Part shown: positions 1 to 29,791 of the stretch, piece by piece
How the letters are laid out: each line of letters begins with the position of its first letter
How positions within the stretch are numbered: the stretch's first letter is position 1
NCBI GenBank assembly: GCA_964603185.1
Contig: CAZRUB010000002.1
Location: forward strand, 1 to 29,791
Reading direction: 5' to 3'
DNA from: an uncultured Ruminococcus sp.
GTDB lineage: Bacteria; Bacillota; Clostridia; CAKSNL01; HGM11501
Length of the DNA stretch: 29,791 nucleotides
Made by a program: the position numbers and the translations under genes
The notes under the pieces: model-generated
Seen by the model: the letters and a program-made list of their open reading frames with translations, nothing else
Databases searched by the model: none
What the model was told of the DNA's origin: nothing

Positions 1-148
1 AAAGACTTTAATTTTTGTAGCATAGGCATATCAAGTTCGACTTCCCTTCGGTTAGCCGAAAGATAACAATCCGAACCCGCCTGAAAAAGCGTAATTTCGG
101 CATCTTTCGGCTAAAATATCGACGGTAGGATTGAAATATAAATTGAAA

Positions 149-180
149 CAAAAAACACCGTATATCTACGGTGTTTTTTG
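149..180. terminator. Bidirectional intrinsic terminator downstream of recG
   Basis: Perfect 14-bp inverted repeat CAAAAAACACCGTA-tatc-TACGGTGTTTTTTG with A/T tracts on both sides, about 90 bp past the recG stop. Confidence 0.85.
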
Positions 181-269
181 TCAGCTGCGATTTTCAAGAG
201 TAATCGTAAAAGCGGTTGCTCTTTTTTTACGCAGGATTTTAAGAAACGAGGCATAAAATAATACCTATG

Positions 270-2318
270 CTAATTAAACATCCCCTCGGCGCCTTTCCCG
301 GTGAACATTTCGGCAACGCTTTTTTTGATTAACGCGTTTTCCGGAAGCGAAAGCGTGGGGTCTGCCGAAAGCACCCTTCCCGCGGCGGCAACCGCTTCAT
401 CCAAAAGCGATCTGTCGCGCGCCACATCGCCTATCTTCATTTCGGGAAGCCCATGCTGGCGCGTTCCGAAAACCTCACCGGGGCCGCGGAGCTCCAAATC
501 CTTCGACGCTATAAGAAAGCCGTCGTTGGTTTTAGTCATAAGACTTAATCTTTCGCGGGTTTTTTCGGCACTGCTGTCCGATATCAGTATGCAAAAGCTT
601 TGCTTGCTTCCGCGCCCTACGCGTCCCCTGAGCTGATGAAGCTGAGCAAGACCGAAGCGCTCGGCGTTTTCCACTACCATAAGCGTTGCGTTGGGCACGT
701 TGACTCCGACCTCGATAACGGTTGTGGAAACCAGAATTTTTATTTCGCCCGCCGCAAAACGGCTCATAATCGCATCCTTTTCATCGCTTTTCATTTTACC
801 GTGCACAAGTCCCATGGGAATGTGCGGAAAAACCTCGGCTTTAAGCCTCTCGGCATACTCAGTCACGGCCTTAAGCTCCGACGCATCCCCTTCGGAAACC
901 ATGGGGCACACAATGTAAGCCTGGCTTCCCTCCGCAACGTTTTTGTCAATGAAGGCATATATTCTTTGCCGCATATCCTCACCGACGGCATAGGTTTTTA
1001 TTTTTTGTCTTCCGGGAGGAAGCTCGTCAATTGCGGAAATATCCAGGTCGCTGTATAAAATAAGCGCCAGCGTCCTCGGAATGGGTGTTGCGGTCATAAC
1101 CAAAATATGCGGTGCCGATAAAGCCTTCTCCGCCAGCGATGCACGTTGCTTAACGCCGAATCGGTGTTGCTCGTCCGTTACAACAAGGGTCAGGTCGCGG
1201 AATTTGACATCCTCGGAAAAAAGCGCATGCGTTCCGATCAAAATATCTGTTTCGCCGCTTTCAAGCCTTGATAATATTTCTCGGCGCTCCTTCGCCTTTG
1301 TTGCGCCGGTTAAAAGCGAAATTTTCATATCGGGAAGCATTGCCGAAAGCGAATCGAAATGCTGGCGTGCCAAAAGCTCCGTCGGCGCCATAAGCGCACC
1401 CTGATGGGAATTTTTAACCGTGAGGTAAAGCGCCGCGGCGGCAACCGCGGTTTTTCCGCTTCCCACATCGCCCTGAACAAGGCGGTTCATCGGCACACTT
1501 TTGCCCAAATCGTGCGCTATTTCATCGCACACCCTTCTTTGAGCCGACGTAAAGCTAAAGGGAAGCTCCTTCTCAAAGTCCGAACAGCTCAAAAAGCCGT
1601 AGGGGGTGCCGCAAAGCGTCCGCCTTCTTCCCGAAAGAAGGCGCATTCCCAGATTAAGAAAGAAAAATTCCTCAAACACCATGCGTCTTTGCGCCGTGTT
1701 ATATTCTTGTGCGGTTTTCGGAAAGTGAAGCCCTTTTATCGCCTGCTTGATACCGCACAAGCCGTATTCCGTCATTATATGCTGCGGCAAGGTTTCGTTA
1801 AGCAATGAAAGCGCGCCCTCCACACATTGCTTGGCAATCGCCTGCATGGTTTTCTGCGAAAGCCCCGCGGTGGAGCCGTAAACCGGCACGATTCTTCCCG
1901 TGGAAAGCATTTTATCCTTCGCTTCGTAAATCGGATTAACTATCTCAGCTCTGCCGTATACCGCTTTTATCGTTCCGTAAAAGGAATATTCCTCTCCCTT
2001 TTTTAGGTTTTTGACAACGTACTTGTTGTTATACCACACGGCGTTTAAAAACCCTGTTCCATCACTTAAAAGAACGGAATATATCGTAAAATTTTTTCTT
2101 ATGCGGCGAACCTCCGCCTCCGAAAGAACCTTGGCGCGGATAAGCGCAGCGCCCTCGCCCGTAATATCGCATATTTTTTTCTCCTCCGAACGATCCTCCG
2201 TTCTGAAGGGAAAATGATAAAGCATGTCACGAACCGTTAAAATGCCGAGCCTCGAAAGCTTTTCGGCCGTGCTTTTTCCCACCTTGTTGAGCGATGCTAT
2301 ACTGTCGTCAAGCTTCAT
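270..2318 (-). CDS. recG: ATP-dependent DNA helicase RecG
   Basis: QGDVGSGKT (Walker A), DEQHRFG, MTATPIPRT, QLHQLRGRVGRG, DLELRGPGE and an N-terminal wedge domain. Start moved from the ORF-track 2381 to ATG 2318 (MKLDDSI), which follows an AAGGAGG RBS. Confidence 0.97.
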   Translation of the reverse strand: MKLDDSIASLNKVGKSTAEKLSRLGILTVRDMLYHFPFRTEDRSEEKKICDITGEGAALIRAKVLSEAEVRRIRKNFTIYSVLLSDGTGFLNAVWYNNKYVVKNLKKGEEYSFYGTIKAVYGRAEIVNPIYEAKDKMLSTGRIVPVYGSTAGLSQKTMQAIAKQCVEGALSLLNETLPQHIMTEYGLCGIKQAIKGLHFPKTAQEYNTAQRRMVFEEFFFLNLGMRLLSGRRRTLCGTPYGFLSCSDFEKELPFSFTSAQRRVCDEIAHDLGKSVPMNRLVQGDVGSGKTAVAAAALYLTVKNSHQGALMAPTELLARQHFDSLSAMLPDMKISLLTGATKAKERREILSRLESGETDILIGTHALFSEDVKFRDLTLVVTDEQHRFGVKQRASLAEKALSAPHILVMTATPIPRTLALILYSDLDISAIDELPPGRQKIKTYAVGEDMRQRIYAFIDKNVAEGSQAYIVCPMVSEGDASELKAVTEYAERLKAEVFPHIPMGLVHGKMKSDEKDAIMSRFAAGEIKILVSTTVIEVGVNVPNATLMVVENAERFGLAQLHQLRGRVGRGSKQSFCILISDSSAEKTRERLSLMTKTNDGFLIASKDLELRGPGEVFGTRQHGLPEMKIGDVARDRSLLDEAVAAAGRVLSADPTLSLPENALIKKSVAEMFTGKGAEGMFN

Positions 2319-2342
2319 GGTCACCGTCCCCTCCTTCAAAAT

Positions 2343-2375
2343 AAGGGCGAGGGCGGCCTTGGCCGCCCTGCCCTT
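2343..2375. terminator. GC-rich hairpin between fakA and recG (putative partial terminator or processing stem)
   Basis: AAGGGC..AGGGCGGCC-tt-GGCCGCCCT.GCCCTT; followed by TTATTTTG on the coding (minus) strand and by TTTTT on the plus strand. Confidence 0.6.
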
Positions 2376-2383
2376 TTTCAATT

Positions 2384-4018
2384 TTATTCCGCGGATAAAA
2401 TAAAGCTGTATACCGGCTGATCGCCACGATAAACCGAAACGTCCGCATCCGGAAAGGCTTCCTCGGCATATGCCGAAACCGCCGCACCGTCCTCCTCGGT
2501 CACGCCCTCGCCGAGAATTATCGTAATAAGCTCAGATTCGTCATCGGCGATTTCCCCTATGATTTCCTTTGCCGCGCCGACCGCATCGGAGGAAACCGTA
2601 ACGATTTTTCCCTCCGAAAGACCCAAAATATCGCCGGCGGCAATGCTTTTATCTTCAATCACCGTATCGCGCACCGCGTGGGTGATAAGCCCTGTTTTCA
2701 CCTTTTCCGAGGCGGCTCTCATAGCCTCCTCGTTTTCCTCCTTTTCGGCATCCGGCATAAACGCAACAAGTGCCGAAATCCCTTGAGGTATGCTCTTCGT
2801 GGGGATTACCGTAATGCTTTTGTCGGAAATTTTCGCCGCCTGCTCTGCCGACATGACAATGTTTTTATTGTTCGGAAGTATAAAAATGTTATCGGCATTC
2901 TGCATCGAAGCAACGGATAAAATATCCTCGGTCGACGGGTTCATCGTTTGACCGCCGGAAATTACTGCGGCGCCCAAATCCTTGAAGAGTGCCTCCACCC
3001 CGGCGCCCGCACCGACTGCGATAACCGCGTTTTTAACCTTGGGAAGCGAAGGTGCAATTGCGCTTTCCTCTTTTTTTTCGGGCTCATTTTCTTTATTGAC
3101 GATGTTGCTGTGCTGAAGCTTCATGTTTTCGATTTTAACCGTCGAAAGCTCGCCAAGGCGAACCGCATGCTCCAACACAAAGCCGGGATTGTTTGTGTGA
3201 ATGTGTACCTTTATAATATCCTCATCGTCGATAACAACCATACAGTCGCCTATTTTGGAAATGGCACTTTTCATTTTATCGGCCTTGATTGCCTTTGTGG
3301 ATTTTTCGATTATAAATTCGGTGCAATAAGTAAACCTAATGTCCTCCGCGGCGATTTTCGCCTGTGCGCTTTGCGCTTTTTCGGGCTCCTCCTCGCCGGG
3401 GGACGCAACCTCACCCGTTTGCAAATAGGAAAGCATGCCGGAAAAAATGCACATAAGTCCTTTCCCGCCGGCATCCACAACATTTGCCTGGCGAAGCGCG
3501 GGGAGCATGTCGGTGGTTTTTTCAAGACTTTCGTTGCCTTTTTCGACAACCTCACTCAAAAAGGAAACAAAATCCTCACCCTCGGCCCCGTCGGCGGCGT
3601 TGGCCATTGCACGTATTACCGTTAAAATCGTACCCTCCGTGGGCTTCATAACCGCACGATACGCGCTTCTTTCGCCTTCCCTCAAGCACAGTGCGAAATC
3701 CTTCGCGTTAAAGCTTTTCTTTCCCTTTAAGCCTGCGGATATTCCGCGGAATATCTGCGACAGAATAACACCCGAATTTCCGCGCGCGCCGCGAAGCGTA
3801 TACGAAGAGGCCGCGCGTGCAACCTCATCCGCGCTCTCGGCATCGTACGGAATATTGCTTGCCGCATTTTTAAAAGTAAGCGACATATTCGTTCCGGTAT
3901 CTCCGTCCGGTACCGGGAAAACATTCAATGCGTCAACCGCCGCTTTGTTGGCGGTAAGATTGTTCGAGCCCGACTTTATCATCAGAGCAAAAGTCACGGC
4001 AGAAATTTCTTTTATCAC
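2384..4018 (-). CDS. fakA: DAK2-domain fatty acid kinase catalytic subunit (FakA/YloV family)
   Basis: LNVFPVPDGDTGTNM, GARGNSGVILSQ, KPTEGTILTV, VVDAGG, YCTEF, VHIHTN, GGQTMNPS, ILPNNKNI, GDQPVY. Likely start is GTG 4018 (VIKEIS) after AAGGAGG. Confidence 0.95.
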   Translation of the reverse strand: MIKEISAVTFALMIKSGSNNLTANKAAVDALNVFPVPDGDTGTNMSLTFKNAASNIPYDAESADEVARAASSYTLRGARGNSGVILSQIFRGISAGLKGKKSFNAKDFALCLREGERSAYRAVMKPTEGTILTVIRAMANAADGAEGEDFVSFLSEVVEKGNESLEKTTDMLPALRQANVVDAGGKGLMCIFSGMLSYLQTGEVASPGEEEPEKAQSAQAKIAAEDIRFTYCTEFIIEKSTKAIKADKMKSAISKIGDCMVVIDDEDIIKVHIHTNNPGFVLEHAVRLGELSTVKIENMKLQHSNIVNKENEPEKKEESAIAPSLPKVKNAVIAVGAGAGVEALFKDLGAAVISGGQTMNPSTEDILSVASMQNADNIFILPNNKNIVMSAEQAAKISDKSITVIPTKSIPQGISALVAFMPDAEKEENEEAMRAASEKVKTGLITHAVRDTVIEDKSIAAGDILGLSEGKIVTVSSDAVGAAKEIIGEIADDESELITIILGEGVTEEDGAAVSAYAEEAFPDADVSVYRGDQPVYSFILSAE

Positions 4019-4041
4019 TTCAAAATCCTCCTTAAATGCCG

Positions 4042-4401
4042 TTATCCGTTCGCCCTTATCGACTCCACGCACACGCGCACGTTATCAACCTCAAACCCCG
4101 TCATGGCATTTACCTGATAGCGTACGTTGTGTATTATGCTTTCGCATATTGCCGATATATTAAGCCCGTACTGCGTTATTATATGAAGTGAAATGTGAAG
4201 CCTTGATGCCTCGTCAATCGAAACCTTAACCCCCTTGGAGGAGGTTTCGCCCTTTAGAACGCTTGCAACCGAATCCGCGGTGGAGCGGTATGCCATACCG
4301 ACAACGCCGTAGCTTGCCGAAGCAACGGTTGCGGCAATCTTCGCGATAACCGCTTCATCTATTATAATGTCACCCAATACATTTTCAATTTTTCCAAACA
4401 C
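4042..4401 (-). CDS. Asp23/Gls24 family envelope stress protein (YloU-like)
   Basis: IAATVASASYGVVGM, GVKV, YGLNISAICESI..NVRYQV..MTG..V..V.V.V; usual position upstream of fakA; GTG start after GGAGGTG. Confidence 0.92.
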   Translation of the reverse strand: MFGKIENVLGDIIIDEAVIAKIAATVASASYGVVGMAYRSTADSVASVLKGETSSKGVKVSIDEASRLHISLHIITQYGLNISAICESIIHNVRYQVNAMTGFEVDNVRVCVESIRANG

Positions 4402-4446
4402 ATGGACACCTCCGATTTTTTTATAATTATTTACTCGGTATTTTAT

Positions 4447-4475
4447 ATTATACTACAAGTTCTTGATTTTGTAAA
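4447..4475 (-). promoter_or_regulatory. sigmaA promoter for asp23-fakA-recG
   Basis: Minus strand TTTACA-17 bp-TATAAT. Confidence 0.7.
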
Positions 4476-4491
4476 GTACAAGAATTGCGAA

Positions 4492-4520
4492 TTGACAATA
4501 CGAAAACATAATGCTATAAT
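4492..4520 (+). promoter_or_regulatory. Consensus sigmaA promoter with extended -10 for the FAD oxidoreductase gene
   Basis: TTGACA(4492-4497)-17 bp-TATAAT(4515-4520), with TG at 4512-4513. Confidence 0.88.
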
Positions 4521-4550
4521 CATAGAAGAATTAAGCGAAGAGGTGATTTT

Positions 4551-5855
4551 TTGGAGAATTTAACATATTCTAAAGAGCTGGCCGTTCGCTACAGCCCGGA
4601 GGTTTTGGTCATGGGCGCCGGACCGGCGGGAATTTCCGCGGCGGTAATGTGCGCGAGGGAGCTGGGTCGCGACAAGGTTATTCTGGCGGAGCAGTCGGGA
4701 AGCCCGGGAGGAGCCGGTGTGATTGCCATGGTCGGTGAAATCATGAATTTCGACGACGGTGAAAATTTTCTTGCCGGTGGCTTCGGAAGGGATATTCACG
4801 AAAGGCTTTTCGGCGAATGCACCTATACCCGCGAGTGGAAAAACATTAAGCCGGAGCCTCTTAAAAGAGCGTATGACGAGCTTCTTGCCGCAGCCGGCGT
4901 TAAGGTGCTTTACTACACACGCGTGACGGATGCGGTTTTATCGGAAAAGGGGCATATTTCCCACGCAGTAATGTCCGATCCCTCGGGAAGCTATGCCGTT
5001 GCCGCAAAATATTATATCGATACTACGGGGAGCGGCTTTTTCTCACATCTTGCCGGCGCTGAATGTGAATACGGCGATGCAAACGGAAGCGCAATGTCGG
5101 CAACCCTTTGCAGTCTTTGGGGCGGGGTGGATTTTTCGCGCCTCGGCGAGCAGTGGAAGGGCTTAGGACAAGCGTTTTCCGACGGTGTTTTAACGCAATA
5201 TGATATGCTTCTTCCGGGAATCAAGGCAAATTTCCCGGAGGTCGGAGTCGGCTTCGGGAATGTGGGACACACCTTCGGCACGGACGACCGAAGCGCCGAA
5301 TCGCTTTCCGATGCAATGGTTTTTGCAAGGCGCTCGCTTGCGGAATACGAAGAATATTACAGGCGCTACATCCCCGGCTGCGAGGAGGCGGTGCTTTTGC
5401 GAACGGCGGATTACCTGGGCGTGCGTGAGTCGCGCAGAATATGCTGCCGCTTCACCCTGACCGGAGAGTATTTTGACAAAGCGGAGCCCTTTGACGATGA
5501 AATCGGGCGCTATTCCTATCCGATAGATATCCATCCCATAACGGCGGACGAAAAGGGCATGAGGGATTTTGACAAGAGCGTACAAAGGCGCCACGGCAAG
5601 GGAGGCTCCTATTCCATACCGTACCGCTCGCTTTTGCCTGAGGGCTTTTCAAATCTTTTGGTTGCCGGAAGGGCAATGGGCGCGGATCACGATATGATAG
5701 CCTCAATAAGGGTTGTTCCCGGGTGCTATATAACCGGTCAGGCCGCAGGAATTGCCGCCGCCTTGGCCGCGAAAACGGACTCCGCGGTAAATGACGCGGA
5801 TGTCAAGAAATTGCAGGCTGCGTTAAGGCGACACGGAGCGTTCTTAAAAATCTGA
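4551..5855 (+). CDS. FAD-dependent oxidoreductase (FAD_oxidored-like family), substrate unknown
   Basis: N-terminal Rossmann motif VLVMGAGPAGISAA, EQSGSPGG, IDTTGSG, GVRESRRI, YSIPYRSLLP, NLLVAGR, GQAAGIAAA; TTG start after GAGGTG. Confidence 0.88.
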   Translation: MENLTYSKELAVRYSPEVLVMGAGPAGISAAVMCARELGRDKVILAEQSGSPGGAGVIAMVGEIMNFDDGENFLAGGFGRDIHERLFGECTYTREWKNIKPEPLKRAYDELLAAAGVKVLYYTRVTDAVLSEKGHISHAVMSDPSGSYAVAAKYYIDTTGSGFFSHLAGAECEYGDANGSAMSATLCSLWGGVDFSRLGEQWKGLGQAFSDGVLTQYDMLLPGIKANFPEVGVGFGNVGHTFGTDDRSAESLSDAMVFARRSLAEYEEYYRRYIPGCEEAVLLRTADYLGVRESRRICCRFTLTGEYFDKAEPFDDEIGRYSYPIDIHPITADEKGMRDFDKSVQRRHGKGGSYSIPYRSLLPEGFSNLLVAGRAMGADHDMIASIRVVPGCYITGQAAGIAAALAAKTDSAVNDADVKKLQAALRRHGAFLKI

Positions 5856-5865
5856 ATAACCGACG

Positions 5866-5900
5866 AAAAAAGGGTCACATCACCGATGTGGGCCTTTTTT
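5866..5900 (+). terminator. Intrinsic terminator after the FAD oxidoreductase gene
   Basis: AAAAAAGGGTCACATC-acc-GATGTGGGCCTTTTTT, a near-perfect stem ending in a U-tract. Confidence 0.8.
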
Positions 5901-5969
5901 GCCGAGGCATGAATGGCGGGTCGAAGCTGCCGAAAGCTGTCAGGAGGCATAATTTATATACCGTAAAGT

Positions 5970-6054
5970 TGCATAAATTATGCACTTTTGCAATATTTAT
6001 GCATAAAAATGCATAAATGGAGATAAAATACTTGACAATTGCAGAAATTATGCA
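5970..6054. promoter_or_regulatory. Cluster of ARG-box-like operators (ArgR/AhrC) at the arg promoter
   Basis: TGCATAAAAATGCA at 6000-6013 fits the TGMAT-N4-ATKCA core; related TGCA-N7-TGCA palindromes at 5970-5984, 5989-6003 and 6040-6054. Confidence 0.75.
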
Positions 6055-6060
6055 TATAAT
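6032..6060 (+). promoter_or_regulatory. Consensus sigmaA promoter of argCJBD
   Basis: TTGACA(6032-6037)-17 bp-TATAAT(6055-6060). Confidence 0.9.
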
Positions 6061-6097
6061 TACAATAATAACGAAAATGCGGAAGGGACGATGCCCA

Positions 6098-7024
6098 ATG
6101 ACGAACATTTTTATAGACGGCAGGGCCGGAACAACGGGGCTCAGAATTTACGACAGATTAAAGGAAAGATCGGACATTCGCCTTATCACGCTTTCGGAGG
6201 AGGAGCGCAAGGATTTGAGGGCGCGTAAGGAAGCGATAAATTCGTCCGATGTTACCTTTTTATGCCTCCCTGATGACGCGGCAAGAGAGGCGGTGGCGCT
6301 TTCGGAAAACCCCGAAACCGTTATAATAGATACCTCCACCGCGCACAGAACGGCTGCGGGCTGGGTTTACGGCTTTCCGGAGCTTTCAAAGAAGCATTTC
6401 GAGGGGGTGAAAGCCTCCAAGCGCATTGCCGTTCCCGGATGTCATGCGGGCGGCTTTGTTGCGTTGGTTTATCCGCTTATCGAAGCCGGAATAATAGCGA
6501 GGGATGAGCTTTTGACCTGCTTTTCGCTTACGGGATATTCGGGCGGCGGAAAGAAAATGATTGCCGAATATGAGGCCGAGGGAAGGGACAAAAGGCTTGC
6601 GGCGCCCCGGCAGTATGCCTTGGGACAAGAGCACAAGCACCTTAAAGAAATGCAGGGTATTACGGGGCTTTTGAATGCGCCCGTCTTTTCGCCGGTGGTT
6701 GCACCGTTTTACAGCGGCATGCAGGTGACTGTTCCCGTTTTCGCCGACGGCAAAAAGAAAACGGCACAATATATAAAGGAAGCTTATAAAAACAAATACA
6801 ACGGGCCCGTAGTGTTTTTTGACGAGGCGATGGGCGCCGACGGTTTTATATCCGCGGCGGAGCATACGGGGCTTGACTGTATGAAAATCGGCGTTTTGGG
6901 AAACGAGGAGCGCATTTTGCTTGTTGCGCTCTACGATAATTTGGGAAAAGGCGCGTCGGGAGCGGCAATAGAATGCTTAAACACAGTAACCGGAGCGGCT
7001 CTTACCTACGGGCTTGAAATATAG
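6098..7024 (+). CDS. argC: N-acetyl-gamma-glutamyl-phosphate reductase, short 'type 2' form
   Basis: IFIDGRAGTTGL, FLCLPD, IIDTSTAHRT, YGFPEL, VPGCHAGG, SGYSGGG-like TGYSGGGK, DNLGKGASGAA. Start moved to ATG 6098 because the ORF-track start lies upstream of the promoter. Confidence 0.95.
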   Translation: MTNIFIDGRAGTTGLRIYDRLKERSDIRLITLSEEERKDLRARKEAINSSDVTFLCLPDDAAREAVALSENPETVIIDTSTAHRTAAGWVYGFPELSKKHFEGVKASKRIAVPGCHAGGFVALVYPLIEAGIIARDELLTCFSLTGYSGGGKKMIAEYEAEGRDKRLAAPRQYALGQEHKHLKEMQGITGLLNAPVFSPVVAPFYSGMQVTVPVFADGKKKTAQYIKEAYKNKYNGPVVFFDEAMGADGFISAAEHTGLDCMKIGVLGNEERILLVALYDNLGKGASGAAIECLNTVTGAALTYGLEI

Positions 7025-7037
7025 GAGGATCGGAAGA

Positions 7038-8249
7038 ATGAAAATAATCGAAGGCGGAGTGTGCGCCGCAAAGGGCTTTACGGCGGCGGGCGTTCACTGC
7101 GGAATAAGAAAAAACAAAGACAAGCGCGACCTTGCGCTGATTTTCAGCGAAAAAAGGGCGTCCGCGGCGGCGGTTTACACAAAGAACCTTGTTAAGGGTG
7201 CGCCGCTTCGTTTAACCAGGGAGCATATTGCGGACGGTTATGCTCAGGCGATTATCTGCAACAGCGGAAATGCGAACACCTGCAATTCCAACGGGAGGGA
7301 AATCGCGGCGGAAACCTGCCGTCTTTTGGGCGAGGCGCTTAACATCAACGAAAAGGATGTTGTTGTCGCTTCAACGGGCGTTATCGGGCAGCGGATGTCA
7401 ATCGACCCGATAAAAGAAGGCATTCCCCGCCTTATCGACGAATTGGGCGATAATTCCGAAAAGGCGGCGGAGGGAATCATGACAACGGACACGCGCCTTA
7501 AGGAAATTGCCGTAAGCTTTGAGGCGGACGGTGTGACCTGCCGCATAGGCGGAATCGCAAAGGGCTCCGGAATGATACATCCGGATATGGCAACCATGCT
7601 TGTGTTCATCACAACGGATTGCGCGATCAGCCCCGAGATGCTTAAAAAAGCCCTTTCAAGCGATGTTACGGAAACCTTCAACATGGTAAGCGTTGACGGC
7701 GACACCTCCACGAACGATATGGTAACGGTGCTTGCAAACGGAATGGCCGAAAACAAGGAAATAACCGCCGAGGGTGAGGCGTTTGATGCCTTTATGAAGG
7801 CCTTGAATACCGTAACCGTAAACCTCTGCCGCAGAATTGCGGCCGACGGAGAGGGCGCAACCAAGCTTATCGAATGCCGCGTTTTCGGAGCGGCGGACAA
7901 GCAGACCGCGAAGACTGTTGCGAAAAGCGTTATATGCTCCTCGCTCACCAAGGCGGCGCTTTTCGGCGCGGACGCAAACTGGGGGAGAGTGCTTTGCGCG
8001 ATAGGCTACAGCAAGGCGGAGGTTGATGTTGACAAAATCGACGTAAGCTTCAAATCCGCGGCCGGTGAAATTATGGTTTGCGAAAACGGAGCGGGCGTGG
8101 ATTTTTCCGAGGATGAGGCGAAGAAAATTCTGCTTTGCGACGAAGTGGAGATTGTTATAAGCTTAAAATCCGGAGCGGAAGAAGCCACCGCGTGGGGCTG
8201 CGACCTTACATATGACTACGTTAAAATAAACGGAGATTACAGAACCTGA
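7038..8249 (+). CDS. argJ: Ornithine acetyltransferase / N-acetylglutamate synthase ArgJ
   Basis: NSGNAN, STGVIG, IMTTDT, AKGSGMIHPDMATML, VDGDTSTND, DGEGATK, DANWGR, WGCDLTYDYVKINGDYRT; ATG 7038 after GGAGGA. Confidence 0.97.
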   Translation: MKIIEGGVCAAKGFTAAGVHCGIRKNKDKRDLALIFSEKRASAAAVYTKNLVKGAPLRLTREHIADGYAQAIICNSGNANTCNSNGREIAAETCRLLGEALNINEKDVVVASTGVIGQRMSIDPIKEGIPRLIDELGDNSEKAAEGIMTTDTRLKEIAVSFEADGVTCRIGGIAKGSGMIHPDMATMLVFITTDCAISPEMLKKALSSDVTETFNMVSVDGDTSTNDMVTVLANGMAENKEITAEGEAFDAFMKALNTVTVNLCRRIAADGEGATKLIECRVFGAADKQTAKTVAKSVICSSLTKAALFGADANWGRVLCAIGYSKAEVDVDKIDVSFKSAAGEIMVCENGAGVDFSEDEAKKILLCDEVEIVISLKSGAEEATAWGCDLTYDYVKINGDYRT

Positions 8250-8265
8250 CGGGAGAGAAAAAATA

Positions 8266-9123
8266 ATGGAAATTTCAAATGCGGACCGCGCGTCGATACT
8301 TGTTCACGCGCTGCCTTATATTCAAGATTATACGGGCAAAATTGTTGTTATAAAATACGGCGGAAACGCCATGGTGAACGATTCGCTCAAGGATTCGGTC
8401 ATGCGCGATATAATTCTTCTTCAGCTTATCGGAGTTAAGGTTGTTTTGATTCACGGCGGCGGTCCGGAGATAACGGGAATGCTTGAAAAAATCGGCAAGG
8501 AAAGCAAATTTTCAAACGGCCTTCGCGTAACCGACGAGGAAACGGTTGAGGTTGTTCAGATGGTGCTTGCCGGCAAGGTTAACAAGAATCTTGTTAATTT
8601 GATAGAGCTTAAGGGCGGAAAGGCAATCGGTCTTTCGGGAATCGACGGGCACATGATAACCGCAAAAATGAAGGATAGGGAGCTGGGCTTCGTCGGCTCC
8701 ATTACGGAGGTTAACGTTCAGCCCATAAGGGATGTGCTGGAAAAGGGCTATATCCCGGTTATATCGACCATAGGATGCGACAACGAGGGTAACGTTTACA
8801 ACATAAATGCGGATACCGCGGCGGCCAAAATAGCGGGAGAGCTTGGCGCCGAAAGCCTTATATCCATGACGGATATATGCGGAATACTTAAGGATAAAAA
8901 TGACGAAGCTACGCTTATTCCGGTTATAAAAACAGCCGAGGCACCGGAGCTTATTCGTTCGGGCGTTATTGCCGGCGGAATGCTTCCGAAGGTGGAGTGC
9001 TGCATAAATGCCATAAAATGGGGCGTTAACAGGGTGTTCATCATCGACGGGCGCATTCCCCATTCCATATTGATAGAAATGCTTACAAACGAAGGTATCG
9101 GAACAATGTTTATTGACGGGTGA
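8266..9123 (+). CDS. argB: Acetylglutamate kinase
   Basis: VVIKYGGNAM, IHGGGPEI, GLRVTD, NINADTAA, GGMLPKV, IIDGRIPHS. Confidence 0.97.
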   Translation: MEISNADRASILVHALPYIQDYTGKIVVIKYGGNAMVNDSLKDSVMRDIILLQLIGVKVVLIHGGGPEITGMLEKIGKESKFSNGLRVTDEETVEVVQMVLAGKVNKNLVNLIELKGGKAIGLSGIDGHMITAKMKDRELGFVGSITEVNVQPIRDVLEKGYIPVISTIGCDNEGNVYNINADTAAAKIAGELGAESLISMTDICGILKDKNDEATLIPVIKTAEAPELIRSGVIAGGMLPKVECCINAIKWGVNRVFIIDGRIPHSILIEMLTNEGIGTMFIDG

Positions 9124-9129
9124 TGACTT

Positions 9130-10293
9130 ATGGATATAATTAAAAACGACGGTGAGTTTATTGCTCACACATATTCGCGCTTTCCGCTTGTTTTGAAAAG
9201 GGGTGAGGGCTCGTATCTTTGGGACGAGGACGGGAAAAAATATATCGACATGGCCTCCGGAATTGCGGTAACCGCCTTCGGCCATGCGGATAAGGAATGG
9301 ATAGGCGCGGTAACGGGTCAGCTTTCACGGCTTGCCCACACCTCCAATCTTTATTACAGTGAGCCCTGCGTGCTTTTGGCAAAGGAGCTTTGCGAAAGAA
9401 CCGAAATGGGAAAGGTTTTCTTCTCGAACTCGGGCGCGGAGGCAAACGAATGCGCGATAAAGGCGGCAAGAAAATATTCCGAGGAGAAAAAGGGTTCGGA
9501 ATATTATAACATTATCACACTTGTAAATAGCTTTCACGGCAGAACCGTAACCACGCTTGCGGCAACGGGGCAGGAGGTTTTCCATAAGGATTTCACACCC
9601 CTTACGGACGGCTTTTTGTACGTGGAGGCAGGCAATATCGGCGAGCTTGAAAAAACGGTTAAGGAAAATAAATGCGCGGCGATAATGTTTGAAACGGTTC
9701 AGGGCGAGGGCGGTGTTATGCCGCTTGATAAAGAATACGTTGCCGCAATGGCGGACATAGCGAGAAAAAACGATATTCTCTTGATATCGGATGAGGTGCA
9801 AACCGGAAACGGACGCACCGGTAAGCTTTACGGTTATATGCATTACGGAATCAAGCCCGATATCGTATCCACCGCAAAGGGCTTGGGCGGCGGACTTCCC
9901 ATAGGTGCAACCATTATGAGCGAGGACGTTGCGTCACACCTTGTTGCGGGCAGTCACGGCTCCACCTTCGGCGGAAATCCCGTGTGCGCGGCGGGTGCCT
10001 TAAGCATATTGAAAAGAATTGACGACGAGCTGCTTTCCTCCGTTGCCGCAAAGGGCGAATATGTGAAAAATGCCCTTTCCGGAGAAAAGGGCATTGTGAG
10101 TGTGTCCGGCTTGGGACTTATGATAGGTATAAAGACCGAGCTTTCGGCGGACGAGGTCGTAAAGCGTTGCCGTGAGGAGGGCGTGCTTGTTATAAAGGCA
10201 AAGGATAAGGTGCGCCTTTTGCCGGCGCTTAACATTCCCTTTGACGTTCTTGAAAGAGCGACCGAGGTTATTAAAAAAGCCTGCGCAAATTAG
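9130..10293 (+). CDS. argD: Acetylornithine aminotransferase (class III PLP-dependent)
   Basis: NSGAEANE, SFHGRT, VQGEGG, DEVQTG, TAKGLGGG (PLP lysine), HGSTFGGNP; last gene of the arg operon. Confidence 0.95.
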   Translation: MDIIKNDGEFIAHTYSRFPLVLKRGEGSYLWDEDGKKYIDMASGIAVTAFGHADKEWIGAVTGQLSRLAHTSNLYYSEPCVLLAKELCERTEMGKVFFSNSGAEANECAIKAARKYSEEKKGSEYYNIITLVNSFHGRTVTTLAATGQEVFHKDFTPLTDGFLYVEAGNIGELEKTVKENKCAAIMFETVQGEGGVMPLDKEYVAAMADIARKNDILLISDEVQTGNGRTGKLYGYMHYGIKPDIVSTAKGLGGGLPIGATIMSEDVASHLVAGSHGSTFGGNPVCAAGALSILKRIDDELLSSVAAKGEYVKNALSGEKGIVSVSGLGLMIGIKTELSADEVVKRCREEGVLVIKAKDKVRLLPALNIPFDVLERATEVIKKACAN

Positions 10294-10928
10294 GGTAAAA
10301 GCTCAAAATGCTTGCCCCTGGAATTTATAATTCCGTCGCGGCGCAGCTCGGATATTGCGCGGGCGAGTGAGCTTCGGTCCAAGCAAAGATAGTCTGAGAG
10401 TTCCGCCTGACTTAAATGAAGCTCAAATGAAGAGGAGCCTTTTGAAATTCTTTCGTTTTCAAGAAACGAAAGAATTTTTTCTTTTGCGTTTTTTTCCTTA
10501 AGAAGCGAAAGCCTGAGGTTTTGTCCCGTTGCCTCGGCACAAAGCATCTTGAAAAGATTGGACAAAACGGTAAAATGATAATAGCAGGCCCTTTCGCACG
10601 GCCGCAAAAGCGCGGAATAATCGAAAAACAAAACCGAGCAGTCCGTTCCCGCATAAATTTTCACACTGTGCCCCTGCGGCGGAAGCGAAAAAAGCTCGCC
10701 GAAGGCGTCACCGCTTTTGATTCGTAGCTTTTCGTAAAGCCGCCCGTGCGAATAATATTGAACGGTTGCCCTGCCGTCCGTCAGCGTTCCCACTTTTAAA
10801 ATGCGCTCCGAATCGCAGGAATAAATCTCCTCGCCCTGCATATAGTATTTTTCCTCGCACCCGATACAGGCCTTTAATTTCGCGAGGTCTGAGCGTGTTA
10901 TACCTGAAAATACCGTGATTTTGGACAT
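10290..10928 (-). CDS. Crp/Fnr family transcriptional regulator
   Basis: cNMP-binding-like domain (GDAFGE), CERACYYH motif, and C-terminal HTH LSQAELSDYLCLDRSSLARAISELRRDGII; GGGGGT RBS. Confidence 0.9.
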   Translation of the reverse strand: MSKITVFSGITRSDLAKLKACIGCEEKYYMQGEEIYSCDSERILKVGTLTDGRATVQYYSHGRLYEKLRIKSGDAFGELFSLPPQGHSVKIYAGTDCSVLFFDYSALLRPCERACYYHFTVLSNLFKMLCAEATGQNLRLSLLKEKNAKEKILSFLENERISKGSSSFELHLSQAELSDYLCLDRSSLARAISELRRDGIINSRGKHFELLP

Positions 10929-10936
10929 TTTGCTAC

Positions 10937-10984
10937 CCCCTATATATAGATAAGCTTGAATTCAAAATATACTACATATTGAAT
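10937..10984. promoter_or_regulatory. Tandem NrdR boxes
   Basis: Cores CTATATATAG (10940-10949) and CTACATATTG (10972-10981) match the NrdR core CwAyATaTwG, are 32 bp apart as is typical for the pair, and are adjacent to nrdDG. Confidence 0.78.
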
Positions 10985-11011
10985 TATATCACAAAAATGT
11001 TGCAAATGCAA
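10983..11011 (-). promoter_or_regulatory. sigmaA promoter of the Crp/Fnr gene
   Basis: Minus strand TTGCAT-17 bp-TATAAT with extended -10 (TGaTATAAT). Confidence 0.72.
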
Positions 11012-11018
11012 CATTTTT
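10993..11018. promoter_or_regulatory. Perfect palindromic operator, probable site of the adjacent Crp/Fnr regulator
   Basis: AAAAATGTTGCA-aa-TGCAACATTTTT (12-bp perfect arms; core TGTTGC-N4-GCAACA). Confidence 0.72.
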
Positions 11019-11021
11019 TGT

Positions 11022-11050
11022 TTTACTTATGGTAAAGCGTGTTATATAAT
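11022..11050 (+). promoter_or_regulatory. sigmaA promoter of nrdDG
   Basis: TTTACT(11022-11027)-17 bp-TATAAT(11045-11050). Confidence 0.65.
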
Positions 11051-11092
11051 AATGAAGCACAAAGCAAAGATATTTATAAGGGGAAATAAAAA

Positions 11093-13276
11093 ATGAAAAT
11101 TATCAAAAGAAACGGCTCCGAGGAGGAGTTTGACAGACTGAAAATAAAAAAGGCCATCGAAGGTGCGAATGAGGCAACCTCCGGCAGCCGTGAGCTGACC
11201 GATCGCCAGATCGATTATATCTCGCTCGTTATCGAGGATTATTGCCGTGATATCGGCAGGGCCATGTCGGTCGAGGAGGTGCAGGAGCTTGTCGAAACCC
11301 ACATTATATTGCAGGGGGCACCGGAAACCGCCAAAAGATATATAAGATACAGATTCACAAGAAACCTTGCACGTGTCGCAAATACAACGGATAACCAGAT
11401 TTTAACGCTGATTGAGTGCAACAACGAGGAGGTTAAGCAGGAAAATTCCAACAAAAACCCCACGGTAAATTCCGTTCAGCGCGATTATATGGCCGGAGAG
11501 GTAAGCAAGGACTTGACCAAGAGAATACTTCTTCCCCACGACGTGGTAGAGGCGCACGAAAGCGGCATAATTCATTTTCACGATGCCGATTATTTTGCGC
11601 AGCATATGCACAATTGCGACCTTGTCAACCTTGAGGACATGCTTCAAAACGGAACGGTAATTTCCGGAACGATGATTGAAAAGCCTCACAGCTTTTCAAC
11701 GGCCTGCAACATCGCAACACAGATTATAGCACAGGTTGCCTCCAACCAATACGGCGGGCAGAGCATAAGCTTAACGCATCTCGCTCCCTTTGTTCAAATT
11801 TCCAGAGAGAAAATAAAAAAGCAAGTTCTTTCCGAGGTTGAGAGCTCCGGTGTGGAGGTTTCGGCCGAAAAGGTAGACGCAATCGTCGAGGCAAGACTGC
11901 TTGATGAAATCAAGCGCGGCGTTCAAACAATACAGTATCAGGTCGTAACGCTTTTGACGACAAACGGTCAGGCGCCCTTTGTAACGGTTTTCATGTATCT
12001 TAACGAGGCGAAGGATCCCATTTTGAAGCATGACCTTGCGCTGATAATAGAAGAGGTGTTAAAGCAAAGGCATAAGGGCGTTAAAAACGAGGCGGGAGTT
12101 TATGTGACGCCGGCCTTCCCGAAGCTTATATATGTGCTTGAGGAGGACAATATCTCCGAGGATTCGCCCTATTGGTATCTTACGGAGCTTGCGGCAAAGT
12201 GCACGGCGAAGCGCATGGTTCCGGATTATATTTCCGAAAAAATCATGTTTGAGCTTAAAAAAGACAAAAACGGAAACGGAAATTGCTATCCCTGCATGGG
12301 CTGCAGAAGCTTCCTTACCACCTATGTGGACGAGAACGGAAAACCGAAATATTACGGCCGCTTCAATCAGGGCGTTGTAACGCTCAACCTGGTGGATGTT
12401 GCCTGCACCGCCTGCAAGGAAACGAAAAACGAGGAGCGGTTCTGGGCTGTTTTGGACGAAAGACTGGAGCTTTGCCACAAGGCCTTAAGATGCCGTCACG
12501 AACGGCTGGAGGGCACACTTTCCGATGCCGCTCCCATACTTTGGCAATACGGCGCCATCGCCCGCCTTCCGAAGGGGAAGCCGATAACGGAGCTTTTGCA
12601 CGGCGGATATTCCACCATTTCGCTGGGCTTTGCCGGCCTTTGGGAATGCGTTTATGAGGTTACCGGCAAAAAGCTTACCGAAAAAGAGGGTGAGGAATTC
12701 GGTCTTCGCGTGCTTGAGAAAATGAACGACGCATGCAGGCGCTGGAAGGCGGAGGAAAACATCGATTATTCCATTTACGGAACGCCCCTCGAATCCACAA
12801 CATATAAATTCGCAAAGTGCCTGCAAAAGCGCTTTGGAAAAATTAAGGGCGTAACGGATAAAAACTATATAACAAATTCATATCATGTTCACGTAACCGA
12901 AAAAATAGACGCCTTTGCCAAGCTTGCGTTGGAGGCAAAATTCCAGGCTCTTTCGCCCGGCGGTGCAATAAGCTATGTGGAGGTACCCAACATGCAGGAT
13001 AACATCCCCGCGGTACTGGAGGTTATGAAGTTTATATACAACAACATCATGTACGCGGAGCTTAACACCAAGTCGGATTATTGCCAGGAATGCGGATATG
13101 ACGGCGAAATTCAAATAAAGGAGGAGGACGGCAAGCTTGTGTGGGAGTGCCCGTCCTGCGGAAACCGCGACCAGGCGAAAATGAACGTTGCAAGAAGAAC
13201 CTGCGGCTATATCGGCTCTCAGTTCTGGAATCAGGGCAGAACGCAGGAAATAAAGGAAAGGGTTCTGCATCTTTAA
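11093..13276 (+). CDS. nrdD: Anaerobic (class III) ribonucleoside-triphosphate reductase with N-terminal ATP cone
   Basis: ATP cone KIIKRNG..FD..KIKKAI, IHFHD, HNCDLV, QYGGQS, CMGCRS, GRFNQGVVTLN, YGTPLES, CxxC..CxxC zinc site, glycyl-radical motif RRTCGYIG. Confidence 0.98.
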   Translation: MKIIKRNGSEEEFDRLKIKKAIEGANEATSGSRELTDRQIDYISLVIEDYCRDIGRAMSVEEVQELVETHIILQGAPETAKRYIRYRFTRNLARVANTTDNQILTLIECNNEEVKQENSNKNPTVNSVQRDYMAGEVSKDLTKRILLPHDVVEAHESGIIHFHDADYFAQHMHNCDLVNLEDMLQNGTVISGTMIEKPHSFSTACNIATQIIAQVASNQYGGQSISLTHLAPFVQISREKIKKQVLSEVESSGVEVSAEKVDAIVEARLLDEIKRGVQTIQYQVVTLLTTNGQAPFVTVFMYLNEAKDPILKHDLALIIEEVLKQRHKGVKNEAGVYVTPAFPKLIYVLEEDNISEDSPYWYLTELAAKCTAKRMVPDYISEKIMFELKKDKNGNGNCYPCMGCRSFLTTYVDENGKPKYYGRFNQGVVTLNLVDVACTACKETKNEERFWAVLDERLELCHKALRCRHERLEGTLSDAAPILWQYGAIARLPKGKPITELLHGGYSTISLGFAGLWECVYEVTGKKLTEKEGEEFGLRVLEKMNDACRRWKAEENIDYSIYGTPLESTTYKFAKCLQKRFGKIKGVTDKNYITNSYHVHVTEKIDAFAKLALEAKFQALSPGGAISYVEVPNMQDNIPAVLEVMKFIYNNIMYAELNTKSDYCQECGYDGEIQIKEEDGKLVWECPSCGNRDQAKMNVARRTCGYIGSQFWNQGRTQEIKERVLHL

Positions 13277-13279
13277 TTT

Positions 13280-13795
13280 ATGAACTATTCAGCAATTAAA
13301 ACTCACGATATCGCAAACGGCTTAGGGGTCAGAGTCAGCCTTTTCGTATCGGGCTGCACACATCACTGCGACGGTTGCTTCAACAAGGAAACGTGGAGCT
13401 TTTCGTCGGGCGAAAGGTTCACCGAGGAAACCGAGGAATATATTTTGTCGTGCTTGGCTCCAAGCTATATAAGGGGGCTTACGCTTCTCGGGGGTGAGCC
13501 CATGGAAGCGGAAAATCAGCGTGCGCTTTTACCCTTTATCGAGCGGATGAAGGCGCGCTTCCCGGAAAAGGACATATGGTGCTATTCGGGCTATACCTTG
13601 GAGGAGCTTACCTACGGCAGGGCGCATTGCGAAGTGACGGACAGGCTTTTGGCGCTTTTCGACGTTTTGGTTGACGGCGAGTTCAAAAAGGAGCTTTATA
13701 ATATAGCCCTTAAATTTAAGGGGTTGTCAAATCAGCGCATTATCGATATGAAGGAAACCGAACGGCAGGGAAAAACCGTGCTGCTGACAACCTGA
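13280..13795 (+). CDS. nrdG: Anaerobic ribonucleotide reductase activating enzyme (radical SAM)
   Basis: DIANGLGVRVSLFVSGCTHHCDGCFN (CxxxCxxC), LLGGEP, DVLVDG, SNQRIID. Confidence 0.97.
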   Translation: MNYSAIKTHDIANGLGVRVSLFVSGCTHHCDGCFNKETWSFSSGERFTEETEEYILSCLAPSYIRGLTLLGGEPMEAENQRALLPFIERMKARFPEKDIWCYSGYTLEELTYGRAHCEVTDRLLALFDVLVDGEFKKELYNIALKFKGLSNQRIIDMKETERQGKTVLLTT

Positions 13796-13806
13796 CACCG
13801 CCTATC

Positions 13807-13842
13807 AAAAAACGCTTCGGATATAAAGCCGAAGCGTTTTTT
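13807..13842 (+). terminator. Intrinsic terminator after nrdG (bidirectional type)
   Basis: AAAAAACGCTTCGG-atataaag-CCGAAGCGTTTTTT. Confidence 0.9.
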
Positions 13843-13852
13843 CGTAAAAATA

Positions 13853-13880
13853 TTTACATTTGAAAAAAAAGTGGTATAAT
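13853..13880 (+). promoter_or_regulatory. sigmaA promoter of the dxs operon
   Basis: TTTACA-16 bp-TATAAT with extended -10 (TGgTATAAT). Confidence 0.75.
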
Positions 13881-14037
13881 ATAGACGGAAAGGTGTGTGC
13901 CTAAAGGCAACACCTACGGCGGCAAAGGGGCATACGCCGACAAGCGCCGCGGCTTATTTTTGCAGTCCTTTAAGCAGTGATGCGATACGAGAAGATAAAT
14001 TGTTTTCGCTTTTTATTTTCGAAAGAGGGAAAAGAAA

Positions 14038-15885
14038 ATGGAAAACACAAAAATATTAAAAGAAAATATTTCGCATAAAGAGCTTGCCGCTCTCCGCACG
14101 GATGAGCTCAGAACGCTTTCCGACGAGATAAGGGCATTTCTGATTTCGAGCGTTTCCAAGACGGGCGGACATTTGGCTTCGAATTTGGGCGTTGTGGAGC
14201 TTACCGTTATGCTTCACCGCTTGTTTGATTTTTCGAAGGATGACAGGCTGATTTTCGATGTGGGGCACCAAAGCTACGTGCACAAAATTTTAACGGGACG
14301 CATGCGGGGCTTCGAATCCCTGCGTATGACGGACGGGCTTTCCGGCTTTCCGAGAAGGGCCGAAAGCAAGGAGGATCTTTTCGATACCGGGCACTCGGGA
14401 ACCTCGCTTTCGCTTGCGGACGGTGTTGCCTCCGCAAAAATGATAAAGGGCGAAGCGGGCATGACGGTTGCCGTTATCGGCGACGGTGCCATGACCGGCG
14501 GTATGTGCTACGAAGCGCTTAACAACATCGGAAACACGAATAAAAACATCCTTATAATTTTAAACGATAACGGAATGTCCATATCTCCGAATGTGGGTGC
14601 GCTTTCGCGCATATTAATGAGGGTGAGGACAAGCCGCGGCTATACGCGGGCGAAAAAGGACGTTAAGGGTGTGCTTTCGGCAATACCCGGAAAGGGCGGC
14701 GCGGCGGAGCGCTTCTTAAGGCACATCCGCGACCGCGTCAAATTCATGGTTTTGCCCGGTGTGTTTTCCGAAAGCTTCGGTATAAAATACCTTGGCCCCA
14801 TAGACGGGCATAACCTTAACCTTTTGGAGGAATACATAAGCCGTGCAAAGGAAATCGGCGGCCCCATTATGCTTCATGTGAAAACGGTCAAGGGCAAGGG
14901 CTATGAGCTTGCGGAAAAGCAGCCGTCGCGTTTTCACGGTATTTCGGCATTTGAAGTGAAAAACGGAGTGACGCACAGCATAAAAAACGATTTTTCCGAT
15001 GCGGCGGGGATGGAGCTTGCGCTTTTGGCGGAAAAGGACAAGCGCCTTGTTGCCGTTTGCCCGGCGATGACGAAAGGCTGCGGGCTTTCCGGCTTTGCCG
15101 CCTGCTATCCTGACAGATTTTTCGATTGCGGAATAGCGGAGGAGCATGCGGTTACCTTTGCCGCGGGGCTTGCCCGCGAGGGCTTTGTTCCCGTTGTTTG
15201 CACCTATTCCACGTTTATGCAGCGCGCTTATGACCAGCTTTGGCATGACGCCGCGCTCAACGGGCTTCATATTGTGTTTATGCTTGACAGGGCGGGGCTT
15301 CCCGGCGCGGACGGAACAACGCACCAGGGAATATACGATTTGTCGTATCTCGGCAATATACCGGGAATGGCGGTTTTATCGCCCTCCTCCTTCGCGGAGC
15401 TTTCCGAAATGATAAATTATGCGGTGACTGTTCACAAGGCGCCGATTGCAATAAGATATCCCAAGGGGCCCGAGCTTCTGAGCGGAAACGAAGGGTTCGC
15501 CTTCGGAAGGGCTGAAATTTTATCCGAGGGGGCGGACATAACGCTTGCGGCGGAGGGAATGATGGCAAAAACCGCGCTTGACGCGGCGGCAAAAAGCGGC
15601 TTCTGTGTTGAAGTGATTGAGCTTTCCACAGTTTACCCCACGGATTTTGAGGCAATCGAAAAATCGGTTAAAAAAACAGGTCGGCTTATAACCTTGGAGG
15701 CAAACGTGAAAAAGGGAGGTATGGGCGAAGGAATCTTCGCGCATTTAAAATGCGACGGCGAAATATTGGCCTTTCCGAATAAATTTATTGAGCACGGAAA
15801 AACGGAGGAGCTTATGGAAAGATACTTACTTACGCCCGAGTGCGTTGCCGAAAAAATAGCCGAGCTTTGCGGAGGTAAAAAATGA
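14038..15885 (+). CDS. dxs: 1-deoxy-D-xylulose-5-phosphate synthase
   Basis: GGHLASNLGVVELT, DVGHQSYVHKILTGR, GDGAMTGG..EALNN (TPP motif), GPIDGHN, TVKGKGY, GIAEEHAV, YSTFMQRAYDQ, DRAG. Confidence 0.97.
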   Translation: MENTKILKENISHKELAALRTDELRTLSDEIRAFLISSVSKTGGHLASNLGVVELTVMLHRLFDFSKDDRLIFDVGHQSYVHKILTGRMRGFESLRMTDGLSGFPRRAESKEDLFDTGHSGTSLSLADGVASAKMIKGEAGMTVAVIGDGAMTGGMCYEALNNIGNTNKNILIILNDNGMSISPNVGALSRILMRVRTSRGYTRAKKDVKGVLSAIPGKGGAAERFLRHIRDRVKFMVLPGVFSESFGIKYLGPIDGHNLNLLEEYISRAKEIGGPIMLHVKTVKGKGYELAEKQPSRFHGISAFEVKNGVTHSIKNDFSDAAGMELALLAEKDKRLVAVCPAMTKGCGLSGFAACYPDRFFDCGIAEEHAVTFAAGLAREGFVPVVCTYSTFMQRAYDQLWHDAALNGLHIVFMLDRAGLPGADGTTHQGIYDLSYLGNIPGMAVLSPSSFAELSEMINYAVTVHKAPIAIRYPKGPELLSGNEGFAFGRAEILSEGADITLAAEGMMAKTALDAAAKSGFCVEVIELSTVYPTDFEAIEKSVKKTGRLITLEANVKKGGMGEGIFAHLKCDGEILAFPNKFIEHGKTEELMERYLLTPECVAEKIAELCGGKK

Positions 15886-16655
15886 GGCTGGACGCATATA
15901 TGGTGAAAAACGGCTTGGCAAGCGGCCGAGACCGCGCAAAGGAGCTTATCGCCTTAGGCTTCGTTACGGTGGACGGCCGTGTAATCACGAAGCCGAGCAT
16001 CGATGTGGAAGAGGATACTGCCGTAAGCGTTGCGGCGGAGGATGATTTTGTCGGCCGCGGGGCCAAAAAGATAAAAAAAGCCTTTGAATGCTTCGATATA
16101 AGTGTTGAAGGAGAAACGTGCCTTGATGCGGGAGCAAGCACCGGCGGCTTCACCGACTATATGCTCCGCCGCGGCGCCGCAAGGGTTTACGCCGTGGATG
16201 TGGGGCACTCTCAGCTTGCTCCCGCCCTTTTGGCGGACGAAAGAGTCATTAACCTTGAGAGGACGGACATAAGAAGCCTTCGGCTTGACGAAAAATGCAC
16301 CTTTTTCACCTGCGATGTTTCCTTTATATCGTTAAAGCAGGTTCTGCCCTCGCTTTACCGTCTTACCGATGAGGGAGCGGAGGGTGTGTGCCTTATAAAG
16401 CCGCAGTTTGAAGCCGGGCGCGGCTTCGTCGGGAAAAAAGGCATTGTAAAGGACAGGAGCGTGCATCTTAGGGTAATAGAGGAAACGGTTGAATTTGCAA
16501 GAAAAACGGGCTTTTTTCCTTCGGGCTTAACATTTTCGCCGGTGACCGGTCAGGGCGGAAATATTGAATTTTTGCTTTATCTCAAAAAGAAACGGGCTTC
16601 CGAAGCGATTAATGCCGAGGATACGGTTAATAATGCATGGGAGGTACTTTTATGA
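15882..16655 (+). CDS. tlyA: TlyA family rRNA 2'-O-methyltransferase (S4 + FtsJ-like domains)
   Basis: MRLD start, LDAGASTGGFTD, YAVDVG, DVSFISL, LIKPQFE, GGNIEFL; ATGA overlap with dxs. Confidence 0.95.
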   Translation: MRLDAYMVKNGLASGRDRAKELIALGFVTVDGRVITKPSIDVEEDTAVSVAAEDDFVGRGAKKIKKAFECFDISVEGETCLDAGASTGGFTDYMLRRGAARVYAVDVGHSQLAPALLADERVINLERTDIRSLRLDEKCTFFTCDVSFISLKQVLPSLYRLTDEGAEGVCLIKPQFEAGRGFVGKKGIVKDRSVHLRVIEETVEFARKTGFFPSGLTFSPVTGQGGNIEFLLYLKKKRASEAINAEDTVNNAWEVLL

Positions 16656-17296
16656 ATATTGAAAAAACGGTTGAAAATTTAAGAAAAAACAACATGGAGG
16701 TTCATTTGGTCAAAACCAAGGCGGAGGCGTGCGAAAAAACGAGGGAGCTTTTGCAAAAGGGCGCAACTGTAGCCGTCGGCGGCTCGATGACGCTTTTCTA
16801 TTGCGGAATAATCGACCTTTTGCGAAGCGGAGAATACAATTTTCTCGACAGATACAAAAAGGAGCTTACGCCCGAGGAAACGGAGAAAATATTCAGAGAG
16901 TCCTTTTTTGCGGATGCGTATCTCACAAGCTCGAACGCGGTAACCGAAAACGGAGAGCTTTACAATGTGGACGGTAATTCAAACCGCGTGGCGGCAATGC
17001 TTTTCGGGCCCAAATCAGTTATTGTGGTGGTGGGAAAAAACAAAATCGTCCGCGATCTTGACGAGGCGGTAAAAAGAGTGAAAAAAATTGCCGCTCCCCA
17101 AAATGCGAAAAGGCTTTCATGCCAAACCTATTGCCTTAATGCCGGCGAGTGCATGTCCGATTGCCTTACCGCGTCCGGCATGACCGACGGTTGCGCCTCA
17201 CCCGGCAGGATATGCGCAAGCTATACCGTTATCGCTCGGCAAAGAATAAAAGACAGAATAAAGGTAATTATAATAGATGAAGAGGTAGGCTATTGA
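16652..17296 (+). CDS. LUD-domain ('lactate utilization') protein, clostridial Cys-rich type
   Basis: NLRKNNM, GGSMTL, ADAYLTSSNAVTENGELYNVDGNSNRVAAMLFGPKSVIVVVGKNKIV, RICASY. Start moved to ATG 16652 (GGAGGT RBS, ATGA overlap with tlyA). Confidence 0.85.
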   Translation: MNIEKTVENLRKNNMEVHLVKTKAEACEKTRELLQKGATVAVGGSMTLFYCGIIDLLRSGEYNFLDRYKKELTPEETEKIFRESFFADAYLTSSNAVTENGELYNVDGNSNRVAAMLFGPKSVIVVVGKNKIVRDLDEAVKRVKKIAAPQNAKRLSCQTYCLNAGECMSDCLTASGMTDGCASPGRICASYTVIARQRIKDRIKVIIIDEEVGY

Positions 17297-17309
17297 TAGG
17301 GGGATACAT

Positions 17310-18005
17310 ATGGATAAAAAACAGATATTGGTTGTTGATGACGAAAGAAGCATAAGCGATATTCTCAAAATCAACCTGGAAAAGGAAGGCTATTTTGTTT
17401 TGACGGCGGCCGACGGCGAGGAGGGCTTAAATCTTGCGCTCCGCGAGGAGGTTGACCTTGTTCTGCTTGACGTCATGCTTCCCAAAATGGACGGCTTTGA
17501 GGTTTGCAAAAAAATCAGGCAGAAGAGCGAGGTGCCGATAGTTATGCTGACGGCGCGAAGCGAAGAAATAGACAAAATTCTGGGGCTTGAGCTCGGCGCC
17601 GACGATTATGTTACCAAGCCGTTTTCGGTGAGGGAGCTGCTTGCCAGGGTGAAGGCAAACTTAAGAAGAACCGTTTCGCAGAAGGAGGCGGAGCCCTCCG
17701 AGGGCGATATAAAAATCGGAGAAATTACCATAAATACCGAACGCTATGAGCTCAGAAAAAGAGGAAAGGTAATAGAGCTTACCTTAAGGGAATTTGAGCT
17801 TGTGAGGTTTTTGGCGGAAACCCCGAACAGAATTTGCTCCCGCGATACCATTTTGAGAAAGGTGTGGGGCTATGAATATGTAGGCGACGACCGCACGGTT
17901 GACGTTACGATAAGCCGCCTGCGCGAAAAAATAGAGGATAACCCCGGTGAGCCGGAATATATCATGACCCGCCGCGGAATCGGATACTATTTTTATAAGG
18001 AATAG
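17310..18005 (+). CDS. walR: OmpR-family response regulator, WalR/YycF-like
   Basis: ILVVDDE, LLDVMLP (phospho-Asp), LGLELGADDYVTKPFS, LTLREFEL, RTVDVTISRLREKIED.P..PEYIMTRRGIGY; upstream of a WalK-like kinase and yycH/yycI. Confidence 0.85.
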   Translation: MDKKQILVVDDERSISDILKINLEKEGYFVLTAADGEEGLNLALREEVDLVLLDVMLPKMDGFEVCKKIRQKSEVPIVMLTARSEEIDKILGLELGADDYVTKPFSVRELLARVKANLRRTVSQKEAEPSEGDIKIGEITINTERYELRKRGKVIELTLREFELVRFLAETPNRICSRDTILRKVWGYEYVGDDRTVDVTISRLREKIEDNPGEPEYIMTRRGIGYYFYKE

Positions 18006-18010
18006 AAGCG

Positions 18011-19774
18011 ATGTTTAAGAGTATTCAATGGAAGATACTGACGCTTTTTATTTTGTTGACCGTAAGCGTAATGACCTTTGTGGGAGTGTTTTCCTCCTGG
18101 GGAATATCGAAATATTATCATCGGCAGTTTGCCGAGGATATGACGGAAAACACATTTACCGAATCCATGGTCAGCCAGCTTTCCGAGGCGGCGGCAACTT
18201 CATTTGAGGATATGAAGACGGTGCTTTCCGCGTTCAGCGTGCGTATGGGAATCGACTCGTACCGCGAGGTATATGTTTTGTCCGGCGAGGATGCAAGAGC
18301 TTTGTATTCGCTTTCCGGGAAAAATACCGAGGAGCGTTTCGAAATTACGGAAAACATAATAGCGGCACTTTCGGGAAAGGTCGGCTCGGCAACCGACGGC
18401 AGCGCCGAGGCGATGGATTTTGCGGTGCCGATAAAGGTGAACGGAAGGGTAAGCTATATAATTTACGTTACGGATACCAAGGTTGAAATGTATGAGGTCA
18501 TGAAAAGCATATTGAAAAACATTTTTCTTGCGCTTTTAATCGGCCTGGTAATTTCCGTTTTTCTCGGATTTGTTTTGTCCAAAACGCTTATCGCTCCGCT
18601 TGTCAGGCTTAAAAATTCCGCCGCACATATGGCGAAGGGCAACTTTACGGAGAAGATAAAGGTTTCCGGCGGCGATGAAATCGGAAGCCTTACGGATGCC
18701 TTCAATCACATGGCGGACGAGCTTAATTTCACGATGAACGAAATGTCCGTGGAAAAAAGCAAAATCGAAACCGTACTGCTTTATATGGCGGACGGCGTTG
18801 TTGCGTTTAATTCGGACGGGGTGCTTATTCATATAAATCCTGCGGCCATGCGTCTTTTGGGCATTACAAAGGAATCGGTCGGCGGGTTTGACGAGTTTTT
18901 CTCGAAACTCGGAGCAGATGTTACCATGGGACAGTTTTTATATCTCGGAAAGGAAATGACCGAGCTTTCGATCGATTATGCCGAGAGGCATTTTATGGCA
19001 TATCTCGCTCCCATAGAAAGCGAAGGCCGTGTAACGGGTGTTGTTTGCGTTTTCCAGGATTATACCAAGCAGCAGAAGCTGGAAAATGCGCGCCGCGAAT
19101 TCGTGGCAAACGTATCCCATGAATTGAGGACGCCGATCACGGTTATAAAAAGCTATACGGAAACGCTTATGGATTATCGGGAGCATGACGAAACAGAGAA
19201 AAACTTTTTCGAGGTGATCGATTCCGAAACCGACCGCATGACGCGGCTTATCTCAGACCTTTTGGCTTTATCCAGGCTGGATAACGGCAGTGAAATGAAG
19301 AAGGCACCGTTTTCGCTTCGCGAGTTGTTGCTTTCCTCCTGCAGGCGCATGAACGTGGAAGCGAAAAAGCGCGGACAAACCATTTCCGAAAGCATTGACG
19401 AATTCATGCCGGAGGTAATCGGTGACCGCGACAGAATAGACCAGGTTGTTGTTAACATAATAGGGAATGCGCTTAAATACACGCCCGACGGCGGAACGAT
19501 AGAGGTTTTCGGAAAATGCGAGTCTGACGCGGCCTTAATCACGGTTAAGGATAACGGAATCGGCATACCGGAGGCAGACCTTCCGCATATTTTCGAGCGG
19601 TTTTACCGTGTTGACAAGGCGCGAAGCCGCTCTGCCGGAGGAACCGGGCTCGGCCTTGCGATAGCCAAGGAGATAGTGGATGCTCACGGGGGAGAGATAA
19701 GTATTAAAAGCACGGAGGGCGAAGGAACCGCGGTTTATATAAGGCTTCCGCTAAGCCGAAAAAAGGCAGACTGA
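18011..19774 (+). CDS. walK: Sensor histidine kinase, WalK/YycG-like (2 TM, HAMP, PAS, HisKA, HATPase)
   Basis: FKSIQWK N-terminus, DEIGSL..AFNHM (HAMP), MADGVVAF (PAS), FVANVSHELRTP, NALKYT, DNGIGIP, FERFYRVDKARSR, GTGLGLAIAK. Confidence 0.85.
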   Translation: MFKSIQWKILTLFILLTVSVMTFVGVFSSWGISKYYHRQFAEDMTENTFTESMVSQLSEAAATSFEDMKTVLSAFSVRMGIDSYREVYVLSGEDARALYSLSGKNTEERFEITENIIAALSGKVGSATDGSAEAMDFAVPIKVNGRVSYIIYVTDTKVEMYEVMKSILKNIFLALLIGLVISVFLGFVLSKTLIAPLVRLKNSAAHMAKGNFTEKIKVSGGDEIGSLTDAFNHMADELNFTMNEMSVEKSKIETVLLYMADGVVAFNSDGVLIHINPAAMRLLGITKESVGGFDEFFSKLGADVTMGQFLYLGKEMTELSIDYAERHFMAYLAPIESEGRVTGVVCVFQDYTKQQKLENARREFVANVSHELRTPITVIKSYTETLMDYREHDETEKNFFEVIDSETDRMTRLISDLLALSRLDNGSEMKKAPFSLRELLLSSCRRMNVEAKKRGQTISESIDEFMPEVIGDRDRIDQVVVNIIGNALKYTPDGGTIEVFGKCESDAALITVKDNGIGIPEADLPHIFERFYRVDKARSRSAGGTGLGLAIAKEIVDAHGGEISIKSTEGEGTAVYIRLPLSRKKAD

Positions 19775-19810
19775 GCCTCGGGCATGAATGTTAGGTAAAA
19801 ATAATACCGT

Positions 19811-19843
19811 TGTAACAGTCCTGTAACAATGGCGTGCTATAAT
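19811..19843 (+). promoter_or_regulatory. WalR-box direct repeat over the -35 position of an extended -10 promoter
   Basis: TGTAAC-agtcc-TGTAAC (19811-19827) matches TGTWAH-N5-TGTWAH exactly; TGcTATAAT at 19835-19843; no recognisable -35 hexamer. Confidence 0.78.
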
Positions 19844-19875
19844 AATATATATCAAGGAAAAAGGGGGTGCCGGCG

Positions 19876-20334
19876 ATGAAAAAGCTGGTTATGCTTTTAA
19901 CCGTACTTGCAATGCTCTTGTCCATGTCGGCAGTCAGCCTTGCTTCGGGTGTTTCTTATAAGGATGTGGGAAATGCCGCCAACATTTTGGTTATCAAAAA
20001 GCCCGAGAATGCACAGTCGCAGTCGAACAAAAGCGTTTATCCGGTTTCCGGTGTTGCCGATCCTTACTGCACGGTTACAATGCTTACATATAACGCGTCG
20101 GACGGTCTTTATTATCCCATAACCGATTCGGAGGGGAAGGCGCTTTCCACTACCGTGGGCGCAAGCGGATTGTTTTGCTTCAATGTTCAGCTTTCAACCG
20201 GTGACAATAATCTTGCGGTTCAGGCGGTTACGAGGGATAACGCAAAGGTTCAGCGTGTTTTCTTTAAGATAAATCTGGTTTCGCAGGGTTGGTTCAGCAG
20301 CATAAAAAGCCTTATAAACGGATGGAGTCGCTAA
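19876..20334 (+). CDS. Secreted hypothetical protein with predicted Ig-like beta-sandwich
   Basis: Signal peptide MKKLVMLLTVLAMLLSMSAVSLA; beta-rich mature region (VSGVADP..TVTM..VGASGLF.F.VQLSTGDNNLAVQA); AAGGGGGTG RBS favours ATG 19876. Confidence 0.8.
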   Translation: MKKLVMLLTVLAMLLSMSAVSLASGVSYKDVGNAANILVIKKPENAQSQSNKSVYPVSGVADPYCTVTMLTYNASDGLYYPITDSEGKALSTTVGASGLFCFNVQLSTGDNNLAVQAVTRDNAKVQRVFFKINLVSQGWFSSIKSLINGWSR

Positions 20335-20355
20335 GCTTAGCGGGGAGAAGCAAGG

Positions 20356-21801
20356 GTGAAGGAACGAATTAAGAGTGTTATTTTGATATTGCTGGTTTTG
20401 TGCAGTATCGGTCTTACTTCGGCTACATGGATGGAAGAAAGGCTATGGCCGGAAGGCTATAGCCTTTTTGGTGATTTAAAGACGTTGCCTGTTATCAGGC
20501 ATTTTTTCGAAAGCAATTATTCCGAGCCGTTGGAAAACATAAAAAAAGCAAGAAAAATCGTAATAGCGGACGGTAGCGGCTCCAGCTCGGTTTTCTATAA
20601 TTCCGACCGCGCATTTGAGGATGTTTATCGGGATATAGGAAAGCTGATAACGGGCTTCCTGGACGGAAGCGCAAGGGTGGGCACCAAAACGATGCTTACG
20701 CGCGAAAATGTGAGGGAGCTTTTGAATGAGCAGGTAATGTATGCCTACGTAAGCTATCCGGTTGCCACCACGCCGAAGCTTTTCGGCAGGCTTATGGGCG
20801 TTCCGGAATCGGAAAGCCTGGGAGAGCTCGGCGCCGTGAGGGATTTTTTCATTTTGCCCACGGGCGGCAACGGGACGGAACTTCTTGCCGTGGACTGCGA
20901 AAACACATACGTTGTGCGTTATGAGCTTTCGTACGAGGGTGCCGAGAGGCTTATTTCCGCCTTCTCCGACTATGTAACGGATGTGAGTCCGGAGCATAAC
21001 TGTATGCTGGCGTTGGAAATGAATTTGGATATTGCGGACGGCAGTGAAGCGGTAAAAATGAAAACAGTGTTGGATTCCTTCCTTGTTTTGGATTCGGCAT
21101 CCACGGCCAAGAACAGGCGCGTTGAAATTTCCGGGAAAAATCCGCTGGAAAACAACGAGAGCGCACTTGCCCGCACAATCGAAAAATTCGGTTTTAATCC
21201 CATGTCCATTCACCGCTATGCGGACGGCGAAGGAACGGAGGTTTATCTTGAAAACGACTCCATGCTGAGGATTTACAAAAACGGAATCATAGAGTATGAG
21301 GCAACGGGAGCGGAGCACGGAATCCCGATTTCGGGCGACTCGCTTTACGAATCGCTCAACAGTGCCGTGAAATTTGCCGGTGAGGTTTATTCCGCAGCCT
21401 CCGGCGAGGAATTTGACGTTAACGTTTCCGGCGATCTTTTATACGAATCCTCCAAAAGCGCAAGCTTCACGTTCGATTATTATTTTTCGGGAACCTCCAT
21501 CACCACGGATATAACCGCGGGCGGAGAGCCGCTTTCGCATGCGGTCGAGATAACGGTGGAGGGCGGAAGCATCACGAAGGTGAGAATGCTGCTTCGCGAA
21601 TACACGGAAACCGCAAATTACCGCGATACGATAACGATATACGAGGCCATAGACAAAATCGCTCTCATGCATTCCGAAGCCGACGAGCCGATAAAAATAG
21701 ACGATATATTCCTTTCCTATAAAGAGGACGGCGAAAGCGGCATTATTGTCCCGGTGTGGACGGGCTATGTTAACGGGGAGCGTGTTATCATAGAAAACTG
21801 A
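20356..21801 (+). CDS. yycH: YycH-like regulator of the Wal two-component system
   Basis: N-terminal MKERIKSVILILLVLCSIGLTSATW single-TM pattern, large extracellular domain, position downstream of walK. Confidence 0.78.
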   Translation: MKERIKSVILILLVLCSIGLTSATWMEERLWPEGYSLFGDLKTLPVIRHFFESNYSEPLENIKKARKIVIADGSGSSSVFYNSDRAFEDVYRDIGKLITGFLDGSARVGTKTMLTRENVRELLNEQVMYAYVSYPVATTPKLFGRLMGVPESESLGELGAVRDFFILPTGGNGTELLAVDCENTYVVRYELSYEGAERLISAFSDYVTDVSPEHNCMLALEMNLDIADGSEAVKMKTVLDSFLVLDSASTAKNRRVEISGKNPLENNESALARTIEKFGFNPMSIHRYADGEGTEVYLENDSMLRIYKNGIIEYEATGAEHGIPISGDSLYESLNSAVKFAGEVYSAASGEEFDVNVSGDLLYESSKSASFTFDYYFSGTSITTDITAGGEPLSHAVEITVEGGSITKVRMLLREYTETANYRDTITIYEAIDKIALMHSEADEPIKIDDIFLSYKEDGESGIIVPVWTGYVNGERVIIEN

Positions 21802-21823
21802 CGAAGGGAGCGTGAGCGGCCCC

Positions 21824-22588
21824 ATGAATTGGTCGAAAATAAAAACAGCATTGATATGCCTGTTTCTGGCGATAGATTTATTCCTGGTCGGCTGGGATAT
21901 AACGCATCTGCGTGGAAAAAGCACGGTAGATGATGAGGTAATAGAAAACACGGTTTCCCTTCTTCGCGACAGAGGTATTATCGTTTCAAGGGAGGTCGTG
22001 GACAATAAAACGCCGAGGATAGGCACGCTTACGGCCAAAAACCCCGTTGCGGACGAAGCCGATTTCATAGGGAAAATCCTCGGAAAGGGCTATATCAAGG
22101 ACGGCAACCGCTTTTATAAAGCGGGAAAAGAGGCGGAGCTTTTCGGAAGCGCCTTTAAGATAACGGAAAATATTAAAATTTCATCTGTTGACGAAGCAAA
22201 AAAATGGTTGGAGGATAACGGAATTTCCATGTCCGACACCGTTCAGACGGAGTATATGGGAAGCTATATTTTCAGAACCTTCTATATGGGGTATGAGCTT
22301 TTCGGAAGCAAAATAACCGTGAGAACGGAGGGGGAGAACACCGTTGCGGAGGGCACCGTGCTTTATGTTACGGAGGCGCAAGCCGCAAAAGAGGAGCTTT
22401 TGCATTCCACAAGTGTTTTGCCGGAGCTTGTTTCCGACGGAGTTAAGGCTTGCGAAATTATAAGCATTACACCGGGATACATGTGCATTTCGACGAACGA
22501 CGAGGGCTTTTCAGAGGCCGTTGCAAGCCCCGTTTACCGAATACTTCTTTCGGATGGGAGCGAGCTTTTTTATAACGCGATAAAGTGA
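21824..22588 (+). CDS. yycI: YycI-like regulator of the Wal two-component system
   Basis: MNWSKIKTALICLFLAIDLFL matches the YycI N-terminal pattern; C-terminal ITPGY..ASPVYRI; ATG 21824 chosen by homology. Confidence 0.8.
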   Translation: MNWSKIKTALICLFLAIDLFLVGWDITHLRGKSTVDDEVIENTVSLLRDRGIIVSREVVDNKTPRIGTLTAKNPVADEADFIGKILGKGYIKDGNRFYKAGKEAELFGSAFKITENIKISSVDEAKKWLEDNGISMSDTVQTEYMGSYIFRTFYMGYELFGSKITVRTEGENTVAEGTVLYVTEAQAAKEELLHSTSVLPELVSDGVKACEIISITPGYMCISTNDEGFSEAVASPVYRILLSDGSELFYNAIK

Positions 22589-22608
22589 CGAAAATGTGAT
22601 TTTTGTTA

Positions 22609-22637
22609 TTTACAAAAAGAAAAAAGTGTGATACAAT
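22609..22637 (+). promoter_or_regulatory. sigmaA promoter of tRNA-Arg
   Basis: TTTACA-17 bp-TACAAT with extended -10 (TGaTACAAT). Confidence 0.75.
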
Positions 22638-22670
22638 ATACTAAAGTGCCGCCGATTCGGCGGCTTATAC

Positions 22671-22747
22671 GTGCCCGTAGCTCAGCCGGATAGAGCAATG
22701 GCCTCCGACGCCATGTGTCGTGCGTTCGAATCGCATCGGGCATACCA
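22671..22747 (+). tRNA. tRNA-Arg(CCG)
   Basis: 77-nt cloverleaf: acceptor GTGCCCG/CGGGCAT, D arm GCTC/GAGC with GG and A20, anticodon arm ATGGC-CTCCGAC-GCCAT, T arm GTGCG-TTCGAAT-CGCAT, encoded CCA. Confidence 0.97.
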
Positions 22748-22783
22748 AAAATCGCCAGGATTTGACAAAATCTTGGCGATTTT
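22748..22783. terminator. Hairpin/terminator immediately after the tRNA
   Basis: AAAATCGCCAGGATTT-gaca-AAATCTTGGCGATTTT, 16-bp stem with one G-U pair. Confidence 0.8.
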
Positions 22784-22894
22784 ACTTATTACTTATTCCC
22801 TCTTCACTGTTCCTTACATATCGATTTTCGGAAAGCAATATGTAATAGTGAACGGGAAATATGTGTCAGGCTTTATATTCCCGATAAAAAAATG

Positions 22895-22923
22895 TTGCAA
22901 AAGAAACGAAAAAGCGGTATAAT
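22895..22923 (+). promoter_or_regulatory. sigmaA promoter of argS-helD
   Basis: TTGCAA-17 bp-TATAAT; about 30-nt leader with AAGGAG RBS, too short for a T-box. Confidence 0.8.
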
Positions 22924-22958
22924 AAGATATTAAGGTAATTGCATAAGGAGAATGAACG

Positions 22959-24644
22959 ATGGAATTTAAAAAATATGTTGCCGAAAAGGCGGCTCCGCTT
23001 TGCAATATGGAAGCGGATGAGCTTTATAATTTACTTGAAAAGCCGAAAGATGAGGCTATGGGCGACTTGGCGTTTCCGTGCTTCACGCTTTCGCGCACGC
23101 TTAAAAAGGCGCCGAACATGATTGCCGCTTCGTTGGCGGAGGGAATTAAGCCGGATGAGGTTATCGCAAGGGTAAATCAGGTCGGCGGATATTTGAATTT
23201 CTTCTGCAACCGCTCTGCCGCGGCAAAGAGCCTTATCGAGAAAATCGAATCGGAGGGCGAGAACTACGGCAAAAGCAACGAGGGGAACGGAAAAACGGTT
23301 TTGGTGGAATATTCTTCGCCGAACATTGCGAAGCCCTTTCATATAGGCCATCTTTTTTCGACTGCGGTAGGAAATTCGCTTTCTGAAATTTATTCGTTTT
23401 TGGGCTATGACGTGGAGCGTATAAACCATCTCGGTGACTGGGGAACCCAGTTCGGAAAGCTTATATGCGCATACAAAAAATGGGGCGACGAGGAAGCGGT
23501 TAAAAAAAGCCCGATGGCGGAGCTTACGAGAATTTACGTTAAGTTTCACGCGGAGGCCGAAAAGGCACCCGAGCTTGAGGATGAGGCGAGAGCGGAATTT
23601 CACAAGCTGGAGGTCGGGGATGAGGAAAATCACAGGCTTTGGAGCTGGTTCAGAGAGGAAAGCCTTAAAGAATTTATGCGCGTTTATGACGAGATGGGCG
23701 TCGGCTTTGACTCGTTTAACGGCGAAGCCTTTTATTCCGATAAGATGGACGCGGTTGTTTCCGAGCTTCGCGAGAAAAACCTTCTGACCCTTTCCGACGG
23801 TGCGGAAATAGTGGAATTTGAGGATATGCCGCCCGCGATAATATTAAAGCAGGACGGCTCCACGATATATGCGACCCGTGACCTGGCGGCGGCCGTTTAC
23901 AGGGCAAATACCTATAATTTTTATAAAAACATTTATGTTGTGGGCATTCCGCAGGCACTTCATTTCAAGCAGATATTCGCAACCTTAAAGAAAATGGGCA
24001 AGCCCTATGCGGATGATTGCGTGCATGTCGGCTTCGGAACGGTTAAATTTGCTTCCGGCGCGATGAGCACGAGAACCGGAAACGTTGTGCTTTTGGAAAC
24101 GGTGCTTTCGGAGGCGGTTAAGAAAACCGGTGAAATAATGAGGGAAAACGGAAATATAGGCGAAGAGCTTGAGGAAGCGGCAAAGAAGGTGGGCATCGGT
24201 GCAGTATTTTACACCTTCCTTAAAAATAGCCGCGAAAAGGACATTATCTTCGATTGGGACGACATTCTGGACTTTAACGGCGAATCGGGCCCCTATGTTC
24301 AGTACAGCTACGCGCGCGGCAGGAGTGTTTTAAGAAAGGAAGCGGCGCCCGAGGGCGAGGTAAGCTTCGATTATGAAATTACCGATGAGGAGTACGCGTT
24401 AATCAAGCTCCTTTCGGAATTTACCGATAACGTTCGGGCGGCTGCGGCAAAAAATGAGCCGTTCTGCATCACTCGCTATGTAACGCTGGTTGCCAAGGCG
24501 TTTAACAAGTTTTATAATACCGCTCCCATCTTAAAAGCGGAGGACAGCGTTAAAAGAGCGCGCCTTAAAATTACGGAGGCCTCCTGCATATGCATAAAAA
24601 ATGCGCTTTCGCTTTTGGGAATCAAAACCGTGGAGCGGATGTGA
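22959..24644 (+). CDS. argS: Arginine--tRNA ligase
   Basis: GDLAFPCF, EYSSPNIAKPFHIGH (HIGH), NHLGDWGTQFG, DGSTIYATRDLA, MSTR, GESGPYVQYSYAR, LGIKTVERM. Confidence 0.98.
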   Translation: MEFKKYVAEKAAPLCNMEADELYNLLEKPKDEAMGDLAFPCFTLSRTLKKAPNMIAASLAEGIKPDEVIARVNQVGGYLNFFCNRSAAAKSLIEKIESEGENYGKSNEGNGKTVLVEYSSPNIAKPFHIGHLFSTAVGNSLSEIYSFLGYDVERINHLGDWGTQFGKLICAYKKWGDEEAVKKSPMAELTRIYVKFHAEAEKAPELEDEARAEFHKLEVGDEENHRLWSWFREESLKEFMRVYDEMGVGFDSFNGEAFYSDKMDAVVSELREKNLLTLSDGAEIVEFEDMPPAIILKQDGSTIYATRDLAAAVYRANTYNFYKNIYVVGIPQALHFKQIFATLKKMGKPYADDCVHVGFGTVKFASGAMSTRTGNVVLLETVLSEAVKKTGEIMRENGNIGEELEEAAKKVGIGAVFYTFLKNSREKDIIFDWDDILDFNGESGPYVQYSYARGRSVLRKEAAPEGEVSFDYEITDEEYALIKLLSEFTDNVRAAAAKNEPFCITRYVTLVAKAFNKFYNTAPILKAEDSVKRARLKITEASCICIKNALSLLGIKTVERM

Positions 24645-24656
24645 GGAGCTGGCATT

Positions 24657-26768
24657 ATGCCCATATCATCGGCTGAAAAGGAAAAGGAGCAGGAATATTT
24701 AGATCGTGTTATGCATGTGCTTATGCGGCATATCGATAAGGCGGCGGCAGTGCTTGCGGCGAACAAGGACGAGGTTAAGGAGCTTAACAAAACCATGATG
24801 GAGGACATCGGAAACGATGTGGAGTCCCTCGGGAAATTCGTGGACGCGTATTCTTATCTTGTTGAAATAGGAAGCCGCGCGGGCGCCATGCACAATTCGG
24901 AAATCGAATATGCAAGGCTTAACACGATGAAGGACACGCCGTACTTTGCGCGTATGGATTTTGCCTCGGGCGGCGGCAAGATGAAGATTTACATAGGAAC
25001 CGGCAGTCTTATGGATTCCGAAACCTTGGATTTTTATGTGTTTGACTGGAGAAGCCCCATAGCCGGAATGTATTACGACTACGAAATCGGCGAGGCCTCC
25101 TACACCTCGCCCGGAGGGACTGTTTCGGGCGAGGTAACGAAAAAGCGGCAGTTTAAAATATGGCGGGGCGAGCTTTTGGCCGCCTACGATACCTCCGTTG
25201 CCATAGGCGACGATATGCTTTCGGAGGCGCTTTCGAAAAGCGCGGATTCCAAAATGCAGTCCATTGTGTGCACCATTCAGCGTGAGCAGAACAGGATTAT
25301 AAGAAACCGCTCCGGCAGATGCTTAATTGCCTTCGGCCCGGCGGGAAGCGGGAAAACATCGGTTGCCATGCAGCGGGCGGCGTTTTTCCTTTATGCCTAC
25401 AGGGAGAGTCTTACAAGCGCGCAAATTATGATTTTTTCGCCGAACAACGTTTTCGGGGATTATATATCGGAGGTTTTGCCCCATTTGGGTGAGGTCGGAA
25501 TAAAAAGCATAACGCTTACGGATTATGCCGAAAGCGTGCTTGAGGATACGGTGAAGTTCAGCCCGTCCGGGGAGCTTTCGGATTTTGCCGTCAACCCCTT
25601 CGGGCTTCGCGAAAAAGCGGCACGCCTTAAGCTTTCCGAAGAGTTGAGAGGTGCACTGCATCGCAAGGTAGAGTATTTATCGGGCAACGCTCCCTACTTT
25701 TCGGACATGGTTTATGACGGAACACTTCTTATGAGCGGCTGTGAGATGGACAGGCTTTATACCGATGACTTTGCTTATCTTTCCGTACAGGGCAGGCTTA
25801 ACAAGCTTATGGCGCGAATTCGGGTATTTGCCAAGGAGGCTTACAAGAAAAAGCTTTCGGAGGCGGCAAGGCTTTTTGACAAAGCGGATGGTGAAGCGGC
25901 GGAGCGGCTTACCAAGCTTCGCTGGGAAATCAGGGAGACTTACCGTGAATTTTTGGAGCATGCCGAGCATGTGCTTTCAGCCGACCCCAAGGTGATTTAT
26001 CTTGATGTTTTAAGGTCGCTTGACCGAGAGGTTTACCTCTATACGAAGGAAAAGCTGGACTCGGGCACGGCGGACAGCGAGGATGCGGCACCGCTTTTAT
26101 ACATTTTTTCCTCCACAAGGGAAGTAAAGAGCGATATCAAATTTTTGATAGTTGATGAAGCGCAGGATTACACAATGCTGGCCTTGGACGCAATAAAGGG
26201 CTGCTTTAAAAATGCCGGGATAACCTTTTTGGGCGATACCAATCAAGCGGTCAACCCGCTCGCCCCGCTTGTTTCGGCAAAAGATATCGAGAGCGTTTTC
26301 CCGGGCGCGGAGGTGGAGCATTTAAGGAAAAGCTATCGCTCTACCGCGGAAATAAGCGAATTTTGCGGCAGGCTCTTAAAAATAGAAAGCAACGACTATA
26401 TGAAGCGCAGCGGTGAAAAGGTAACGATGAGTCGCCTGCATACCCGTGAGGATTACTTAAAGGCCTTGGTTTTGGAAACGGTCAAGCTGCGCGAAAAGGG
26501 GCTTACCACAGCGGTGATTTTTCCCACGGAGAGGGAATGCCGCGAGCTTTATGAAAAATACGGCCGAGCGGCCGGACTGCACCTTATAAAAAACGGCGAT
26601 ACGGATTTTAAGACCGGTAATGTGATAATTCCGGCTTATATGGCCAAGGGGCTGGAGTTTGACGCCGCTCTGATTCCGTATAACAGCTATGAGAGAGAGG
26701 ATTTAAGGCACATACTGTATACCGCCTGCACACGGGCACTGCATGTGCTGAGGCTTTACAGGTTTTAA
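24657..26768 (+). CDS. helD: HelD-family RNA polymerase recycling ATPase (UvrD-like)
   Basis: PYFARMDF, DWRSPIA..YYD, KRQF.I..G.L, IVCTIQREQN.IIR, GPAGSGKT, IVDEAQD, LGDTNQ, KSYRST, KGLEFD, LYTACTRA. Confidence 0.88.
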   Translation: MPISSAEKEKEQEYLDRVMHVLMRHIDKAAAVLAANKDEVKELNKTMMEDIGNDVESLGKFVDAYSYLVEIGSRAGAMHNSEIEYARLNTMKDTPYFARMDFASGGGKMKIYIGTGSLMDSETLDFYVFDWRSPIAGMYYDYEIGEASYTSPGGTVSGEVTKKRQFKIWRGELLAAYDTSVAIGDDMLSEALSKSADSKMQSIVCTIQREQNRIIRNRSGRCLIAFGPAGSGKTSVAMQRAAFFLYAYRESLTSAQIMIFSPNNVFGDYISEVLPHLGEVGIKSITLTDYAESVLEDTVKFSPSGELSDFAVNPFGLREKAARLKLSEELRGALHRKVEYLSGNAPYFSDMVYDGTLLMSGCEMDRLYTDDFAYLSVQGRLNKLMARIRVFAKEAYKKKLSEAARLFDKADGEAAERLTKLRWEIRETYREFLEHAEHVLSADPKVIYLDVLRSLDREVYLYTKEKLDSGTADSEDAAPLLYIFSSTREVKSDIKFLIVDEAQDYTMLALDAIKGCFKNAGITFLGDTNQAVNPLAPLVSAKDIESVFPGAEVEHLRKSYRSTAEISEFCGRLLKIESNDYMKRSGEKVTMSRLHTREDYLKALVLETVKLREKGLTTAVIFPTERECRELYEKYGRAAGLHLIKNGDTDFKTGNVIIPAYMAKGLEFDAALIPYNSYEREDLRHILYTACTRALHVLRLYRF

Positions 26769-26808
26769 TAATTGTCGGGGAAATTAATTTTAAGGATATG
26801 ATGAATTT

Positions 26809-28149
26809 ATGTTTTCAAAAAGTGTGAAAAAGGTTTTGGCGATTGTGCTTGCGGCGGCAATTTTACCCTCGTCGGCATTCGCCGCGACGGCGGAAAACCA
26901 AAGCATCCCGTCGTATCTTTCCGATTCGGTTACGTATGCGGAGGCGGAAGCGCTTTCCGGGGCGCTCGGGCTTATATTTTCCGAGAAAAACGGCGCGGTG
27001 CTTTTTACCGAAAATACCGAGGATCCCGTTGCGCTCTCCCTATCGTGCGAAACCCCGTTAACAGCGACGGTAATGTGCTTTGAAGGAGAGATAGGCAAGC
27101 TGGAGCTTAAAAAAACCTATACCGAGGCCTTGAGTTCTCCCGTAACAATGCATGACGGAAGGATTTATGTTCCGTTTCGTTATGTGGCCGAATTTTTCAA
27201 GGCACGCGTTTATTACGAAAACGGCGAGGCGCGCGCGGAGCGAACAAAATATTATTCTCCCGTGCTTATGAGGGTAAACGGCCGAGTGCGCGAAAGAGTT
27301 GATATGCCGGAGGGCTTTGAAAGCGCCGTGATAGCCGGCGACAGTCTTTTATATATAGTCGGGGACAAGCTTTACAAAAGAAGCCTGACCTCCGATGATG
27401 AGGATAAATATCTTTTCGGTGCGGGCAGGGCGCACGTATCCGGCGACAAGGTTTTCGTTTTTGCCGGAGGTGAGGTAAGCAGTGTGGATATAAACACGGG
27501 AAGAGCCGCGCTTTTGTGCAAGGATGTAACCATGGTAGGCTATACGGCGGATGATTATGCGTGGTGCGAAATGCAGGATAAAAGCGTTGTTTACGATAAA
27601 TACGGCAATTTTATCACCGCGGTCACGGGCGATTTTTACAATGCGTTTGACTATGCTGACGGATACGTTTACTACACGGATAAATCGGCGGCGCTTCTGA
27701 GAGCTAAGCCGAACGGCAAGGAAAGCGAGCTTCTTGCCAAGGCGGCCTATTATCCCGAGTATATAAAAGGATATATTTATTATATCGACAGTGCGGGAAA
27801 CTATCGCAGGGTGAGTGCGGACGGAAAAGACGATATAATGGTTTACGGGCTTAATCTTGAGATTGTTGCGGAAAAAGACGGCAAGCATATTTATAATTAT
27901 TTTTCGGCGGACGGCAAGCACAGGCTTTTCATATCGAATCCGGACGGAACGGATATGAAGCCCTATTCGGAGGAGGGCATGGCGTCCCTTACGAAGCCTA
28001 TGGAATATAAGGACGGCTGGGCCATTGTTTCATACGTTTATTCAAAGCCGTATTACGTGACGGAAAGCGGCGCACAAAAGCTTTCCGATGACGAGCCGGA
28101 CACGATTGCGGGCGTTCACGGTGAATGGTTTTATTATGTGCTTAAATAA
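26809..28149 (+). CDS. Secreted protein with copper-amine-oxidase-like N-terminal (stalk) domain and DUF5050-like beta-propeller repeats
   Basis: Signal peptide ending AFA; PVTMHDGRIYVPFRYVAEFFKARVYY stalk motif; repeats DGYVYYT, KGYIYYI..YRRVSADG, ISNPDG, GEWFYY. Confidence 0.75.
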   Translation: MFSKSVKKVLAIVLAAAILPSSAFAATAENQSIPSYLSDSVTYAEAEALSGALGLIFSEKNGAVLFTENTEDPVALSLSCETPLTATVMCFEGEIGKLELKKTYTEALSSPVTMHDGRIYVPFRYVAEFFKARVYYENGEARAERTKYYSPVLMRVNGRVRERVDMPEGFESAVIAGDSLLYIVGDKLYKRSLTSDDEDKYLFGAGRAHVSGDKVFVFAGGEVSSVDINTGRAALLCKDVTMVGYTADDYAWCEMQDKSVVYDKYGNFITAVTGDFYNAFDYADGYVYYTDKSAALLRAKPNGKESELLAKAAYYPEYIKGYIYYIDSAGNYRRVSADGKDDIMVYGLNLEIVAEKDGKHIYNYFSADGKHRLFISNPDGTDMKPYSEEGMASLTKPMEYKDGWAIVSYVYSKPYYVTESGAQKLSDDEPDTIAGVHGEWFYYVLK

Positions 28150-28172
28150 AAGGCGGGAAACCGCCTTTTATT
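28145..28172 (+). terminator. Intrinsic terminator after the stalk/beta-propeller gene
   Basis: AATAAAAGGCGG-gaaa-CCGCCTTTTATT followed by more T residues; GNRA loop. Confidence 0.9.
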
Positions 28173-28177
28173 TTTTT

Positions 28178-28206
28178 GAATAAAAAAAATTCGGCAGGTA
28201 ATAATA
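28178..28206 (+). promoter_or_regulatory. Possible forespore sigmaF-type promoter
   Basis: GAATA-14 bp-GGTAATAATA resembles G(Y/A)ATA-N15-GGnnAnAnTR but the spacer is 1 bp short; no sigmaA -35 seen. Confidence 0.35.
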
Positions 28207-28227
28207 TGAGGAAAAAGGAGAATTGCC

Positions 28228-28911
28228 ATGAAGAATTTTTTTACGCGTTATAAAAGCTATATAGCCGCGGGGCTTTCCTTTGCCGCCGCGCTTGCCGCAG
28301 GCTATATGCTTCAAATGAACGAAATAAAAAAAGCCGAAAAAAATGCCGACGAAGCGCAGGCGTTTATAACCGAGGGCGAAGCGGAGGATGTTTTACCGAA
28401 GGCAGCAGGGAATGAAGCGGAGCTTCCCGAGGCCTTTGAATTTTCTTCGGCACCGGAGCCGCCGGTGACCGCAGAGGAGCTTTCGCAAGGCGTTGCGGCA
28501 TTGGACACCCTTTCGTTTTCTATGCCGCTTTCGGGCGCCGTTATAAAATCGTTTTCGGAGCAGCCCCTTTATTCGGTTACGCTGGACGATTGGCGAAGCC
28601 ATGAGGCAATAGATATAGAGGCGGAGGAGGGCGACGCCGTTTACAGCGCGGAAAGGGGAACCGTTGCCGCGGTCGGAATAGATCCGCTTTTGGGGGTTTA
28701 TGTTCGTATAGACCACGGAAACGGAACCGAAAGCCTTTATGCGAATATGCATTCGGAAACCACCGTGCAGGAGGGGCAGGCGATAGAAAAGCACCACCAA
28801 ATAGGCTATGTGGGAAGCACATCGATTTCGGAGCAAGCCCAAAGAGCACATTTACATTTTGAAATCAAGGTCGACGGAGAAAGAAAGAATCCCGAAGGCT
28901 ATTTAAAATAG
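28228..28911 (+). CDS. Membrane-anchored M23/LytM-domain protein, SpoIIQ-like
   Basis: N-terminal TM, acidic linker, HEAID (HxxxD), IDHGNG..SLYANM, GYVGST, HLHFE (HxH), NP..YL. Confidence 0.8.
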   Translation: MKNFFTRYKSYIAAGLSFAAALAAGYMLQMNEIKKAEKNADEAQAFITEGEAEDVLPKAAGNEAELPEAFEFSSAPEPPVTAEELSQGVAALDTLSFSMPLSGAVIKSFSEQPLYSVTLDDWRSHEAIDIEAEEGDAVYSAERGTVAAVGIDPLLGVYVRIDHGNGTESLYANMHSETTVQEGQAIEKHHQIGYVGSTSISEQAQRAHLHFEIKVDGERKNPEGYLK

Positions 28912-29064
28912 CCGAAAAATAACGAGAAAAAATTCAGCAGGAAATTTATGTAAAATAAAAACGCATCGAAAAACAGTGTTTTTTTGAAACGAAAGCACGA
29001 AAAAGCGCATAAAAAGGCGATGAGTGAATTTTATGTTAAAATTTCGGGGGTTAAAATACCCAAT

Positions 29065-29095
29065 AAAAAAGCGCCGTTTATTCGGGCGCTTTTTT
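29065..29095. terminator. Intrinsic terminator upstream of the glmS promoter
   Basis: AAAAAAGCGCC-gtttattcg-GGCGCTTTTTT. Confidence 0.82.
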
Positions 29096-29124
29096 CGAGG
29101 TGGTAAAAAAATAAGCAAAAAAAC

Positions 29125-29153
29125 TTGCAATTTAAAACGACATGTGATAAAAT
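29125..29153 (+). promoter_or_regulatory. sigmaA promoter of glmS
   Basis: TTGCAA-17 bp-TAAAAT with extended -10 (TGaTAAAAT). Confidence 0.75.
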
Positions 29154-29189
29154 GAAGCTTGCAATAAATAAAAAAGAAAGGAAAAAATT

Positions 29190-29791
29190 ATGTGTGGAAT
29201 AGTAGGTTACATAGGTGAAAGGGAGGCGCTTCCCTTTTTGCTTTCCGGCCTTTCGAGGCTTGAATACAGAGGATATGATTCCGCGGGGATTGCGGTTATG
29301 CGTGACGGAGAGATAACGCTTGCGAAGAAGAAGGGCAAGCTTTCGTGTCTGGAGGAATATATAGATGCCGAAAAAATAAATGTCTCCGGATGCTTCGGAA
29401 TAGGGCACACCAGATGGGCAACCCACGGCGAGCCTTCGGACGAAAATTCCCATCCGCATATGTCGCAGAGCGGGCTTTTTACGGTGGTTCATAACGGAAT
29501 AATCGAAAACTATCTGGAGCTTAAGGAGGAGTTGTCATCCCAAGGGGTCGTGTTCAAGAGCGCAACGGATACGGAGGTTGTTGCCCAGCTTTTGGAAAAA
29601 AACTACAGCGGCGATTTTTTTGAAGCGGTTAAAAAAACAACCGAAATGCTTTCGGGCTCCTACGCCCTCGGAATAATGTGCAGGCAGTGCCCGAACACAA
29701 TGCTTGCCGTCAGAAAGGACAGTCCGCTGATTATCGGGCTGGGCATGGGCGAAAACTATATCGCAAGCGATATCCCCGCCATATTGGGCTA
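29190..29791 (+). CDS. glmS: Glutamine--fructose-6-phosphate aminotransferase, 5' part (runs off the window; not in the ORF track)
   Basis: Manual translation from ATG 29190: MCGIVGYIG..LEYRGYDSAG..GIGHTRWATHG..NSHPH..VVHNGIIENY..TDTEV..SPLIIG..ASD. Confidence 0.98.
   Translation, partial: MCGIVGYIGEREALPFLLSGLSRLEYRGYDSAGIAVMRDGEITLAKKKGKLSCLEEYIDAEKINVSGCFGIGHTRWATHGEPSDENSHPHMSQSGLFTVVHNGIIENYLELKEELSSQGVVFKSATDTEVVAQLLEKNYSGDFFEAVKKTTEMLSGSYALGIMCRQCPNTMLAVRKDSPLIIGLGMGENYIASDIPAILG

Follow-up and report, generated by a model that had tools for sequence, protein, structure and literature searches.

A predicted HcpR-like Crp/Fnr regulator with its own palindromic operator at the class III ribonucleotide reductase operon nrdDG in Clostridia

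The intergenic region upstream of nrdDG, which encode the class III ribonucleotide reductase (RNR) and its activase, is predicted to contain the operator of a dedicated regulator. Based on the analysed window (the whole stretch of DNA, 29,791 nucleotides, to which all positions refer) and on comparison with relatives, we consider it likely that a dimer of an HcpR-like Crp/Fnr protein binds at 10998–11013, represses its own gene, acts on nrdDG, and receives an input from NrdR. Other families have a class II activator layout at nrdD, and in the source genus the regulator probably modulates nrdD, either upwards or downwards. An earlier note on this DNA had proposed a regulator dedicated to nrdDG and binding an operator of its own, and the proposal gained support from a separate clade in the tree, the covariation of protein and operator, the conservation of the pairing and the site, and the finding of no other promoter-located site in genus genomes. 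To our knowledge, NrdR, B12 riboswitches and, in enterobacteria, the global regulator FNR account for all bacterial nrdDG control known so far. In the openly accessible literature, we found no paper that links clostridial nrdD to Crp/Fnr, HcpR, NrdR or NO, which agrees with the claim that the pairing was undescribed for class III RNR in Clostridia.

The regulator encoded divergently from nrdDG

The regulator gene (10290–10928, minus strand) was assigned by a domain match, a structural model and a phylogenetic tree. Its 212-aa product matched HTH_Crp_2 with 38.4 bits (Pfam cut-off 27), and the gene is divergent from nrdD (11093–13276, plus strand), as stated in the earlier note. The product of nrdD is a class III ribonucleoside-triphosphate reductase with an ATP-cone (NRDD, 642 bits, with Gly_radical and ATP-cone in Pfam; PRK09263, 906 bits, in NCBIfam), and nrdG (13280–13795, plus strand) encodes the radical-SAM activase (TIGR02491, 181 bits; Fer4_12, 167 bits). 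The AF2 model of the regulator (pLDDT 92.5) consists of strands at residues 25–103, a helix at 116–143, and an HTH at 174–197. Foldseek searches with this model matched HcpR, Clr, FNR and CRP with E values of 1e-10 to 1e-13. The closest PDB fold was that of Porphyromonas gingivalis HcpR (9day; TM 0.72, E 4e-13), a haem-binding NO sensor whose target is hcp and which shares only 19% identity with the regulator. With its beta-roll sensor domain, long dimerisation helix and C-terminal winged HTH, the regulator belongs to the Crp/Fnr superfamily.

Two well-known members of this superfamily were considered and rejected. The cNMP_binding domain scored 21.3 bits, below its Pfam cut-off of 27.5, and the regulator has no Arg-Ser/Thr phosphate-binding pair, the stretch presumed to align with this pair reading PPQGHSVKIYA, with neither RS nor RT; both results speak against a cAMP-binding CRP. 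In FNR proper, an N-terminal Cys cluster together with C122 holds a [4Fe-4S] cluster. The N-terminal C-x2-C-x5-C of FNR is absent from the regulator sequence, the Fnr model NF008365, whose cut-off is 228 bits, aligned with the C-terminal half of the regulator alone and reached 21.6 bits, and the operator, TGTTG-N6-CAACA, differs from the TTGAT-N4-ATCAA box.

Both peptide motifs pointed out in the earlier note, CERACYYH and DRSSLAR, are present. The latter, read from the sequence as D184-R185-S186-S187-L188-A189-R190 (codons at 10359–10379, minus strand), forms the recognition helix, in which R185, S186 and R190 correspond to R180, E181 and R185 of CRP. Across 74 sequences from both clades described below, R185 is invariant and S186 is at least 90% conserved.

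The palindrome in the intergenic region

The 26-bp palindrome at 10993–11018, AAAAATGTTGCA-AA-TGCAACATTTTT, is perfect, with 12-nt arms and a 2-nt spacer, just as it was first read. Its conserved 16-bp core, TGTTGCAAATGCAACA (10998–11013; centre 11005.5), takes the form TGTTGCA-N2-TGCAACA between the regulator gene and nrdDG, and its conservation and its covariation with residue 190 suggest that it serves as the operator of the adjoining regulator. In each half-site, Arg185 is predicted to recognise the G at position 2, and Arg190 the C:G pair at position 6.

Searching the window for ATGTTGCANNTGCAACAT with up to 3 mismatches gave 1 occurrence, against 0.10 expected from shuffles. The genome scan for the palindrome that the earlier note had called for revealed a single perfect copy of TGTTGCANNTGCAACA across the 1.55-Mb assembly; with 2 mismatches, 9 matches were obtained, no more than the 9 of the reversed-pattern control, and a wider regulon in the assembly was thus not detected. 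No further promoter-located sites were found in the genus genomes, where the extra perfect sites fall within coding sequences or a terminator. These results suggest that the regulon is local.

It is exceedingly improbable that the palindrome represents an RNA hairpin, i.e., an intrinsic terminator or attenuator, and no protein-binding DNA site. A pattern scan recognised it as terminator-like on the plus strand (11 pairs, 3 of them G-C, and a T-rich tail, against 0.1 expected), and in one genome of the genus, G002, a genuine terminator that separates convergent genes contains the same core. However, the palindrome in the window is flanked by two divergent promoters, so nothing upstream is there to be terminated. 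The core is invariant in the relatives, with no compensatory changes, whereas some of them, such as loci L005 and L011, have lost the A/T arms and T tail. An intrinsic terminator was rejected on these grounds despite the fit to the pattern, and a permissive Rfam scan of 10800–11200, which matched no family, led us to reject a riboswitch or leader RNA.

Conservation and relationship to HcpR2

A DNA-binding site for the adjoining regulator accords with the conservation of the locus. The core TGTTGCAWWTGCAACA is kept in 10/10 relatives of the genus that have the regulator, and also at the nrdD-linked loci of six families beyond the source family. The conservation of the Crp-nrdD pairing, named as a test in the earlier note, was thereby confirmed. 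All ten genus loci are divergent pairs, with regulator identities of 35–57% versus 88–95% for NrdD. A peptide-pattern search returned one locus from the genome contigs, and the protein database yielded 10 close relatives.

The tree contrasted the clade of the regulator, with 32 rows, with 69 mostly frdX/hcp-linked rows, the neighbouring genes being identified by Pfam. The regulator, which within its clade sits on the long branch of the source genus, was placed as sister to clostridial HcpR2 (UFBoot 100/SH-aLRT 99). Divergent orientation from nrdD was found for 28 of the 32 clade members, across 7 GTDB families of Clostridia, and the remaining four adjoin a flavodiiron protein, a desulfoferrodoxin or an unidentified gene. 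The genomes of these four members have no perfect site at nrdD, and of their extra perfect sites, two fall within coding sequence, one belongs to a CRISPR spacer, and one is an intergenic site of unidentified nature. A change of the neighbouring target of the clade, to nrdDG instead of frdX-hcp, would be the best explanation.

Rodionov et al. (2005) described GTAAC-N4-GTTAC as the HcpR site of most Clostridia and nTGTTGnAnnTnCAACAn as that of Clostridium thermocellum, in which the HcpR2 site (profile 5) lies between hcpR and frdX-hcp and the protein has Ser at CRP position 181 (PMC1274295). The site TGTCGC-N4-GCGACA, named in the earlier note for clostridial HcpR, is not the one published. The palindrome does not fit the commoner profile; its true match is nTGTTGnAnnTnCAACAn of profile 5, and Ser186 stands at CRP position 181. 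The regulator thus resembles C. thermocellum HcpR2 in its Crp/Fnr fold, in this Ser, and in a TGTTG-N6-CAACA site between divergent genes. It further resembles clostridial HcpR2 in the C...C-x3-C-x2-H motif and, in families of the nrdD clade other than its own, in a class II position of −41.5 at the target promoter. On the other side, it differs from clostridial HcpR2 in its separate clade and in its target, nrdDG in place of frdX-hcp. The nrdD-linked operator overlaps the regulator's own −35, while that of HcpR2 is located about 21 nt before its own start codon, and NrdR boxes in the regulator leader and a site at −51.5 in the source genus are further differences. An assignment as HcpR2 by context was rejected, since the neighbour is nrdDG and the tree places the protein with the sister clade, outside the frdX/hcp-linked rows. 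The assembly, which is 77% complete, yielded no prismane gene. Among clostridial regulators, HcpR of Clostridioides difficile has been tested (PMC12915319).

Promoter geometry and predicted mode of action

The best sigma-70-like match of the region (10/12) is the nrdD promoter, PnrdD, TTTACT-17-TATAAT (11022–11050, plus strand), with its −35 at 11022–11027 and its −10 at 11045–11050. The palindrome ends 3 bp ahead of this −35, as the earlier note had it, and in all genus loci both hexamers keep a fixed distance from it. On the minus strand, the regulator gene has a perfect extended −10, TGATATAAT (10983–10991), whose spacing is conserved in relatives. The −35-like hexamer TTGCAT (11011–11006) lies inside the palindrome, 17 bp from this extended −10, a spacing also kept in relatives; a consensus scan gave TTGTGA-17-TATATT (10994–10966) instead. 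The earlier claim that the palindrome covers the regulator's own −35 stands as to position and to the 17-bp pairing with the extended −10, whereas the hexamer itself matches at 3/6 bases.

Nearly all nrdD-linked loci have the own-side −10 at +17.5 relative to the centre of the palindrome, which puts the centre at about −29.5 of the regulator's own promoter and suggests autorepression. Since the operator overlaps the −35 and spacer of this promoter, binding should repress transcription of the regulator gene, and the comparative geometry makes the autorepression proposed earlier probable. The nrdD side is more variable. On this side, the −10 is +29.5 from the palindrome centre in families f10, f16 and f62, and +39.5/40.5 from it in the source genus. 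The centre falls at −41.5 of PnrdD in the three families and at about −42.5 in f15, and in all four PnrdD beside the palindrome has no −35. A centre at −41.5 next to such a promoter would correspond to the class II activator layout, as for HcpR2 at frdX-hcp. In all loci of the source genus, the centre is at about −51.5/−52.5 and the −35, TTTACW, is conserved; the shift goes back to a spacer that is longer by 10 bp and to a true −35 (TTTACT). We know of no productive position at −51.5 for a Crp-type activator from the E. coli CRP spacing studies. Activation of nrdD here may be weak or absent because both boxes are good, and the regulator probably modulates a PnrdD that is able to fire by itself. 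The earlier notion of activation from just upstream of the −35 consequently suits the class II geometry of the other families and is doubtful in the genus.

This geometry could also mean that the palindrome in the genus is only autoregulatory, with a self-sufficient PnrdD unaffected or mildly repressed through the UP-element zone (−64 to −39). Such a reading, which we regard as rather unlikely, would suit the centre and the conserved −35 in all genus loci, the long branch of the regulator, and the loss of sensor residues in part of the genus; moreover, a strict need for an activator would be risky with nrdDG as the sole RNR found. Yet palindrome and PnrdD keep a fixed distance throughout the genus, −51.5 and the −41.5 of the other families differ by exactly one helical turn, and the divergent nrdD linkage has been retained across 7 families. 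The fixed distance together with the one-turn shift suggests that the helix face still matters.

NrdR boxes in the regulator leader

The intergenic region that carries the palindrome also contains two canonical NrdR boxes, which cover the regulator leader. In the NrdR consensus, the conserved positions are C4, A6, A8, T9, T11 and G13 (PMC13584703), and an NrdR site was defined here as two 16-bp boxes with a 15–16-bp linker in a genome with nrdR. Box 1, CCCCTATATATAGATA (10937–10952), overlaps the ribosome-binding site of the regulator, and box 2, ATACTACATATTGAAT (10969–10984), spans two bases of the regulator's −10 and the point at which its transcript is predicted to start. With 6/6 conserved positions in each box, a 16-bp linker, and nrdR present (G000:C231; TIGR00244, 188 bits), 10937–10984 has all features of a predicted NrdR binding site, and it is the sole such pair in the assembly. 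All genus loci and family f62 share the +21/+53 placement of the boxes, and representatives of two families lacking the boxes also lack nrdR. Given the position of the tandem site over the start and leader of the transcript, NrdR loaded with dATP would be expected to silence the regulator gene, which may in turn lower nrdDG expression, either via the regulator or directly.

According to those passages of PMC4009431 that cite Boston and Atlung (2003) and Roca (2008), nrdDG of E. coli is under FNR and NrdR. The locus studied here is similar in the predicted combination of a Crp/Fnr protein and NrdR at a class III RNR promoter. In contrast to the global E. coli FNR, with its N-terminal Cys cluster and its own box, the regulator here is local and has another operator, and its NrdR boxes lie on the regulator promoter, while those of the E. 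coli system lie on PnrdD.

The candidate sensor and the target enzyme

The candidate cofactor-binding motif, recognised by its conservation and its position in the model, comprises C111-E-R-A-C115-Y-Y-H118 (codons at 10575–10598, minus strand) and C21 (10866–10868, minus strand). C21, C111, C115 and H118 are each at least 90% conserved in the 74 sequences of both clades. In the model, the motif loop (109–115) lies between helix B and the dimerisation helix, which begins at 116, and pLDDT dips to 80 in this segment. The four residues would thus be located at the junction of sensor domain and dimerisation helix, and they probably bind a cofactor that responds to redox state or NO, such as an Fe-S cluster or another metal centre. 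The conserved CxxxCxxH noted earlier holds true, but the motif also includes C21 and has been lost in part of the genus: all four residues are missing in two species (G003 and G005) and C21 in four more. The operator is retained in all six, so the sensing function is not essential to the module. A precedent for Fe-S sensing in an HcpR-type Crp/Fnr protein is Desulfovibrio desulfuricans HcpR2, an Fe-S protein for which loss of DNA binding upon NO damage has been proposed (PMC5701242). It differs in lineage, in Cys arrangement, and in its proposed role as a repressor of hcp.

As for the target, no match to class I/II RNR (PF02867) was found in 12/12 genus genomes or in any of the 28 carriers of the nrdD-linked module, which leaves class III RNR as the only dNTP route found in the genus and in the module-carrying genomes of the survey. 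Little weight was given to the link between this RNR content and the module, since PF02867 was also absent from 58% of the sampled Clostridia and from whole families without the module. In the genus, the circuit would control the sole dNTP source of the cell. Both the glycyl radical of class III RNR and the Fe-S cluster of its activase are destroyed by O2 and NO.

Taking these points together, we tentatively propose, at somewhat less than even confidence, that a clade of HcpR-like Cys3-His redox or NO sensors directly activates the sole, and hence essential, class III RNR of many gut Clostridia, and that an NrdR cascade blocks the promoter of the activator and not that of the RNR. If true, dNTP supply would integrate nucleotide status with nitrosative and oxidative stress in one 90-bp control region. 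A private nrdDG sensor from a family of nitrosative-stress regulators would explain how dNTP synthesis is coupled to inflammation-type stress in strict gut anaerobes, and nrdDG as a target would extend the HcpR family past detoxification genes. NrdR acting on the activator gene would be a testable departure from its usual action on the RNR promoter.

Covariation of residue 190 and operator position 6

At operator position 6, C accompanies Arg190 in 93/94 half-sites and T accompanies Asn in 27/28, while Ala never occurs with C (48/48). In a test of independent pairs, about 6 switches were counted on the best tree, 2 of them on well-supported branches, and all were concordant; the covariation falls short of significance because such pairs are too few. 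Rex sites are of the TTGTTAA-N4-TTAACAA type. TGTTGC-N4-GCAACA agrees with Rex-type half-sites at 4/6 bases, which would allow another factor, Rex or an NsrR/Rrf2 protein, to bind the palindrome, the adjoining Crp/Fnr gene being incidental. This is highly improbable, because the adjacent regulator and the site covary (residue 190 and operator position 6), the motif is always directly beside a gene of the regulator family, and a global regulator would have many sites, whereas the assembly has one. Recognition by the adjoining regulator, if true, would imply a one-residue/one-base code in the family, namely Arg with C, Asn with T, and Ala with A, G or T, and the covariation offers a ready mutational test of DNA recognition by Crp/Fnr proteins. 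In the genomes with both paralogues, the two operators differ at position 6.

The nrdDG locus and its palindrome

Re-reading of the sequence showed that the earlier note had accurately described the palindrome, the divergent genes, the protein motifs and the nrdD promoter. The palindrome, AAAAATGTTGCA-AA-TGCAACATTTTT (positions 10993–11018), has perfect 12-nt arms and lies between a Crp/Fnr-family ORF of 212 aa (10290–10928, minus strand; HTH_Crp_2 over threshold, cNMP_binding under threshold), referred to here as the regulator, and, on its right, nrdD (727 aa; ATP-cone, NRDD and glycyl-radical domains) with nrdG (171 aa). The stretches CERACYYH and DRSSLAR were both found in the regulator, and a consensus scan placed the nrdD promoter TTTACT-17-TATAAT at 11022–11050. 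With up to three mismatches allowed, an 18-nt version of the palindrome has a single occurrence in the window, where 0.10 would be expected, and the 16-nt core TGTTGCANNTGCAACA has exactly one copy in the whole assembly (1.55 Mb, 77% complete). With two mismatches allowed, the core gave nine matches in the assembly and the reversed control pattern also gave nine, that is, no excess. To the left of the regulator, four tandem plus-strand ORFs of 335, 411, 285 and 387 aa (6017–10293) end 3 nt inside its stop codon. They resemble an arginine cluster of the argCJBD type; the last ORF, the only one checked, encodes a class III aminotransferase (Pfam Aminotran_3, 342 bits).

When 14 species genomes from the family and order were searched at the protein level, the regulator turned up in 10 of the 11 other genomes of the genus, and it was divergent from nrdD at every genus locus having enough flank. 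The sequence TGTTGCAWWTGCAACA was kept in all the genus intergenic regions despite the drift of the regulator, whose identity among these relatives goes down to 35–57% (88–95% for NrdD). The closest species have one perfect operator site each, and the extra perfect sites in larger genomes of the genus were located in coding DNA or in a terminator between convergent genes, none of them at a promoter. The palindrome was also flagged by a pattern scan as a possible RNA hairpin or terminator; this reading was rejected, since the palindrome sits between divergent promoters and related genomes keep the core sequence without compensatory change while losing the arms and the T tail. Rfam gave no match at the palindrome region. 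As a separate observation, AAAAAACCCTGTTGCATATGCAACAGGGTTTTTT between convergent ORFs of a genus genome (locus L126, G002:C278, around 1490–1525) is an ordinary intrinsic terminator containing the operator core, a warning for motif scans.

Relationship to the HcpR2 family

Homologues with 22–34% identity to the regulator were found in about half of 399 evenly sampled Clostridia genomes, and about 100 best loci were fetched. Clustering of the neighbouring ORFs, with large clusters named by Pfam, gave Prismane (hcp), a 4Fe-4S dicluster protein of about 235 aa (frdX), flavodiiron protein, desulfoferrodoxin and NrdD, and frdX(-hcp) was the divergent partner of most homologues. Regulators in this arrangement were named HcpR2 by Rodionov et al. 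(2005; PMC1274295), whose Table S1 gives the profile nTGTTGnAnnTnCAACAn between hcpR and frdX-hcp for Clostridium thermocellum only, and whose text places Ser at CRP position 181 in the HcpR of that species. Ser at CRP 181 and the operator type are common to this HcpR2 and the window protein (R185-S186...R190). The HcpR lead of the earlier note held, but the motif it gave for clostridial regulators, TGTCGC-N4-GCGACA, is not the one in PMC1274295 for Clostridia. A structure model built from a 74-sequence alignment (pLDDT 92.5) had P. gingivalis HcpR (9day) as its best PDB match (TM 0.72, 19% identity), with Clr, FNR and CRP ranking below. The nearest solved proteins by sequence were Lmo0753 and FixK2 (E 1e-7 to 1e-8), and the window protein scored far under the cut-offs of curated Fnr, FnrL and FixK models.

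In a maximum-likelihood tree of 101 rows (LG+C20, careful search), a branch with UFBoot 100 and SH-aLRT 99 separated all 28 nrdD-linked regulators from the frdX/hcp-linked rows; the rows of the window's genus formed a long-branched group of 10 (support 100/100). Four regulators not linked to nrdD joined the 28. Two of them are near a flavodiiron protein gene (one directly divergent, one with a small ORF between), the third adjoins a desulfoferrodoxin gene, and the neighbour of the fourth has no assigned identity. The 28 span seven GTDB families (handles f1, the window's own, f10, f15, f16, f48, f62 and f81), in a sample biased by the choice of loci as best matches to the window protein, and the nrdD-linked arrangement occurs in at least 18 of about 386 sampled genomes outside f1. 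Both paralogues coexist in several genomes, namely four of the window's genus and several of f10. Genome G233 carries a clade member whose upstream neighbour is a flavodiiron protein gene; in its locus L141 (G233:C1:94322-97335, around 1490–1530), the core TGTTGCATTTGCAACA lies inside a CRISPR spacer of an array with the repeat GTCGCATCCCGCGAGGGATGCGTGGATTGAAAT.

Covariation of the regulator with its predicted operator

A TGTTG-N6-CAACA site is located directly upstream of nearly all members of the nrdD-linked and HcpR2 clades. The sixth base of the operator can be predicted from the residue that aligns with position 190 of the window protein (CRP R185). Arg190 is paired with C6 in 93 of 94 half-sites, Asn with T6 in 27 of 28 and Lys with T6 in all six; the 48 half-sites that go with Ala all have A, T or G and never C. 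All nrdD-linked proteins have Arg at this position and GTTGCA in the operator; in genomes with both paralogues, Ala or Asn takes its place in the HcpR2 copy, whose operator reads GTTGAA, GTTGTT or GTTGGA. Arg reading guanine and Asn reading adenine would be chemically ordinary recognition. About six Arg switches and seven C6 switches were counted on the tree, all concordant; only two are on well-supported branches, so that a formal independent-contrast test of the covariation is underpowered. Binding of the palindrome by a different, global factor (Rex or NsrR-like) was rejected, since the site covaries with the regulator, occurs once per genome and always adjoins the regulator gene. These features point to the palindrome as the operator of the regulator, which, like all our functional statements on the regulator, the operator and NrdR, we infer from sequence.

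Promoter architecture

The distances given here run from the centre of the palindrome to the position at which a −10-like hexamer starts. On the regulator side, TATAAT, TAAAAT or TATTAT begins at +17.5 in nearly all nrdD-linked loci, and the −10 of the window's regulator, TGATATAAT (10991–10983, minus strand), has the same distance. The palindrome, centred near −29.5, thereby overlies the −35 and spacer of the promoter from which the regulator is transcribed, which would be a repressor position. HcpR2 genes differ in having the site about 21 nt before the start codon.

At most frdX/hcp promoters and at the nrdD promoters of f10, f16 and f62, a −10 at +29.5 puts the centre at −41.5 with no −35 box, and the centre is at about −42.5 in f15. 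The f48 loci (L094, L109 and L112) have two separate TGTTGC-N4-GCAACA palindromes each, one 50–64 nt before the regulator start codon and the second about 21–22 nt upstream of the nrdD −10, close to −41.5. The −41.5 layout corresponds to the classical class II activator arrangement, and activation of nrdD by the regulator is a well-supported prediction for the clade in general, the window's genus apart. In that genus, the nrdD −10 begins at +39.5 or +40.5, which moves the centre to −51.5; the gap between palindrome and −10 is occupied by a conserved −35, TTTAC(T/A). From CRP spacing studies, −51.5 is not known as a productive activator position, which is why the genus is set apart. The extra length equals one helical turn, which would keep the protein on the same face of the DNA. 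The main rival for the genus, that nrdD is not activated from this site, is possible but less likely than not.

NrdR boxes

The regulator's leader is also covered by NrdR box 1, CCCCTATATATAGATA (10937–10952), which overlaps the ribosome-binding site of the regulator, and NrdR box 2, ATACTACATATTGAAT (10969–10984), which shares two bases with the regulator's −10 and covers its predicted start. The boxes are conserved blocks in the genus intergenic alignments, are separated by a 16-bp linker, and both satisfy all six positions of the NrdR-box consensus (C4, A6, A8, T9, T11 and G13; linker 15–16 bp; PMC13584703). The pair is unique in the assembly, where an nrdR gene is present, and is situated at about −73 to −120 relative to the nrdD promoter. 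At every genus locus and in f62, the boxes start at +21 and +53 from the palindrome centre. The f16 and f48 loci have no boxes, and nrdR was also not found in the representatives of these families; for f48, this applies to genome G206 and to box pairs in L094, L109 and L112. In f15, NrdR-like boxes are on the nrdD side instead: those of L027 have 43-bp spacing (27-bp linker), and one overlaps the nrdD-proximal palindrome half, so that NrdR and the regulator might compete there. The f15 loci L026 and L029 gave no boxes passing the box filter.

Ribonucleotide reductase content and known regulation of nrdDG

No class I/II large subunit (PF02867) was detected in the 12 genus genomes, six of them at least 90% complete, which apparently leaves NrdDG as the sole RNR of the genus. 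PF02867 was likewise not found in the 28 carriers of the nrdD-linked regulator. As the domain occurs in 169 of the 399 Clostridia and many families without the module lack it too, this absence is context and not a specific association. The regulator is the best Crp-type match of its own assembly, and no hcp was found in this 77%-complete assembly.

Among the papers that could be searched, regulation of nrdDG was limited to FNR plus NrdR in E. coli (PMC4009431) and B12 elements in delta-proteobacteria, and frdX-hcp was the only direct HcpR target in C. difficile (PMC12915319). Literature searches for nrdD with Crp/Fnr, HcpR, NrdR or NO in Clostridia returned nothing relevant. The regulator would represent a new branch of the HcpR2 family that has switched targets and is itself embedded in NrdR control.

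Candidate sensor motif

Conservation is 90% or higher at each of C21, C111, C115 and H118 among the 74 aligned sequences from both clades. In the structure model, helix A ends at C21, the loop after helix B contains C111 and C115, and the dimerisation helix starts with H118, where confidence dips to about 80. Judged from the HMMER register, this junction would lie approximately where FNR has its cluster. HcpR-type proteins of P. gingivalis and B. thetaiotaomicron sense NO through haem, and D. desulfuricans HcpR2 is proposed to do so through an Fe-S cluster (PMC5701242). The Cys3-His site would be compatible with an Fe-S or other metal centre. Four species of the genus (G001, G002, G004 and G007) lack C21 only. 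In two others, G003 and G005 (loci L015 and L016), all four positions are replaced, by N, W, S/N and Q, and the regulator loci still have the palindrome, the NrdR boxes and the −51.5 spacing.
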